From Nocardioides sp. (GTDB taxonomy: Bacteria; Actinomycetota; Actinomycetes; Propionibacteriales; Nocardioidaceae), in assembly GCA_017354415.1 (NCBI GenBank), contig JAFMQY010000001.1, forward strand, positions 28-64,027: DNA of 64,000 nt, written 5' to 3'. Shown one piece after another: positions 1-64,000 of the stretch (positions within the stretch are counted from its first letter, which is position 1; every line of letters begins with the position of its first letter). The position numbers were made by a program, and so were the translations under genes. The notes beneath the pieces are model-generated. The model did not search any database. It saw nothing but the letters and a program-made list of their open reading frames with translations, and was not told the origin of the DNA.

Positions 1-2
1 AC

Positions 3-2435
3 CTGGCCGCCGGCACCCTCGACGCGGCCCTGGCCGTCGCGCGCGCCGCGGTGCCTGAGGCGGCCGGTGCGCGGCTCGCCGTGATCGCGCTCGGCAAGTG
101 CGGTGGACACGAGCTCAACTACGTCTCCGACGTCGACGTCCTCTACGTCGTCGAGCCGGCGGATGGAGTCGACGAGGGGGACGCAGCCCGCGTGGCGACC
201 AGGCTCGCCTCGAACCTGATGCAGGTCTGTTCGGCCCACACGGCCGAGGGCACGCTCTGGCCGGTCGACGCCAACCTCCGGCCCGAGGGCAAGGCCGGTC
301 CGTTGGTCCGCACCCTGGCCAGTCACCGGGCGTACTACGAGCGCTGGGCGAAGACGTGGGAGTTCCAGGCTCTGCTCAAGGCGCGCCCGGTCGCCGGCGA
401 CCTCGAGCTCGGGCGCGCGTTCCTGGCCCTGGTCGAGCCGATGGTGTGGGAGGTGGCAGGGCGCGAGGGGTTCGTGGGCGACGTACAGGCGATGCGACGC
501 CGCGTGCTCGACACCATCCCTTCCCGGCACGCCGAGCGCCAGCTCAAGCTGGGGGCAGGTGGGCTCCGCGACGTCGAGTTCGCCGTCCAGCTGCTCCAGC
601 TGGTGCACGGCCGCTCGGACGAGCACCTGCGCGACCCCGGCACGCTGCACGCCCTCGACACCCTCACCGCCCGCGGATACGTCGGCCGCGAGGACGGCGA
701 GGCGCTGCACCGGGCTTACACGTTCCTGCGCCTTCTGGAGCACCGGATCCAGCTCCAGCACCTGCGCCGCACCCACGTCGTACCGTCCGACGACGCATCG
801 CTGCGGCGGCTCGGCCGGGCGATGGGGTTCACCAAGGAGCCGGCCGTGGCGCTCGAGGAGGCGTGGTCGCACCACCGGCTGGAGGTGCGCCGGCTCCACG
901 AGAAGTTCTTCTACCGGCCCTTGCTCGAGGCCGTCGCCCGGGTGCCGGCGGAAGGGTCGCGGCTGACGACCGAGGCCGCGGGCGCACGCCTTGCCGCGCT
1001 CGGCTTCGCCGACCCGAAGGCGGCGTTGCGGCACCTCGAGGCGCTGACCAGCGGGGTGACCCGGACCGCGGCGATCCAGCGGGCGCTGCTTCCGGCGATG
1101 CTCGAGTGGTTCGCAGACGCCCCGGACCCGGACGCCGGGTTGTTCGGCTTCCGGCGGATCAGCGAGAGCCTCGGGGCCACCCACTGGTACCTGCAGACAC
1201 TCCGCGACGAGGGCCAGGTGGCCGAGCGGCTGGCGCGGCTGCTCGCGACGTCGCGGTACGCCACGGACCTGCTCGAACGGGAGCCCGAAGGAGTGCGCAT
1301 GCTGGCTGGTGACCTCACGCCGCTGGGCAGCGGAACCTTGGTGGACCTGATGCGCGCGTCGGCCGAGCGGCAGGACGACCCGGCGGAGTCGGTGCGATCG
1401 ATCCGGGCGCTCCGTCGCCGGGAGCTGTTCCGGATCGCGGCCGGAGAGCTCTTCGGCGAGACGGACGTGGCGGACGTGGGAGCGGCCCTCTCGAGGGTGA
1501 CGGACGCGACCCTCGAGACCACCCTCGACGTGGCCGGCCGGTCGGTGCGGGCCGAGCGCGGGCTCGACACGGCACCGACCCGGATCGCGGTCGTCGCCAT
1601 GGGCCGGTACGGCGGGTTCGAGCTGTCCTACGGTAGCGACGCGGACGTGATGTTCGTCCACGACCCGGTGGCGGGCGCCGACGAGCACGAGGCCACGTCG
1701 TACGCCCACGCGGTGGCCAACGAGCTCCGGGCGCTGCTGCTCGCGCCGGCGAGCGACCCTCCGCTGGTGGTCGACGCCGACCTCCGTCCCGAGGGGAAGC
1801 AGGGCCCGCTGGCGCGCACGCTCGCGTCGTACGCCGCCTACTACGCCAAGTGGTCGAAGGTCTGGGAGGCCCAGGCCCTGCTCCGAGCCGATGCGGTGGT
1901 GGGTGACGAGCAGCTCCGGACCGGGTTCACCGCGCTGGTGGACCCTCTGCGCTACCCCGAGGGCGGGATCACCGAGGCCGACGTCCAGGAGATCCGGCGG
2001 ATCAAGGCGCGGGTCGACCAGGAGCGACTGCCGCGCGGCGCCGACCCTCACACGCACCTCAAGCTCGGCCGCGGCGGGCTCGCGGACATCGAGTGGACCG
2101 TCCAGCTCCTGCAGCTCCGGTACGCCGGACAGGTGCCGGAGCTCCGCAGCCCCCGCACCCTCAGCGCGCTCGACGCGGCCCGCGAGGCCGGACTCGTGGC
2201 GCCGGCGGACGCGGACGCGCTGGAACGCGCCTGGCGCACCGTGAGCCGGCTCCGCAACGCGATCACCCTGGTGACCGGGAAGAGCGGTGACCAGCTGCCG
2301 CGCGACGCGCGGGAACGCGCGGCGGTTGCCAGCATCCTCGACTACGGGCCCGGGCGGTCCGACGAGATGGTCAACGACTACCTCCGCACCACCCGCCGCG
2401 CACGGGCCGTGGTGGACCGGGTCTTCTGGGGGTGA
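3..2435 (+). CDS. glnE: Bifunctional glutamine synthetase adenylyltransferase/adenylyl-removing enzyme (5' end outside the window)
   Basis: Two nucleotidyltransferase domains (GKCGGHELNYVSDVD; GRYGGFELSYGSDAD; VDANLRPEGK/VDADLRPEGK; LKLGAGGLRDVEF/LKLGRGGLADIEW). The frame is open back to base 3. Confidence 0.96.
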   Translation: MAAGTLDAALAVARAAVPEAAGARLAVIALGKCGGHELNYVSDVDVLYVVEPADGVDEGDAARVATRLASNLMQVCSAHTAEGTLWPVDANLRPEGKAGPLVRTLASHRAYYERWAKTWEFQALLKARPVAGDLELGRAFLALVEPMVWEVAGREGFVGDVQAMRRRVLDTIPSRHAERQLKLGAGGLRDVEFAVQLLQLVHGRSDEHLRDPGTLHALDTLTARGYVGREDGEALHRAYTFLRLLEHRIQLQHLRRTHVVPSDDASLRRLGRAMGFTKEPAVALEEAWSHHRLEVRRLHEKFFYRPLLEAVARVPAEGSRLTTEAAGARLAALGFADPKAALRHLEALTSGVTRTAAIQRALLPAMLEWFADAPDPDAGLFGFRRISESLGATHWYLQTLRDEGQVAERLARLLATSRYATDLLEREPEGVRMLAGDLTPLGSGTLVDLMRASAERQDDPAESVRSIRALRRRELFRIAAGELFGETDVADVGAALSRVTDATLETTLDVAGRSVRAERGLDTAPTRIAVVAMGRYGGFELSYGSDADVMFVHDPVAGADEHEATSYAHAVANELRALLLAPASDPPLVVDADLRPEGKQGPLARTLASYAAYYAKWSKVWEAQALLRADAVVGDEQLRTGFTALVDPLRYPEGGITEADVQEIRRIKARVDQERLPRGADPHTHLKLGRGGLADIEWTVQLLQLRYAGQVPELRSPRTLSALDAAREAGLVAPADADALERAWRTVSRLRNAITLVTGKSGDQLPRDARERAAVASILDYGPGRSDEMVNDYLRTTRRARAVVDRVFWG

Positions 2436-2479
2436 CGATTACCTCGCCGCCACCGGACCTTTCGCCGCTGAGCTGGTGT

Positions 2480-2532
2480 GGCGATGAGGGAGCCACCGCT
2501 TGAGGGGACAGAACGGTGGCTCCCTCACCGCC
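2480..2532. terminator. GC-rich stem-loop downstream of glnE (terminator or REP-like)
   Basis: TGAGGGAGCCACCG (2485-2498) pairs perfectly with CGGTGGCTCCCTCA (2514-2527), extended by GGCG/CGCC. Confidence 0.6.
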
Positions 2533-2651
2533 GGGTGCCCGCGCGGCCCGGGAGCGGTGAGAGATCCACGGTTCGGTAGGAGGGAACGGTGGCTGGCTCA
2601 CCGACACGTGTCCCCGGCGGGCTGTCACCGGTGGTGGACATACTCGGGCCC

Positions 2652-3431
2652 ATGACCTCCACCGCAGACCGAGCCACGCAGCTGCTGGCGATGCACACCG
2701 ACCCGACCCTGCTCACCCTGGTGAATGTCTGGGACGCCGCGAGCGCGCGGGTCGTCGCCCAGTCCGAGGGCACGCGCGCGATCGCCACCGCGAGCCATGC
2801 GATCGCGGCGATGTACGGGTACGACGACGGTGAGCAGATCCCGCGCGACCTGATGCTCGAGGCGGTCGGCCGCGTCGTCGACGCTGTCGACCTGCCGGTG
2901 ACCGCCGACCTGGAGGCCGGGTACGGCGACGCCGCCGAGACGGTCCGCCGCGCGATCGGGCTCGGCGTCGTCGGCTGCAACATCGAGGACCAGCTCAAGC
3001 CGGTCGGCGAAGCAGCCGCCGTCGTCGAGTCGGTGATGCTGGCTGCGACCGACGAGGGAGTGCCCGACTTCGTGCTCAACGCCCGCACCGACGCGTTCCT
3101 GCTGGCCGCCGACCGAGACCCGCACGCCGTACTCGCGGACGCGATCGAGCGGGGCACGGCGTTCCTCGACGCCGGCGCGCCGGTGGTCTTCGTGCCCGGC
3201 CGGCTGGGCGAGGAGCAGGTGGTGGCGTTGGTCGAGGCGTTCGGGCAGCAGCGGCTCACCATGCTGCCGGCGCCCGGGTCCCCCTCACTGACGAGGCTGG
3301 AGGAGCTCGGCGTCGCTCGGTGCAGCTTCGGGCCGTTCCCGCAGCGGTGGGCCCTGACGGCCCTGCAGCAGATGGTCGAGGGCGTGGCACGCGGAGAGGG
3401 CATCCCCGAAGGCACTCGGATGCTCACCTGA
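2652..3431 (+). CDS. Isocitrate lyase/PEP mutase family protein
   Basis: NVWDAASAR, TASHAIA, PVTADLEAGYG, GCNIEDQ, FVLNARTD motifs. Start placed at ATG 2652. Confidence 0.88.
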   Translation: MTSTADRATQLLAMHTDPTLLTLVNVWDAASARVVAQSEGTRAIATASHAIAAMYGYDDGEQIPRDLMLEAVGRVVDAVDLPVTADLEAGYGDAAETVRRAIGLGVVGCNIEDQLKPVGEAAAVVESVMLAATDEGVPDFVLNARTDAFLLAADRDPHAVLADAIERGTAFLDAGAPVVFVPGRLGEEQVVALVEAFGQQRLTMLPAPGSPSLTRLEELGVARCSFGPFPQRWALTALQQMVEGVARGEGIPEGTRMLT

Positions 3432-3483
3432 CCGCGGCGAAACCCTCTTGGCCCGCCGGGCCGACCACTGGTTGGCTGGTGCC

Positions 3484-4578
3484 GTGGACGACGAGCTGAT
3501 GACCCGACTCCGCGCCGCCGCCGAGGCCTGCGACACCACGGTCTTCTGGCACGCGCGCCGTACGCCGGCCCAGGTTCTGCGAGCAGTGGCCGACGCCGCC
3601 GAGGAGCTCGAGCTCGACGAGTGGGACGTGTACGCCGAGCGTGGCCCGGTCGCCCAGGTCGAGAAAGAGGTCGCCGAGCTGCTGGGCAAGCCGGCCGCGG
3701 CGTTCTTCCCGAGCGGAATCATGGCTCAGCAAGCCGCCCTCCGGGTCTGGTGCGACCGCACCGGGTCCCGGCGGGTCGCGATCCCCGACCTCTCCCACCT
3801 GCTCAAGCACGAGGACGACGGGCCACGACGTGTGCACGGGTTCGAGTTCGAGTACCTCACGACGGGCCGGGTCACGGCGACCGCCGACGACATGCGCAGC
3901 CTGTCCCCGGGCCTGGGCGCTGCGCTGATCGAGCTCCCGCTGCGCGACGCCGGCTGCCTGCTGCCGTCCTGGGACGACCTGACCGCTCTCTCGGAGGCCG
4001 CCCGCGAGCTCGGCTGTCCCTTGCACGCCGACGGTGCCCGCATCTGGGAGTCGCAGGCGTTCTACGACAAGCCGCTGTCCGAGATCGCGGCCCTCGTCGA
4101 CACCATCTACGTGTCGTTCTACAAAGGCCTCGAGGCGCTGGCCGGCGCAGCCCTGGCCGGGCCCGAGGACGTCGTCGACGAGGCGCGGCGGTGGCGCAAG
4201 CGGATGGGCGGCACCTTGTTCCACCTCACGCCGTACGCCGTCTCGGCCCTGGCCGGGCTGCGCGACCGGCTGCCGCGGATGGGCGAGTACGCCGCGTGGG
4301 CGCGGAAGCTGGCCGCCGAGCTGTCGACCGCCGGTCTTCGGGTGACTCCGGATCCCCCGCACACGAACACCTTCCTGGTCTACGCCGAGGGTGACCCGGA
4401 CGCGATCACCGAGCGGGTGATCGGCTTCATGGAGCGGGAGAAGATCCAGCCCTGTGGTGGCTGGTGGGAGGCGCCGGTACCGGGCGTGGCGATGTCGGAG
4501 GTCGCGGTCCACGACGCGGCCCTGGAGCACGACCCCGCCCAGGTGGCGGGCTGGATCACCGAGGTCGCCGGCGTCTGA
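3484..4578 (+). CDS. Low-specificity threonine aldolase / beta-eliminating lyase family (PLP)
   Basis: AAFFPSGIMAQQ, LHADGARIW, YVSFYKGL (PLP lysine). Start uncertain (GTG 3484 or ATG 3499). Confidence 0.85.
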   Translation: MDDELMTRLRAAAEACDTTVFWHARRTPAQVLRAVADAAEELELDEWDVYAERGPVAQVEKEVAELLGKPAAAFFPSGIMAQQAALRVWCDRTGSRRVAIPDLSHLLKHEDDGPRRVHGFEFEYLTTGRVTATADDMRSLSPGLGAALIELPLRDAGCLLPSWDDLTALSEAARELGCPLHADGARIWESQAFYDKPLSEIAALVDTIYVSFYKGLEALAGAALAGPEDVVDEARRWRKRMGGTLFHLTPYAVSALAGLRDRLPRMGEYAAWARKLAAELSTAGLRVTPDPPHTNTFLVYAEGDPDAITERVIGFMEREKIQPCGGWWEAPVPGVAMSEVAVHDAALEHDPAQVAGWITEVAGV

Positions 4579-4597
4579 GGCCGTCAGGGCGGAGGGG

Positions 4598-5125
4598 TCA
4601 GTGAAGGGCGACCTTGAGCAGCGCGACCAGGATCCCCAGTCCCGCTCCGGCGGCCGCGCTCAGCAGGCGACCCCGCGGGTCGAGCCCGCCGCGGGCTCCC
4701 GCCATGTAGCTGTACACGGTCAGCAGCCCGATCGTGGCGATGAGGGCGACCCAGGCGGCGGTGCGCAGGCCGGCTCCGAAGAGCTCTGCGACCAGCAGGA
4801 TCCCGACCGGCAGCACCGAGACACCGGCGATCGGCCAGGTGGCGGCCAGCGCATGGCGCAGGGCGAGGAGCGGGTGGTGGCGGTGGGTGAGCGCACTGCC
4901 CAGCGTCTCGGCGTGCAGGTGGGCGAGCCAGTAGACGGCCACGGTGCCGATGATCGCGAGGCACAGCGTGCCCGTCGTGTCGAGGTGGCCGGCGCCGTAG
5001 GCGATCGCCGCGGCGCACACCACGGTGCCGGTGATCAGCCCCTCCGCACCGCGGTACAGGCCCAGCCGGTCGCCCTCCTCCTCGGGTCGTCCGCGGTCGG
5101 ACTCAGGGGTCGGGCGCTCCCTCAT
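4598..5125 (-). CDS. Hypothetical integral membrane protein (about 5 TM)
   Basis: Alternating hydrophobic segments. Lies directly downstream of the P-type ATPase on the same strand. Confidence 0.7.
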   Translation of the reverse strand: MRERPTPESDRGRPEEEGDRLGLYRGAEGLITGTVVCAAAIAYGAGHLDTTGTLCLAIIGTVAVYWLAHLHAETLGSALTHRHHPLLALRHALAATWPIAGVSVLPVGILLVAELFGAGLRTAAWVALIATIGLLTVYSYMAGARGGLDPRGRLLSAAAGAGLGILVALLKVALH

Positions 5126-5216
5126 GCTGCGAGTCTGCCCGGCCCGCGCCCCGGGCGGAACGGAGCCCGGGCTCGGGTGTGAACGACGGTGATCGGCATG
5201 CGACCGTCGTCCACGC

Positions 5217-8018
5217 CTACGGGAGCGCGGCCGCGAGTGTAGGCGGCGCGAGGGTGGGTCCGGTCTCTCCTCGACGGCGGAGCACCCACTTGATGGCTTC
5301 CTCGACGACCACGAGGGAGGCGGCGATCCCGATGCAGATGCACCACTGCCCGAAGGTCAGCTCGGTGGTGCTGAAGATCCGGTTCAGGAAGTCGATGCCG
5401 GTGACGGCGATGATGGCCAGCGCGGCGACGCCGTACCGGCGCAGCTGCGTGGCGCCGGGGATGGCGTCGCGGTCGAAGATCGTGTGGACCTGGTCGCGCG
5501 AGAGGAACGCCGCGGCGAGGTGGAACACCGACAACGTCGTCAGCAGCATGGTCGCGGCGACGACCGCGGTGTCCATGTGGTCCCCGATCTCGTAGGCCAC
5601 CAACGAGCCGATCGTCATCACCGCGCCCTGGACGCACAGCCGGATCCACTCGGCACGGGAGAGCACGGGCGCGTCCACGGGGCGCGGCGGGCGTGCCATC
5701 AGCCCGACAGTCGGCTTGTCGAAGCCCAACGCGATCGCGACCGGGACGTCGACGACCATGTTCAGCCACAGGATCTGCAGCGGGTTCAGCGGGGAGCCGG
5801 CGGCGACGTTGAAGATTCCGGCCGCGATGAAGATCGCGATGTACGCGACCAGGGTCGACATCTGGAAGCGCAGGTACTTCAGCAGGTTGTCGTACAGGGT
5901 CCGGCCGTAGGAGACCGCGCCGACGATCGTCGCGAAGTTGTCGTCGGTCAGGATCATCACGGCGGCCTCCTTGGAGACCTCGGTCCCGGTGATGCCCATG
6001 GCGACGCCGATGTCGGCGTTCTTCAGCGCCGGCGCGTCGTTCACGCCGTCGCCGGTCATCGCGACGATGTTGCCCTGCCGCTTGAGCAGGCTCACCAGCC
6101 GCACCTTGTCCTCCGGGGCGACGCGGGCCACCACCCCGATGTCGTCGAGCCGGTGGAGGAGCTCGTCGTCGCTCATGGCCGCGAACTCGGTGCCGGTCAC
6201 GGCCTGGCCCTCGATGCCGAGCTCGCCGGCGATGGCCGCGGCCGTGGTGGCGTGGTCACCGGTGATCATGCGCACCCGGATCCCGGCGTCGTGGCACTCC
6301 GCGATGGCGGCCTTCGCCTCGGGACGCGGTGGGTCGACGATGCCCACCATCGCCAGCAGCGTCAGGTCCTGGACCAGGTTGATCAGGTCATCCTCCGGCG
6401 TCGCCTTCACCACGGCCGGGTCGAGGTCGCGCTGCGCCACCACCATGACGCGCTGGCCGGCGTTGGCGATCTGGTCGTTGGCCTCGCTCAGCAGGTGCTT
6501 GTTCTCCTCGGTCACCGCCACGCGTTCGCCCTGCGGCCCTCGGAGGTCGCGGGACCGCGCGAAGAGGACGTCCGGCGCGCCTTTGACGTAGCAGCGCACC
6601 ACGGGCCGGCCGTCGTCCGAGGTCATGTCGTGGAACGTCGCCATGAACTTGTACTCGGAGTCGAAGGGCACCTCGGCCACTCGCGGGTGTTCCTTGCGGG
6701 TCTCGTCGATGTTCAGCCCGCCCTTCGCCCCGAGCACGATCAGTGCGCCCTCGGTCGGGTCGCCGATGAGCTGGTCGCCGTCGAGGACGGCGTCCGCACA
6801 GAGCACCATCGGGAGCAGGTAGGCGTCGAGGTCGAGGTGCTTGCCGCCGACGTGGCTGATCTCGCCGGAGGTGGAGTAGCCCTCACCGGTGATCGTGTAT
6901 CGGTTCTGGCCGGGTATGACCAGCACCCGAGCCGTCATCTTGTTGAGGGTGAGGGTTCCGGTCTTGTCCGAGCAGATCGCCGAGGTGGACCCGAGCGTCT
7001 CCACGGCGGGCAGGCGCTTGACTATCGCATGGCGGCGCGCGATCTCGCGGGTGCCCATCGACAGCAGCGCGGTGACGACGGCCGGCAGTCCTGTGGGGAT
7101 CGCGGCCACAGCGAGTGCGACGCCCGTCACGAAGACGGTGTTGAACGACTGCCCGCGGGCCAGACCCAACACGATGACCAGGAGCAGCGCGACACCCGCG
7201 ATCGAGGCGATGATCTTCGACAACGAGTCGAGCTGCTTCTGCAAGGGCGTCTTGCTCGTCTCGGTGTTGGCCAGCATCTCCGCGATGTGCCCGATCTCGG
7301 TCTTCATGCCGGTCGCGGTCACGATCAGCTCACCCCGGCCGCGGGTCACCGAGGTGTTCATGTAGGCCATGCAGATCCGGTCGCCCAGGGGGACGTCCTC
7401 ACCGGGGACCGGCTCGGTGGTCTTGCCGACGGGCAGGCTCTCGCCGGTGAGCGCCGCCTCCTCGATCTCGAGGGTCGCCGCTACGCAGATGCGACCGTCC
7501 GCCGGCACCCGGTTGCCGGCTTCGACGAGTACGACGTCGCCGGGCACGAGCTCCTCGGCGTCGACCTCCTCCGCACGGCCGTCCCGGCGGACCCGGGCGA
7601 CGGTCTTCATCATCTGCGCCAGCGCCTGGACACTCTCCTCGGCCTTCGACTCCTGACGCAGCCCGATGATGGCGTTGAACACGGTCAGCCCCGCGAGGAG
7701 GACGGTGGTCCCGGTCTCCCGCGTCGCGAGCTGGTTGACCACCGCAGCCGCCAGCAGGATCACCTGCATGAAGTCCTCGTACTGGCGCACGAACGCCTGG
7801 ACCGGCGATTCCTTCCTGCCCTCCGCGAGCCGGTTGGGCCCGTGGGAGGCCAGCCGACTCTGCGCCTCAGCGCTGCTCAGGCCGCGCTCCGGCTCCACGC
7901 CGAGAGACGCGGCCACGGTCGCGACGTCGGCTCCGGCCGGTTCGGGCAGGCTGGTGGTGGACACCGCCCCGGTGGGCTCGCTTCTCGGGCCTCCGGGGAC
8001 GGTGTCGGAAGTGCTCAC
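5217..8018 (-). CDS. Cation-transporting P-type ATPase (type II-like, atypical ion site)
   Basis: LTGES, CSDKTGT phosphorylation motif, KGAPD, TGDH, GDGVNDAPAL. TM4 reads IPTGLP. Confidence 0.95.
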   Translation of the reverse strand: MSTSDTVPGGPRSEPTGAVSTTSLPEPAGADVATVAASLGVEPERGLSSAEAQSRLASHGPNRLAEGRKESPVQAFVRQYEDFMQVILLAAAVVNQLATRETGTTVLLAGLTVFNAIIGLRQESKAEESVQALAQMMKTVARVRRDGRAEEVDAEELVPGDVVLVEAGNRVPADGRICVAATLEIEEAALTGESLPVGKTTEPVPGEDVPLGDRICMAYMNTSVTRGRGELIVTATGMKTEIGHIAEMLANTETSKTPLQKQLDSLSKIIASIAGVALLLVIVLGLARGQSFNTVFVTGVALAVAAIPTGLPAVVTALLSMGTREIARRHAIVKRLPAVETLGSTSAICSDKTGTLTLNKMTARVLVIPGQNRYTITGEGYSTSGEISHVGGKHLDLDAYLLPMVLCADAVLDGDQLIGDPTEGALIVLGAKGGLNIDETRKEHPRVAEVPFDSEYKFMATFHDMTSDDGRPVVRCYVKGAPDVLFARSRDLRGPQGERVAVTEENKHLLSEANDQIANAGQRVMVVAQRDLDPAVVKATPEDDLINLVQDLTLLAMVGIVDPPRPEAKAAIAECHDAGIRVRMITGDHATTAAAIAGELGIEGQAVTGTEFAAMSDDELLHRLDDIGVVARVAPEDKVRLVSLLKRQGNIVAMTGDGVNDAPALKNADIGVAMGITGTEVSKEAAVMILTDDNFATIVGAVSYGRTLYDNLLKYLRFQMSTLVAYIAIFIAAGIFNVAAGSPLNPLQILWLNMVVDVPVAIALGFDKPTVGLMARPPRPVDAPVLSRAEWIRLCVQGAVMTIGSLVAYEIGDHMDTAVVAATMLLTTLSVFHLAAAFLSRDQVHTIFDRDAIPGATQLRRYGVAALAIIAVTGIDFLNRIFSTTELTFGQWCICIGIAASLVVVEEAIKWVLRRRGETGPTLAPPTLAAALP

Positions 8019-8320
8019 CCGCTGATCAGCCGGGACTTGGCGGCCGCGAACTCCTCGTCCGACAGGATCCCCTGCTGGTGCAGGTCACCGAGGCGCTGGA
8101 GCTGCGAGGTCAGGTCGTCGGCCTCGTCGGCCGCCGGGGGAGGTGGCGGCGGGGGAGGCTCGGCGTACTGCTGCTGCTGGTACGACGGCTCGGCGTACCC
8201 CTGCTGCTGCATGTCCTGCGCCGCCCACCGCGACGCCTGCCGGCGCGACACCCGGTTGGACACGGCGGTCGCCGTACCGGCCACGACCGCGGTGCGGGCC
8301 ATGCCCCCGATCAGTCCCAT
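8015..8320 (-). CDS. SHOCT domain-containing protein
   Basis: C-terminal QLQRLGDLHQQGILSDEEFAAAKSRL, typical N-terminus MARTAVVAGTATAVSNRV, Gln/Pro linker. Stop overlaps the ATPase GTG start. Confidence 0.85.
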   Translation of the reverse strand: MGLIGGMARTAVVAGTATAVSNRVSRRQASRWAAQDMQQQGYAEPSYQQQQYAEPPPPPPPPAADEADDLTSQLQRLGDLHQQGILSDEEFAAAKSRLISG

Positions 8321-8321
8321 C

Positions 8322-8786
8322 TCAACCCACCTCCGTCGGGGTCGTGCTTGCTTCTGCCTCACGTGCCAGGTCCCGGTACTCGGCCACCAGGTCGGCCGGC
8401 ACTCGGAACTGGTCCATCACCTCGCCGTCGGCGTCGCGGACGGCGTCGACGAACGGGATCGCCCACAGGTTCTCGACGGCGAGGGCGGCCACCGAGCTGT
8501 TCGGCTCGAGGTCCGGGGCGATCTCCTCGACGTCCTCGTCGTCCAGGTATCCGCCCGGGATCGTCTGGATGATCTCGACGTACTCGTCCAGGTCGGGGCT
8601 GAGCTTCGCCAGCTCGAGGGAGCCGACCGTGCCTTGGTCGTCCTTCCAGACGAACATGAGGTCGAGCACGCGGATGAGCTGACGGTTGATGAGGTCCCCG
8701 ATAGCGGGCAGGATCCGGCCGTTGAACCGGTTCCCGGGGAACTTCAACAAGATCACGTCGACCGGACCGGTGTTGATGGGGTCCAT
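8322..8786 (-). CDS. DUF6325/DUF1269-like family protein
   Basis: GPVDVILLKFPGNRFNG...LIRVLDL...ENLWA pattern. Adjacent to the SHOCT gene. Confidence 0.75.
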   Translation of the reverse strand: MDPINTGPVDVILLKFPGNRFNGRILPAIGDLINRQLIRVLDLMFVWKDDQGTVGSLELAKLSPDLDEYVEIIQTIPGGYLDDEDVEEIAPDLEPNSSVAALAVENLWAIPFVDAVRDADGEVMDQFRVPADLVAEYRDLAREAEASTTPTEVG

Positions 8787-9014
8787 GCGTAGTCCTCTCG
8801 TAGGAGAGCAGGTGGGGTGAGGCACCACGCTCTGACGGGCACGTGGCTGCCGCATCACCCGGTCTGAGTGGTTTCGCGGGACGCTAGCCGCCCTCCGAGC
8901 GGGCGGGATCACCCGATTCACCCCATTCGGGTGGGGACGACGCGCCGAGTCGTCTCCAAGGTGTCGTGTCAGGCGCCCCGTTCAGGTGCCGCTGCCCCTG
9001 TGAGGAGTGTGGGA

Positions 9015-9419
9015 ATGATCCTTCCGCTTGAATTCAGTGTCTGGGACGTCTTCCTTTCGATGTTGTACTTCACGCTGTTCTTCCTGTGGATCTGGCTCTG
9101 GATCATGATCGTCGCGGACATCTTCCGCAGCGACGACATGGGAGGCTGGGGGAAGGCCGGCTGGATCGTCCTGTGCATCTTCCTGCCGTTCCTGGGGGCG
9201 CTGCTGTACCTGATCATCCGCGGCCCCTCGATGACCCAGCGCCGCACCCGGGACTACCAGGAGATGGAGTCGCGGCAGCAGGAGTACATCCGCCAGGTGG
9301 CGGGCTCCGGGGGCGGTGCCTCCGCATCGGATGAGATCGAGAAGCTCGCGAGGCTGCGTGACGCGGGAACCATCACCGCCGCGGAGTTCGAGGCAGGGAA
9401 GGCGAAGGTCCTCAGCTGA
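9015..9419 (+). CDS. PLDc_N + SHOCT small membrane protein
   Basis: DIFRSDDMGGWGKAGWIVLCIFLPFLGALLYLIIRG and C-terminal EIEKLARLRDAGTITAAEFEAGKAKVL. GAGGAG RBS before ATG 9015. Confidence 0.85.
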   Translation: MILPLEFSVWDVFLSMLYFTLFFLWIWLWIMIVADIFRSDDMGGWGKAGWIVLCIFLPFLGALLYLIIRGPSMTQRRTRDYQEMESRQQEYIRQVAGSGGGASASDEIEKLARLRDAGTITAAEFEAGKAKVLS

Positions 9420-9580
9420 CCTGAGTGGTCGCCCAGGGATCAGGGCCCCGGAGGACGGGGGACGGCGGCTTGCCTCCGCCGGCGGACCCGGGGCCCTCGG
9501 TCCCTGTGTTCCTGTGCCGGGCTTGAGCCGGGCAGCCGGCGCGCCTAGCGTGAGATCACCACGTCCGGGAGGAGGTTGAG

Positions 9581-9805
9581 ATGACGCTCACCCGGATCAC
9601 GTCCACTGTCGGCGCCCTGGCCATCGCCGGGTCGCTCGGCGGGATGCTCGTGTCCTCGTCGTACGGCGCCCAGGCGGCCGCTCCGCACCGTGCGGCCCAC
9701 CACGGGATCGCCCGCGACTCCGGCTTCGTCGCGCCCGTCCTGCACAAGTACGGCCCCAACGGGATGCGGATGGGGCTGCACTGCGAGACCACGGACCTGT
9801 CGTGA
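9581..9805 (+). CDS. Small secreted peptide A (74 aa, His/Met/Cys-rich C-terminus)
   Basis: GGAGG RBS. Sec-type signal ending AQA. Ends HKYGPNGMRMGLHCETTDLS. Confidence 0.65.
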   Translation: MTLTRITSTVGALAIAGSLGGMLVSSSYGAQAAAPHRAAHHGIARDSGFVAPVLHKYGPNGMRMGLHCETTDLS

Positions 9806-9990
9806 TGTGCACGAGGTCGATGGCCCACGCGGCCGCCGCCGTCGTGCTCGCTGCCCTGCTGGTCGGCCCCTCCGCCCATGCGGTCACGCCGTCACCGGGA
9901 CCGGCGGCGCGTGCCAAGCCGGCGTACGGCCACACGACCAACGAGTATCTGATGATGGGTCCGCACTGTGGGGCCAGTAGCAGCAGCTGA
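9802..9990 (+). CDS. Small secreted peptide B (62 aa)
   Basis: Start overlaps the peptide A stop. Signal-like segment ending AHA. Ends YGHTTNEYLMMGPHCGASSSS, sharing MGxHC with peptide A. Confidence 0.6.
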   Translation: MMCTRSMAHAAAAVVLAALLVGPSAHAVTPSPGPAARAKPAYGHTTNEYLMMGPHCGASSSS

Positions 9991-10001
9991 CCGAGCCGGC
10001 C

Positions 10002-10913
10002 TCACGCGCGGCCGTCGAGGAACATCCTGAGCCGGTTCCGCGTCGACTCCGGGTCCTCGACGACGGTGCCGTTCGCGGCGCGACACGCCCAGCCGAGCCG
10101 CATCGCCAGGGGGACGGCGTCGGCCAGCTCCGGGCGGTCGGGGTCGTAGCGCCGGAGGTAGCCGGCGACCAGTGGGGCGATGTCGACGGAGCCCTCGACG
10201 TCGTCCAGGCCCCACGAGACGACGCCCTCGAGGGTGACCGACAGCGTGAAGAACGGGTGGGAGATCACCGCGTCGCCCCAGTCCAGGATCAGCTGCCGGT
10301 CGCCCCGGACGAACACCTGCCCGTCGTGCAGGTCGTCGTGTTGCAGGGTCTCGGTCACGTCGTACGAGGCGAGCTCCTCGGCCATGTCCCGGACCCATGG
10401 CACGGCGTCCCGGTAGCGCTGCCCCACGTCGGCGGACTCGACCAGCGCGGCGTACCGGTCGGGGAGTACCGCGAGCCGGAAGTCGGGGACACCCGCTGCC
10501 AGCAGCTGCTCGACATCGGGCTCCATCGCCCGGGCGATGTCGGCTGCGCCGTCCAGGACGTCGACCCACCGCGAGAGGTCGCGCTCCTCGGCGATCACCT
10601 CGCGGAGCCGGGTGCCGGCGTCCTCCATCAGCATCCAGCCGCGCTTCGGGTCGTCGGCGATCAGGGGCGGCACCCGATCCGGAACCCGTCGGGCGAGCAG
10701 CAGGGTGACCAGCGCCTCGTGCTTGAGCTCCTCGGTGTTCGCCTTGAACCACACCGGTCCCGCTCCGGTCGGCACCTTGATCGCCGTCGACCAGGGCCGG
10801 ACGTGCACCTGGTCGACCTCGCCGGTGCGCGGCCGTCCTGCGTCGGCCAGCCGGGCGTCGACCCAGCCCATGGCCTCGGCCAGCCAGACCGGGTCACGCC
10901 ACGTCTCCTCCAC
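10002..10913 (-). CDS. Aminoglycoside phosphotransferase (APH/choline kinase-like) family protein
   Basis: VWFKA, HDDLHDGQV (Brenner motif), LDWGDA. Confidence 0.85.
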   Translation of the reverse strand: MEETWRDPVWLAEAMGWVDARLADAGRPRTGEVDQVHVRPWSTAIKVPTGAGPVWFKANTEELKHEALVTLLLARRVPDRVPPLIADDPKRGWMLMEDAGTRLREVIAEERDLSRWVDVLDGAADIARAMEPDVEQLLAAGVPDFRLAVLPDRYAALVESADVGQRYRDAVPWVRDMAEELASYDVTETLQHDDLHDGQVFVRGDRQLILDWGDAVISHPFFTLSVTLEGVVSWGLDDVEGSVDIAPLVAGYLRRYDPDRPELADAVPLAMRLGWACRAANGTVVEDPESTRNRLRMFLDGRA

Positions 10914-10962
10914 GACGCGTAGTCTCGCGCAGCCCGGGGCCCGCGAGCCTCCGGGTTTCCGG

Positions 10963-11421
10963 TCAGTCGGTGGCTGGACCCGTGGCCGCGGCGATCACGC
11001 GGGTGAGCCGCCGCTGCAGGTCCGTCAGCTCGGACAGCGGCATCCCGAGCCGCTCGACGATGGCAGGTGGCACGGCCAGCGCCTTCCGGCGCAGGGCACG
11101 CCCCTCCGGGGTGAGTACGACGGCCAGCGCGCGCTCGTCGTGCCGGTTGCGCTCGCGACGGACGTAGCCTGCGGTCTCGAGCCGCTTGAGGAGCGGCGAC
11201 AGGGTGCCCGGGTCGAGCTGGAGCAGCCCAGACAGATCGCGTAGCGACAGCTCTTCGGACTCCCAGAGAGCCAGCATCACCAGGTACTGCGGATGGGTGA
11301 GCCCCAGGGGCTCGAGCACGGGTTTGTACAGTGCCACCACGCTCCGTGCCGCCACCGCGAGCGCGAAGCAGACCTGGTCGTCGAGCGCGAGCGGGTTCTC
11401 GGCCGTTGTCGTCTTCGCCAC
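10963..11421 (-). CDS. MarR family transcriptional regulator (OhrR-like)
   Basis: LDDQVCFAL, LGLTHPQYLVMLALW, GTLSPLLKRLE, DER wing motif. Confidence 0.92.
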   Translation of the reverse strand: MAKTTTAENPLALDDQVCFALAVAARSVVALYKPVLEPLGLTHPQYLVMLALWESEELSLRDLSGLLQLDPGTLSPLLKRLETAGYVRRERNRHDERALAVVLTPEGRALRRKALAVPPAIVERLGMPLSELTDLQRRLTRVIAAATGPATD

Positions 11422-11428
11422 AATGCTG

Positions 11429-11451
11429 AGTGTACCAACGATTGGTACACT
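11429..11451. promoter_or_regulatory. Perfect inverted repeat, probable MarR operator
   Basis: AGTGTACCAA-CGA-TTGGTACACT in the 37-bp gap between divergent start codons. Confidence 0.75.
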
Positions 11452-11458
11452 AACGATC

Positions 11459-11833
11459 GTGGACACCACGACCCAGCCCACCGAGCCCACTCAGCCCACT
11501 GAGCCCTCCAGGCGGCGCCGCCACCTCATGGACCCGGCCAACCCGCAACGACCGAGCCTCGAGTCGCGCGAGATCACCCGCGTCCAGCAATGGGTGCTGT
11601 CGGTGCTGGTCGCGACCACGATCCTGCACCTGGCAGCCGGCTTCGCGGTCGCGGGCGTCTTCGCCGACGGCACGCGCGCCGGCGCCGGCGTCGGCCTCAA
11701 CATCCTGGCCATGGTGTGCGGCGTGGGCGCCGTGGTCGCCGCCCGGCTGATCCACCGTCGTACGCCGCTCTCGTGGTGGGTCCTGCTCGGCCTCGTGCCC
11801 GGAGTGGTGGGGCTCTGGTTCGTGCTCCACTGA
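11459..11833 (+). CDS. Small hypothetical membrane protein (3 TM)
   Basis: Three hydrophobic segments. Start is GTG 11459 or ATG 11528. Confidence 0.65.
   Translation: MDTTTQPTEPTQPTEPSRRRRHLMDPANPQRPSLESREITRVQQWVLSVLVATTILHLAAGFAVAGVFADGTRAGAGVGLNILAMVCGVGAVVAARLIHRRTPLSWWVLLGLVPGVVGLWFVLH
11474..11509 (+). repeat. 4 x 9-bp tandem repeat encoding QPTEPTQPTEPS
   Basis: CAGCCCACC GAGCCCACT CAGCCCACT GAGCCCTCC. Confidence 0.7.
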
Positions 11834-11851
11834 CCCGGCTCGGCCCCCGGG

Positions 11852-12724
11852 TCAGTCCGCGAGCTCCTCGAAGAGCGTGATCTGGAGACCCCCCGGGGCC
11901 CCCAGGCGCGCGTTGAGGGACCGCCACGGGGTCTCCGTCGGTGGCGCGATCACCTCGGCGCCCGCCGACTCGGCCCCGGTCGTCGCCGTGTGCGCGTCGT
12001 CGACCCGCAGCGCCACTCGCAGGTGTCCGGCCACGCGCCGTCCGACCTCGACCTCGTCGACGTACGCACCGTGGGGCGGGTCCCCGATCTCGAGCGTCGC
12101 AGCCCCTGCCTCGAGGATGACGACCCGCCCCTGGTCGTCGGACACGTACTCCGCCGAGACCGGCATCCCGAGCTCGTCGCGATAGAAGGCCACGGCCGCG
12201 TCGTAGTCGTCCGTGGTCACCACCAACCGCAGCTCGCGCACTCCCGGCTCGGCGACGGTCGAGGTCGACGCGGGTGCGGCGAGCGCCGACCCGAACGCCT
12301 CCGCCGCGAGCCGCTGCACCTCCTCCGGGGGTACGTCGCGGACCTGCTGGTCGAGCGCCCACCGATGACCGAAGGGGTCGACGAACTGGCCGGTGCGTAC
12401 ACCCCAGAACGCCTCGTGCACGGGCTCGAACGCGGTGGCACCGCCGGTCATGGCGGCCTGCCACACCGCGTCGACATCGTCCACTCGTAGGTGGAGCGCG
12501 CCGTAGGTCCCGCCCAGCGACTCGGGCGAGAGGACCCCCCACTGCGGCAGCTCGCGGCCGATCGCGACCTCGGCATCGCCGATCCGCAGGTCGGCGGTCA
12601 TGACGGTTCCGTCCGCCAGCGTGACCCGGCCCGTCTCGGTCGCGCCGAGCACGGCGGCGTACCACTCGCTCGCGCGTCCGACGTCGCGGACCACGAAGTG
12701 CCAGGCAAGCTCGCTCATCGTCAC
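11852..12724 (-). CDS. VOC (glyoxalase/bleomycin resistance) family, two fused domains
   Basis: PhnB-like N-domain (FWGVRTGQFVDPFGHRWAL) plus a second VOC domain (YDAAVAFYRDELG...TPWRSLNARL). Confidence 0.85.
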   Translation of the reverse strand: MTMSELAWHFVVRDVGRASEWYAAVLGATETGRVTLADGTVMTADLRIGDAEVAIGRELPQWGVLSPESLGGTYGALHLRVDDVDAVWQAAMTGGATAFEPVHEAFWGVRTGQFVDPFGHRWALDQQVRDVPPEEVQRLAAEAFGSALAAPASTSTVAEPGVRELRLVVTTDDYDAAVAFYRDELGMPVSAEYVSDDQGRVVILEAGAATLEIGDPPHGAYVDEVEVGRRVAGHLRVALRVDDAHTATTGAESAGAEVIAPPTETPWRSLNARLGAPGGLQITLFEELAD

Positions 12725-12806
12725 CCCTCCCAGGGTTGTCCGGACCTACGCGGCAAGTCTCCACTCCGCTTCGGCCACCTCGGCGCCGGGGAGTCATCAG
12801 GGCGCT

Positions 12807-12823
12807 TCACCCGTTGCGGGTGA
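12807..12823. promoter_or_regulatory. 7-3-7 palindrome TCACCCG-TTG-CGGGTGA, candidate transcription factor site
   Basis: Perfect inverted repeat upstream of the VOC gene. Degenerate copies at 8855, 8918 and 24588. Confidence 0.45.
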
Positions 12824-12924
12824 GCTCGGGCGGGACGGGCGTGAGGTCCACCGGAGGTACATCAGGCGACCAGCCACACACTGGAGTCTGCGGACTCGGA
12901 GTCGGCGTCGGTGTGGTCGGCTCG

Positions 12925-13189
12925 GGCAGCAGTCAGAAGGAGCGCAGGCCTGACCGATCCGCAGCTGGTCGACTACGCGGTCGCCTCCGGCGCAGACCGA
13001 GCAGCTGTGACTCCGTGCGTCAACGGGTTCCGGTTCGGCTCATGGGTCGCGGCATCGACGGACCAAGCCTCGAAGGCCGGGTTCACCGGAACCCTCACGG
13101 TGCTCGGTAACGGCCACCAGCTCGACCGGTCCCAGGACCCGGTTGGTGCGTTCCAGCGAGCGATCAACGCTGCGGGCCGCGGATCATGA
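12925..13189 (+). pseudogene. C-terminal remnant of a DsbA-like thioredoxin-fold protein
   Basis: GLTDPQLVDYAV...WVAASTDQASKAGFTGTLTVLGNG resembles a DsbA C-terminus. No CxxC N-terminus, and an apparent frameshift near 12945. Confidence 0.55.
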
Positions 13190-13273
13190 ACGTCGCGTCA
13201 CTCAGCCTCCTGAGGTGAGCCATCCCTGAACCGTCTGACTCGTCCCGAAGCGACTTCCGCACGCGGGCGAAGG

Positions 13274-13855
13274 CTAGTGCTCGCCGTCCACGGACTCACT
13301 GTCGCGTCGCGCGAGACCTGTCCGCACCGATCTCACGAAGGCGCGGGCGACCAGGCCGATCAGGATCAGGTCGACGACCATCTGGACGGTGACCATCGCC
13401 CGGGCCCCCTCGGAGACCGGCGTGATGTCGCCGAAGCCCACGGTGGCGAACACGGTCATCGTGAAATAGAGCGAGTCGATGCGGGTCATCGGCTCGCTGA
13501 AGGTGGCCGGGTCGCGATCGCCGGTCACGAAGTACGTCGTGGCGAACAGCAGCACGACCATGGGAAAAGACGTGCACAGGCCCTCGAGCGCTCGCACGAG
13601 CGGGAACGGCGAGTGCGCGATCGCCCGGGCCTGCCACGCGATCACGATGCCCGCGACGACCAAGCCGATGAACAGCGCGAGACCGGTGTTGAAGGGGCTC
13701 TTCTGGTCGAACGGGAGGGTGAAGTAGAGCACGAACACGACGACCGTCACGAAGACCGACCGCACGATCGACACCGCCACGCTCCGACGTCGAGCCTTGC
13801 GGGAGAGCTGCTCGGCCGGGTCGCCACCCCGCGATCGAGCGTGCGACTCGGTCAT
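13274..13855 (-). CDS. Potassium channel family protein (pore domain, no RCK)
   Basis: DSLYFTMTVFATVGFGDITP selectivity-filter motif. Confidence 0.9.
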   Translation of the reverse strand: MTESHARSRGGDPAEQLSRKARRRSVAVSIVRSVFVTVVVFVLYFTLPFDQKSPFNTGLALFIGLVVAGIVIAWQARAIAHSPFPLVRALEGLCTSFPMVVLLFATTYFVTGDRDPATFSEPMTRIDSLYFTMTVFATVGFGDITPVSEGARAMVTVQMVVDLILIGLVARAFVRSVRTGLARRDSESVDGEH

Positions 13856-13998
13856 GGCAGCCCCTCCACCCCCCGAAAATTACCGCGTCGCGGGCCGATC
13901 CGGCTCGGTGTCACCCAACGCGAGGCCGGAAGGTGAACAGCAGTCGACACATCGCCGCGACCGTTGTGCTGTCCGCGCGCGCCGGTCAGCATGGTGGG

Positions 13999-14526
13999 AT
14001 GAGGACGACGCAGCCTCGCGCCTCGCAGCAGGCGCCGCCCGTCCACCGCGGAGTCACCGTGATGTGGCACGACGCCACGACGGATGCCGACGCTGCTCTG
14101 GGGGCCCATGTCGCCGGTGTCGTCGGGGTCCCGGCAGGGGCGGTGGACGTGGGCCGGCTGTGCCCGCGCTGCGGCTCCGCCGACCACGGGCGGCCGTGGG
14201 CCAGCCACGGCGTCCACGTCAGCCTCGCCCGGTCGGGGCCACATCTGGTCACGGCGGTGTCGACGACGGGTCCCGTCGGCGTCGACGTGGAGTGCGTCGC
14301 GGACGTGGCGTCGGCGTGGGACGACCTCTCCGCCCTGCTCGACCCGGGCACCGTCGTACGCGGCACCCGGGCGGCGCTGTGGTGCCGCACCGAGGCGATG
14401 CTCAAACGGGATGGCACCGGGCTGTCCGCCCGCCGCGAGCGCCGGACGCCGGAGGACGACCACCTCGTCGACGATCTCGCCGCTCCGGCGGGGTACTGCG
14501 CGGCCGTCGCGGTCACGGGGCTGTGA
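13999..14526 (+). CDS. 4'-phosphopantetheinyl transferase (short Sfp-like)
   Basis: CPRCGSADHGRP, HVSLARS, VGVDVE, WCRTEAMLK. Adjacent to the NRPS. Confidence 0.75.
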   Translation: MRTTQPRASQQAPPVHRGVTVMWHDATTDADAALGAHVAGVVGVPAGAVDVGRLCPRCGSADHGRPWASHGVHVSLARSGPHLVTAVSTTGPVGVDVECVADVASAWDDLSALLDPGTVVRGTRAALWCRTEAMLKRDGTGLSARRERRTPEDDHLVDDLAAPAGYCAAVAVTGL

Positions 14527-14542
14527 CGGCCGCGCGTATGAC

Positions 14543-15853
14543 TCAGAGCTTCGGCACGGGTGGCAGTCCGGCCCCGTAGAGCCAGGCGTCGAACAGCGCG
14601 GTGAGGTCTCGGCCCGCCGCTGCAGACGTGTGGGCCACGAAGTCCCTCGTCGACACCGTGCCGCCGACGTGCTGCTCGACCCACGTGCGCAGCAGACGGA
14701 AGAACGTCGTGTCGCCGACCTCGCACCGCAACGCGTGCAGGGTCAGGGCACCGCGCTTGTAGACGCGGTCGTCGAACATCAGCCTCGGCCCCGGGTCGCC
14801 GATCACCAGGTCCTCGTCGAGCTCGGACAGCCGCGCGTGGTGGTGGTCGACGCGGGTCTGGGTCGAGGCGGCACCCGACTGCTCCGACCACAGCCACTCG
14901 GCGTAGCAGGCGAAGCCCTCGTGCAGCCAGATGTCCCGCCATGCGCCGAGGGTCACGGCGTTGCCGAACCACTGGTGTGCCATCTCGTGGGCGACGAGCC
15001 GGACGCAGTCCCAGTCGTCGGCCATGAAGTTCCGCCCGAACGTCGACATCCCCTGGGACTCCAGGGGGATCTCGAGGTCGTCGTGGGTGATCACGCAGGT
15101 GTACGACGGGAACGGGTAGGGCCCGAAGGCGTCCTGGAAGTAGGCCATCATCTCCGGCTGCCGTCCGAACGCCGCGTCGTACCCCGCCGAGTCCGGAGGC
15201 TGCGGCGTGAGGCTGCGCATCGGCACCGGTGCCTCGAGCTCGGTCACGTCGTAGCGTCCGATCTGCACGGCCGCGAGGTACGTCGCCATCGGCACCTCCT
15301 GCTCGTACATCCAGGTGGCGCTGCTCGCGCCGCGACGCCGGTCGACCAGCTCCCCGGTGAAGGCGACCTGGTAGTCCGAGGCGGCGGTGAGAGTGAGCGA
15401 GTACGTCGCCTTGTCGTCCGGCCGGTCGTTGCACGGGAACCACGACGGTGCCCCATGGGGCTGCGAGGCGACCAGGACGCCGTCCTCGAGCTCCTCCCAG
15501 CCGGCGGTGCCGAGGATCCGGGAGCGCACCGGCCGGGGGTTGCCGGCGTACCGGACCCGCACCTCGAACTCCACGCCGGCGGGGATCCTCCGGGGCGGCC
15601 GGACCACCAGCCGCCCCCGGCGGTGCTGGTGCCTGACCGGGCGGCCGTCGACGAAGACCTTCGACGGGCGCAGCGTGTGGAGGTCCAGCTCCAGCGCTGT
15701 GACATCGCCGCGCGCCTCGCAGAACAGGGTGGCGTCGCCGTCGAGCCGGTTGCGGTCGACCTTGTATCCGAGATGGAGGTCGTAGTGGCCGACGGAGTAC
15801 GACGCGTCGCCGTGCCCGGGGACGTAGGGGTCGGTCCCCGCCGGAACGGTCAC
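14543..15853 (-). CDS. M1 family zinc metallopeptidase (Pld-like)
   Basis: HEMAHQWFGN...WLHEGFA (HExxH-x18-E), VYKRGA. GTGA overlap with the NRPS stop. Confidence 0.92.
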   Translation of the reverse strand: MTVPAGTDPYVPGHGDASYSVGHYDLHLGYKVDRNRLDGDATLFCEARGDVTALELDLHTLRPSKVFVDGRPVRHQHRRGRLVVRPPRRIPAGVEFEVRVRYAGNPRPVRSRILGTAGWEELEDGVLVASQPHGAPSWFPCNDRPDDKATYSLTLTAASDYQVAFTGELVDRRRGASSATWMYEQEVPMATYLAAVQIGRYDVTELEAPVPMRSLTPQPPDSAGYDAAFGRQPEMMAYFQDAFGPYPFPSYTCVITHDDLEIPLESQGMSTFGRNFMADDWDCVRLVAHEMAHQWFGNAVTLGAWRDIWLHEGFACYAEWLWSEQSGAASTQTRVDHHHARLSELDEDLVIGDPGPRLMFDDRVYKRGALTLHALRCEVGDTTFFRLLRTWVEQHVGGTVSTRDFVAHTSAAAGRDLTALFDAWLYGAGLPPVPKL

Positions 15854-18800
15854 TCGGGCTCCTCCCAGGGGCCGATCGGGTTGCCGCTCCATCGGGTGCG
15901 GCTCGGGACGCTCTCGCCACGCATCACCAGGGACACCGGGCCGATCGTGGCGTGGCGACCGATGGTCGCCGCGGGAAGGATAACGCTGTGCGGTCCCAGG
16001 GTGGCACCGGTGCGGAGCCGGACGCGGTCCATGCTGAGAACCCGGTCGTGGAACAGGTGCGTCTGCACCACGCAGCCGTGGTTGACGGTCGCGCCGTCCT
16101 GGAGCTCGACCAGATCCGGCTCGGGCAGCCAGTAGGTGTCGCACCAGACGCCCCGGCCGATGTGCGCACCCAGCACCCGCATCCACGCGTTCAGGGCCGC
16201 CGTGCCCTGGGTCACCGAGGCGAACCACGGCGCCGCCAGCATCTCGGTGAAGGTGTCGGCGAGCTCGTTGCGCCACACGTACGACGACCACAGCGGGTGC
16301 TCACCCGGCCGGTGCGTCCCGACCAGGAGCCACTTGGCCGCCGCCGTCACCGCTGCTGCCACGAAGCCCGCGAGAAGCATCACCGGCCCACCGAGGAGCA
16401 GCGTCCACGCGCCGACGCCGTCGAGGAAGGAGAGCAGAGTGATGCCCACGCCCGTGTAGAGCGCGCCGGTCAGCACCAGCGGGACCACGCGGCACGCCTC
16501 CACGAGGCCGCGGCGCACGCGAAGGCTGCGCGGGGGATCGTAGGTGCGGCTGTCGTCCCCTTCGCTGCTCGCCCGCCGGAGCTGGGCGGGCGGGCTCCCG
16601 ATCCAAGAGGTGCCCGGTTCGGCCGTGCCGCGGCGGGGTGCCGCCGAGAGCACCGCCACGAGGGACTCCTTCGGCACCTTCCGGCCCGGTGCCAGCATCC
16701 CGGAGTTGCCGACGAACGCCCGCTTGCCCACCTTGACCCGCTCCACGCGCAGCCACCCGCCGCCGAGCTCGTAGGAGCCGATCAAGGTGTCGTCGGCCAG
16801 GAACGCGTGGTCGTTGACGTGCACCAGCTTGGGGATCATCAGCACCGTCGAGGCCTCGACACCCTCGCCGACCCTGGCCCCCAGCAGCCGCAGCCAGGCC
16901 GGTGTCAGCGCGCTCGAGTAGAGCGGGAACAGCCAGGTGCGCGCCTCGTCGAGGATCCGGACGGTCGCCCAGGTGCGCAGCCCGGGACCCGAGCGCACGG
17001 GGTGGTGGCCCGCTTCGACGCCCCGGCCCCACAGCCGGACCAGGGCCGCGACCAGCGCCGCCAGCACGACGTACCCGACGATCACGGCGAACGGGAGCCA
17101 CGGCAGTCCGTCTCGCACGGCCTCGCCCAGGGACGCCGCGTCGCGGACCGAGGGCAGCAGCACGAGAGCGGCGACCACGACCGCCACACCCGGCAGGGCC
17201 GCGATCACCACCGAGGTGAGTGCGTACGCCGCGAGCCAGACCGACTCCGCAGGCGGGGTGCCGGTCGACCACGGCCCCCGGGCGGTCTTCGCCCGCCGCT
17301 CTGCGGGCGAGCCGCCCCAGAACTGCCCCGCGGGGACCTTGCCCGAGACGAAGGACCCGGGCGCGATCTCGGCATCCCGGCCGATCCGCGCACCCGGTCC
17401 GAGCATGCTGCGAGCTCCGACGCGGGCGCGCTTCCCGATGCGGATGCTGCCGATGTGCACGGCGTCGCCGTCGATCCAGTGGCCGCCGAGGTCGACCTCC
17501 GGCTCCACGGACGCGTCGTCACCGATCTCCAACAGCCCGGTGACTGGCGGCAGGGTGTGCATGTCCACGCCCTTGCCCACGCGCGCACCGAGCATCCGGC
17601 CGTACGCGGGGAACCACGGCGCTCCGGCCAGGGCGGTCGCGGCGAGCTCGTCCTGGATCCGCATCGCGAGCCACAGCCTGAGGTGCGCCTTCCCGCCTCG
17701 GGGGTGGCGACCCGGGATGACCGGCCGGAGGACGAGCCGGGCGAGCAGTGCAGCGAGCGCCATCCGTCCCGGCGGGAGGATCAGGAGTACGACGGCGGGT
17801 GCGACCAGCCACCAGGAGAACGACGGCAGCCAGTCCGGACCGCCGAGAGGTCGTGCCACGTCCGCACCCAGCATCAGCCAGGCGAGCCAACGCAGCGACG
17901 CGAGCGCGCGGAGCGGAAGCAGGGCCGCGAGCTGGCCGGTCTGGGTCTTCAGTGGGATCGGTACGACGCTCCGGTCGGTGCGGACCACGGTGCCGCCGAG
18001 CTCCTCGAGCGCAGCGGAGAGGGAGGCGACGGTCGGGTTGGCGTAGAGGTCGCCGACCGCCACCTCGGGGTAGCGCTCGCGCAGCCGGCCGACCACCTGG
18101 GCCGCGGTGAGCGACCCGCCGCCGAAGTCGAAGAAGTCGTCGGAGGGTGCCGTGACCTCCGCGCCCAGCACGTCGTACCAGACCTCGGCGATCCACTCCT
18201 GGCTTCCGGAGAGGGTGCCGGTGACCCGCTCGGTCTTCGGCAGGGGCCAGGGAAGGGCGTCCCGGTCGACCTTCCCCGAGGTGCGGGTGGGGAGCTCCTC
18301 CACGACAGCCAGGCGCGGGACCAGGGCCGCGGGCAGGCGGTGCCGGAGCACCTCCAGGGCAGTCGTGTGGTCGTACATGCCGTCAGTGGTGACGTAGCCG
18401 ACCAGCAGCTTGTTGCCGGACTTCGTCGAGCGCACGGCGGCCGCGGCGGACAGGACGCCCGGGACCCGGAGCAGCTGGTCGTCGACCTCCCCGAGCTCGA
18501 TCCGTCGGCCGCCGAGCTTCACCTGGTCGTCGGAGCGTCCCGCGAACACCAGTCCCTCGGGGTCGTTGCGGACCATGTCGCCGGAGCGGTAGGCCCGCCC
18601 CCAGCCCAGCGACGGCATCGGGGCGAACTTCTCGGCGTCCTTGACCGGGTCGAGGTAGCGGGCGAGCCCGACGCCGCCGATGATCAGCTCGCCCACCTCT
18701 CCCGGACCGACCGGCGTCCCGGTGGCGTCGACGACCGCGAGGTCCCAGCCGTCCAGCGGCAGCCCGATCCGAACGTGTTCGTGCCCGTCCAGCGGGGCGG

Positions 18801-19716
18801 CGCAGGCGACGACCGTGGCCTCGGTCGGGCCGTAGGTGTTCCACACCTCGCGCCCCGGGCGCTGCAACCGGGCGGCGAGCTCGGCCGGGCATGCCTCACC
18901 GCCCATGATCAGGAGGCGTACGGCGTCGAGGGCGTGGTCCGGCCACAGCGCGACGAGGGTCGGCACCGTCGAGACGATGGTGGTCTGGTTCGCGACCAGC
19001 CATGGCCCGACGTCGACGCCGGACCGGACCAGCGAGCGCGGCGCAGGCACCAGGCACGCGCCGTACCGCCAGGCCAGCCACATCTCCTCACAGCTGGCGT
19101 CGAACGCGACCGACAGGCCGGCCATGACCCGGTCGGTGGGCCCGATGGGGTCCCCCTGGAGGAACAGCCGGGCCTCCGCGTCGACGAACGCGGCGGCGTT
19201 CCGGTGCGTCACCGCGACCCCCTTCGGCGTTCCGGTCGACCCCGAGGTGAAGATCACCCAGGCGTCGTCGTACGGCGTCACCTCGGCGGGCGGACGGGGC
19301 GGGCGTCCCGTGGTCCTCGCCTCGAGGGCGAGGTCGTTGCCGACCACCGCCACAACGGACGACTCGTCGAAGACCGCGCGGGCGCGCTCGTCCGGGTCGT
19401 CGGCGTCGACGGGCACGTATGCCGCCCCCGCGACGAGGATGCCCAGGATCGCGACGTAGAGGTCGACCGTGCCCGACGTGATCCGCACTCCGACCCTGTC
19501 ACCCGGCCCGACCCCGCCCTCCGCCAGACGAGAGGCGAGGTCACCGGCGGCTTCGTCCAGTTCGGCGTAGCTGAGCGTCTCGGTGCCGGTGTCCACCGCG
19601 AGCGCATCGGGGTGCTCGGCCACGGTCGCCCAGAAGATGTCCACGAGTGTCCGGGGCTCGGGCGCCCGGTCACCGGCCGTCAACGACGGCAGCACGCCCG
19701 CCCGGCCGCTGGTCAT
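15850..19716 (-). CDS. Pls/PosA family single-module NRPS-like poly-amino-acid synthetase (A-T-membrane C-terminal repeats)
   Basis: A domain (FTSGSTGTPKG, FDASCEEM, NTYGPTE, YRSGD, SGKVDR), T domain (FFDFGGGSL), then three TM-flanked repeats (LGARVGKGV, LGARVGEGV, LGAHIGRGV). No C or TE domain. Confidence 0.93.
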   Translation of the reverse strand: MTSGRAGVLPSLTAGDRAPEPRTLVDIFWATVAEHPDALAVDTGTETLSYAELDEAAGDLASRLAEGGVGPGDRVGVRITSGTVDLYVAILGILVAGAAYVPVDADDPDERARAVFDESSVVAVVGNDLALEARTTGRPPRPPAEVTPYDDAWVIFTSGSTGTPKGVAVTHRNAAAFVDAEARLFLQGDPIGPTDRVMAGLSVAFDASCEEMWLAWRYGACLVPAPRSLVRSGVDVGPWLVANQTTIVSTVPTLVALWPDHALDAVRLLIMGGEACPAELAARLQRPGREVWNTYGPTEATVVACAAPLDGHEHVRIGLPLDGWDLAVVDATGTPVGPGEVGELIIGGVGLARYLDPVKDAEKFAPMPSLGWGRAYRSGDMVRNDPEGLVFAGRSDDQVKLGGRRIELGEVDDQLLRVPGVLSAAAAVRSTKSGNKLLVGYVTTDGMYDHTTALEVLRHRLPAALVPRLAVVEELPTRTSGKVDRDALPWPLPKTERVTGTLSGSQEWIAEVWYDVLGAEVTAPSDDFFDFGGGSLTAAQVVGRLRERYPEVAVGDLYANPTVASLSAALEELGGTVVRTDRSVVPIPLKTQTGQLAALLPLRALASLRWLAWLMLGADVARPLGGPDWLPSFSWWLVAPAVVLLILPPGRMALAALLARLVLRPVIPGRHPRGGKAHLRLWLAMRIQDELAATALAGAPWFPAYGRMLGARVGKGVDMHTLPPVTGLLEIGDDASVEPEVDLGGHWIDGDAVHIGSIRIGKRARVGARSMLGPGARIGRDAEIAPGSFVSGKVPAGQFWGGSPAERRAKTARGPWSTGTPPAESVWLAAYALTSVVIAALPGVAVVVAALVLLPSVRDAASLGEAVRDGLPWLPFAVIVGYVVLAALVAALVRLWGRGVEAGHHPVRSGPGLRTWATVRILDEARTWLFPLYSSALTPAWLRLLGARVGEGVEASTVLMIPKLVHVNDHAFLADDTLIGSYELGGGWLRVERVKVGKRAFVGNSGMLAPGRKVPKESLVAVLSAAPRRGTAEPGTSWIGSPPAQLRRASSEGDDSRTYDPPRSLRVRRGLVEACRVVPLVLTGALYTGVGITLLSFLDGVGAWTLLLGGPVMLLAGFVAAAVTAAAKWLLVGTHRPGEHPLWSSYVWRNELADTFTEMLAAPWFASVTQGTAALNAWMRVLGAHIGRGVWCDTYWLPEPDLVELQDGATVNHGCVVQTHLFHDRVLSMDRVRLRTGATLGPHSVILPAATIGRHATIGPVSLVMRGESVPSRTRWSGNPIGPWEEPE

Positions 19717-19785
19717 GTGGCTATCGTGCCCACTCCCGGTGAACGAGCGGTGTCGGATCTCGTCCCATCCGGCTCGTGTCGTGAC

Positions 19786-20031
19786 CTAGAGGATCAGCGT
19801 CCCCTCCGAGATCGCGGCGGCGATCTTCTGCAGGTTCCGGTCGTCCAGCTGGGCGGCGGGCAGACGCCCTTTGAACCTGGTGACGAGGACCTCGTGGACC
19901 TGTCTCGCGTCCTGGCCGCGCATCTCGTCGTTCACCCCCCGGATCATCTCGCGCTCCATCTGGGCCAACGCCGTGTCGTAGCTGGCCTTGGTCGAGGGCG
20001 GGGAGTCAAGCTGCCAGGGGTCGAGAGGCAT
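19786..20031 (-). CDS. Hypothetical 81-aa protein, paralogue of 25649..25894
   Basis: AGGAGG RBS. Manual ungapped alignment with the 25649 protein gives 37/81 identities. Confidence 0.75.
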   Translation of the reverse strand: MPLDPWQLDSPPSTKASYDTALAQMEREMIRGVNDEMRGQDARQVHEVLVTRFKGRLPAAQLDDRNLQKIAAAISEGTLIL

Positions 20032-20304
20032 CGGGGAAGTCCTCCTGGACACGCGGGGACTCCCAGGGTAGAGCGCTCTCACGCGGACGGAAAGCCCCCG
20101 TCTCGCGAGCCCGGTGGCCCGACCAGAGCCCCCACCAGGGCATCGACTCGAGAGTGCCTGAGACGGAGCGATGCCCCAGCGCTCGGGACACCGGGGCATC
20201 GCAGGAGCAGTCTCCCCACCTGCCCGTTGCCGGCACAAGACCCGGCACGGCCACGAGATCCGGCGATCCCGGTCGGGAAGTGCCGGAGACCGGATGTTCA
20301 CCTC

Positions 20305-20652
20305 ATGGCAGTGCTGACGTCACCCTCCGGTGACACTGTCGTCACCGTGTCGAGCGCCTGGACGGTCGCCTCGGACCGTGTGGCCCGACTGGTGATGCCC
20401 ACCGCCTATCGACTCGGGCGCGCACACCAGGTCGGTCGACCGCGTGTGGTCCCCGAGAAGTACGGTCACGCGGTCGTGCCCGGGGGGAACGAGACTCTGT
20501 GCGGGCGGGCCGTCGGCCAGCTGCACCGCTTCGACACGATGCTGTTCGAGGCGCTCGGTCACCACCTGCGCTGCCCCGACTGCGATGCCCTCGCCGGTCG
20601 TCCACATGCCGCTCCCGTCGTCGGACGCCGCGCAGCCCCTCCAGGAGCTTGA
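20305..20652 (+). CDS. Hypothetical 115-aa protein with putative Zn-binding motif
   Basis: HAVVPG...TLCG...RCPDC (H, C, CxxC). This is the C-terminal part of the long shadow ORF 15952..20652. Confidence 0.55.
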   Translation: MAVLTSPSGDTVVTVSSAWTVASDRVARLVMPTAYRLGRAHQVGRPRVVPEKYGHAVVPGGNETLCGRAVGQLHRFDTMLFEALGHHLRCPDCDALAGRPHAAPVVGRRAAPPGA

Positions 20653-20775
20653 CGGACGTCTGCCGGAGGCCCGTGATCATCTCGCGCGCGGGTCCAGGGG
20701 ACGGAACAGGGTGGCTCATGAGTGCCACGCGACGGCAGAGTCGGGATCCCACCCCCATCACACCAGGAGAGAACC

Positions 20776-20911
20776 ATGCCCACGCCTCACTTCCACCGGA
20801 CGACGACCTCAACTCCCGAGCAGTTCGCCCGGGACCACCGACTTCGGGCCCGGGTGCTCGAAGCCGTTCAGCAGCCACGGTCGGCGACCGGGACCGCCTA
20901 GGAGCGCGTAG
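20776..20911 (+). pseudogene. Frameshifted, truncated remnant of a small SRPBCC-like gene
   Basis: AGGAGAG RBS then MPTPHFHRTTTSTPEQF, continuing in another frame as TDFGPGCSKPF. Resembles an actinobacterial N-terminus recalled as HxHxTTTxTPEQF...TDFGPGRS. Confidence 0.45.
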
Positions 20912-22297
<1,386 letters not shown>

Positions 22298-22303
22298 CCT
22301 GGA

Positions 22304-22975
22304 TCACACCGGGAAGTCCGTCGGCCAGCCGTGCTCGGTGAGGTAGCGACGTACCCGCTCGATGTCCTCCTCCGACGGTAGCTCCGCGGTCACCTCGGTG
22401 ATCGCGGTGCCGACGTCGACCCGGTCGACGGGCCAGGTGCCCTGCTCGACCAGGCCACGCCCTACTCCGGCCACCTCGGCGTCGGTGAGTCGCCGACGCA
22501 GCAGTGCGATGAGCGGGATGAAGTCCTGCCTGGGCAGTCCGGTCGGGTAGCCCGTGCGCAGCCACTCGACGACCCGGGCCACGACGCCGGCGCGCACCTG
22601 TGACGACTCGGCGGCCAGGGAGTCTTCCATGGAGTGGCCGTGCTCCGGTGACCACAGCGGCCAGCCGGCGGCGGCCAGCCGGGACGACACCCGTACGACG
22701 TCCTCGGGCAGGGCTGGGCCCTTGAGGACGTCCTCGATGCGCTCCTCGACCATGGCCCTGGTGATGATGGTGTGCTCGGAGTCGACCTCGTCCGACAGTG
22801 CCCGGACGACCCGGTCGAGCTCGGTGGGAGTCAGCGCCCGACGCAGGATGCCGAGCAGCGCGACGTAGTCCTGTTGCGGGACACCGTCCGGATAGCCCGC
22901 TCGCAGCCAGCTGACGATGCGGGTGATGAGGCCGTCCCGCTGCGGCGATCCGGCCGAGTCTGGTGCGGGATCCAT
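22304..22975 (-). CDS. Tandem two-domain DUF3349 protein
   Basis: Two copies of RIV/VVxWLRxGYPxGxPxxDxxxLxxxLRRxLT...RLxxxGWP. Confidence 0.85.
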   Translation of the reverse strand: MDPAPDSAGSPQRDGLITRIVSWLRAGYPDGVPQQDYVALLGILRRALTPTELDRVVRALSDEVDSEHTIITRAMVEERIEDVLKGPALPEDVVRVSSRLAAAGWPLWSPEHGHSMEDSLAAESSQVRAGVVARVVEWLRTGYPTGLPRQDFIPLIALLRRRLTDAEVAGVGRGLVEQGTWPVDRVDVGTAITEVTAELPSEEDIERVRRYLTEHGWPTDFPV

Positions 22976-22986
22976 ACGGAGCCCCG

Positions 22987-23292
22987 TCAGCTCTTGGGGA
23001 CCAGCGTCGGGTAGACGTGCTCGAAGCTGACCTGCTTGCCGAGCCCGGCCGCGACGATGATGGTGATCCCGATGGCGACGGCCGCCACGACCAGGGCGAA
23101 ACAGACGACGGCGATGACGCGGTTGACGACCGGTGGGACAGGCGAGCGGACGCCCACCTCGGCCGCGCCCTGGGGGTTGTTCGCGATGATCATCGAGCGG
23201 ACCCCGACCGCGAACAGCGCGGGCAGGCCGGCACCCAGGACCAGGCCCCAGATGGAGACCTTCAGGGCTGCGTCGTAGAACAGATGCCACAT
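22987..23292 (-). CDS. Small membrane protein associated with the PiT transporter
   Basis: Two TM segments (LVLGAGLPALFAVGVR; VCFALVVAAVAIGI), located between pit and DUF3349. Confidence 0.75.
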   Translation of the reverse strand: MWHLFYDAALKVSIWGLVLGAGLPALFAVGVRSMIIANNPQGAAEVGVRSPVPPVVNRVIAVVCFALVVAAVAIGITIIVAAGLGKQVSFEHVYPTLVPKS

Positions 23293-23301
23293 GGCGTTCT
23301 C

Positions 23302-24513
23302 CTAGACCGGCGCCGCCGTGCGAGCCGACGGCATGCCTTCCCACTCGTCGTTGACATTCTCGTGGGTGATGGGTGCCAGCCGCGAGCGCATCCACATGAA
23401 GCCGCTGAGCGCGAGCAGGATCGCGACGATCAGCAACGCACCGGCAGCGCCGCCGACCACGTCGGAGATCCACCACATCGCCGCACCGGCGACCCCGGCG
23501 CACGGCATCGTGATCAACCAGGCAACGGCCATCCGGCCGGCCACGGCCCAGCGGACCTCTGCACCGGGACGCCCCAGGCCACTGCCCAGGACCGACCCGG
23601 TCGCGACCTGGGTCGTGGACAGCGCGAAACCGAGATGACTCGAGGCGAGTATGACCGCGGCCGACGAGCTCTCCGCTGACATGCCCTGGGGGGAGCTGAT
23701 CTCGACCAGGCCCTTGCCCACGGTGCGGATGATGCGCCACCCGCCGAGGTAGGTCCCGAGTGCGATCGCCAACGCGCAGCAGACCTTCACCCAGAAGGGG
23801 ATGGCACCCAGGTCGGTCCAGTGCCCGCTCGCGATCAGCGCCAACGTGATCACGCCCATCGTCTTCTGTGCGTCGTTCGTGCCGTGCGCGAGTGAGACGA
23901 GCGAGGCCGAGCCGACCTGTCCCCAGCGGAACCCCCGGTCGGTGAGGGTGCCCGCGAGACTGCCGATGATCCGGAAGACGACCCAGGTGCCGACGGTGGC
24001 CACGAGGGCCGCCAGGATCGGCGAGAGCACTCCGGGCAGCACCACCTTGCCCACGACACCGTCGAGCGTCGAGCCGTCGCCGGTCCAGTTGACACCCGAC
24101 CAGCCCAGGCCTGCGACCGTGGCTCCGATCAGCCCTCCGAACAATGCATGCGAGGAGCTCGACGGGATGCCGAGGAGCCAGGTCAGGACGTTCCAGACGA
24201 TGGCGCCGATCAGCCCGGCGAGCACGATCATCAGCAGGTCGAACCCGCCGTTCGCCGTCAGCGACGAGTCCGGTGCCCCGCTGGACGTCTGGATCTTGAC
24301 CACCGCGTTGGAGACCGTGAGGGCGACCTCGACGCTGAGGAACGCGCCGACGAGGTTCAGGCACGCGGACAGCAGCACGGCCACCTTCGGCTTGAGCGCC
24401 CCGGTGGCGACGGAGGTCGCCATGGCGTTGGCGGTGTCATGGAACCCGTTCGTGAAGTCGAACCCGAGTGCGGTGACGATGACCAGCACGAGGACCAGCG
24501 TCGCGGTGTCCAC
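23302..24513 (-). CDS. pit: Inorganic phosphate transporter, PiT family
   Basis: FTNGFHDTANAMAT and HGTNDAQKTMG signatures, IPSSSSHAL, ALSTTQV. Confidence 0.93.
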   Translation of the reverse strand: MDTATLVLVLVIVTALGFDFTNGFHDTANAMATSVATGALKPKVAVLLSACLNLVGAFLSVEVALTVSNAVVKIQTSSGAPDSSLTANGGFDLLMIVLAGLIGAIVWNVLTWLLGIPSSSSHALFGGLIGATVAGLGWSGVNWTGDGSTLDGVVGKVVLPGVLSPILAALVATVGTWVVFRIIGSLAGTLTDRGFRWGQVGSASLVSLAHGTNDAQKTMGVITLALIASGHWTDLGAIPFWVKVCCALAIALGTYLGGWRIIRTVGKGLVEISSPQGMSAESSSAAVILASSHLGFALSTTQVATGSVLGSGLGRPGAEVRWAVAGRMAVAWLITMPCAGVAGAAMWWISDVVGGAAGALLIVAILLALSGFMWMRSRLAPITHENVNDEWEGMPSARTAAPV

Positions 24514-24610
24514 GTCTTCGAGTCTCCGGCCGGCGGCACGCGGCAGCAATCGACGGGACCGGCTCCTGCCGCAGATTCATCCGATGTTCACCCGCTGGTG
24601 GTGTGCCGGG

Positions 24611-25501
24611 TCAGTCTCCGACGGAGTCGCGGGCGCGCTGCACGATCGAGCGGTCGAGCTGTCCGATCGCGTCCTCGTCCTTGTCGTCGTAGTCGAAGCG
24701 CGACAGGAAGTAGCGCATCGCGTTGAGCCGTGCCCGCTTCTTGTCGTTGCTCTTCACCGTGGTCCACGGCGCCCATTCGGTGTCGGTACGCCGGATCATC
24801 GCCTCCTTGGCCGCGGTGTACTCGTCCCACTTGTCCAAGGACTCGAGGTCGATCGGCGACAGCTTCCACCGCCGGACGGGGTCGACCTGTCGGATGATGA
24901 ACCGCGTCCGCTGCTCGGACTGGGTCACCGAGAACCAGAACTTCGTCAGGGAGATACCGGCGTCGACGAGCATCCGCTCGAACAGGGGGACCTGCGCCAT
25001 GAACTGCTCGTACTCGGCGTCGTTGGCGAAGCCCATCACGCGCTCGACGCCCGCGCGGTTGTACCAGGAGCGGTCGAACAGCACCATCTCCCCAGCCGTG
25101 GGCAGATAGGGCACGTACCGCTGGAAGTACCACTGGGCCTGCTCCCGGTCGCTCGGCTTCGTCAACGCGACCACCCGCGCATAGCGGGGGTTCAGGTGCT
25201 CCATGAAGCGCTTGATGGTTCCGCCCTTGCCGGCGGCGTCGCGGCCCTCGAAGAGGAGCACGTGCTTGGTCTGCGTTGCGGAGGCCCAGTTCTGGAACTT
25301 CAACAGTTCGACCTGTAGCAGGTACTTGGCGACGTCGTACTCCTCGCGCGCCATCCGCTCGTGGTACGGGTAGTTCTCCCGCCAGGTGTCGACCGCACGG
25401 CCATGGGGGTCGATCAGCAGCGGGTCGTCGTCATGGTCCTCGCCGATCGTGTATCCCTCGATCTGCAGTCGGTCGATGTACTCCCTGACGTCGTCCAGCA
25501 C
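24611..25501 (-). CDS. ppk2: Polyphosphate kinase 2
   Basis: FEGRDAAGKGG (Walker A), FDRSWYNRAGVERVMGF, WKLSPID. Confidence 0.95.
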   Translation of the reverse strand: MLDDVREYIDRLQIEGYTIGEDHDDDPLLIDPHGRAVDTWRENYPYHERMAREEYDVAKYLLQVELLKFQNWASATQTKHVLLFEGRDAAGKGGTIKRFMEHLNPRYARVVALTKPSDREQAQWYFQRYVPYLPTAGEMVLFDRSWYNRAGVERVMGFANDAEYEQFMAQVPLFERMLVDAGISLTKFWFSVTQSEQRTRFIIRQVDPVRRWKLSPIDLESLDKWDEYTAAKEAMIRRTDTEWAPWTTVKSNDKKRARLNAMRYFLSRFDYDDKDEDAIGQLDRSIVQRARDSVGD

Positions 25502-25648
25502 GTGGGCAGCGTACGGCGGGAGGCTGAGCGCGGGTCAACCATGCGCTGGACCGTCACGGATGGGGTTGCCGGAATCGGCCGGGACCTTCCGAGCGCTCGG
25601 CTGCGGTGCCATGATTGAACGCTCAAGCAGCCTTCCCCAGGAGCAGCC

Positions 25649-25894
25649 ATGAGCCTGAACCCCTCGCCGGCGGATCCGATCCGCCGCCCTCGCGGCACCT
25701 ACGACTCTGCCATGGCGAAGCTCGAGCAGGACACGATCCGCAGCGTCAACTACGACATGAGTGGTCAGAACGTCGAGCGGGTCCACGCTGTCCTGATGGC
25801 CAGGTTCAACGCGAGGCTGCCGGGCGTCGCGCTGGACCATGCCAACCTCCTGAAGGTCGCGGCAGCGATCTCGGCCGGCACCTACCCGGCGTAG
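25649..25894 (+). CDS. Hypothetical 81-aa protein, paralogue of 19786..20031
   Basis: AGGAG RBS. Shares YDxAxAxxE, IRxVN, RLP and NLxKxAAAISxGT with the paralogue. Confidence 0.75.
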   Translation: MSLNPSPADPIRRPRGTYDSAMAKLEQDTIRSVNYDMSGQNVERVHAVLMARFNARLPGVALDHANLLKVAAAISAGTYPA

Positions 25895-26095
25895 GAACGG
25901 CGAAGGGTCGTCGGCACGCTTCTCGGCTGCCACCACGAGGCGGGGTGGACGACGAGGGTCTTCCGCTTCGCGGCGGCGCGCCCACCCCCACGACCGGTGG
26001 TAACTTGAGGGCTTCCCAAGGGGCGGTGCCCGGCGCTGCAGATGCTCCTCGCGACCGGGGTCTCGGTCTGCTCGTCGGCGCGGGGGTGTCTTTCG

Positions 26096-26806
26096 ATGAG
26101 GCGGACGATCACGGCGGTGCCGCAGCCCGAGCAGGGTGTCAGGCACTTTGCACGGTGGGTCGCCGCTGAGTGTCCCGAGGGCGCCCGGGTCCTCAACGTC
26201 GGAGCGGGCTGCAACCTGTCAGGAGAGCTCCCGGCTGTGAGGAGACGGGCGGCCGTCCTCGTCGGCGTCGATCCGGACGACTCCATCGCCGACAACCCCA
26301 CCCTCGACCAGAGTCACCGCTCGACAGTGCAGGACTTCGCAGCAGCGCACGAGGCCGAGTTCGACCTCGCCTTCTCGGTCTTCGTGCTCGAGCACGTCAG
26401 CGACCCGGCGGGTTTCACCGAAGCGTGCGCGCGGGTGCTCAAGCCCGGGCATGCCTTCATGGCCATGACGGTGAACCTGTGGCACTACTTCGGGCTGACC
26501 TCATGGCTGGCGAACCGCCTCGGGGTCGCCGACGCACTGCTTGCGCGGGTGCGGGCGGCCGAGCAGGTCGAGGAGTACCACTTCCCGATCGAGTACCGCC
26601 TGAACTCCATCACCGCGATCACCCGCCATCTCGAGTCCGCCGGGTTCGCCGCGGTGGAGTTCCGCTGCTGGGACCTGCCGAGCATGTACCAGTCCTACCT
26701 GCCCGCGCGCGCCGGCGCGTTCGCGCGGCACTACAACCGGTGCGTGTACGCCGTCGGATCGCCACATCTGATGGGTCACATCACCTTCAAGGCGACCCGT
26801 GCGTGA
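26096..26806 (+). CDS. Class I SAM-dependent methyltransferase
   Basis: VLNVGAG motif I, LVGVDP, FDLAFSVFVLEHV, RVLKPG. Confidence 0.85.
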   Translation: MRRTITAVPQPEQGVRHFARWVAAECPEGARVLNVGAGCNLSGELPAVRRRAAVLVGVDPDDSIADNPTLDQSHRSTVQDFAAAHEAEFDLAFSVFVLEHVSDPAGFTEACARVLKPGHAFMAMTVNLWHYFGLTSWLANRLGVADALLARVRAAEQVEEYHFPIEYRLNSITAITRHLESAGFAAVEFRCWDLPSMYQSYLPARAGAFARHYNRCVYAVGSPHLMGHITFKATRA

Positions 26807-26823
26807 CGCCCGCGTCGTAGGTC

Positions 26824-27036
26824 CTAGGAGAAGGCGCACCCGACACGGACGCCGAACCGCTTGAGGATCAGCGCCGCGGGGCAGAGGCCGGTGATGCTGG
26901 CCTGGAGCATGTTGAGCCCGACGAACGTCGTGAGCAGGAGCCACCAGGGGGAGACGAAGGCGGCGAGCACGACGCTGGTCAGGATGACGAAGGCGGCGAT
27001 CAGCAGGACGCCGCGGTCGAGGTTGAAGCCGTTCAT
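26824..27036 (-). CDS. DUF2892 (YgaP-like) small membrane protein
   Basis: NLDRGV, WWLLLTTFVGLNMLQASITGLCP. Confidence 0.88.
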   Translation of the reverse strand: MNGFNLDRGVLLIAAFVILTSVVLAAFVSPWWLLLTTFVGLNMLQASITGLCPAALILKRFGVRVGCAFS

Positions 27037-27054
27037 GGCGATTTCCTTTCCGGC

Positions 27055-29211
27055 TCAGTGGGAGAAGCGGATCGAGGGCAGGATCCGGCCCAGCCAGGCC
27101 GGGCTGGCCCAGGCGGCGCGTCCGGTGAGGCGAAGCAGCACGGGCAGCAGCACGAGGCGGACCAGGAAGGCGTCGAGGAGCACGGCGATTCCGAGGATGA
27201 CGCCCATCTCCTTGGGAGGCAGCGGGCCCGACAGGGAGAAGGTGAAGAAGACCGCGACCATGACCGCGCCGGCGGCGAAGATGACGCGCCCGGAGTGGGC
27301 AACGGCACCGACCATGGCCTCACGCGGGTCGCCGGACTTCTCCCAGTGCTCCTTGGCGGAGGCCAGCAGGAACACGGTGTAGTCCATCGCGATCGCGAAG
27401 ATCATCGCGAAGAAGAACACCGGCGCCCAGGCGTCGAGGAAGCCCTGCGGCTCGAACCCGAACAGGCCGCTGAAGTGGCCGTCCTGGAAGACCAGGCGGG
27501 CCACGCCGAAGGCGGCGGCCGTGGACAGCAGGCTCGCCAGCGTGCCGAGCAAGGCGATCAGCGGCGCCTGGAGCGCGACCAGGAGCAGCAGGAAACCGAG
27601 CCCGAGCACGATGCCGATCACCCACGGTGTGGAGTGGTCGAGCTGGGTCTTGAGGTCGATGTTCTCCACCGCTGCCCCGCCGACGACGGCGCCGGTGGGC
27701 AGGTCGGCCCGCAGCCGGTCGACGGCGTCGGCCAGAGCCGGATCCGACGGGTCGACCTTGGGGACGGCTTGGATCAGGGCGTACGGCGCGCGGTCCGCGG
27801 ACGGGACCGCCGGCATGGCGGCGGCGATGCCCGGGTCAGAGGCGACGACCCGCTCGGCAGCATCCGCCGAAGCGGCCGGGGCCACGATCTGAAGCGTCCC
27901 GGGCGCGCCGGTGCCGAAGGCCGCCTGCACCCGGTCGTAACCGACTCGCGCGGGCGCATCGGACGGCAGCACCTTGATCGAGGGCATCGACGTGTGCAGG
28001 CCCAGGATCGGCGCAGCGAGAGCAACCAGGACGACGAGCGCAGCGCCGCCGTACGCGACGGGACGACGCCAGAGGCGCTCACCCCATGCCTGGAAGCGAG
28101 GGGAGCGGTGCTCACCGACCCGCGACCAGGGCAGCGCGAACGTGTTGATGCGGGTGTCGAGCTTGCCCAGCACCAGCGGGAGCAGGGTGAGCGTGGCGCC
28201 GAGGACGAAGATGACTGCGAGCATGATGCCGCCGGCCATCGAGCGGAACGACGGTGAGGGCACGATCTCCACCGCGGAGAGCGAGACCAGCACGGTCAGC
28301 CCGGAGAGAAGCACGGCCTTGCCGGCGGTGTCCATGGTCTCGGCGATCGCCCGTTCTCGGGTGGTGCCCGGGATCGCGCGGGCGGCTCGGAAGCGGACGA
28401 CGAGGAACAGCGCGTAGTCGATCCCGAGAGCGAGGGCGAACATCATGGCGAAGTTCATGGCCCAGATCGAGACCGGCACGAACTGGTTGATCAGCACCAG
28501 GGAGCCTGCGGAGGCGACAAGGCCCGCAAGAGTCAAGATGAGCGGGAGGCCGGCCGCCACGAGGGCGCCGAACGCGAGCACGAGGATCGCGAGCGTCACC
28601 GGCCAGGAGAACATCTCCGACTTCATCATCGACGAGAGGTTGGCGGCGTTGAAGTCCGCCCACAGCTGGGAGGCGCCGGTCGGCGTCACCTCGATCCCGT
28701 TCCCGGAGAGCGCGGTCAGTGGCTCCTTCAGGTCAACGGCCGCCCGGACCATCTCGTTGGTGTCCGCCCCGGCGCCGCCGAGCACGACCGCCGTACGCCC
28801 GTCCCTGCTGAGCGTGGTGCCCGGCTCGGGCGCCACCACCGACGCGATCCGCGGGTCCTGCTTGAGGGTCGCCTCCACCCGAGAGATGAGGTGCTGTCCT
28901 TCGGCCGAGGTGAGTGGCGCGCCGTCGCTGTGGACGACGACCTCGAGGGCGGAGCTGGCGTTGCCGCCGAAGTGCGCCTGTGCGAGCTCGCGGGCCTGGA
29001 CCGACTCAGAGCCGGTGGCCTGCCAGCCGGCGCCGGACAGCGACGCCTCGACCCGCGGCGCGAACGCCCCGAGTCCGATGACGACCAGCAGCCAGATCAC
29101 CGTCGTAGCCCGGCCGTGCCGCAGGACGGCCAGGCCGATGCGGCCGAGTACGCCGGGTGCGTGCGTTGATTCGCTGCTCGCTGTCAGGGTGGTCAAAGTC
29201 GCTCCTTCCAT
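27055..29211 (-). CDS. MMPL family (RND) transporter
   Basis: Two TM halves with ALGIDYALF and AIAMDYTVF motifs and periplasmic loops. Start placed at ATG 29211. Confidence 0.93.
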   Translation of the reverse strand: MEGATLTTLTASSESTHAPGVLGRIGLAVLRHGRATTVIWLLVVIGLGAFAPRVEASLSGAGWQATGSESVQARELAQAHFGGNASSALEVVVHSDGAPLTSAEGQHLISRVEATLKQDPRIASVVAPEPGTTLSRDGRTAVVLGGAGADTNEMVRAAVDLKEPLTALSGNGIEVTPTGASQLWADFNAANLSSMMKSEMFSWPVTLAILVLAFGALVAAGLPLILTLAGLVASAGSLVLINQFVPVSIWAMNFAMMFALALGIDYALFLVVRFRAARAIPGTTRERAIAETMDTAGKAVLLSGLTVLVSLSAVEIVPSPSFRSMAGGIMLAVIFVLGATLTLLPLVLGKLDTRINTFALPWSRVGEHRSPRFQAWGERLWRRPVAYGGAALVVLVALAAPILGLHTSMPSIKVLPSDAPARVGYDRVQAAFGTGAPGTLQIVAPAASADAAERVVASDPGIAAAMPAVPSADRAPYALIQAVPKVDPSDPALADAVDRLRADLPTGAVVGGAAVENIDLKTQLDHSTPWVIGIVLGLGFLLLLVALQAPLIALLGTLASLLSTAAAFGVARLVFQDGHFSGLFGFEPQGFLDAWAPVFFFAMIFAIAMDYTVFLLASAKEHWEKSGDPREAMVGAVAHSGRVIFAAGAVMVAVFFTFSLSGPLPPKEMGVILGIAVLLDAFLVRLVLLPVLLRLTGRAAWASPAWLGRILPSIRFSH

Positions 29212-29264
29212 AACCCCCCAGGGGGATGCGTCCGGGAACCGTAACACAACCCCCTAGGGGGATA
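29211..29264. promoter_or_regulatory. Two C-tract/G-tract palindromes, CsoR/RcnR-family-like operators
   Basis: TAACCCCCCAGGGGGATG (29211-29228) and AACCCCCTAGGGGGATA (29248-29264) directly upstream of the mmpL start. Confidence 0.6.
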
Positions 29265-29390
29265 CGAAATCGCAGGGTGACGACCACAGGGAACAAGGGG
29301 GCCGGGTTCTCCGGTTCTGCCTGGGAAGCAGTCGTGCCAACCGACTAGCGTTGGTTCGAAGTCGACGATGGATGTTCGGAAGGGGTCCAC

Positions 29391-29939
29391 ATGGGCAACT
29401 GGCAGCTTGACCCGTACCACACTCAGGTCGAGTTCTCGGCGAAGCATCTGGGGATGATGACGGTTCGAGGGCATTTCACCGACGTGACGTCTACGGCCGA
29501 GATCGACCCGGACCATCTCGAGAACATGCGGGTCGAGGTCACCATCCAGGCGGCCAGCATCAAGACACACCACGAGGTCCGCGACAAGGACCTGCGCTCG
29601 GAGAACTTCCTGGAGACGGATACGTACCCGGTCATCACGTTCACCAGCACCGGGGTGGAGTCGACCGGGCAGGACCAGTACACCGTCACCGGCGATCTCA
29701 CCGTCAAGGGCAACACCAAGCCCGTGGTGTTGGAGATGACCCGGCTGGGCGAGTTCAACGACCCGATGATGGGCCACCGGATCGGCTACAGCGGACGCGC
29801 GAAGATCAACCGGAAGGAGTTCGGCCTGAGCTTCAACGCCATGCTGGACGGCCGGCTGGTGGTCAGCGACGAGATCCAGATCATGCTCGAGGGCGAGCTG
29901 GTCGAACAGGTACAGGAGGCAGAAGAGGCGGCAACCTGA
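29391..29939 (+). CDS. YceI family (polyisoprenoid-binding) protein
   Basis: WQLDPYHTQVEFSAKHL, RDKDLRSENFL, GDLTVKG, INRKEFGL. Confidence 0.92.
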   Translation: MGNWQLDPYHTQVEFSAKHLGMMTVRGHFTDVTSTAEIDPDHLENMRVEVTIQAASIKTHHEVRDKDLRSENFLETDTYPVITFTSTGVESTGQDQYTVTGDLTVKGNTKPVVLEMTRLGEFNDPMMGHRIGYSGRAKINRKEFGLSFNAMLDGRLVVSDEIQIMLEGELVEQVQEAEEAAT

Positions 29940-30036
29940 CCCGGAGCGCCTTCGTGACGTAGCGACCGCGCGCTGAGGTCCTTGTCCTCTGCCCCTGGGC
30001 CCACGGCGGCGACACACTGAGAACCGGAGGTGCGTC

Positions 30037-30924
30037 ATGCTTCGGTTCGAAGGGGCGGTGAAGCACTTCGGAGCGCTGACCGCCCTGGACGGCTGCACCT
30101 TCGTGGCGCGACCGGGTCGGCTGACCGGGTTTCTCGGTCCCAACGGCGCGGGCAAGACGACCGCCATGCGCGCGGTCTTCGGGCTGGTGACACTGGACGC
30201 CGGGACCGTCACGTGGCGCGGGGACCCCATCCGCGCGGCGGGGCGCTCGCGGTTCGGGTACATGCCGGAGGAACGAGGCCTGTACCCGCGGATGCACGTG
30301 CGGGAGCAGTTGCTGTACCTCGGCGAGCTCTGCGGGCGTCCGGCCGCCGACGTCGGTCGCGTCGCGGATCGGTGGCTCGAGCAGCTCGGGCTCTCGTCCC
30401 GTGCTGACGCCAGGGTCGACGAGCTGTCCCACGGCAACCAGCAGCGCGTGCAGCTGATCGCGGCACTGGTCAACCAGCCCGATGTACTCGTCCTCGACGA
30501 GCCGTTCGCCGGCCTCGACCCCCTGGCCATGGATGCCATGGGGGGTCTGCTGGAGGAGCTGGCGACTACCGGGGTCACGGTGCTGTTCTCAAGCCATCAG
30601 CTCGACCTCGTCGAGGACCTGTGCCACGACGTGGTCATCCTCGATCACGGTCGGGTCGTCCTCGCCGGCGAGCTCGAGGAGCTCCGAGCCGCGTCGACGC
30701 AACGCGTCGTCGACATCAGGTTCCGGGGCCGGGAGCCACGGTGGGGTGAGCTGCGGCACGTGCAGGTCCGAGAGAGCAGTGACGGACACGTCAGGCTCAG
30801 CGTGGACCGAGCCCAGCACCTGCAGGCCCTTCTCGCGCAGCTGCACGGCTCCGACGAGGTCGTGTCCTTCAGCTACCAGCCGCCCACCCTTTCCGACCTG
30901 TTCACGCGGGCGGTGGCGTCATGA
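30037..30924 (+). CDS. ABC-2 type exporter ATP-binding subunit
   Basis: GPNGAGKTT, LSHGNQQR, VLDEPF, SSH. Confidence 0.93.
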   Translation: MLRFEGAVKHFGALTALDGCTFVARPGRLTGFLGPNGAGKTTAMRAVFGLVTLDAGTVTWRGDPIRAAGRSRFGYMPEERGLYPRMHVREQLLYLGELCGRPAADVGRVADRWLEQLGLSSRADARVDELSHGNQQRVQLIAALVNQPDVLVLDEPFAGLDPLAMDAMGGLLEELATTGVTVLFSSHQLDLVEDLCHDVVILDHGRVVLAGELEELRAASTQRVVDIRFRGREPRWGELRHVQVRESSDGHVRLSVDRAQHLQALLAQLHGSDEVVSFSYQPPTLSDLFTRAVAS

Positions 30925-32324
30925 CCGGGTGGGGCCAGGGATGGCTCGTGGCGCGCCGCGAGATCCGCGAGCGCAGTCGCACACGTGGGTTCCGGGTGAG
31001 CCTGGTGTTGATGGTGGTCGTCGTCGTCGCCCTCGTCGCACTCCCAGGCCTCTTCCGGAGCGGCGACACGACCAAGACCGTGGGAGTGGTCGGGACCACC
31101 CCTCTGACGTTCACCCAGCTGCTGGTCGCACAGGGCGATGCCGCCGACACGGGCATCGAGGTGTACGGCTTCGACGCTCTGCCGACCGGTCAGGAGGCCC
31201 TCCGAGACCACCAGGTCGACGTACTGGTCGTGAACACACGGACTCTCCAGTGGCGAGACAAGACGGACCCGTCCCTGCAAACGTTGATCACCACCGCGAT
31301 CCATGTCTCGGTCGTTCAACAGCGTGCAGCCGCAGCGGGAATCGACTCCGCGACGACCGCCGAGCTGCTCGCGCCCGTACCCGTCTCGAACACCGCCATC
31401 GGCGCGGTAGCCGGACGAAGCGCGGGTGATGCCACCGCCGCGGCACTGATGACCATGGCCTTGATGGCTGCGATCGTCATCTACGGCAACCTGGTGCTCA
31501 CGGGAGTGGTGGAGGAGAAGTCGACCCGTGTCGTTGAGGTGCTGCTGGCCCGGGTTCCGGCCAGGGCCCTCCTGGCAGGCAAGGTGGTCGGCATCGGGCT
31601 TCTCGGGTTCTTCCAGCTCGCGGTCACCGCACTCGCGGCCTTCGTGGCGTCCATCCCCGGCGACTCCGTGGACCTGCCGGCAGTTTCCGGGGGCGTCCTG
31701 GCCTGGGTGGTCGCCTGGTTCCTCCTCGGCTACGCCCTCTACGCCATGATGTACGGCGCCCTGGGGTCGTTGGCCTCACGCACGGAAGATGCGCAGAACG
31801 TGGCGGGTCCCGTCAGCTACGTGATGATCGCCGGCTACTGGGCGTCGTTGTTCGCGATCAGCCAAGACCCTGAGGGGCTGTGGTCCCGACTTCTCTCGCT
31901 GTTCCCCGCGACGGCGCCCCTGGCCATGCCCGGCCGGATCGCCCTCGGGGCCACCACCTGGTGGGAGCCACTCGTGGCGGTGGCCCTGATCCTCGCCGCG
32001 ATCGCCGGCCTCGTCATGGTGGCGGGACGGGTCTATGGCAATGCCATCCTGCATTCCGGTGCCACGCTGAAGCTGCGGGACGCCTGGCGTGCCTCCCAGG
32101 GCAGCGCCCGTGGCGCAACGTCGACGCAGGTCGAGAAGGTGACGCAGATGCTGTCAACACCGCAGGCTTCCAGGATCCTGGCGGTCGCCGCGATCGTCCT
32201 GGGCGTGCTCACGTCGGTCGTGATCTTCGCCTTGACGAGGGACGTCGTCTGGAGCCTGGTCCCGCTCTTGCTCACCATCGGGGCTGTCCGTGGTCTGCGT
32301 CATCGCGCAGGGCGGCACGGGTGA
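30921..32324 (+). CDS. ABC-2 type exporter permease (NatB/YhaP-like)
   Basis: WLVARREIRER, extracellular loop, VVEEKSTRVVEVLL, multiple TMs. ATGA coupling to the ATPase gene. Confidence 0.9.
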   Translation: MTGWGQGWLVARREIRERSRTRGFRVSLVLMVVVVVALVALPGLFRSGDTTKTVGVVGTTPLTFTQLLVAQGDAADTGIEVYGFDALPTGQEALRDHQVDVLVVNTRTLQWRDKTDPSLQTLITTAIHVSVVQQRAAAAGIDSATTAELLAPVPVSNTAIGAVAGRSAGDATAAALMTMALMAAIVIYGNLVLTGVVEEKSTRVVEVLLARVPARALLAGKVVGIGLLGFFQLAVTALAAFVASIPGDSVDLPAVSGGVLAWVVAWFLLGYALYAMMYGALGSLASRTEDAQNVAGPVSYVMIAGYWASLFAISQDPEGLWSRLLSLFPATAPLAMPGRIALGATTWWEPLVAVALILAAIAGLVMVAGRVYGNAILHSGATLKLRDAWRASQGSARGATSTQVEKVTQMLSTPQASRILAVAAIVLGVLTSVVIFALTRDVVWSLVPLLLTIGAVRGLRHRAGRHG

Positions 32325-32334
32325 TCGTCGCCGC

Positions 32335-33261
32335 TCACGACACGAACGGCACGACCGCGACGGTCAGGAACAGCAGCGTCAGGTACAGGTTGGACAGGTG
32401 GAAAAGGCGCAAGGGCCGAAGTGTTGCGAGCTCGTCGGACGTCGACGCCCGGCGCAACAGCTGCCAGGACTCGCTCACGAGCACCGCACCGAGGACGAGC
32501 GCGACGCCCGGGTAGAGGACTCCGGTGCCAGCTACCGGCCACAGGAGCAGTGACGTCAGGAGCGTGACGATCGAGTATCCGAGGATCTGGCGGGCAACCG
32601 TACGGGTCGGTGCGACCGAGGGGAGCATGGGCACACCCGCGCTTGCGTAGTCCTCCCGGTAGCGGATCGCCAAGGCCCAGAAATGAGGGGGCGTCCAGAA
32701 GAAGACGACGAGGAAGAGCACGAACGGCGCCCACCCCAGGCTGCCGCGTACGGCGGTCCACCCGATGAGCGCGGGGAAGCATCCTGCGACACCGCCCCAG
32801 ACGATGTTCTGTGCGGTTCGCGGCTTGAGCAGGACCGTGTAGCCGACCACGTAGAACGCGTTGGCTGCCAGCGCCAGCGCCGCGGAGAGCCAGTTGACGA
32901 GGAGGCCGAGGACGAGGGTCGAGACGACCGCGAGCATCAGGCCGAAGACGAGCGCGTCGCGTCGGGATACCTGGTCGCGGGCCAGTGGACGTCTGCGTGT
33001 CCGGCGCATGCGAGCATCGATGTCGGCATCGACGACGCAGTTGAGCGCATTCGCACTGCCCGCCGACAGGCTGCCGCCGACCAGCGTGGCGACCACGAGT
33101 CCGAGCGGCGGTACGCCGTCTTGCGCCAGGAACATCACCGGCAGTGTCGTCAGCAGCAGCAGCTCGATGATGCGGGGCTTCATCAGGGCGACGTACGCCG
33201 CGACGAGTCCCCGCATGCTCACGACGCGCACGCCACCCTCGATCTTCAGCTCCGCTGTCAT
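32335..33261 (-). CDS. ctaB: Heme O synthase (protoheme IX farnesyltransferase)
   Basis: LMKPRII, DADIDARMRRTRRRP, FFWTPPHFWAL, DYASAGVPMLP. Confidence 0.95.
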   Translation of the reverse strand: MTAELKIEGGVRVVSMRGLVAAYVALMKPRIIELLLLTTLPVMFLAQDGVPPLGLVVATLVGGSLSAGSANALNCVVDADIDARMRRTRRRPLARDQVSRRDALVFGLMLAVVSTLVLGLLVNWLSAALALAANAFYVVGYTVLLKPRTAQNIVWGGVAGCFPALIGWTAVRGSLGWAPFVLFLVVFFWTPPHFWALAIRYREDYASAGVPMLPSVAPTRTVARQILGYSIVTLLTSLLLWPVAGTGVLYPGVALVLGAVLVSESWQLLRRASTSDELATLRPLRLFHLSNLYLTLLFLTVAVVPFVS

Positions 33262-33800
33262 GACGCCGCCTTCCTGAGAGCCTGGTGCAACATGTCGGGG
33301 CTCAGTGGCCCCACGACGCGAGCCACCACGATGCCGTCGGCGGTCACGATCAGCGCGCTGGGAATGCCGTTCTGCGGGAGCATCCGAAGCCCGCCGAGCA
33401 GGCGTCCGTCAGGGTCGTGGAGGCTCGGGTAGGTGACGCCGTGATCGTCGGCGAAGGCGAGGGCACGGCTGGCGCTGTCTCGCTCATCGATCCCGAGCAC
33501 CCGGACCCCCTGTCGGGCGGCCCGGGCGAGGAGAGGAAGCTCCTGACGGCACGGGTAGCACCAGGACGCCCAGACGTCGACGACGAGCGGCGACCCCGCG
33601 GCGTAGGACGACGCGGTCAAGCTCCGGCCCGACAGTGTGGTGCCCGCCAGTGCGGGCAGCCTGACACGGTCGCGGGGGGAGAAGACCGTGAGCCCCACCG
33701 TCGAGCCCGAGTGGCTCTGCCGACCAGCGCTCGAGCTGCACGAGGGTGCGAGGACGGCCAGGAGCCCCAGCATGAGGAGCACGGCAAGCGGCCTGATCAC
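33258..33800 (-). CDS. TlpA/ResA-like thiol-disulfide oxidoreductase, probable lipoprotein
   Basis: DVWASWCYPCRQELP. Signal peptide with Cys (LAPSC). Start GTG 33800 overlaps the SCO stop. Confidence 0.88.
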   Translation of the reverse strand: MIRPLAVLLMLGLLAVLAPSCSSSAGRQSHSGSTVGLTVFSPRDRVRLPALAGTTLSGRSLTASSYAAGSPLVVDVWASWCYPCRQELPLLARAARQGVRVLGIDERDSASRALAFADDHGVTYPSLHDPDGRLLGGLRMLPQNGIPSALIVTADGIVVARVVGPLSPDMLHQALRKAAS

Positions 33801-34549
33801 TGCGAACCGCCCCCCAGCATCCAGTCGAGCGCCTTGGTCACCTGGGCCGGCGTCCAGGCCCCGGAGTCCGGGGCCTGCGCGTTGCGGTGCCCGAGCCCGT
33901 CCATGAAGTGGAAGATGCGCTGGGGGATCCGCTGGGGCTTGACGCTCCCCGGACCCTCCATCTCGTACCGGTAATGCTGTGCGCCGTTGATGAAGACGAG
34001 CTCGTCGGTGTGCGCGATGTCCGTGGTCAGCGGACGGCCGGTCAGCCAGTCGGTCGGGTACGGCGGGTGCAGCCGGATCTGGTGACGCCAGACGCCCAGC
34101 CGCGACCACAGGCTGTTGACGACGGTGGGAGACCCGCGCAGCGCGGTCCAGTTGGCGAGCGCCCCGAACTGGTGTCGATAGGCACGCAGGTGGCGCAGGT
34201 CATCGCGTTGCGGGTCGATCGTCAGACTCACGAACTCCACGTCCTTGCCCACGCGCGTGCGGTCGACCTGCCGGGCTGCGGCCAGCATGCTCGCGGTCAC
34301 CAGGGGGCAGGTCTCCTGGCACAGGGTCATCACATCCGACAGGACGATGATCTTGCCGCGCCACTGGCCCAGCGTGACGTGATGACCGTTCTGGTCGACC
34401 AGGGGCGCGTCGAGGATCGTCTGCGGAACGGGCGCGTCGAGAACCGTGCCGAAGCCTGGCGCAGCCGGCGTGGCGGCCGCGTCCTCGTGGCCGGACGCTG
34501 CGCCGCATCCGGCCGTCGCAGCGGCCACTGCGGTGAGAAGCAGAGCCAA
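33797..34549 (-). CDS. SCO1/SenC family copper chaperone, lipoprotein
   Basis: TLCQETCPL (CxxxC), LTIDPQRD, DIAHTD His, lipobox TAGC. Start approximate. Confidence 0.88.
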   Translation of the reverse strand: MALLLTAVAAATAGCGAASGHEDAAATPAAPGFGTVLDAPVPQTILDAPLVDQNGHHVTLGQWRGKIIVLSDVMTLCQETCPLVTASMLAAARQVDRTRVGKDVEFVSLTIDPQRDDLRHLRAYRHQFGALANWTALRGSPTVVNSLWSRLGVWRHQIRLHPPYPTDWLTGRPLTTDIAHTDELVFINGAQHYRYEMEGPGSVKPQRIPQRIFHFMDGLGHRNAQAPDSGAWTPAQVTKALDWMLGGGSQ

Positions 34550-34591
34550 GACGATTCCGCGCAGTCGGCCAACGCTGTACGGTGATCCACC

Positions 34592-35452
34592 GTGCAGGAG
34601 GTCGGGTCGCTGCTGAGCGCGTGGGAACCCGCCCCGCTTCCGTGGCTCGGATGTCTCGTCTTCGCCCTGGTGTACGTCGCGGCCGCGCGCAGTGTGACCG
34701 CTCGGACGCCGACCCAGCCGTGGCCGGCGTCCCAGACCGTGTGCTGGCTGGCCGGGACGTTCATCGTGTGGGTCTCCCTGGTGGGTCCGCCCGGCGCCTG
34801 GGACGATGTCTACTTCTACGCGCACATGACCCAGCACATCCTGCTGACCAGTCTCGCCGCGCCGCTCCTGGTGCTCGGGGATCCGATCCTCCTGCTGGCG
34901 AGGTTCGGCAGACCCGACTGGCGTCGCCGTCGTCTGGTGCCGGTGCTGCGCAGTGACACCCTCCGGTTCCTGACCCACCCGGTGACGGGGTGGGTGGTGT
35001 TCGTCGGGGTGATGGGCCTGAGCCACATCCCGGCCGTGTACGACTTCGCCCTCGACCACCCGGCGGTGCACGACTACGTCGAGCACCCCCTCTACCTGGC
35101 GGCGGGGATGCTGTACTTCTACCCGCTGCTGGTGGCGACAGCGGGCCGGCAGGTGCGGCACTGGGTGCGCATCGTGTCGCTGTTCACCTCGATGGTGTTC
35201 ATGGCCTTCCTCGGGTTCTTCATCTTCGCCCTGCCGAGCGTCGCCTACCCGTTCTACGCCCACACCGACCGTCCGTTCTCACCCGGGCCGCTGGCCGACC
35301 AGCATGCGGCCGGCATCCTGATGTGGTCGGGGTCGATGGTCGTCAGTGTGGTGTGGCTGGTGGTGGCCGGCCACAACTGGCTGATGGCCGAGGAGCGGCG
35401 TACTGCGCGGGAAGCCGTGCGTGCGGCTGCCGGAACGGAGCCTGCCGTATGA
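34592..35452 (+). CDS. Cytochrome c oxidase assembly protein, CtaG (Caa3_CtaG) type
   Basis: FYAHMTQHILL...APLLVLG, HDYVEH, DQHAAGILMW. Confidence 0.88.
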   Translation: MQEVGSLLSAWEPAPLPWLGCLVFALVYVAAARSVTARTPTQPWPASQTVCWLAGTFIVWVSLVGPPGAWDDVYFYAHMTQHILLTSLAAPLLVLGDPILLLARFGRPDWRRRRLVPVLRSDTLRFLTHPVTGWVVFVGVMGLSHIPAVYDFALDHPAVHDYVEHPLYLAAGMLYFYPLLVATAGRQVRHWVRIVSLFTSMVFMAFLGFFIFALPSVAYPFYAHTDRPFSPGPLADQHAAGILMWSGSMVVSVVWLVVAGHNWLMAEERRTAREAVRAAAGTEPAV

Positions 35453-35793
35453 GCAGCTCGTCGCCCGGACCCACGTGGCGCTATCACGTCTTCTTCTCGT
35501 GCGCCGTCATCGTGTGCCTGGCGGCCGGCTGGTTCGAGCTGGGCCGCGCTCGAAGCGGTCGTGAGATCGCGTGGGTGTACACCTTCGAATGGCCGGCGTT
35601 CGCCGCGGTGTTCGTGTTCATGTGGTGGCGTGTGGTCGCGGACCGACCGACCCGCCGACCGGCGCCGCCGGGTGGCGGCACCGGCCGCGACGTGATCCCC
35701 GACGACGACCCGGGGCTGCGGGCCTGGCGGAACTACCTCGCAGAGCTGGAGCATGACGACGACGGCACAGACCGCGCACCGGGATCCGGCTGA
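35449..35793 (+). CDS. Conserved small membrane protein of unknown function
   Basis: GWFELGRARSG...WVYTFEWPAFA. ATGA coupling with ctaG. 3' end overlaps the coxC-like gene by 61 bp. Confidence 0.6.
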   Translation: MSSSSPGPTWRYHVFFSCAVIVCLAAGWFELGRARSGREIAWVYTFEWPAFAAVFVFMWWRVVADRPTRRPAPPGGGTGRDVIPDDDPGLRAWRNYLAELEHDDDGTDRAPGSG

Positions 35794-36404
35794 TCCTTGG
35801 CCAACGGGCAGCCGACCGTGCCGTTGGCGACCGAGATCGTCAGCGTGCCCACGAACGCCGCCACGCACACCCACGTGTACCAGATCCCCACGATCCGGAC
35901 GTGCCAGTCACGTGCGCCCCGATTGGCCCCGCGCTGCCGCCGGATCGCGATCCCGAGTCCCAGGAAGACTGTCAGGGCGAGGTGGAAGACATTGGCTGCT
36001 GTGATGATCCAGACCGCAGCGGAGTAGGCGTTGTCGCTGACCGTGAACGGGAACTGGTACATCTGGACGATGGTCAGCACCAGTGCCACGGCCATCCCCG
36101 CCACCGACACCGCCACGCCGTTTGCGAAGCTGCCGCGCAGCTGCGTCCAGTAGGCCAGCGCCGACAGCACCATCACCGCCGAGACGGTCCAGGGCCACCA
36201 GAGGGTGGCGACGCCGGTACCGCCGGGGTGGAACGAACCCTGGGTGTCGAGCGCACGCAGGTACAGGAAGCTGAACGAGAGCGCCGCGACGAACGCCGCA
36301 TCGGCCAGGATCAGCAGCAGTGCCCCGACCCGCCATCTCTCACCGAAGTCGTGAGGCTCCTCGGGTGCGAAGGCTTCCTTGTTGACCAGCGACTCGGTGC
36401 TCAT
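35733..36404 (-). CDS. Heme-copper oxidase subunit III-like (short, divergent)
   Basis: About 5 TM, YSAAVW...NVFHLAL...G, C-terminal WYTWV. ATGA coupling to subunit I. Confidence 0.75.
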   Translation of the reverse strand: MSTESLVNKEAFAPEEPHDFGERWRVGALLLILADAAFVAALSFSFLYLRALDTQGSFHPGGTGVATLWWPWTVSAVMVLSALAYWTQLRGSFANGVAVSVAGMAVALVLTIVQMYQFPFTVSDNAYSAAVWIITAANVFHLALTVFLGLGIAIRRQRGANRGARDWHVRIVGIWYTWVCVAAFVGTLTISVANGTVGCPLAKDQPDPGARSVPSSSCSSSAR

Positions 36405-38329
36405 GCCGGGGCTCCTGGAACGTCGGCTTCAGCCCCGGCCGACGCCGGCACTGGTTCGGGCTCTGACTCGGGGACCGGTTCCTCGCCGTACCCGTAGGCG
36501 TCCTCCGTGACAACCGGCAGGACTGCGAAGTTCTCCAGCGGGATCGGGTTCGGAACGGTCCACTCGAGCGTCTTGGCACCCCACGGGTTCATCGGCGCCA
36601 GGTCTCCGTGGCGCCAGGAGCTGATCACGTCGTACAGCAGGACCAGCATGCCGATGCCGATGCAGTAGGCGCCCAGCGTGGAGATCGTGTTGCCCGTGTG
36701 GAAGCTGGCGTCGTAGTGCACGACTCGGCGGGGCTGTCCTTGGAGGCCGACCATGAACATCCCGAGGAAGGTCACGTTGAAACCGATCTGCACGAGCCAG
36801 AAGGAGACGAACGCCGGAGTGTTGCCGAGCATCCGTCCTGTCATCTTGGGGAACCAGTAGCCCAGTGCCCCCATCGCTCCGGTCAGACCGGCTCCCATCA
36901 GGGTGTAGTGGAAGTGGGCGGTCACGAACATCGACCCGTGGAGCTGGTAGTCCAGCGGCACGTCCGACAGGTAGATGCCGGTGATGCCACCGATGATGAA
37001 GTTCCACAGCATGGCGTAGGTGCACATCATCGGGAAGGCGGTCCAGATGCGACCACGCCAGATCGTGCCCAGGATGACGAGGAACAGGCCGCCTGTGGGG
37101 ATGGAGATCATCTCCGTGGTGAGCATGAAGGGACCGTTCAGGTCCGGGGCCCAGCCGGAGGCGAACATGTGGTGGGCCCACACCGTCGCGCTGAGTCCGA
37201 CGATCGCGATGATCGAGAGCACGGCGATCCGGAAGCTGAACAGCGGCTTGCGCGCGAACACCGCTGTCAGCTCCATCAATGCGGTGACCGCGGGGATCAG
37301 GATGACGTAGACCTCCGGGTGGCCCATCAGCCAGAAGAGGTTCTGGTACAGCCAGGGCTGGCCACCTCGGTTGGGCACGTAGAAGCCGCCGCCCATGACC
37401 CGGTCGACGAAGAGCAGGAGCTCTGCGGCCATGAAGAACGGGAAGGCCGGCAGCGCGAGCACCACGCTGGCGAGCACGCCGTACACGAAGATGGGCGTGC
37501 GGGTCCACGTCATGCCGCGGGCTCGCATGGTCACGATCGTGGTCGTGATGTTCATGCCGGCCACGGCAGTGGAGACCGCGAACACCAGGATCGCCATCAT
37601 GTAGGCGTCGACTCCGGGAGGGCCCTGGTCGGCGATCGGTGTGTACCCGACCCAGCCCATCGGGATGCCGCCCAGGAAGGCCGCCGAGTACAGGATCGGG
37701 AGCATGGCCACGAGGAGCCAGAAGCTGAGTGCGTTGAGCCGCGGGAACGCCATGTCCCGGGCACCGATCATCAGCGGCACCACGAAGTTCCCGAACGGGC
37801 CGGTGACCATGATGATCGTCGCCAGGATCATGGTCAGGCCGTGCAGGCCGACCAGAGAGTTGTAGGTCTGGGGGCCCAGGAAGCCGCTGTTCGGCGAGAT
37901 GAGGTCCGTCCGGATCAGCATGGCCATGGATCCACCGGCTCCGAGCATCACCATCACCAACACGAGGTACTGGATGCCGACGACCTTGTGGTCGGTGGTG
38001 AAGCGGAAGTACCGACCGACTCCCTGGTCCTTGCCGGCGAGGAAGAGCTCGTCGGCGTGCGTGAGATCGCGTCCGACCAGCCACCGAAACGGGCCCGTGA
38101 AGGCACCCATGCCGAGCAGGAAGCCGACCGCCCAGCCGAACATGGTGAACACGGCACGCACGTCGGGCTCGTGGGTGTGTCCGTCCGCGAGCTTCTTCGC
38201 GAGGACGTTGGCGACGACCGCGAGGACGATGCCGGCGATGATTCCGGTGCCCACGTTGAGGCGCCGCATGATCCCGCCGTGCGGTGCGACCGGCGAGGGA
38301 TCGGTCTTGTAGATGTCCGCGGTTGTCAC
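36401..38329 (-). CDS. Heme-copper oxidase subunit I, A-type with atypical K-channel
   Basis: TTDHKVVG, LHG, DMAFPRLN, GHPEVY, WAHHMF, AHFHY, PRR. AGGAGA RBS before GTG 38329. Confidence 0.95.
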   Translation of the reverse strand: MTTADIYKTDPSPVAPHGGIMRRLNVGTGIIAGIVLAVVANVLAKKLADGHTHEPDVRAVFTMFGWAVGFLLGMGAFTGPFRWLVGRDLTHADELFLAGKDQGVGRYFRFTTDHKVVGIQYLVLVMVMLGAGGSMAMLIRTDLISPNSGFLGPQTYNSLVGLHGLTMILATIIMVTGPFGNFVVPLMIGARDMAFPRLNALSFWLLVAMLPILYSAAFLGGIPMGWVGYTPIADQGPPGVDAYMMAILVFAVSTAVAGMNITTTIVTMRARGMTWTRTPIFVYGVLASVVLALPAFPFFMAAELLLFVDRVMGGGFYVPNRGGQPWLYQNLFWLMGHPEVYVILIPAVTALMELTAVFARKPLFSFRIAVLSIIAIVGLSATVWAHHMFASGWAPDLNGPFMLTTEMISIPTGGLFLVILGTIWRGRIWTAFPMMCTYAMLWNFIIGGITGIYLSDVPLDYQLHGSMFVTAHFHYTLMGAGLTGAMGALGYWFPKMTGRMLGNTPAFVSFWLVQIGFNVTFLGMFMVGLQGQPRRVVHYDASFHTGNTISTLGAYCIGIGMLVLLYDVISSWRHGDLAPMNPWGAKTLEWTVPNPIPLENFAVLPVVTEDAYGYGEEPVPESEPEPVPASAGAEADVPGAPA

Positions 38330-38351
38330 GGCCTTGTCTCCTGTCGCTCGC

Positions 38352-39125
38352 TCATGCGTGACCTCCCTGCCCCGCGATCCATGTGTCGAAGTCGTCGGAT
38401 GTGACGACCCTCGCGTTGGTCTCCATGTCGGCATGGAGAAGCCCGCACAGCTCGGCGCACCGGACGTGGTACAGGCCGAGCCGGTCCGGGACGGTCGACG
38501 TCGAGGTGGTCACGCCGGGGTTGGCGTCGACCTTGATTCCCATCTCCGGCAGCCAGAACGAGTGGATGACGTCGTCACTGGTCACCTTGAAGACGACCGG
38601 CCGGTTGACCGGCAGGACCAGCTGGTCGGACTCGACTCCCTGCGAGGGGTAGCTGAACGTCCACACCCACTGCTGCCCGGTGACATCGATCTCGAGGGGG
38701 GTCGCCCCCGAGGCCGCGGCCGAGTCCACCTTGCTCAGAGCGGCGAGTCCCCAGATGAGAAGGAACAAGCAGAGCGCGGACGACAGGAAGATCCAGATGC
38801 CCGAGGTCATGCCGTGACCTCGCAGAGGGGGCCCGTCCGGGTCGCCCTCCTTCCAGGCGCCTCTCCGTCGCCAACGCATGAGGCTGTAGACAGCCAGCGC
38901 CCAGACGACCGCGGCAACGGGCGCCGACGCCACGGAGAACATGGTGAACGTGCGCTCGACCTCGGTCATCGTGTTGCTCGCCGAAGGTCCCATCAGGTGA
39001 TGCGGAACGATCAACGCGAAGATCACCCCGAGAACCGTGAAGATCGCCCACAGGATTGTGAGTGTCTTCAGCTCCTCGCTGCGTGACCGGCCTTGGCGAT
39101 CCGCCGGTGTCGTTTCGACCGACAC
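38352..39125 (-). CDS. Heme-copper oxidase subunit II with CuA site
   Basis: GQQWVWTFSY, DVIHSFW, CAELCGLLHADM. Three N-terminal hydrophobic segments. Confidence 0.93.
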   Translation of the reverse strand: MSVETTPADRQGRSRSEELKTLTILWAIFTVLGVIFALIVPHHLMGPSASNTMTEVERTFTMFSVASAPVAAVVWALAVYSLMRWRRRGAWKEGDPDGPPLRGHGMTSGIWIFLSSALCLFLLIWGLAALSKVDSAAASGATPLEIDVTGQQWVWTFSYPSQGVESDQLVLPVNRPVVFKVTSDDVIHSFWLPEMGIKVDANPGVTTSTSTVPDRLGLYHVRCAELCGLLHADMETNARVVTSDDFDTWIAGQGGHA

Positions 39126-39147
39126 AGTGCCCTCCCAGTTTCGGCCG

Positions 39148-39828
39148 TCAGGAGACGGTGAAGGTGCCCGACATGTAGCCGCGGGTCGACATGGGTCCGC
39201 CGAACTTGGCGTAGTAGCCGTCGCCGCACGGGAACTCGCAGTTCCAGATGTACTTGCCCGGGCCCTTGGTGTGGAACGAGAACGTGACCTCGATCGGCTT
39301 CGGGTAGTCGCTACCAGCAGCGATCGGCGCGTCGTCCGGTACGGCGGGCAGCGGCGCGCTCACGAACAGCGGATCCTGCGCGGTCGGTGCCGCGTGCAGC
39401 GTCCAGGTGTGTCCGACCGCCTCCGGGTCGATCTGCGTGACCGGCTTGCCGTCCACGGTCTCGGTGCCACCGACGGTGCCGTGCACCTTCGCGAACCACG
39501 GGTTCGTGATCGCCTCGCCGCCGTCGTACTGGCTGATCGTGATGGTCACCAGTGAATGCGCCGGCACGTTGATGTTGGTGCCCGGCCCGTAGCTGACCCA
39601 GTCCGGTTCAGCACCGCCGTCTTTGCCGTGCTCTCCGGCCATGCTGTCCGGGTACGTATCCAGATGGACGTAGACGTGGTGCTGCTCCGTGGCCGACGGC
39701 GGTGTCGCCGCCGTGACACGTGCCGCCACTGCTGGACTCAAGCTTTGATGCAACAGCAGGCCCAAGACCGTGACGAATGCCCCCCCAAGCAAGACAGTCA
39801 CGATCGGGCCGATGAGCTTCTTACCCAT
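39148..39828 (-). CDS. Membrane-anchored cupredoxin-fold protein, first gene of the oxidase operon
   Basis: N-terminal TM, VPAHSLVTITI beta strand, GHTW, and GKYIWNCEFPCG...GGPMSTRGYMSGTFTV cupredoxin-like C-terminal loop. Confidence 0.75.
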   Translation of the reverse strand: MGKKLIGPIVTVLLGGAFVTVLGLLLHQSLSPAVAARVTAATPPSATEQHHVYVHLDTYPDSMAGEHGKDGGAEPDWVSYGPGTNINVPAHSLVTITISQYDGGEAITNPWFAKVHGTVGGTETVDGKPVTQIDPEAVGHTWTLHAAPTAQDPLFVSAPLPAVPDDAPIAAGSDYPKPIEVTFSFHTKGPGKYIWNCEFPCGDGYYAKFGGPMSTRGYMSGTFTVS

Positions 39829-40100
39829 CGAAACCTCACTGCTCCGTCGATCCCAGGAGAGGTCTAGACCGGTGGTTGCGGCGTGTCAACGAACTGGCTG
39901 TGGAAGCGCCCGAAGATGACAAATTGTTCATGTCGCGCAGCCTGTGGGGGTCGGCGGGACCCTCAGCGCCAACCCTGCCCGGTGCTCGCTGTCGGGCCCC
40001 GGGGTCGTGTGAACCCCTCGGCCGGCACGCACGTATTGACGGGTGGGAGACGGATGCACGCATGTGCGTGACGGGTGACAGTCCCCCGACGAGGCAGTCG

Positions 40101-40484
40101 ATGAAGCTCCACCGTCGCAACCGACGTACCGATCCGCGTTGGCAGGTCGCGGCGTCCATCCGGGTCGTCAGCGCAGACCGGCAGACTGTCAACAGGCTGG
40201 TGCGCGAGGTCGACACCGACGTGGGTGAGCGCGAGCTCGACGGCGTTGTGATCGGGCGTCGACATCCGACCGGCTGGTTCATCCACGCCGTCCGGCGAGA
40301 CGATCTGGCGGGGGAGGATCTCGACTCCTTCAGGGACCTCGTCACCGTGCGCTCGTACCTGCTGCTCCGGCAGGGGCCCGTCCCGCCCCTCTGGAAGCCG
40401 GCGCCCGGGGCTCATGAATGGCGGTCGGCTGCGGATTCGTCAGCCGCCGATATCGCCGGCATCGTCCGTGACCTGGGACGCTGA
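40101..40484 (+). CDS. Hypothetical protein (127 aa)
   Basis: Ordinary amino-acid composition and GC3-rich codons between the oxidase promoter region and the response regulator. No recognised motif. Confidence 0.45.
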   Translation: MKLHRRNRRTDPRWQVAASIRVVSADRQTVNRLVREVDTDVGERELDGVVIGRRHPTGWFIHAVRRDDLAGEDLDSFRDLVTVRSYLLLRQGPVPPLWKPAPGAHEWRSAADSSAADIAGIVRDLGR

Positions 40485-40583
40485 CGCGGCCGATCTCGAA
40501 TCGATCCGCCACTTGACCGGTCCCACCCCAAGGGTGGTTACACTGACGCGACTTTTGTGTCACGGGGGAAGTTTGGGGTGGCC

Positions 40584-41243
40584 ATGTCCCGCGATCGCGT
40601 CCTGGTGATCGACGACGAGCCTCGCGTCCTCCACTTCGTCTCGCGGGCGCTCCGTGCTGAGGGCGTTGACGTCGACAGCGCGGAGGGCGGTGAGGAGGGC
40701 TGTCGGCTGGCGCTCTCGCAGCCGTATCGACTGGTCATCCTCGATCTCGTCATGCCGGGGGTCGACGGGATGACCGTGCTGAAGCGGCTGCTGCACCACA
40801 AGCCGGATCAGGCCGTGCTGATCCTCTCGTGTCTGAGCGACACCAGCACCAAGGTGCGAGCGCTCGATCTGGGCGCGGCCGACTACCTGGGCAAGCCGTT
40901 CGCGCTCAACGAGCTGATGGCCCGGGTCCGCGTGAGGATGCGGGTACGCCACGACGGCTTCGTCCTGAGCGCCCATGACTTCGTCCTGGATCCCGTCCGC
41001 CACGAGGTCAAGACGCCCACCAAGACCGTGCTGCTGACCCGGACCGAGTCGGCTCTGCTGGGAGAGCTGATCCAGCACGCGGGCGAGAGCGTCTCGAAGG
41101 AGCGGCTCCTCTCGGAGGTGTGGGGCTACCAGTTCGACCCCGAGACCAACGTCGTGGACGTCTACGTCCGGCGGATTCGCAAGAAGCTCGGTGCGACAGC
41201 GATCTCAACGGTGCGAGGAGTTGGCTATGGCGTCGATCTCTGA
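40584..41243 (+). CDS. OmpR/PhoB family response regulator
   Basis: VIDDE, ILDLVMP, GAADYLGKPF, VWG...TNVVDVYVRRIRKKL, TVRGVGY. Confidence 0.94.
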   Translation: MSRDRVLVIDDEPRVLHFVSRALRAEGVDVDSAEGGEEGCRLALSQPYRLVILDLVMPGVDGMTVLKRLLHHKPDQAVLILSCLSDTSTKVRALDLGAADYLGKPFALNELMARVRVRMRVRHDGFVLSAHDFVLDPVRHEVKTPTKTVLLTRTESALLGELIQHAGESVSKERLLSEVWGYQFDPETNVVDVYVRRIRKKLGATAISTVRGVGYGVDL

Positions 41244-42282
41244 GGTGTCCATCAGCGCCCCGCGACGTACCGCTCTCGTCTGGCACCAGTACCGGGTCGA
41301 CATCCTGTGGTGGTGCTTCGTCGCGATCAACGCCTGGGCAATGCTCGTGCTCAGCGTGTGGGCCACGGTGCCGTTCCACTTCATCTGGATCGGTGTCTCG
41401 CTGATGTACGGCTGGCGCGTGTGGACCATGAGGGTCACCTTCGTCTCGCTGTCCGTGATCGTCGTGGTCACGGGGGCGATGCTGCTGGACGACGTCTTCC
41501 GGGGTACCCAGGCGCCCGACGAGCTCACGGAGATCCCGCTGATGGCGGCGGTCTTCCTCGTGATGGTGCACTACGTGCGGCGCAGCGCCGCCGCGCAGCA
41601 GGAGACCGCGCGGGTTGCGGCGCACAACCTCGCCCTGGTCGAGCAGAGCCGGACCCTTGTACAGAACGCCTCCCACGTGCTCCGCACGCCGCTCACCATC
41701 GCGCTGGGTCATGCCGAGCTCTTGGAGCGCACCGCCACCGGTCCCGAGACGGTCGATGACGCCCGCGTCGTCGTCGACGAGCTGAACCGGCTCACGAAGG
41801 TCACCGACCGTTTCCTGGGACTGGCCAAGAGCGAACAGCCCGACTTCCTCTCCCCGGTCGAGACTGCGGTCGGAGACCTGGTGATGCGTACGGCCACTCG
41901 ATGGATGGCCACGCATCCGCCCGTCAGCCTCGGTGTCGTGGTGAACGAGGTCATGTCGGTCGATCCCGACCGCCTGGCCGAGGCCATCGACGAGATGATC
42001 GGGAACGCCGTCGTCCACTGCCCTCCAGGCACGCCGGTCGAGGTCTCCGCAGGCCGGCGCGCCGGCCGGTATGTGATCTCGGTGGCGGACCGCGGCGCGG
42101 GGATCCCGGCCTCGATGACGGCGTCCGTCTTCGAGCGTTTCAGCCACGGGACCGGCACCAGCCGTCGCGGAGCTGGCCTGGGGCTCGCCATCGTCAAGGC
42201 GATCACCGAGGGGCACGGTGGCACGGTCAGGGTCCGCAGTCGTGAAGGGGGAGGCACGGTCCTGGAGATGGCGCTGCCCTGA
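41227..42282 (+). CDS. Membrane sensor histidine kinase (HisKA-HATPase)
   Basis: About 5 TM, H-box SHVLRTP, N-box GNAV, DRGAGI, GAGLGL. Confidence 0.92.
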   Translation: MASISEVSISAPRRTALVWHQYRVDILWWCFVAINAWAMLVLSVWATVPFHFIWIGVSLMYGWRVWTMRVTFVSLSVIVVVTGAMLLDDVFRGTQAPDELTEIPLMAAVFLVMVHYVRRSAAAQQETARVAAHNLALVEQSRTLVQNASHVLRTPLTIALGHAELLERTATGPETVDDARVVVDELNRLTKVTDRFLGLAKSEQPDFLSPVETAVGDLVMRTATRWMATHPPVSLGVVVNEVMSVDPDRLAEAIDEMIGNAVVHCPPGTPVEVSAGRRAGRYVISVADRGAGIPASMTASVFERFSHGTGTSRRGAGLGLAIVKAITEGHGGTVRVRSREGGGTVLEMALP

Positions 42283-42605
42283 GCATCGGCTGCTGTCAGC
42301 ATGGCCGGCTGCGCCGGCGACCCACGCCACCGAGGTCCAGGGCGCCGGCGAAGGTGGCTGATGCCCACCCCTTCTCGCCGCCACCTGCACCGGTTGTTCG
42401 CTGACTCGGGTGACTGGGGTCGCGGGACTCATCCGCCGCCGGAGGCTCGATCACTGCCGTCGCGACCTGCCCGACCCGATCCTCATCGGCAGTCCGGTCC
42501 CGATCGTGGGCATGAACGAGCGCCGGGTCATACGCGCATGGCTGGCGCGCGCAGAGGTACGGGAGGTGGCAGAGCCGACCGGCTCCCTGGTCGAAGGGAC
42601 GAGAG

Positions 42606-45062
42606 ATGCAGCGCGTGGACCGGATCGCAGCCCCATGGGGGACGCGGACGCCGTACGGCAGAGGGGAGACGTGGCCGGAGCGCCGCGACCTCTACCTGGC
42701 CGACGGACTCGCGGAGGCCGAGGTCGACAGATGGGTTCAAACCGCCTCCGTTCTGCACTCGAACGGAGACGCCATGGACATCGCCGTCAAGGACGAGCGG
42801 ATCGTGGGTGTCCGCGGACGCGCTGAGGATCGGGTCAACCGCGGTCGGCTGGGCCCGAAGGATCTCTTCGGGTGGCAGGCGAACCACTCGCCCGACCGGT
42901 TGACGACACCGCAGGTCCGTCGTGGGGGTGAGCTGGTCGAGACCGACTGGGACACCGCTCTGGAGGAAGTTGCGGGACGTACTCGCGACCTGCTGGCCGA
43001 GCGCGGGCCGGGCTCGATCGGGTTCTACACGACGGGACAACTCTTCCTCGAGGAGTACTACACGCTGGCGCTGATCGCGCGGGGCGGCATCGGGACCAAC
43101 CACGTCGATGGCAACACACGCCTGTGCACCGCGACCGCGGGCGAGGCCCTCAAGGAGTCCTTCGGATCGGATGGTCAGCCCGGCTCCTACTCCGACATCG
43201 ACCATGCCGACGTCATCTGCCTGTATGGCCACAACGCCGCGGAGACGCAAACGGTTCTGTGGTGCCGGATCCTCGATCGGCTCGCCGGATCGAATCCGCC
43301 CGAGGTCGTCTGCGTCGACCCGCGACGTACGCCGGTCGCCGAGCACGCCACGCTGCACCTGGCGCCACGGCCCGGCACCCATGTGGTGTTGATGAACTCA
43401 CTGCTCCACGAGCTCGTCGAGCAGGACTGGGTTGACCACGAGTACGTCGCGCAGCACACCGTCGGCTTCGACGAGCTGGCGACGTCGGTGGCGGCGTACT
43501 CGCCGGAGCGAGCCGCGGAGGCCTGCGACGTGCCGGTGGCGCAGATCCGCGAGGCGGCGAGCCTGATCGGGAACGCCGATCGCCTGGTCTCCACGGTGCT
43601 GCAGGGCTTCTACCAGTCGCACCAGGCGACCGCGGCCGCCGTCCAGGTCAACAACGTCCACCTCGTCCGCGGGATGATCGGCAGACCCGGATGCGGCGTC
43701 CTGCAGATGAACGGCCAGCCCACGGCTCAGAACACCCGCGAGTGTGGTGCCGATGGCGACCTGCCCGGGTTCCGCAACTGGGCCAACGACCAGCATGTGC
43801 GCGACCTCGCCCGGGTCTGGAACGTGGAGCCGTCGCACATCCCGCACTACGCGCCGTCCACGCACCTCATGCAGATGCTGCGATACGTCGAACAGGGCTC
43901 GATCCGTTTCCTGTACGTGTCGGGCACCAACCCGGCCGTCTCGCTGCCGGAGCTGAGCCGGATCCGGTCGGTTCTAGCACAGGACCGGCTGTTCCTCGTG
44001 GTCCAGGACATCTTCCCCACGGAGACCACCCAGCTGGCCGACGTCGTGCTGCCGGCGGCCACATGGGGCGAGAAGACAGGGACCTTCACCAACGCCGACC
44101 GCACTGTCCACCTCTCGGAGAAAGCGGTCGAGCCGCCGGGAGAGGCACGCTCGGACCTCGAGATCTTCCTCGACTACGCCCGTCGCCTCGATCTGACCGA
44201 CCGCGAGGGTGCACCTCTCGTTCCGTGGAAAGACGCCGAGGGCGCGTTCGAGGGCTGGAAGGCGTGCAGCCGAGGTCGTCCGTGCGACTACTCGGGCTTG
44301 ACCTACGACATGTTGCGTGGGAACAGCGGCATCCAGTGGCCGTGTGATGACCAGAACCCCGCGGGGACCGAACGGCTGTACGCGGGCGGCCGGTTCCGCA
44401 GCAGCCCGGACGACTGCGAGAGCTATGGCAAGGACCTGGTCACGGGGGCGTCGGTCGAGCCGACGGAGTACCAGGCGATGAACCCGGCCGGAAAGGCGAT
44501 CATCAAGGCGGCCGAGTTCCTCACGCCGCACGAGGTACCGTCCGACGCGTACCCGTTCCACCTGATCACCGGACGGACGATCTACCACTTCCACACGCGC
44601 ACCAAGACGGCTCGGGCCGCGCAGCTGCAGGCAGCCGCTCCCGACGTGTGGGTCGAGGCGTCGCACGAGGATGCCGCGGCCCACGGCTGGTCCGAAGGCG
44701 ACCTCCTCGAGGTGACCACGCTCCGCAGCGCCGTCCGGGCACGGCTGCGGGTCAGCGGAGTACGACGCGGTGTGCTGTTCGTCCCGTTCCACTACGGCTA
44801 CTGGGACGCCGGTGAGCCCAGGCCCGACGGACCGGGTCGAGCCGCGAACGAGTTGACGTCGACCGCCTGGGATCCGGTGTCCAAGCAGCCACTGTTCAAG
44901 ACGGCCGCCGCCAAGGCCGAGGTGGTCCAGAAGTCCGACGGCGTTCCGTCACCGGCTCCGCGGATCGCCGCGTCGAGACCGGTCACCGGCGAACAGGACA
45001 CGCGGGGCGGTGACCCGGCGATGGTGACCGAGGACTTCGAGAGCACGGGAGGTGTCCGATGA
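42606..45062 (+). CDS. Molybdopterin (bis-MGD) oxidoreductase, NasA/NarB-like but lacking Fe-S cysteines
   Basis: DRLTTP, NTRLCTATA, LPAATWGEKTGTFTNADRT, TGRTIYHFHTRTKT, FVPFHY, PVSKQPLFK. Confidence 0.9.
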   Translation: MQRVDRIAAPWGTRTPYGRGETWPERRDLYLADGLAEAEVDRWVQTASVLHSNGDAMDIAVKDERIVGVRGRAEDRVNRGRLGPKDLFGWQANHSPDRLTTPQVRRGGELVETDWDTALEEVAGRTRDLLAERGPGSIGFYTTGQLFLEEYYTLALIARGGIGTNHVDGNTRLCTATAGEALKESFGSDGQPGSYSDIDHADVICLYGHNAAETQTVLWCRILDRLAGSNPPEVVCVDPRRTPVAEHATLHLAPRPGTHVVLMNSLLHELVEQDWVDHEYVAQHTVGFDELATSVAAYSPERAAEACDVPVAQIREAASLIGNADRLVSTVLQGFYQSHQATAAAVQVNNVHLVRGMIGRPGCGVLQMNGQPTAQNTRECGADGDLPGFRNWANDQHVRDLARVWNVEPSHIPHYAPSTHLMQMLRYVEQGSIRFLYVSGTNPAVSLPELSRIRSVLAQDRLFLVVQDIFPTETTQLADVVLPAATWGEKTGTFTNADRTVHLSEKAVEPPGEARSDLEIFLDYARRLDLTDREGAPLVPWKDAEGAFEGWKACSRGRPCDYSGLTYDMLRGNSGIQWPCDDQNPAGTERLYAGGRFRSSPDDCESYGKDLVTGASVEPTEYQAMNPAGKAIIKAAEFLTPHEVPSDAYPFHLITGRTIYHFHTRTKTARAAQLQAAAPDVWVEASHEDAAAHGWSEGDLLEVTTLRSAVRARLRVSGVRRGVLFVPFHYGYWDAGEPRPDGPGRAANELTSTAWDPVSKQPLFKTAAAKAEVVQKSDGVPSPAPRIAASRPVTGEQDTRGGDPAMVTEDFESTGGVR

Positions 45063-45583
45063 GCACGACACGCCTGGCGCGAGCCGCAACCACCCACGAC
45101 GGCATGGCCGGGGCCATCGACATGCTCCATCGCGCCGAGGGCCAGCTGGCACACGCTCTGATCGACCTCTCGGACCGGCACGCCAGTGACCACGAGATCC
45201 ACCACGTGGCCCGTGACCTGGCCGGTTGGTCCCGAGAGCACGTGCGACGGCTGGCCGATCTGGGGCACTCCCACGGTCTCGATCTCGATCCGGAGCCCGC
45301 CCACGAGGTCGCATGGGCCGGGGCGCTGAAGCAGGCGGGTGCCGAGCTGCTCGGACGGCGACACGCCCCCATCGGGATGCTGCTGGCCGACCTGCGCAAC
45401 CTCCACCAGAAGGCCGCTGGAGTCTCACTCGACTGGGAGATCCTGGCCCAGGGAGCACAGGCGACCGAGGATGCGGAGCTGCTTGCCCTGGCTTCTGAGT
45501 GCCACCCCCAGACCCTGCGCCAGCTCAGGTGGACCAACACGCATGTGAAGGAGCTGGCGGCCCAGGCCCTCACATCCACCTGA
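45059..45583 (+). CDS. All-helical hypothetical protein coupled to the Mo enzyme
   Basis: ATGA overlap. His/Glu-bearing amphipathic helices; a ferritin-like bundle is possible. Confidence 0.65.
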   Translation: MSTTRLARAATTHDGMAGAIDMLHRAEGQLAHALIDLSDRHASDHEIHHVARDLAGWSREHVRRLADLGHSHGLDLDPEPAHEVAWAGALKQAGAELLGRRHAPIGMLLADLRNLHQKAAGVSLDWEILAQGAQATEDAELLALASECHPQTLRQLRWTNTHVKELAAQALTST

Positions 45584-45630
45584 CGTCGCGCGGACCGAGT
45601 GACGGGTCAGTGAGCGGGTACAGACGGTCC

Positions 45631-47106
45631 ATGACCACCCCCTCGCCCTGGCGAGACCGCGCCGCTCCGATCGAGACCGACACCGAACTCGGCCGGGAGT
45701 ACGACGACGTCGTCGTCGGCGCGGGCCTCACCGGCCTGGTGACCGGATTGCTCCTGGCACGTGCAGGTCGCTCGGTGGCTGTCATCGAGGCCCGCGATGT
45801 GGGAGCCGTCACCACGGGAAACACCACGGGCAAGGTGTCCCTTCTCCAGGGCACGAGGCTCTCGCGCATCCTTGCGCGACAGAGCCGGCGCGTGGCACGC
45901 GCCTATGTCGAGTCCAGTCGCGAAGGACAGGCATGGCTGCTGCGCTTCTGCGACGACCACGCCGTCCCGTACCAGGTCCGCGACGCCGCGACTTACGCAC
46001 AGAACCAGGACGCGCTACCCGCTGCTCGAGCGGAGCACGAGGCGGCTCGCAAGCTCGGCCTCGACGTGACATGGCGAGATGACCTGGACGTCCCGTTCCC
46101 GCACCTGGGGGGCACCGTGCTGGCGGGGCAGGCACAGCTGGACGCGATGGATCTGCTTGGCACCCTGGTGAGCGAGCTGCGCCACGAGGGCGGGACGGTG
46201 GTCACCGGGAAACGCGTCGTCGGGGCGGCCCTGTCCGGCGATGCGGTCAGCCTCTCGGACGGCGGCTCCGTCACGGCCTCGAACGTCGTCCTGGCCACCG
46301 GCGTACCGATTCTCGATCGTGGTCTGTACTTCGCCAAGCTCGAGCCGCAGCGCTCGTACGGGTTGGCGTTCCGTCACCCTTCCCCTCCCGAGCTCATGAT
46401 GCTTTCCTCGGGCTCCCCCACGGTCTCGGTGCGGGATGCTCCGTCGGACGACGGATCATTGCTGTTGGTCGGCGGTCACGGGCACGTCGTGGGTCGTACC
46501 CGATCACACGCCGCGCACCTCGATGCGCTTCGCGCATGGACGCAGGAGTGGTTCCCAGAGGCGCAGGAGACGCACGCCTGGTCTGCCCAGGACTACTCCT
46601 CGCACGACGGCCTGCCGTTTGTCGGGCGGCTTCCCCGCGGCCGTGGTCGCCTCTACATCGCCACCGGTTTCGCCAAGTGGGGATTGACCGGCGGCCCCGC
46701 TGCCGCCTTGTCGATCAGCAAGGAGATCCAAGGTCACAGGGCGAGCTGGCAGCGGCCGATATCGCACAGGGTCACCCGACCGCGTCCGGCCATGGAACTC
46801 GTTCGACTCAACACTTCCGCGGGCCTCCACCTGGTCGGTGACCTGCTTCGCGCGGGGCTTCGCCGGGTGAACGATCCCGAGGAAGGCTCAGGGGAAGTAG
46901 GCCGCTCGGGGCTGCTCCCGGTCGGGAGGTCACGGACCGACGGGCGCACGTGCTCGATCGTGGCGCTGTGCACGCACCTGGGAGGGACCCTCACCTGGAA
47001 CGACGCCGAACACTCCTGGGACTGCCCACTGCACGGCTCACGGTTCACCGCCACCGGCGAGGTGCTCGAGGGGCCGGCCACCAGGCCGCTGCATCGCGCC
47101 ACCTGA
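45631..47106 (+). CDS. FAD-dependent oxidoreductase with C-terminal Rieske [2Fe-2S] domain
   Basis: VVGAGLTG, TTGNTTGK, CTHLG...WDCPLHGSRF. Confidence 0.92.
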   Translation: MTTPSPWRDRAAPIETDTELGREYDDVVVGAGLTGLVTGLLLARAGRSVAVIEARDVGAVTTGNTTGKVSLLQGTRLSRILARQSRRVARAYVESSREGQAWLLRFCDDHAVPYQVRDAATYAQNQDALPAARAEHEAARKLGLDVTWRDDLDVPFPHLGGTVLAGQAQLDAMDLLGTLVSELRHEGGTVVTGKRVVGAALSGDAVSLSDGGSVTASNVVLATGVPILDRGLYFAKLEPQRSYGLAFRHPSPPELMMLSSGSPTVSVRDAPSDDGSLLLVGGHGHVVGRTRSHAAHLDALRAWTQEWFPEAQETHAWSAQDYSSHDGLPFVGRLPRGRGRLYIATGFAKWGLTGGPAAALSISKEIQGHRASWQRPISHRVTRPRPAMELVRLNTSAGLHLVGDLLRAGLRRVNDPEEGSGEVGRSGLLPVGRSRTDGRTCSIVALCTHLGGTLTWNDAEHSWDCPLHGSRFTATGEVLEGPATRPLHRAT

Positions 47107-47122
47107 TGCCGAGGCGGCATCA
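47104..47122. terminator. Short hairpin overlapping two convergent stop codons
   Basis: TGATGCC-GAGGC-GGCATCA. Confidence 0.4.
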
Positions 47123-47749
47123 GCCGCCGAATGCGCGGGAGAGCATGGCGACGACGCCTCCCCGGTACGATCGCACCTCGAGACAGCGCAGCGAACCCGA
47201 ACCCGAGGCCATCAGCGCGGCGACCTGAGCCGATGATCCGAGCTGGATCAATGCGAGTCCGGCTTCGTGCACGTGTCGCTCGATGGCACGCAGAGCGTCG
47301 TGCGCGATCGACAAGCCGTCTCTTCCGCCGTCGATCGCCAGGAGTGGGTCTTCGGGATATCGGTGGGTCTCGGCCGTGGCCACCCACGGTGGGTCAGCGA
47401 TGATCAGTGGAAACCGTTCGTCGTCCATGAGGACGTCCTCGACGCGGCCCAGCCGTGCCTCCACCCGCGCGTCGAGCCCCGCGAGGCAGGCGTTGATCGC
47501 GGTGTAGTGAACAGCAATCGGGTCGACGTCGATGCACACCAGCCTGCGCTGGGACCGAGTCGCGGCAGCCAGGCCGATCTGGCCGGCGCCGCTGCAGAGC
47601 TCCAGCACCGGCCCTGGGGGAAGGTCGGTCAGGAGACTGGCCGCCCACTGCGCCTGAGCGACGGTCCACGGTCGTGGACGGAGGACTCGAGAGTCGAAGG
47701 CGATGTCCAGTCCGTCGAACGTCACGTGCTCCGGGAGGGCGAGACTCAC
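47120..47749 (-). CDS. HemK-like class I SAM methyltransferase
   Basis: VLRPRPWT, LELCSGAGQIG, ADPPW, AIDGGRDGL. GTGA coupling. Confidence 0.85.
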   Translation of the reverse strand: MSLALPEHVTFDGLDIAFDSRVLRPRPWTVAQAQWAASLLTDLPPGPVLELCSGAGQIGLAAATRSQRRLVCIDVDPIAVHYTAINACLAGLDARVEARLGRVEDVLMDDERFPLIIADPPWVATAETHRYPEDPLLAIDGGRDGLSIAHDALRAIERHVHEAGLALIQLGSSAQVAALMASGSGSLRCLEVRSYRGGVVAMLSRAFGG

Positions 47750-47940
47750 GGCAGGTCCCTTCGAATGGACTTGTGCGTCCCGTCGCACCAAGGTTTCCGG
47801 CCGGACCCTTCGCAGACACAGAGCGCGACGACGGGCCTCTCCACGGCATGTTCGTCGCCGGACTCGTCGACCACGATGTCGGCGCCGCGCACCAGGAGCG
47901 GTCCGTGCGGGCAGGCGAAGACCTGGATCTCTCGGTTCAT
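47746..47940 (-). CDS. CDGSH-type [2Fe-2S] protein
   Basis: GPLLVRG...ALCVCEGSGRKPWCDGTH. Confidence 0.88.
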   Translation of the reverse strand: MNREIQVFACPHGPLLVRGADIVVDESGDEHAVERPVVALCVCEGSGRKPWCDGTHKSIRRDLP

Positions 47941-48923
47941 GACGCCGCCTCGGATTCGTCGCCCGCGACACCCCACCGTGTCAGGAGATCATCGGCAGAC
48001 AGCCGATCGAGGTGCACGGTGCACAGGGCACCGAACACCACCTCGCTGAGCAGGTCCGGCGTCTGCTCAACGACGGCGCCACACACGTCCCGTGCCGCGA
48101 TCTGTTCGTGGACCGCGTCCGCCTCGACGTGCTCCTCGAAGTACCTCGCCGCCGCACCCAGCCCCAACCTCTCGAGTCCTGCCGCGATCCGCCGCGAGGG
48201 CACGCTGCTCGATGCCTCGAACGCCGCGAAGTGGCCGACGCCGACCGGCACCAGCCGCCGATTCAGGGCGAGCAGGGACATCACGTTGGCCGCCGCGAGG
48301 GTCACCGCCGTGGCCTCGTCGATGTAGGCGCCGTAGCGGGGGTCGAGGCCGGCGCTGACGAGAGTCTCGGCGTACATGTCCTGGTGCAGGTGTGAGGCTC
48401 GCCCTCCGCCGAACTCGTCGTACTGGAGCTCTGCCAGCGCGGCCTTGGCACGTCCCGTGAGGCGGGGGATCAGGAATGCCTGAGGGTCGGACTCCTTGAG
48501 CTGTTGGACGCTGCGCTGGCTGAGGAAGTCACGCATCTGCTCGACGGTCGCGTCTCGGCGGAGGAAGGACGACAACGATGGCCCTTCGTCCTCCTCCACC
48601 AGATCGAGGATCAGGTCGCCGACCGCCTCCTCGCGTGCGAGCAGCTGGTTGAGGCGCCCCCGAGTCGCCGATCTCAGCTCTCGCTCGACCCGACGTTCGA
48701 TGACCCCTCTGAGAGTGATCAGCTCCGGATCCCACTCGCGCCCGGCGTCCACGCCCTCGAAGCCCCGGTAGAAGAGCTCGTACAGGACCCACAGGGCCAT
48801 CTGGACATCGCGGTCGACCAGGACCGGCTCGTTGCCGATCGCCACCGGACGCAGCTCTCGGCCCCCTTGCAGGCTTTCGACCACCCGCCCGCTCACGGGG
48901 CCGCAGGGACCAGGCAACCTCAC
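47937..48923 (-). CDS. Heme-oxygenase-like diiron oxidase (iron-containing redox enzyme family)
   Basis: HQ/QQLKESDP, ELQYDEFGGG...HLH, FEASS, EHVEADAVHE diiron ligand pattern. ATGA coupling to CDGSH. Confidence 0.88.
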   Translation of the reverse strand: MRLPGPCGPVSGRVVESLQGGRELRPVAIGNEPVLVDRDVQMALWVLYELFYRGFEGVDAGREWDPELITLRGVIERRVERELRSATRGRLNQLLAREEAVGDLILDLVEEDEGPSLSSFLRRDATVEQMRDFLSQRSVQQLKESDPQAFLIPRLTGRAKAALAELQYDEFGGGRASHLHQDMYAETLVSAGLDPRYGAYIDEATAVTLAAANVMSLLALNRRLVPVGVGHFAAFEASSSVPSRRIAAGLERLGLGAAARYFEEHVEADAVHEQIAARDVCGAVVEQTPDLLSEVVFGALCTVHLDRLSADDLLTRWGVAGDESEAAS

Positions 48924-49010
48924 GATGTCCCCCTTCTGCCTGGGCAGCCGATTGCATGCGCTCATCTCGTCGACCGGCTTCACGAACCCGTCGAACATGT
49001 GGGAAGTGAT

Positions 49011-49038
49011 GTACCCGATCCGGAGCTTTCGATGAACG
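49011..49038 (-). promoter_or_regulatory. SigF/SigB-like promoter for the HDO operon
   Basis: Minus strand CGTTC-N17-GGGTAC. Confidence 0.45.
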
Positions 49039-49074
49039 ACGGAGACAGGGCGCCTCGCGATGGCTCGAAGGCCA

Positions 49075-49100
49075 GGTTTCACATGCTCGGCGGCGGGAAC
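49075..49100 (+). promoter_or_regulatory. SigF/SigB-like promoter for the decarboxylase
   Basis: GGTTT-N15-GGGAAC, 8 nt before ATG 49109. Confidence 0.6.
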
Positions 49101-49108
49101 GAACGGAC

Positions 49109-50614
49109 ATGGATCACACGCGAGCACCCGTGTTGGAGGCGTTGGTCGAGTTTCGTCGGCGTGGTGACGTCGTCTTCGGCCCCCCGGGCCACCGGCAGGG
49201 GCGCGGCGTCGACCCACGGGTGCTGGAGGTGCTCGGTGCCGGTGTGTTCGCCTCTGACGTCCTGATGCTGAATGGTCTGGACGACCGTCGCGAGTCCGCA
49301 GGGGTCCTGGAGGAGGCCCAGGAGCTGATGGCGGACGCGGTGGGCGCGGACCAGGCCTTCTTCTCCACATGCGGCAGCTCGCTGTCGGTGAAGTCGGCCA
49401 TGCTCGCCGCGGCTGGTCCGGGCGAGACGTTGCTGATCTCCCGCAACGCCCACAAGTCGGTGATCTCCGGGGTCATCGTCAACGGCACGGTTCCCGTGTG
49501 GGTGCATCCGAAGTTCGACCCGGAACGGAACCTCGCTCATCCGCCGGAGCCGGATGACGTACGCCGCGAGCTGTCCGCCCACCCGGACGCGAAGGGCATG
49601 CTCCTGATCACTCCCACGGACTGGGGCACCTGTGCCGACATCGCTGGAGTGGCCGAGGTGTGTCACGAGTTCGACGTCCCCCTGATCGTCGACGAGGCGT
49701 GGGGGGCGCACCTGCCGTTCCACGACGACCTCCCGGCCTGGGGGATGCACGCGGGTGCCGACCTGGTGGTGACCAGCGTGCACAAGATGGGAGGCGCCGT
49801 GGAGCAGAGCTCGGTCTTCCATCTCCAGGGCGACCGGGTCGATCCCGCCGTGCTGAAGCAACGTGAGGATCTGTTGGGCACCACCAGTGCGTCCACCCTG
49901 GTCTACGCGTCACTGGACGGCTGGCGACGCCAGATGGTCGAGCAGGGCGAACAGCTCATGTCCGCGACCATGGTCCTGGCCGATCACGCCCGCAAGCGAC
50001 TCCAGGGGCTTGACGGCGTGCGTCTCATGGGCGCGAAGGTCGTGGACGAGGGCTACGCGTTCGAGGTCGATCCTCTCGTGCTGACCATCGACGTCCGCGC
50101 GCTGGGGATCACCGGCTACCAGGCGGCGGAGCTTGCCCGAGACCGCTATCAGGTCGATTTCGGCTCTGCGGACACGTTCCGCATCAGTGCCTGTCTGACC
50201 CACGCCGATGACCACGCGAGTGTCGACCGGCTTCTCACGGTGCTCGAGCAGTTGTGCGGTGATGCTCCGGAGATCGCCTCATCGGGGCCGGTCGACCTAC
50301 CGCCTTCCGAGGGGCTCGAACCCGAGATCGCGATGCGCCCGAGAGACGCGTTCTTCGCGGACATCGAGCAGGTTCCGGCAGCACAGACGGCCGGGCGGGT
50401 GGTGGCCGAGATGGTCACGCCGTATCCGCCGGGGGTTCCGGTGCTCGCACCCGGGGAGGTCATCACCGAGGAAGCCATCGACTACCTGCGTAGCGGCCTC
50501 GCCGCCGGCATGCTGATCCCGGACGCCGCGGATCCGACCCTCGAGACGCTCCGAGTCGTGCGCAGGGACCCGGTCTCGAAGAATCCACGAGGAGCGACTG
50601 CGGCGGCTCGGTAG
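49109..50614 (+). CDS. Orn/Lys/Arg decarboxylase, PLP fold type I
   Basis: PPGHRQG, SRNAHKSV, VDEAWGAH, TSVHKM, EMVTPYPPGVPVLAPGE. Confidence 0.9.
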   Translation: MDHTRAPVLEALVEFRRRGDVVFGPPGHRQGRGVDPRVLEVLGAGVFASDVLMLNGLDDRRESAGVLEEAQELMADAVGADQAFFSTCGSSLSVKSAMLAAAGPGETLLISRNAHKSVISGVIVNGTVPVWVHPKFDPERNLAHPPEPDDVRRELSAHPDAKGMLLITPTDWGTCADIAGVAEVCHEFDVPLIVDEAWGAHLPFHDDLPAWGMHAGADLVVTSVHKMGGAVEQSSVFHLQGDRVDPAVLKQREDLLGTTSASTLVYASLDGWRRQMVEQGEQLMSATMVLADHARKRLQGLDGVRLMGAKVVDEGYAFEVDPLVLTIDVRALGITGYQAAELARDRYQVDFGSADTFRISACLTHADDHASVDRLLTVLEQLCGDAPEIASSGPVDLPPSEGLEPEIAMRPRDAFFADIEQVPAAQTAGRVVAEMVTPYPPGVPVLAPGEVITEEAIDYLRSGLAAGMLIPDAADPTLETLRVVRRDPVSKNPRGATAAAR

Positions 50615-50733
50615 CCCGATGTGGACCTGCCTGTCGGGGTACGGCGTGACGCATCCCGACGCCATGCAGGTTCCCCTCCCTGCCAGTCATGACATCGGGA
50701 GGTGACCGTGGGGCAGGAGAACCTTTCTCGTGG

Positions 50734-51163
50734 TCAGTTGTTCGCGGAGCCGCTGGAGAGTGCTTCGACCAGCTCGCCGACCTTCTCAGCCGGCAGGTGC
50801 CTGGCCACATCGGCCTGGGAGACCATTCCGACCAGTTCGTGTCCATCGATCACCGCGAGGCGGCGGACGCCGTGGCTGGTCATCGTGTGCAAGGCCTCCT
50901 CCACAGAGTCGTCCGCGCCGATCGTGACCGGCTTGCCCTGGGCGAATGTCTCAACCCGGGTCGTCGCCGGGTCGCCGCCGGCCGCGATGCACCGCACCAT
51001 GATGTCGCGGTCGGTGATCATGCCGGCCAGCCGGTTGTCTTCGCCACAGATGGGCAGGGCCCCCGACGTCGAGGTCGCGCATCTTGCGAGCCGCTTCGGC
51101 GAGGCTTTCGCTCGCGCCGGCACAAGCGCAGTCGGTGGTCATGATCTCGCGAGCAATAGTCAT
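50734..51163 (-). pseudogene. Two-CBS-domain protein (Hrp1-like) with +1 frameshift
   Basis: MTIAREIMT...RKMRDLDVG then ALPICGEDNRLAGMITDRDI in the next frame. The break is at a 5-nt G run (C run 51060-51064 on +). Confidence 0.8.
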
Positions 51164-51325
51164 CACTGGCTTCTTCCGGACGTAGGGGATTGATCCGCTG
51201 CCCGTACTCGGCAACCGAGCGTTCATTCGACGCTCGAGTTACCCGGGGCACATGTAGCAGCCCGTCGTGGGGTACGGCTCGGCGTGGACCATCGCGCACG
51301 GCGAGACCCCGGCCAACCGAACCTG

Positions 51326-51739
51326 ATGGTCGCCGACAGCTTGGCCGGCGTTCTGGCGATCCTGCGGGTGCACCGCATGGTGTACCTGCGGTACTCCGAG
51401 GGTCCTGACGCGGATCTGAGTCGAGGTTCCAGCCGCGACTACGAGGCGGATGTCGAACTTCCCGGCCTCTCGGTCACCGTCGTCTCACCCGAGCCGTGGT
51501 GGTCGCGCCCTGTGGAGGACTGGGTCGCGCGACGCCTGTGCAAGTACGCAGAGCTCGGGGCAGCCGAAGGCAGGTTTCCCTGGCTGCTGACGGGCCGGGT
51601 CGTCGGCAACGGGCCGGACCACGAACCTCTCGTCCAGGGGGTTCTCCCGATCGCCCGCATCTCCGAACGAGCAGTGCGGGAGGCCCTGGACCTCTATCGG
51701 TCACGCTTCGACGTTGGTGAGACCTCCCGGGACCGATGA
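51326..51739 (+). CDS. DUF6098-like family protein
   Basis: YLRYSEGP...SRDYE...ELPGLSV...EPWW...WVARRLCKY...GPDHEPLV. Confidence 0.7.
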   Translation: MVADSLAGVLAILRVHRMVYLRYSEGPDADLSRGSSRDYEADVELPGLSVTVVSPEPWWSRPVEDWVARRLCKYAELGAAEGRFPWLLTGRVVGNGPDHEPLVQGVLPIARISERAVREALDLYRSRFDVGETSRDR

Positions 51740-51796
51740 CCCGACGTCTCGCCCTCGCGCCGTCTCGCCTCCCATGTCAAGCCCACGCGTCGACAC

Positions 51797-51846
51797 GAAA
51801 CGGCCCCTGACGCTGAGAAGACTTCTCGCGGGTCAGGGGCCGTTTC
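51797..51846. terminator. Long hairpin between convergent genes (glnA terminator)
   Basis: GAAACGGCCCCTGAC / GTCAGGGGCCGTTTC 15-bp stem with an inner GAGAAG/CTTCTC stem. Confidence 0.75.
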
Positions 51847-51882
51847 CGGGGGGCGTCGGTGTAGGTCAGGAAACCGACGACA

Positions 51883-53301
51883 TCAGATGTCGTAGTAGAG
51901 CTCGAACTCGTGGGGGTGGGGGCGGAGGGCGACCGGCTCGATCTCATTGCTGCGCTTGTAGTCGATCCAGGTCTCGATCAGGTCGGAGGTGAACACACCG
52001 CCCTCGAGGAGGAACTCGTGGTCGTCCTCGAGGGAATCCATTACGGCACCGAGGGTGGCGGGCACGGTCGGGATGCCCGCGTGCTCGTCCGGGGGGAGCT
52101 CGTAGAGGTCCTTGTCGACCGGCTCGTGCGGCTCGATCTTGTTCTTGATGCCGTCGAGGCCGGCCAGGAGCATCGCGGAGAAGGCGAGGTAGGGGTTGGC
52201 CGACGGGTCGGGGCAACGGAACTCGAGGCGCTTGGCCTTCGGATTCGAGCCGGTGATCGGGATCCGGACGCAGGCGGAGCGGTTGCGCTGGCTGTAGACC
52301 AGGTTCACCGGGGCCTCGAAGCCCGGCACCAGCCGGTGGTAGGAGTTCACGGTCGGGTTGGTGAACGCCAGCAGCGACGGGGCGTGCTCGAGGATGCCGC
52401 CGATGTAGTAGCGAGCGGTGTCGGAGAGGCCGGCATACCCCGTCTCGTCGTAGAACAGCGGCTCGTCGCCGTCCCAGAGCGACTGGTGGCAGTGCATGCC
52501 GGAGCCGTTGTCTCCGAAGATCGGCTTCGGCATGAACGTCGCGGTCTTGTTGTTGCGCCAGGCCACGTTCTTGACGATGTACTTGAACTTCATCACGTCG
52601 TCGGCGGCCTTGAGCAGCTCCGCGAAGTTGTAGTTGATCTCCGCCTGGCCCGCGGTCCCGACCTCGTGGTGGGCGCGCTCGACGGTCAGTCCCGAGCGCT
52701 CGAGCTCGGTCACCATCTCGTCGCGCAGCTCGCCGAAGTGGTCGTACGGCGCGACCGGGAAGTACCCGCCCTTGTAGCGCACCTTGTACCCGCGGTTGTT
52801 CTCCTCGGAGCCGGAGTTCCAGGCGCCAGCTTCGGAGTCGATGTGGTAGTAGCCGGCGTTCACCTTGGTCTCGAAGCGGACCGAGTCGAAGACGTAGAAC
52901 TCCGCCTCGGGCGCGAAGTACGCCGTGGTGCCGATCCCGGTCGAGGTGAGGTAGGTCTGCGCCTTGCGCGCGATGTTGCGCGGGTCGCGGGAGTACGCCT
53001 CGCCGGTCAGCGGGTCGTGGATGAAGAAGTTCACGACCAGGGTCTTCGCGGTCCGGAAGGGGTCGACGTACGCCGTGGTCGGGTCCGGGAACAGCGACAT
53101 GTCGGACTCGTGGATCGCCTGGAAGCCACGGATCGAGGAACCGTCGAAGTTCACGCCGTTGTCGAAGACCGACTGGCCGAACGACGAGACCGGCACCGTG
53201 AAGTGCTGCATGATGCCGGGCAGGTCGCAGAACCGGACGTCGACCATTTCGACGTTCTCGTCCTTGATGAACTTCAGAAGCTCGTCGCTGTTGGCGAACA
53301 T
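51883..53301 (-). CDS. glnA: Glutamine synthetase type I (GSI-beta)
   Basis: [54 protein letters not shown] adenylylation loop. Confidence 0.98.
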
Positions 53302-53409
53302 TCGTCCTCCTCGGCCGGTGGTCGCGGCCCGGTGAGTCCGGCGGAGCCGGTGTATACAGGTGTGTGGTCGGCCGCGGTGCGGTCGACGACGTCACCGTAG
53401 GAGCGGCCA

Positions 53410-53447
53410 GTTTCTCGACCGTATCCGCTTTGTTTCGCCGATGTAAC
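53410..53447 (-). promoter_or_regulatory. Tandem GlnR boxes upstream of glnA
   Basis: Minus strand GTTAC-N6-GAAAC-N6-GATAC-N6-GAAAC, matching gTnAc-n6-GaAAc twice. Confidence 0.85.
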
Positions 53448-53509
53448 GCTGCAGGTGCGCGCTCAGGAGGCCCCGAGCCGGGCTCCCGGACCGTGACTAG
53501 CCTGTCCGA

Positions 53510-53935
53510 GTGTCAGAGTCCCGAACAGATCCCCGCGCCCTCCCGTTCGAGACGGCGAGCTGGCTGCGCCGGATCCTCGCCCTCGTCGTCGACTGGACGG
53601 CGTCGACCCTCGTCGTCGTCGCGATCCTCGGGCCGACCGGCTGGAGTGACAGCCGCTGGTCGGGGTTCGACACGCTTGCCATCTTCGTCTTCCAGTCGAC
53701 CCTGCTGATGGCCCTGGTCGGGGGGTCGTTCGGGCAGCTCGCGACGCGGTTGCGCGTGGTCCGCACCGACGGGTCGGGACGACCGCTGAGCGTTCCCGGT
53801 GCTCTGTTGCGTCAGGTGCTCGTCGTGCTCGTGATCCCGCCGCTGATCTTCCGTCCCGACGGACGTGGGCTCCACGACATGGCCGTGGGGTCCGCCACGG
53901 TGACGCTCGAGACAGCGTTGCGAGGGGTCTCCTGA
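53510..53935 (+). CDS. RDD family membrane protein
   Basis: RRILALVVDW, SFGQLATRLRV, DGRGLHD. Conserved position divergent from glnA. Confidence 0.9.
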   Translation: MSESRTDPRALPFETASWLRRILALVVDWTASTLVVVAILGPTGWSDSRWSGFDTLAIFVFQSTLLMALVGGSFGQLATRLRVVRTDGSGRPLSVPGALLRQVLVVLVIPPLIFRPDGRGLHDMAVGSATVTLETALRGVS

Positions 53936-54086
53936 GCCACCGCCTCCGTCACTCGATCGTGACCTGTCGGCCGTGGGTCCTGGGGGTGCCGCGGCTACTC
54001 TGGCGAAGTCGTCCGGTACGCCGGGCAGCCGGGCGCCGTTCATGGGGAGCGGGGCCAGACACACGTGGAGCCCTCAGGAGGACCCC

Positions 54087-54890
54087 ATGCGCAGCCTGAC
54101 CCTTCGCAAGGCGGCGATCGCCGCGGCACTGCCGCTGGCGCTCGGATCGTTGGTCGCGTGCGGCGGCAACAACAGCTCGTCGACGGCCGACGACCCGGCG
54201 GCGACGTCCGGTGCCGCGACGCCGAAAGGCAGCGTCGGCCCGACCAAGTTCCTGGACACCATGAAGGCCGCAGCCAAGCAGATCACCACTGCCCGGTTCA
54301 CCTTGTCGATGGACCTGTCCGGCCAGAGCGTCGACGCCAACGGCGCCCTCGACATGACCGGTGACAAGCCGGCGATGGAGATCTCGATGGACACGGCCGG
54401 CACGGGCCACACCGAGATGCGGCTGGTCGACGGGAACATGTACATCCAGGACCCGATGGTCGGCAGCAGCACGTTCGTCAAGATGGACCTGAGCGACCCG
54501 AACAGCCCGCTGGCCGGCGCGGGCGGCGCCCTGACCAACTTCGACCCGCAGTCGATGATCGACCAGATGCCCGCGAAGGCGTTCCGCAAGGTGACCGACC
54601 TCGGCCGGCAGACCGTCGACGGCCAGACGCTGGAGCACTACCGCGTGGACCTGGACACGTCGGCGGCCGGGAAGCTCCTCGGCGACCTACCGAGCTCGGC
54701 CTCGCTGCCCTCGAACATCGGCTACGACGTGTGGCTCGACGACCAGAACCGGATGGTCAAGTTCGAGATGACCATGAAGAAGGTCGCGCAGGTGACCGCG
54801 ACGTACAGCGACTACGGCGCTGACGTGAACATCACCGCGCCGGACCCCTCCGACGTGAAGGCGTTGCCGAGCAACGCGCCGATGGGCTGA
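54087..54890 (+). CDS. LppX/LprAFG-like lipoprotein
   Basis: Lipobox LVAC, Ser/Thr linker, beta-rich body ending YSDYGADVNITAP. Confidence 0.75.
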   Translation: MRSLTLRKAAIAAALPLALGSLVACGGNNSSSTADDPAATSGAATPKGSVGPTKFLDTMKAAAKQITTARFTLSMDLSGQSVDANGALDMTGDKPAMEISMDTAGTGHTEMRLVDGNMYIQDPMVGSSTFVKMDLSDPNSPLAGAGGALTNFDPQSMIDQMPAKAFRKVTDLGRQTVDGQTLEHYRVDLDTSAAGKLLGDLPSSASLPSNIGYDVWLDDQNRMVKFEMTMKKVAQVTATYSDYGADVNITAPDPSDVKALPSNAPMG

Positions 54891-54912
54891 GCCCGGACTC
54901 CTCCGGTCTCAG
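54887..54912. terminator. Hairpin between convergent genes
   Basis: CTGAG-C-CCGGA-ctcc-TCCGG-T-CTCAG spanning both stop codons. Confidence 0.4.
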
Positions 54913-55634
54913 CGACCTCGGATGTTCCCCCGGAGACCTTTCATCGAGGTGGGGACCGGGCCCTTGGGCATCGGGACGGCCGGGCGCGAGGCGTCGATGG
55001 CCTTGAGCCTGGCCAGGATGTCGGTGATCTCGGCCGGCTGCACCTGGCGCTTCATCTTCTGGACGTGACGGGAGAGCTTGGCCAGCGGGACCTGGCCCTC
55101 GCCGTTGCCGACGACGATCTCGTGCACCGGCGTGTCGATCGCGACCCGCTCGTGGCGCCTGCGCTCGGCGGTCATCAGGCCCTTGAGCCGGCCCGGGTTG
55201 CCCTCTCCGACCAGGACGATGCCGGGCGGGCCGACCACCCGGTGCACGATGTCCTGCTGCTTGGTGAAGGCAACTGCGTTGTCGACGTGCCAGCCGCGCT
55301 TGAGCAGGTTCAGCGCACCGGCGGCGGCGCCGGACTGGCCCTCCATCTGTCCGTAGACGGCCTTCTGTGCGCGCCGCGAGAACACGATGAGGCCGAGGAG
55401 GATGCCCAGCATCAGGGCACCGATCACGGACAGGATCAGGCCGAGCGTGCTGCTGCGTCCGACGATCAGCCAGAACACCGCGAACCCGACCACGAACCCG
55501 AGCAGCGCGGCGCCGGCGATCCAGCGGGTGATGGCCGGGTCGGTGCGCTTGGCCATCGTGTAGGTCTGCGCGAACTGCTGGCGGCGGCTCAGGCTCTCCG
55601 GCTCGGCCGGCTTCGGCGTGGGGGTCTTGGCCAT
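54909..55634 (-). CDS. DUF4191 family membrane protein
   Basis: QMEGQSGAA, HRVVGPPGIVLVGEG, VPMPKGPVP. Conserved lipA neighbour. Confidence 0.9.
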   Translation of the reverse strand: MAKTPTPKPAEPESLSRRQQFAQTYTMAKRTDPAITRWIAGAALLGFVVGFAVFWLIVGRSSTLGLILSVIGALMLGILLGLIVFSRRAQKAVYGQMEGQSGAAAGALNLLKRGWHVDNAVAFTKQQDIVHRVVGPPGIVLVGEGNPGRLKGLMTAERRRHERVAIDTPVHEIVVGNGEGQVPLAKLSRHVQKMKRQVQPAEITDILARLKAIDASRPAVPMPKGPVPTSMKGLRGNIRGR

Positions 55635-55674
55635 GCGGGGGCTACTCCGTGCTGTCGGGTGACGGTGTGAGAGG

Positions 55675-56622
55675 TCAGGACGGCGTACGTGCCGACACAG
55701 CCTGACGGTACAACCGTCCGGCCCGGTACGACGAACGGACGAGCGGCCCCGACATCACCCCTGCGAAGCCGATCTCCTCGGCCTCGGCGGCGAGCTCGAC
55801 GAACTCCTCCGGCTTGACCCACCTCTCCACCGGGTGGTGCCGCACCGACGGGCGGAGGTACTGGGTGATCGTCACCAGCTCGCACCCGGCGTCGTACAGG
55901 TCGCGGAGCGCCTGGCTGACCTCCTCGTGGGTCTCGCCCATGCCGAGGATCAGGTTGGACTTGGTGACCAGGCCGAAGTCGCGGGCCGCCGTGAGCACGT
56001 CGAGCGAGCGGTCGTAGCGGAATGCCGGGCGGATGCGCTTGAAGATCCGCGGGACCGTCTCGACGTTGTGAGCGAGCACTTCGGGTCGGCTCTCGAAGAC
56101 CTCGGCGAGCAGGTCGGGCTTGCCGTTGAAGTCGGGGATCAGGTTCTCCACGCCGGTGTCGGGGTTGAGCGCGTGGATCGCGCGCACCGTCTCGGCGTAC
56201 AGCCAGGCGCCTCCGTCGGGCAGGTCGTCGCGCGCGACCCCGGTGATGGTGGCGTACTTCAGTCCCATCTTCTGCACGCTCTCGGCAACCCGCCGCGGCT
56301 CGTCGCGGTCGAGGGGTGCCGGCTTGCCGGTGTCGATCTGGCAGAAGTCGCAGCGCCGGGTGCACTGGTCGCCGCCGATCAGGAACGTCGCCTCACGGTC
56401 CTCCCAGCACTCGAAGATGTTGGGACAGCCGGCCTCTTGGCAGACGGTGTGCAGGCCCTCGGCCTTCACCAGCCCGTGGAGCTCCTGGTACGCCGGACCC
56501 ATCTTCGCCCGTGTCTTGATCCACTCGGGCTTGCGCTCGATAGGGGTCTCCGCGTTGCGGACCTCGAGCCGAAGCAGCTTGCGGCCGTCGGCGGAGACGT
56601 TGCGGGAGCGGGCCTGGGTCAC
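55675..56622 (-). CDS. lipA: Lipoyl synthase
   Basis: [24 protein letters not shown]. Confidence 0.97.
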
Positions 56623-56698
56623 CCGCCCATGTTACGCGGCGGCCCTCACCGACCCCGCCTGCGCCCGTCCCCTCGGAAGGGGGTTGCCATCGGCATTG

Positions 56699-56721
56699 GT
56701 AAGTCATAACTTACGGTAAGT
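56699..56721. promoter_or_regulatory. Inverted/direct repeat operator at the ArsR start
   Basis: GTAAGT-CATA-ACTTAC-G-GTAAGT, AT-rich, immediately before ATG 56723. Confidence 0.65.
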
Positions 56722-56722
56722 G

Positions 56723-57061
56723 ATGACTGACCAAGAGGCTCTCGCCCAGGCGTTCACCGCCCTGGCGGACCCGACGCGCCGCGAGATCTTCGAGCGCGTG
56801 GCCGCCCGTCCGCGGGCAGTGGGCGAGCTGGCCGACGGGCTGCCGGTCAGCCGGCCGGCGGTCTCGCAGCACCTCAAGGTGCTCCGCGACGCCGGCCTGG
56901 TCTCGGCGCGGGCCGACGGCACTCGCCGCATCTACGAGCTGGACCCCCAGGGTCTGGCCGGACTGCGCGACTACCTCGACGGCTTCTGGAACCGCTCGCT
57001 GCGGGCCTTCGCCCGAGCCGCCGAGCAGCACTCCCACACCCGACAGGAGAACGACCGATGA
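56723..57061 (+). CDS. ArsR/SmtB family transcriptional regulator
   Basis: FTALADPTRREI, VSRPAVSQHLKVLRDAGLV, GTRRIY. No Cys metal site. Confidence 0.92.
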   Translation: MTDQEALAQAFTALADPTRREIFERVAARPRAVGELADGLPVSRPAVSQHLKVLRDAGLVSARADGTRRIYELDPQGLAGLRDYLDGFWNRSLRAFARAAEQHSHTRQENDR

Positions 57062-57540
57062 ACACCGACACCACGTCGCAGACCGTCACCGCCACCACCA
57101 CCGTGGAGGTCCCGATCGACGAGGCTTTCCGCTTCTTCACCGAGGAGATCGGCTCCTGGTGGAACCCCGACCATCACATCATCGAGGCGCCCCTGAGCCA
57201 CATGGTGTTCGACCCGTTCGTCGGCGGGAACGTCTACGACGTGGGCACCGACGGCAGCGAGTGCCGGTGGTCGCGGGTGCTGGTCTACGACCGTCCCCAC
57301 CGGGTGGTCTTCACCTGGGACATCAACGCCCATTGGACCCTCGAGCCGGACCCCGACAAGTGCAGCGAGGTCGAGGTCGCGTTCACCGCCGACGGGCCCA
57401 CCGCCACCCGCGTCGTGCTGGAGCACCGCCATCTCGAGCGGCACGGCGACGAGATGCTGCCTCAGCTCGACGGCATCCGCAGCGGGTGGCAGGCGGGTGG
57501 GCTCGACCTGTACGCCGCGGCCCTCCAGCAGCGCGGGTAG
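57058..57540 (+). CDS. SRPBCC (AHSA1/START-like) family protein
   Basis: AFRFFTEEIGSWW, RVVFTW, SEVEVAF, TRVVLEHR. ATGA coupling. Confidence 0.88.
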   Translation: MNTDTTSQTVTATTTVEVPIDEAFRFFTEEIGSWWNPDHHIIEAPLSHMVFDPFVGGNVYDVGTDGSECRWSRVLVYDRPHRVVFTWDINAHWTLEPDPDKCSEVEVAFTADGPTATRVVLEHRHLERHGDEMLPQLDGIRSGWQAGGLDLYAAALQQRG

Positions 57541-57546
57541 GCGGGG

Positions 57547-58278
57547 TCAGCCCGGCAGCCCGAGGACCGGCACCCGAGCCGCGCGTCCGGGCTCGGGTCG
57601 CGGGTCGTAGTCGGGGGTCGGCCGGTACGGCGCCCACGCGAACAGGTCGGTGAGGTGCCGGCGCACGCTCGGCAGCACGTCGTACACGGTGACGTCGCGG
57701 CCGAGCTCGGCGGACAGCGAGGTCACCCCGGCGTCGGCGATGCCGCACGGGACGAACCGGTCGTACCACGAGAGGTCGACGTCGCAGTTCAGGGCGAAGC
57801 CGTGCATGGTCACGCCCTGGCTGACCCGGATCCCGATGGCCGCGATCTTGCGCTCGGGCCGCTGGTCGTCCGCCCGCAGCCAGACGCCGCTGCGGCCGGG
57901 CACGCGTGCCGTCTCCAGCCCCTGGTCGGCGCAGACGGCGATCAGCGCCTCCTCGATCCGGCGGACGTAGTCGACGACCTTGACGTGGTCGGGGAGCCGG
58001 ACGATCGGGTAGCCCACAAGCTGGCCGGGTCCGTGGAACGTGATCATGCCGCCGCGGTCGACGTCGATCACGGGGGCCCCGCCGGGGTCGGGGGGCCGGT
58101 CGCTGGGAGCAGTGCGCTTGCCGGCCGTGAAGACCGGCGGGTGCTCGAGCAGCCAGACGGTGTCGGGTGCCTCGCCCGCTGTGACGGCGGCATGGATCTC
58201 GCGCTGGGTCTCCCAGGCCGCCAGGTAGTCGACAGCGTGGTCGCCGAGGCCGCCCTCCCGGAACACCAGCTCGCTCAC
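57547..58278 (-). CDS. lipB: Lipoyl(octanoyl) transferase
   Basis: [47 protein letters not shown]. Confidence 0.96.
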
Positions 58279-59201
58279 GTACCCGACTCTAGGGCACGAC
58301 TCCCAGTCCGGAGCGCTTGCTGCGCGGGCCCCAATCCCCGCCCCACGAACGCCAGCTGGGCCGGCGCCATCCGGGTCCAGTATGCCGAGTCGTGCCCGCC
58401 GGGCTCGAACGTCGAGTTGATCGGCCGGGTGAAGCCGGCCACGTAAGCGCGGTCGGCCGGGCAGAACGGGTCGTCGGTTCCGCAGTCGACCCTGATCGGG
58501 ATGCCGTCGAGGTCCGCCTGATGGCCGAAGACCGTGTACTGCTGGTACTCCGCGGCGTCGACGAACCCGGACGGGGAGGCGTCCGCCGGGTTCACCCAGA
58601 TCGCGGCGCTCGACACCGCGACCGCGCGGACCCGGGTCGCGCCGGCGAGCGGCGCGAGCCGCAGTGAGCCGTAGCCGCCCATGGAGTAGCCGTGGAACGC
58701 GATCCGGTCCGTGACCAGACCGAGCTGGGCGAGCAGGGGGAGGAACTCGTCGAGGACCATCGCGCCGGCGTCCTCGCCGTTCGGGCGCGGGTGCCAGTAC
58801 GTCGTACCGCCGTCGACGCTGGCGACGGCGAAACGCGGAACCCCGGCCGCCACCGCCGCCGGGAGGAAGCGGTCGAGGCCGAGGGTGGTGATCGCACTGG
58901 TGTGGTCGCCGCCGAGGCCGTGCAGCTCCACCATCACGGGGATCTGCTCCGCCTCCGGTCCGGGGTAGATCACCGACCATCCGGTCGGGGCCCCGAGCCG
59001 ATGCGGCGAGTTGAACGACCCGCTGACGACCTTTCCCGGTGCGACGTCCGGGATGTGGCCGCTGGGTCCGGTCAGGCCGAGCTGTCGGCGGAGTCGGTGG
59101 CGCCCGGGTAGCCAGCCCTCGTCCACCGCCAACAGCGCGGTGGTCGCGCCGACGAGCGCGCCACCCGCGCCGCCCAGGAGTGAGCGACGCGAGATCGGCA
59201 T
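58275..59201 (-). CDS. Tat-exported alpha/beta hydrolase (esterase PF00756-like)
   Basis: [11 protein letters not shown] twin-arginine signal, GYSMGG nucleophile, DDPF, GGH. GTGA coupling to lipB. Confidence 0.82.
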
Positions 59202-59267
59202 GGCCCCACGGTAGGGGCCTGTGGACAGCCGCTGCGGGCGGCGGGCAGGAGCGGTCACAGTAGTGGG

Positions 59268-59798
59268 ATGCGGACTCGGTCGCCGGCGTTGCGGGCCGCG
59301 GTCGTCTGCATCCTGGTCACCGCGAGCACCGTAGGGGTGGCCCTGGTGGCGACCGGGCGGGACGCCGTACTCCCGGACCGGCCGCTGTCCATGGCGACGT
59401 ACCCGAGGAGTCCGGCGGTGCAGGCGCTCGAGGTCCTGCATGCCTGGGACCGTCGGCGCGCGTCCGCCTGGGCCACCGGCGACGTCCGATCGCTGACGAG
59501 GCTCTATGTCGTCGGGTCGCGCACCGGTGCTCGTGACGTTCGTGAGCTCCGGCGGTGGCGAGAGCGGCATCTGCGGGTCGTCGGCCTCAGCACGCAGGTG
59601 TCGGCGCTGCGCCTGCGACACCGCGCGGTGGCCCGGCTCACGCTAGTCGTCACCGATCGCACGGTCGGCGGCGTGGCGGTCCGCGGGCGACACCGGGTCG
59701 GGCTGCCGCGCAGCGCCTGGGCAACGCACCGGATCACGCTGCACCGCGTGGGAGGCACGTGGCGGGTCTCCGAGGTCCGGGGTCAGCCTGCGAGGTGA
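59268..59798 (+). CDS. Hypothetical membrane-anchored or secreted protein
   Basis: N-terminal hydrophobic helix. [13 protein letters not shown]...LY...WRV pattern suggests an NTF2-like fold (inference). Confidence 0.55.
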
Positions 59799-62700
59799 CC
59801 CCAGCCCTCGGCCAGGTCACGCCACGGTCCGGAGGCGGCCACCCGGCCCTCGGCCAGCACCACGACGCGGTCCGCCTGGGCGAGTGCGGCGGCCTTCGAG
59901 GTCGCGCCGATCACGGTCGCCCCACGCTCGCGCAGTGCGGTCCAGAGCTCGACCTCGGTCGCCGCGTCGAGGGCCGACGACACGTCGTCGGCCAGCAGCA
60001 GCTCTGCGTCGCAGGCCAGCGCTCTGGCCAGCGCCAGGCGCTGCACCTGACCACCGGAGAGGCGTACGCCGCGGTGACCCACCACGGCGTCCGGGCCCCC
60101 GGCGTCGCTGACGTCGCGCTCCATCCGCGCCGTCTCCAGGGCCGGGAGCACCCGGCGCTCACGGTGGTCGAGCGCGACGTTCCCGGCGAAGGTCCCGGAC
60201 AGCACGCGCGGCACCTGAGCCACGTGGGCCACCCGACCCGGTCGCAGGTCGGCCTCGTGGTCGTGCAGCAGTCGGCCGTTCCACCGGATCTCTCCGGTGC
60301 TCGAGACCAGGCCGGCCAGGGCGCCGAGCAGGCTGGACTTGCCGGACCCGACCTGACCGAGCAGCAGCACGAGCTCGCCCGGCGCCACGCGGAGGTCGAT
60401 GTCGCTGACGCCGATGGTGCCGTCGTCGTGCACGGCGGTGAGGTCGGAGACGGTCAGCTCCTCGAGCGGGTCGACCACGGCCGGAGCGGGATCCGGGGCG
60501 GTGCCGGACACGAGGTGCACTCCCTCGGGAAGGTCCATCAGGTCTCCGCCGCCGGCCAGCTTGCTGGTGGCCCGCATCCAGGACCGGGTGCCGGGCGCCT
60601 CGGTGATCACCGACCCGGCAACCCGGCCGAACCAGTCGAATCCGGTGACGGCGCCGGCCACCATCAGGGCGGTGGCCAGGCCCCAGCCGCCTGCGACGTG
60701 GATCGCCCAGGCAGCGACCACGCCGACCTGCACCATCACGATCGGGACCCCGTCGAGCAGGGCCTGCACGCGGTGCTCACGGACGGCCGCGGCGACCCGG
60801 CCGCCGTCGACCGCTCGCAGGTGGGCGTGAACGTCGGGGGTGGCCGCGGCGAGCTTGACGGTGCGCACCGAGTCGAGGGCCGAGACCAGGGAGCGCCCGA
60901 ACCGGGCGCGTGCGGCGGACGAGGCGGCGGCCGACCGGCCGGCGACGCGACGCCCGAACGACGACGCGACCGCCGACGTCGTCATCACCGCAAGCAGCAC
61001 GGCTCCCGCCAGGACGGTGCCGGCGACGATCGCCGTGATCACCGCGATCGCGAGACCGTTCAGGAAGTCGACCCAGCGGTCGGCGTACCGCGCCATCCGG
61101 TCGGCGTCCATCGACCGGGCGACGACCTCGCCGGGCGGGGTGCGCTCGAGGCGGTGGGTGGAGGTCTGGCCCTGGAGCACACAGGTGCGCACCCGCAGCA
61201 TCACCGCGACCCACCACTGCGGGTAGATCAGGATGCCGATCGCGAGCAGCAGCGGCGCCACCATCAGCGAGACCACCATGACCCCGAGCAGGGTCACGGG
61301 CCGTTCTCCGGCCTGGAGGTCGGCGACCAGGTGACCCCAGACCCAGCCGGTGAGCGCGCCGAAGGCGCCGGTGAGGGCGGCGACCAGGAACAGGCCCATG
61401 CCCGCCAGTCCCCAGCGCGGCTCGATCAGCAGCGCATTCCGGGTGGCCCGGGCGAGACCCGGGATCGGCCGGAGCCGGGGCGGTGGCGGGGGAGTGCCCG
61501 TACGCCGACGGGTGCCGACGCTTCCGACCGCGAGCTCCGGAGACGCATCGCGGAGCGACGACTCTCGGGCGGAGGCGATGAGCAGGTCACGGAACGCACC
61601 GTCCTCATGCGCGAGCCGGTCGCGCGGCCCGTGCTGCACGACCCTGCCACCGTCGAGGACGGCGACCTGCTCGGCCCTCTCGGTCGTCGACAGCCGGTGA
61701 GCGACCAGCAGACCGGTGCGGCCCGCCAGCAGGCGGTCGGCGGCCGCGACGACGCGCGCCTCCGTGAGCGGGTCCATCCGGGCGGTCGCCTCGTCGAGGA
61801 CCACGACCCGGACGTCGCGCACGAGCAAGCGCGCGAACGCGACCAGCTGCTCCTCGCCCGCCGACAGGCTGGTGCCACCCGGGCCGAGCTGCGTGTCGAG
61901 CCCCTGGGGAAGGCCGTCCACCCAGGAGGTCAGCCCCAGCTCCTCCACCGCGGCGCTCACGGTCTCGCGCGGGATCTCGCCGAAGAGCGCGATGTTCTGC
62001 GCGAGGGTGCCGGCCATGATCTCGGTGCGCTGCGTGACGACCCCCACGGCGGCGCGCAGGAGCTGGAGGTCGAGATCGCGGACGTCGACGCCGCCCAGCA
62101 GGAGCGATCCGAGCTCGGGCTCCACGGCTCGCGAGAGCAATGAGGCGAGCGTGGACTTCCCCGAGCCGGTGCGTCCGACGAGCGCGCACGTCGTACCGGC
62201 GCGGACCGTGAGGTCCACCCCGCTGAGGGCGAAGGTGCCGTGCTCGTAGGCGAAGTGGAGGTCGGCGAACCGCACGGTCAGCGGACCGTCCGGCAACGCC
62301 CGGCCGCCCGTGGGCTCGGGGTCGGACGCCATCAGCCCGCGCAGCCGGATCACCGCCCCGAAGCCCTCCTGCAGGTCGGGCAGGTGCCGCGCCAGCTGGT
62401 CGATCTGGCCCACGAACATCGTGGTGACCAGGAACAGCGTCACCAGCGAGGACGTGGCGAGCCGGTCGTCGAGGACCAGTGCGACCCCCACCAGTGCCGT
62501 GCCGGCCAGCACACCGTGGAGCAGCATGCCGGTACGGCGGGTGATCTTCGCCTCCAGCGAGATCACGTCTGCGAACCGGTCGTGCACCAGACCGGCCAGC
62601 TCGGTGGTGCGGCGGATGACGTAGGGCTGCCCGAGGCTGGTGCGCAGGTCGTCTCGTGCCGCGACGCCCTCCTCCATGGCGGCCGCGTGGTCGGTCCACG

Positions 62701-63304
62701 CCATCTCCTCGAGCACCTTGCGCTGCGAGAGGGTCGGCAGGATCGTCCGCACCACGAGCAGCGCAGCGGCGCCCGAGGCCGGGAACAGCAGGAACGCCGG
62801 CCACCAGGTCAGCCCGGCCACCAGCCACAGCGGGCCCACGGCCAGGAACGTCCGCGTCGCCTGCCAGACGCTGAACCGCAGCAGGACTCCGACCTCGTGG
62901 GTGTCGTCGTCGACCCGGTCGAGCACCTCTCCGACCGCCTGCTCACTCAGCGCCGCGAGGGGCTGGGCCATCGCGGCGTCGAGCAGGTCCGCCCGCAGTC
63001 GGCCCTCGGCACGGTCGACGATCCCGGCCCAGAGGGTGCGGCCGACGGTGTCGAGCACGGCGGCGCCGACGACGCACATCGCCAGCAGGCTCACCAGCTC
63101 GGACGTCGGGTGCTCGGCCAGGTGGCCGGCGATGACCGACCCGGTCGACGTGCCGATGGCACCGATGAGCGAGCAGGTGAGCGCGAACCCGGCCAGCGGC
63201 GTACGCATCCGCCGCCAGTCCACCGGAACCCGATGGGGTGGCGTCGACTGCCGCGGGGGTGCTTCCGAGCGTGCGGCAGCAGAGGTGAGATCGGTCGTGG
63301 TCAC
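59783..63304 (-). CDS. Single-chain full-length ABC exporter (TMD-NBD-TMD-NBD)
   Basis: NBD1 GRTGSGKST/LSAGE/LDEAT/AHR. NBD2 GQVGSGKSS/LSGGQ/LADDV. AGAGGA RBS before GTG 63304. Confidence 0.9.
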   Translation of the reverse strand: MTTTDLTSAAARSEAPPRQSTPPHRVPVDWRRMRTPLAGFALTCSLIGAIGTSTGSVIAGHLAEHPTSELVSLLAMCVVGAAVLDTVGRTLWAGIVDRAEGRLRADLLDAAMAQPLAALSEQAVGEVLDRVDDDTHEVGVLLRFSVWQATRTFLAVGPLWLVAGLTWWPAFLLFPASGAAALLVVRTILPTLSQRKVLEEMAWTDHAAAMEEGVAARDDLRTSLGQPYVIRRTTELAGLVHDRFADVISLEAKITRRTGMLLHGVLAGTALVGVALVLDDRLATSSLVTLFLVTTMFVGQIDQLARHLPDLQEGFGAVIRLRGLMASDPEPTGGRALPDGPLTVRFADLHFAYEHGTFALSGVDLTVRAGTTCALVGRTGSGKSTLASLLSRAVEPELGSLLLGGVDVRDLDLQLLRAAVGVVTQRTEIMAGTLAQNIALFGEIPRETVSAAVEELGLTSWVDGLPQGLDTQLGPGGTSLSAGEEQLVAFARLLVRDVRVVVLDEATARMDPLTEARVVAAADRLLAGRTGLLVAHRLSTTERAEQVAVLDGGRVVQHGPRDRLAHEDGAFRDLLIASARESSLRDASPELAVGSVGTRRRTGTPPPPPRLRPIPGLARATRNALLIEPRWGLAGMGLFLVAALTGAFGALTGWVWGHLVADLQAGERPVTLLGVMVVSLMVAPLLLAIGILIYPQWWVAVMLRVRTCVLQGQTSTHRLERTPPGEVVARSMDADRMARYADRWVDFLNGLAIAVITAIVAGTVLAGAVLLAVMTTSAVASSFGRRVAGRSAAASSAARARFGRSLVSALDSVRTVKLAAATPDVHAHLRAVDGGRVAAAVREHRVQALLDGVPIVMVQVGVVAAWAIHVAGGWGLATALMVAGAVTGFDWFGRVAGSVITEAPGTRSWMRATSKLAGGGDLMDLPEGVHLVSGTAPDPAPAVVDPLEELTVSDLTAVHDDGTIGVSDIDLRVAPGELVLLLGQVGSGKSSLLGALAGLVSSTGEIRWNGRLLHDHEADLRPGRVAHVAQVPRVLSGTFAGNVALDHRERRVLPALETARMERDVSDAGGPDAVVGHRGVRLSGGQVQRLALARALACDAELLLADDVSSALDAATEVELWTALRERGATVIGATSKAAALAQADRVVVLAEGRVAASGPWRDLAEGWGHLAG

Positions 63305-63483
63305 GGTCCTCTGAAGGTACGGCGGACCACCGACCGACTTCCTCCGAATTTCCGAGGGCTCGGCCGAGCCTGCGAGGGCCGGAAGAGCGAGGATGGTGAG
63401 GAGCCTCCGACTCGGGAGCACGAAGAGAGGGGCCGAGTGGCGCGTCTCGAACCCAGGTGCGTGCTGAGGAAACGCCGGCTGGC

Positions 63484-63999
63484 TCAGCGGCGTTCGGCCA
63501 ACCCCGAGGCGATCACGCCGGTGACGTCGGGGTCGCGGAACTCGTATCCCGCGTCGAGCAGCGCCAGGGGCACCAGGTTCACCGACCCGAGCAGCTCCGG
63601 GGCGAGTGGCCCTGCGCCGACCCGGAGCAACGGCGAAGGCACCGGGACGAACGCCGGCCGACCGAGGGCCCGAGCCAGCGCCTGGGTGAACTCGGCATTG
63701 GTCGGCGTCTCGACACAGCACAGGTTGACCGGCCCGCTCGCATCCGGCTGCTCGGCCAGGTGTACGACGGCACCGACCCAGTCGCGGAGGGAGATGATCG
63801 GGAAGTACTGGCTTCCGCTTCCGATCTTGCCGCCGAGTCCCAGCCGGAAGACCCGGTGCAGGCTCCGCAGCGGCTCGGACGCCCTGTCCAGCACGGGCGC
63901 TGTCCGCAGCATGCAGACGCGGGCACCCGCTTCACGCGCCGGGATGGCAGCGGCCTCCCAATCCCTGGTCACCTCGGTCATCAAGGAGTGGCCGCGGCT
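63484..63999 (-). CDS. TIGR01777 family NAD-dependent epimerase (5' end outside the window)
   Basis: WEAAA, LRTAPVL, GLGGKIGSGSQYFPIISLRDW, GPVNL, TNAEFTQALARAL. Confidence 0.9.
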   Translation of the reverse strand, partial: SRGHSLMTEVTRDWEAAAIPAREAGARVCMLRTAPVLDRASEPLRSLHRVFRLGLGGKIGSGSQYFPIISLRDWVGAVVHLAEQPDASGPVNLCCVETPTNAEFTQALARALGRPAFVPVPSPLLRVGAGPLAPELLGSVNLVPLALLDAGYEFRDPDVTGVIASGLAERR

Positions 64000-64000
64000 G

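Follow-up and report, generated by a model that had tools for sequence, protein, structure and literature searches.

Several characterized heme-oxygenase-like diiron enzymes (HDOs) are N-oxygenases. HrmI and BelK are L-lysine N6-oxygenases (PDB 9N1A, 9N1X, and 9NH9) that belong to the hormaomycin and belactosin clusters and have no known partner protein; RohS (PDB 9PFW and 9PFX) is the 2-aminoimidazole N-oxygenase of azomycin biosynthesis and is found in a five-gene roh cluster; and SznF, the HDO domain of which is represented by PDB 6VZY, functions in the streptozotocin pathway, which also has an N-methyltransferase, SznE. SznF harbors a seventh ligand, Glu189, an extra Fe1 carboxylate from aux α2, and this extra carboxylate is tied to N-oxygenases (PMC7848743). 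HDOs have been studied with artificial reductants, with NADH plus phenazine methosulfate (PMS) used in the BelK/HrmI and RohS assays, and no physiological donor is named in the recent literature examined; the words "reductant," "ferredoxin," and "electron donor" are absent from a 2026 HDO review. Type-4 CDGSH proteins are small (≈60 to 80 residues), are found mostly in Actinobacteria, and are recognized by a single CDGSH motif, an N-terminal P motif, small size, and a basic residue past the ligand His (PMC3174974). Structures of bacterial type-4 proteins have been solved since 2011, none with an assigned function. Our literature searches found no paper describing an HDO–CDGSH pairing, nor one in which CDGSH appears alongside heme-oxygenase-like proteins plus a methyltransferase, or alongside an iron-containing redox enzyme, and searches for CDGSH with diiron or Streptomyces returned only irrelevant papers.

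The locus analyzed here lies in a 64,000-nt stretch of Nocardioides sp. DNA (the window) and comprises three minus-strand genes read directly from the sequence. The first encodes an HDO of 328 residues (47,937 to 48,923; GTG start at 48,923 and TGA stop at 47,937; PF14518 at 2.6e-51), preceded by a Shine–Dalgarno sequence, GAAGGGGGA (48,928 to 48,936, minus strand), 4 nt ahead of the GTG. The second encodes a 64-residue CDGSH [2Fe–2S] protein assigned to type 4 (47,746 to 47,940; ATG at 47,940 and TGA at 47,746; PF09360 at 7.7e-14), and the third a 209-residue HemK-like class I SAM methyltransferase with DPPW as motif IV (47,120 to 47,749; GTG at 47,749 and TGA at 47,120; PF05175/PF03602). The HDO stop and CDGSH start overlap as ATGA, and the CDGSH stop and methyltransferase start as GTGA. 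A short-form Orn/Lys/Arg-type PLP decarboxylase of 501 residues (49,109 to 50,614, plus strand; ATG at 49,109; PF01276 at 1e-55, plus PF03711) is the divergent neighbor, outside the module, across a gap of exactly 185 bp (48,924 to 49,108). At the other end, the plus-strand gene for an FAD (DAO-type) oxidoreductase with a fused Rieske [2Fe–2S] domain (45,499 to 47,106; PF01266 and PF00355) converges on the methyltransferase gene with a 13-bp gap. Direct reading of the sequence thus confirms the three coupled genes and the divergent gap of the original prediction, and both motifs that it named, C-x-C-x2-S-x3-P-x-C-D-G-T-H and DPPW, are present in the window. An Rfam search of 46,900 to 51,400 for riboswitches or other RNA elements, at E values up to 1, returned only a chance snoRNA match.

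We favor, with a probability of roughly 55%, a reading in which these genes form a conserved actinobacterial stress module, made up of an N-oxygenase-type HDO resembling SznF, RohS, and HrmI and a dedicated type-4 CDGSH electron donor, with an N-methylating enzyme as the product of the third gene here.

The HDO–CDGSH pair across genomes

The genes for HDO and the CDGSH protein are nearly inseparable and constitute a conserved core. Of 112 loci drawn from many genera, 111 have a CDGSH gene within 3 kb of the HDO gene, and in the Actinomycetes-class part of a phylum-wide sample, CDGSH is present in 19/19 HDO-positive genomes and in 0/6 HDO-negative ones. Among 24 congeners, the same 16 genomes carry all three genes (HDO, CDGSH, and methyltransferase), save for one weak extra CDGSH match, and the togetherness of the three is far beyond chance. 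A profile search recovered a predicted natural fusion (P0169/P0293; PF14518 followed by PF09360) on more than 20 contigs, in which the two domains are joined by a Pro/Val-rich linker of ≈65 residues; among those found, this fusion is confined to one lineage. Fused forms sought with the 64-residue CDGSH protein as query among longer proteins yielded nothing useful. This linkage, in loci and in congeners, supports the earlier proposal that the three genes act as a functional unit, and its statement that the set has no assigned function likewise stands. The other neighbors are heterogeneous (ADH, FAD oxidases, hemerythrin, luciferase-like, AhpD-like CMD, SDR, GNAT, GCS2, and GAF-ANTAR proteins), and neighbor families across the loci reveal no pathway and no recognizable biosynthetic cluster.

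The CDGSH motif in the window is CVCEGSGRKPWCDGTH. The sequence PHGPLLVRG upstream of this motif, which contains the G-P "lid proline" motif also seen before the single CDGSH of RsCISD from Ralstonia solanacearum (type 4; PMC3174974), a Lys after the ligand His, and the length of 64 residues all place the protein in type 4 as judged from its sequence. It is predicted to form a homodimer with two [2Fe–2S] clusters. All 111 linked copies retain the 3Cys+1His ligands; the G-S positions vary, giving CDGTH, CDSTH, and CDTSH. The type-4 paper assigned neither function nor partner (PMC3174974), whereas the module copy is tied to an HDO. Linkage and fusion make the original suggestion of CDGSH as the HDO reductant a likely one, and we infer that the CDGSH protein probably feeds electrons to HDO. 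The dimer, with its two one-electron clusters, would re-reduce the diferric enzyme to an O2-reactive diferrous state and so take the role that NADH/PMS plays in vitro for the nearest characterized enzymes.

The same linkage and fusion also fit with a CDGSH protein that serves as an iron or cluster donor, or as a redox or NO sensor, and that loads, repairs, or gates a labile HDO diiron site. In SznF, the HDO cofactor is assembled stepwise and is unstable (PMC7848743), and eukaryotic NEET proteins are discussed for cluster transfer and NO binding. We nevertheless regard this as the less probable role and an unlikely one. Neither the 3Cys+1His ligands nor the basic residue that follows the His varies among the linked copies, as would be expected of a stable redox center; furthermore, each turnover of a monooxygenase-type HDO requires two electrons, and the loci show no consistent linkage to any other reductase gene. 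The FAD–Rieske oxidoreductase could, speculatively, act as an upstream reductase; its gene is loosely linked, occurring in 15/80 HDO loci and within 8 kb of HDO in 4/16 congeners. An obligate partnership was rejected because three genomes without HDO have this gene and five with HDO do not.

Fold, ligands, and predicted chemistry of HDO

An AF2 model of HDO is all-helical (pLDDT 95), and its seven-helix heme-oxygenase-like fold, together with 3His/3carboxylate ligands on core helices 1 to 3, places the enzyme in the HDO superfamily at the level of a model. The full ligand set is 3His/4carboxylate (E144, E170, H180, E236, H265, D269, and H272); in alignments, the six core ligands, E170 through H272, coincide with those of both HrmI and SznF, and all six plus E144 are invariant in 48/48 diverse homologs. 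Fold and ligands predict that HDO binds two metals and activates O2. E144 aligns with SznF Glu189 within an L-x-E-A motif, and the model helix is interrupted at residues 142 to 144, like aux α2 of SznF.

A profile of the HDO family searched against the PDB ranks HrmI first (5.7e-20, over nearly the full length), followed by RohS (2.8e-16), SznF (4e-16), and BesC at only 1e-3, and does not detect UndA, CADD, or AetD. Foldseek with the HDO model gives the same order of relatives, with HrmI at a TM score of 0.75, SznF at 0.69, and RohS at 0.68; the top matches are all HDOs, and UndA and CADD reach ≤0.54. Each of these relatives differs from the module enzyme in specific ways. HrmI, which is of similar size and also a single domain, is a 3His/3carboxylate enzyme with a Phe at the E144 position. 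RohS keeps the Glu in the same L-x-E-A motif, but shares just 16 to 18% identity and has no CDGSH partner. SznF shares the fold, the six core ligands, and the Glu on an interrupted helix, yet is only ≈20% identical; the module HDO has no cupin domain and no N-terminal dimerization domain of the SznF kind, lies outside any natural-product cluster, has a CDGSH partner that SznF lacks, and is accompanied by a HemK-like methyltransferase. Furthermore, Asp185, the sole charged pocket residue of SznF, is not conserved and is replaced by Gln or Tyr in the HDO family of this module, and we therefore do not expect it to share the substrate of SznF.

Profile scores, Foldseek order, and the E144 alignment support the earlier assignment of HDO to the N-oxygenase kind, and by sequence, the enzyme lies closer to N-oxygenases than to C–C-cleaving HDOs. 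A different chemistry, be it C–C cleavage or desaturation as in BesC and UndA or a self-sacrificial radical reaction as in CADD, must be considered, given that HDOs can share the same primary ligands and still differ in function (PMC13108848), that identity to HrmI and SznF is so low, and that the pocket Asp of SznF is lost. Such chemistry is unlikely in our estimation; profile matches to three N-oxygenases range from 1e-16 to 1e-20 versus 1e-3 for BesC, UndA and CADD are undetected by sequence and fall at or below a TM score of 0.54, and the extra Fe1 carboxylate is an N-oxygenase-linked feature (PMC7848743). As an N-oxygenase supplied with electrons by the CDGSH protein, HDO would N-hydroxylate or N-oxygenate a polar amine or guanidine-type small molecule.

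The variable third gene and the divergent decarboxylase

Of the 112 loci, 28 have a HemK-like methyltransferase in the third position, 17 have a membrane GT2-like enzyme there, and 66 have no third gene, so the methylation step is dispensable. In 8/16 congeners, the methyltransferase gene lies on the opposite strand and is thus not always cotranscribed. The best family matches of the methyltransferase are protein-Gln and rRNA-guanine N-methyltransferases, all below equivalog cutoffs. The match to TIGR03534 (5.8e-22) scores 78 bits against a cutoff of 199 and begins at profile position 52 of 253, and HemK in the PDB is matched at 1.3e-6 over the catalytic domain only. Identity with PrmC/HemK, the release-factor N5-glutamine methyltransferase, was considered and rejected on the basis of this sub-cutoff score, a length of just 209 residues, the missing N-terminal substrate-binding helical domain, and a DPPW rather than an NPPY motif. 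Since its fold and amino-directed motif class agree with those of PrmC, the enzyme would function as an N-methyltransferase, and we assign it provisionally as N-directed and distinct from PrmC. Motif IV reads DPPW in 10 and DPPY in 2 of 16 aligned linked methyltransferases, and NPPY is confined to the type found in Streptomyces and Mycobacteriaceae; a small 23-row tree with long branches did not recover a single clade of DPPW and NPPY enzymes. In Nocardioides, this methyltransferase would methylate the substrate or product of HDO, and other lineages would use the membrane GT2-like enzyme in its place or nothing. Methylation of the CDGSH protein itself, which the original prediction had entertained, is unlikely because CDGSH is present in 111/112 loci and the methyltransferase in only 28.

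The family matches of the methyltransferase also bear on whether the module acts on a macromolecule, with a HemK2/MTQ2-type enzyme methylating a protein Gln or a nucleobase amine and HDO hydroxylating or oxidatively demethylating the same site under stress, as writer and eraser; the Mycolicibacterium copy is named "HemK2/MTQ2 family protein methyltransferase" by NCBI. We judge this quite improbable, as the methyltransferase is absent from 84/112 loci, with the GT2-like enzyme instead in 17, its scores fall under the equivalog cutoffs, the PrmC N-terminal domain is absent, and every characterized HDO relative acts on free small molecules.

Finally, the decarboxylase is a chance neighbor, unlinked to the module. 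It is linked in 0/80 HDO loci and never adjacent in 40 relatives, and its other neighbors in the window are a DUF6098 protein and glutamine synthetase. Six of the 40 relatives have the decarboxylase; HDO is absent from three of these (G009, G019, and G022), on a different contig in two (G010 and G037), and ≈1 Mb away in G032, where the decarboxylase is 71% identical, and three of the four decarboxylase-bearing congeners lack HDO. Comparative genomics therefore finds the very lack of linkage that the original prediction had named as counting against it. Although the divergent arrangement over a shared 185-bp region and a decarboxylation product that is a plausible amine for an N-oxygenase-type HDO make attractive a four-gene unit in which the decarboxylase makes an amine, HDO oxidizes it, and the methyltransferase N-methylates it, we give this pathway almost no credence given 0/80 loci and no proximity to HDO in 40 relatives.

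A predicted stress-type promoter and what the module may mean

A predicted SigB/SigF-type promoter, GTTC-N17-GGGTAC, lies 88 to 114 nt upstream of the HDO start (49,011 to 49,037, minus strand; −35 GTTC at 49,037 to 49,034, N17, and −10 GGGTAC at 49,016 to 49,011) and is the sole well-formed motif of its kind in the intergenic regions of the window; the actinobacterial SigB/SigF consensus is GTTT-N14-19-GGGTA (PMC4694148). On the evidence of this motif, an alternative stress sigma factor would transcribe the operon. Across loci, GGGTAC is found upstream of HDO in 31/110 cases versus 58/813 other genes (p = 1.4e-9, which overstates the significance because the loci are not phylogenetically independent); most Microbacterium and Arthrobacter copies lack it at that position. 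The −10 GGGTAC carries the signal, and the −35 varies (GGCATG, GATTG, and GTTTG); the strict motif GTTT-N15-17-GGGTA is found near the module in only 5/112 loci, and its enrichment is not convincing. Flanking the copy on a Streptomyces plasmid are two SigB/SigF/SigG sigma genes, an STAS gene, and a GAF-ANTAR gene.

In Mycolicibacterium rutilum, the methyltransferase–CDGSH genes are convergent with HDO, and GTTT-N15-GGGTAT directly precedes HDO. MSMEG_1771 ("methylase, putative," 222 residues), MSMEG_1772, and MSMEG_1773 of M. smegmatis match this arrangement in sizes, order, and separate promoters (PMC4694148) and, by analogy of layout and genus, are probable counterparts of the module. They have separate SigF-type promoters and are strongly SigF-dependent (log2 ≈ −6 in a sigF mutant; PMC4694148), and MSMEG_1771 is ethanol-induced and has been deleted (PMC9679996). 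The mycobacterial module differs from that in the window in its NPPY-type methyltransferase and in a convergent HDO gene that is not cotranscribed. The module thus appears to be part of the SigB/SigF-type stress response of soil actinobacteria, and probably of M. smegmatis as well.

A broader proposal, which we advance tentatively and as less likely than not, is that type-4 CDGSH would give the heme-oxygenase-like diiron enzymes their first native and dedicated redox partner, and that this would be the first role assigned to a bacterial type-4 CDGSH protein. The pair would make a stress-induced, N-oxygenated small molecule. Nocardioides-like, Streptomyces, and mycobacterial lineages would N-methylate this molecule, whereas others would glycosylate it or link it to a lipid, and it would add a component not yet described to the SigB/SigF general stress response of actinobacteria. 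The near-obligate gene pair and its natural fusion offer a direct and inexpensive test of both the HDO donor and the CDGSH role, and genetics for the module already exist in the form of M. smegmatis mutants and SigF induction conditions. Given its apparent place in a SigB/SigF-type stress response, the product of the module could be a missing stress metabolite.

Module anatomy and its conserved core

The module lies on the minus strand of the window (G+C ≈68%) and consists of three overlapping genes: the diiron oxygenase HDO (GTG 48923 to TGA 47937, 328 aa), with the Shine–Dalgarno sequence GAAGGGGGA on the same strand 4 bases ahead of its GTG start; the CDGSH protein (ATG 47940 to TGA 47746, 64 aa), the start of which overlaps the HDO stop as ATGA; and a methyltransferase (MT; GTG 47749 to TGA 47120, 209 aa), the start of which overlaps the CDGSH stop as GTGA. 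On the plus strand, a PLP decarboxylase (501 aa) starts at 49109, leaving exactly 185 bp to the start of HDO, and an FAD(DAO)–Rieske fusion (45499–47106, 535 aa) is convergent with the MT, 13 bp from the MT stop. The three coupled genes and the divergent decarboxylase are as originally predicted, and Pfam upholds all families named there; the nearest NCBIfam families of the MT are PrmC/HemK, PrmB, and HemK2/MTQ2, with scores far under every curated cut-off.

We searched stop-to-stop ORFs with HMMs in 112 loci, comprising 80 loci that encode HDO homologues (Nocardioides, Microbacterium, Arthrobacter, Cellulomonas, Glycomyces, Nocardiopsis, Planosporangium, and others), 11 from relatives of the window's genome, 20 from across the phylum, and the window itself. 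HDO and CDGSH are the conserved core of the module, with a CDGSH gene within 3 kb of the HDO gene in 111 of the 112 loci. Among 24 genomes of the genus, HDO, MT, and a strong CDGSH match co-occur in the same 16; seven of the other eight lack all three, and the eighth (G015) harbors only two weak CDGSH matches. A phylum-wide sample of 300 genomes (≥90% complete; HDO threshold E ≤1e-15) contains HDO in 52 genomes, the window's own (G000) counted, and a CDGSH domain in 105. Within the class Actinomycetes, CDGSH is found in 19/19 HDO-positive and 0/6 HDO-negative genomes of this sample. Across the whole sample, judged by coordinates among the matches listed, the two genes are ≤≈1.3 kb apart in at least 32 of the 52 HDO-positive genomes. 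Five unpublished genomes enter these tallies, two of them adjacency-positive (G088 and G160) and three in the CDGSH count (G108, G128, and G185); dropping them changes nothing, and none of the five contributed a locus. The weaker HDO matches (families f19 and f44, <≈40% identity) probably form another subfamily and are mostly without CDGSH. In one genome of the genus (G012:C5:117647–119461), HDO and MT each match as two pieces, and this module may be decaying or its assembly frameshifted.

The window CDGSH protein fits the description of a type-4 CISD, with a single motif, a G-P lid motif on its N-terminal side, a basic residue following the His ligand, and a length of 60 to 80 aa; this type predominates in Actinobacteria, and the paper that sets out these criteria names no function (PMC3174974). 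All linked copies retain the three Cys together with the His and vary in the G-S positions (CDGTH, CDSTH, and CDTSH).

The two partners are also found on one polypeptide. A profile built from 48 diverse HDOs (alignment A1) and searched against 1.84 billion representatives retrieved 658 clusters (50% identity) at E ≤1e-30. Among the best 150 of these, the metagenomic representative P0169 carries both PF14518 and PF09360, and its 90% cluster contains forms of 425 to 623 aa in which the CDGSH motif accompanies the HxxxDxxH ligand motif. One source has the 425-aa form on 17 contigs and another source on one more; the predicted fusion (P0169 and P0293, both metagenomic) occurs on >20 contigs overall. 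Its linker of ≈65 residues is made up of Pro/Val-rich repeats (VPDP/VPVTG units) and, read at the protein level, the fusion does not resemble the outcome of a one-base error in an ATGA overlap.

The divergent decarboxylase

The original prediction placed the decarboxylase in one pathway with the module, and by its own yardstick of linkage in other genomes this link is refuted. No decarboxylase relative is found in any of the 80 HDO-homologue loci. The family occurs in 6 of 40 relatives of the window's genome, always apart from the module: three lack HDO (G009, G019, and G022), two carry the genes on separate contigs (G010 and G037), and in the last (G032) a decarboxylase of 71% identity is ≈1 Mb from HDO. 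The decarboxylase is a chance neighbor of the module, and a decarboxylase-fed amine pathway operating with the module as one unit is essentially excluded. In the window, the decarboxylase is otherwise bordered by DUF6098 and glutamine synthetase genes. A decarboxylase paralogue of 37% identity is present elsewhere in the same genome (G000:C192:1363–2802); with one TGA and one TAG inside the match, it may be a pseudogene, or the search may have produced a frame artefact.

HDO ligands and the variable third gene

Six residues, E170, H180, E236, H265, D269, and H272, are invariant in 48/48 HDO sequences; in alignments they coincide with the ligand motifs of the N-oxygenases HrmI, RohS, and SznF. 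A seventh invariant residue, E144, is found 26 residues ahead of E170 in the motif L-K-E-x-D-P and aligns with SznF Glu189 in L-S-E-A-S (chain numbering counted from the HMMER alignment). In SznF, Glu189 is borne on an interrupted auxiliary helix and binds Fe1 as an additional bidentate ligand; the ferritin-like N-oxygenases AurF and CmlI have an extra ligand with which it has been compared (PMC7848743). In an AlphaFold model of the window HDO (pLDDT 95.1, pTM 0.92), the corresponding helix is broken at residues 142 to 144. Searched against PDB sequences, the family profile recovers HrmI (5.7e-20, nearly full length), RohS (2.8e-16), SznF (≈4e-16), and BesC (1e-3), and does not detect UndA, CADD, AetD, or FlcD. 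Foldseek ranks the relatives in the same order (TM 0.75 for HrmI, 0.69 for SznF, 0.68 for RohS, 0.60 for FlcD, 0.54 for CADD, and 0.49 for UndA). Taken together, the invariant ligands, E144, and the concordant rankings place the window enzyme, at the level of sequence and model, in the N-oxygenase branch, as an HDO with a 3His/4carboxylate site. Less probably, it carries out other HDO chemistry. For the N-oxygenase reading, the substrate is not expected to be that of SznF, because the SznF pocket residue Asp185 is not conserved in this family; many invariant charged residues (D39, E63, E76, D146, R154, K160, and D169) suggest a polar one. In one Actinomycetota genome, a GCS2-type carboxylate-amine ligase (PF04107; L106:4382–5836, minus strand) is directly upstream of HDO on the same strand, a possible hint of an amino-acid-like substrate.

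The third gene differs among loci: a HemK-like (MTS-domain) MT accompanies the HDO–CDGSH pair in 28/112 loci, and a GT2-like protein of ≈340 aa, with a DDD motif, C-terminal hydrophobic helices, and only weak Pfam GT2 matches, does so in 17/112, its gene positioned between those of HDO and CDGSH (L094:3882–4943, L097:3203–4264, L102:3129–4154, L104:3143–4162, and 13 more loci). The two are mutually exclusive (together in 0/112 loci), and within 3 kb neither accompanies the pair in the 66 remaining loci, chiefly from Microbacterium and Arthrobacter. In the genus, the MT is ≤2.1 kb from HDO in 15 of 16 genomes, with changing order and strand: downstream on the same strand in the window, G010, and G007, as well as in G012, where the search match appears split; upstream, again on the same strand, in G001 and G016; and convergent in eight genomes. 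In G011 it is divergent, and in G021 it is 17 kb away. This linkage outlasts rearrangement, which argues for a shared function, and the shifts in order and strand make translational coupling a local feature. The Nocardioides type has DPPW (or DPPY) as MT motif IV, and four loci from large genomes have NPPY: L098 and L112, which are probably Streptomyces, L103, and L107 from Mycolicibacterium rutilum, the MT of which NCBI names "HemK2/MTQ2 family protein methyltransferase." Tentatively, the DPPW and NPPY types do not group as one clade in a small tree that includes the MTS paralogues of the window's genome and in which branches are long and forks open; two amino-directed MTs were possibly recruited independently.

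Predicted stress-type promoter and proposed function

A SigB/SigF-type promoter is predicted 88 nt upstream of the HDO start on the same strand (−35 GTTC at 49037–49034, 17-nt spacer, −10 GGGTAC at 49016–49011), and this is the only well-formed motif of its kind in the intergenic DNA of the 64-kb window. GGGTAC is found ≤200 nt upstream of HDO in 31/110 loci versus 58/813 other genes of the same loci (Fisher p = 1.4e-9, overstated since the loci are related), with −35 regions (GGCATG, GATTG, or GTTTG) 14 to 16 nt upstream of it. The signal comes mainly from Nocardioides-like, Streptomyces-like, mycobacterial, and non-Actinomycetes loci and is absent from most Microbacterium and Arthrobacter copies. 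GGGTAC also occurs at 51270–51275, with a CATG-type −35, only ≈10 nt upstream of the longest-ORF start of the DUF6098 gene (51284–51739, plus strand), possibly another stress-type leaderless transcript. Homologues of the FAD–Rieske protein align only from about residue 37–48 onward, so its true start is probably ATG 45631; with GGGTAC at 45616–45621, ≈10 nt ahead of this ATG, its transcript may likewise be a leaderless stress transcript.

On the 467-kb linear plasmid of Streptomyces sp. CA-256286 (L113; NZ_CP071045, 226310–235248), two SigB/SigF/SigG sigma-factor genes, one GAF-ANTAR gene, and one STAS gene flank an MT–CDGSH–HDO operon, the products of which are annotated as "class I SAM-dependent methyltransferase," "CDGSH iron-sulfur domain-containing protein," and "iron-containing redox enzyme family protein"; in another locus (L100), a GAF-ANTAR gene overlaps the HDO start. 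In M. rutilum, MT and CDGSH are codirectional and HDO is convergent, with GTTT-N15-GGGTAT immediately ahead of its ATG. MSMEG_1771 to MSMEG_1773 of M. smegmatis have this same layout and, on that basis, are probable orthologues of the module. MSMEG_1771 ("methylase, putative"), 1772, and 1773 stand at log2 ≈ −6 in a sigF mutant, with a SigF promoter 29 nt before MSMEG_1771 (696 nt before 1772) and a separate promoter 11 nt before MSMEG_1773 (PMC4694148). MSMEG_1771 (222 aa) is ethanol-induced and its deletion mutant is viable; the deletion served to test candidate genes for mycofactocin methylation, a role assigned to MftM (PMC9679996).

We propose that a stress sigma factor would transcribe the operon, that the CDGSH dimer would hand two electrons to the diferric HDO, that the HDO would N-oxygenate a polar, amine-type small molecule, and that, in the window's lineage, the HemK-like MT would N-methylate the substrate or product. 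A candidate to reduce the CDGSH protein is the FAD–Rieske neighbor, a loosely linked gene found near the module in 15/80 loci but not obligate. Less likely readings are a CDGSH protein that serves as iron or cluster donor, or as sensor, for a labile HDO cofactor, and a module that acts on a macromolecular target. For the electron-transfer reading, the in vitro reductant of the nearest characterized enzymes is NADH with phenazine methosulfate (PMC11611017, PMC13133933); the words reductant, ferredoxin, and electron donor appear nowhere in a 2026 HDO review (PMC13108848), and we found in the literature neither a native reductant of any HDO nor a paper describing the HDO–CDGSH pairing. All three genes bear generic names in public records, and the mycobacterial trio is listed without interpretation in SigF-regulon tables. 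New here are the refutation of the decarboxylase link, the assignment of the seventh ligand of a 3His/4carboxylate HDO, the natural fusion of HDO with CDGSH, and the split between DPPW and NPPY MTs.
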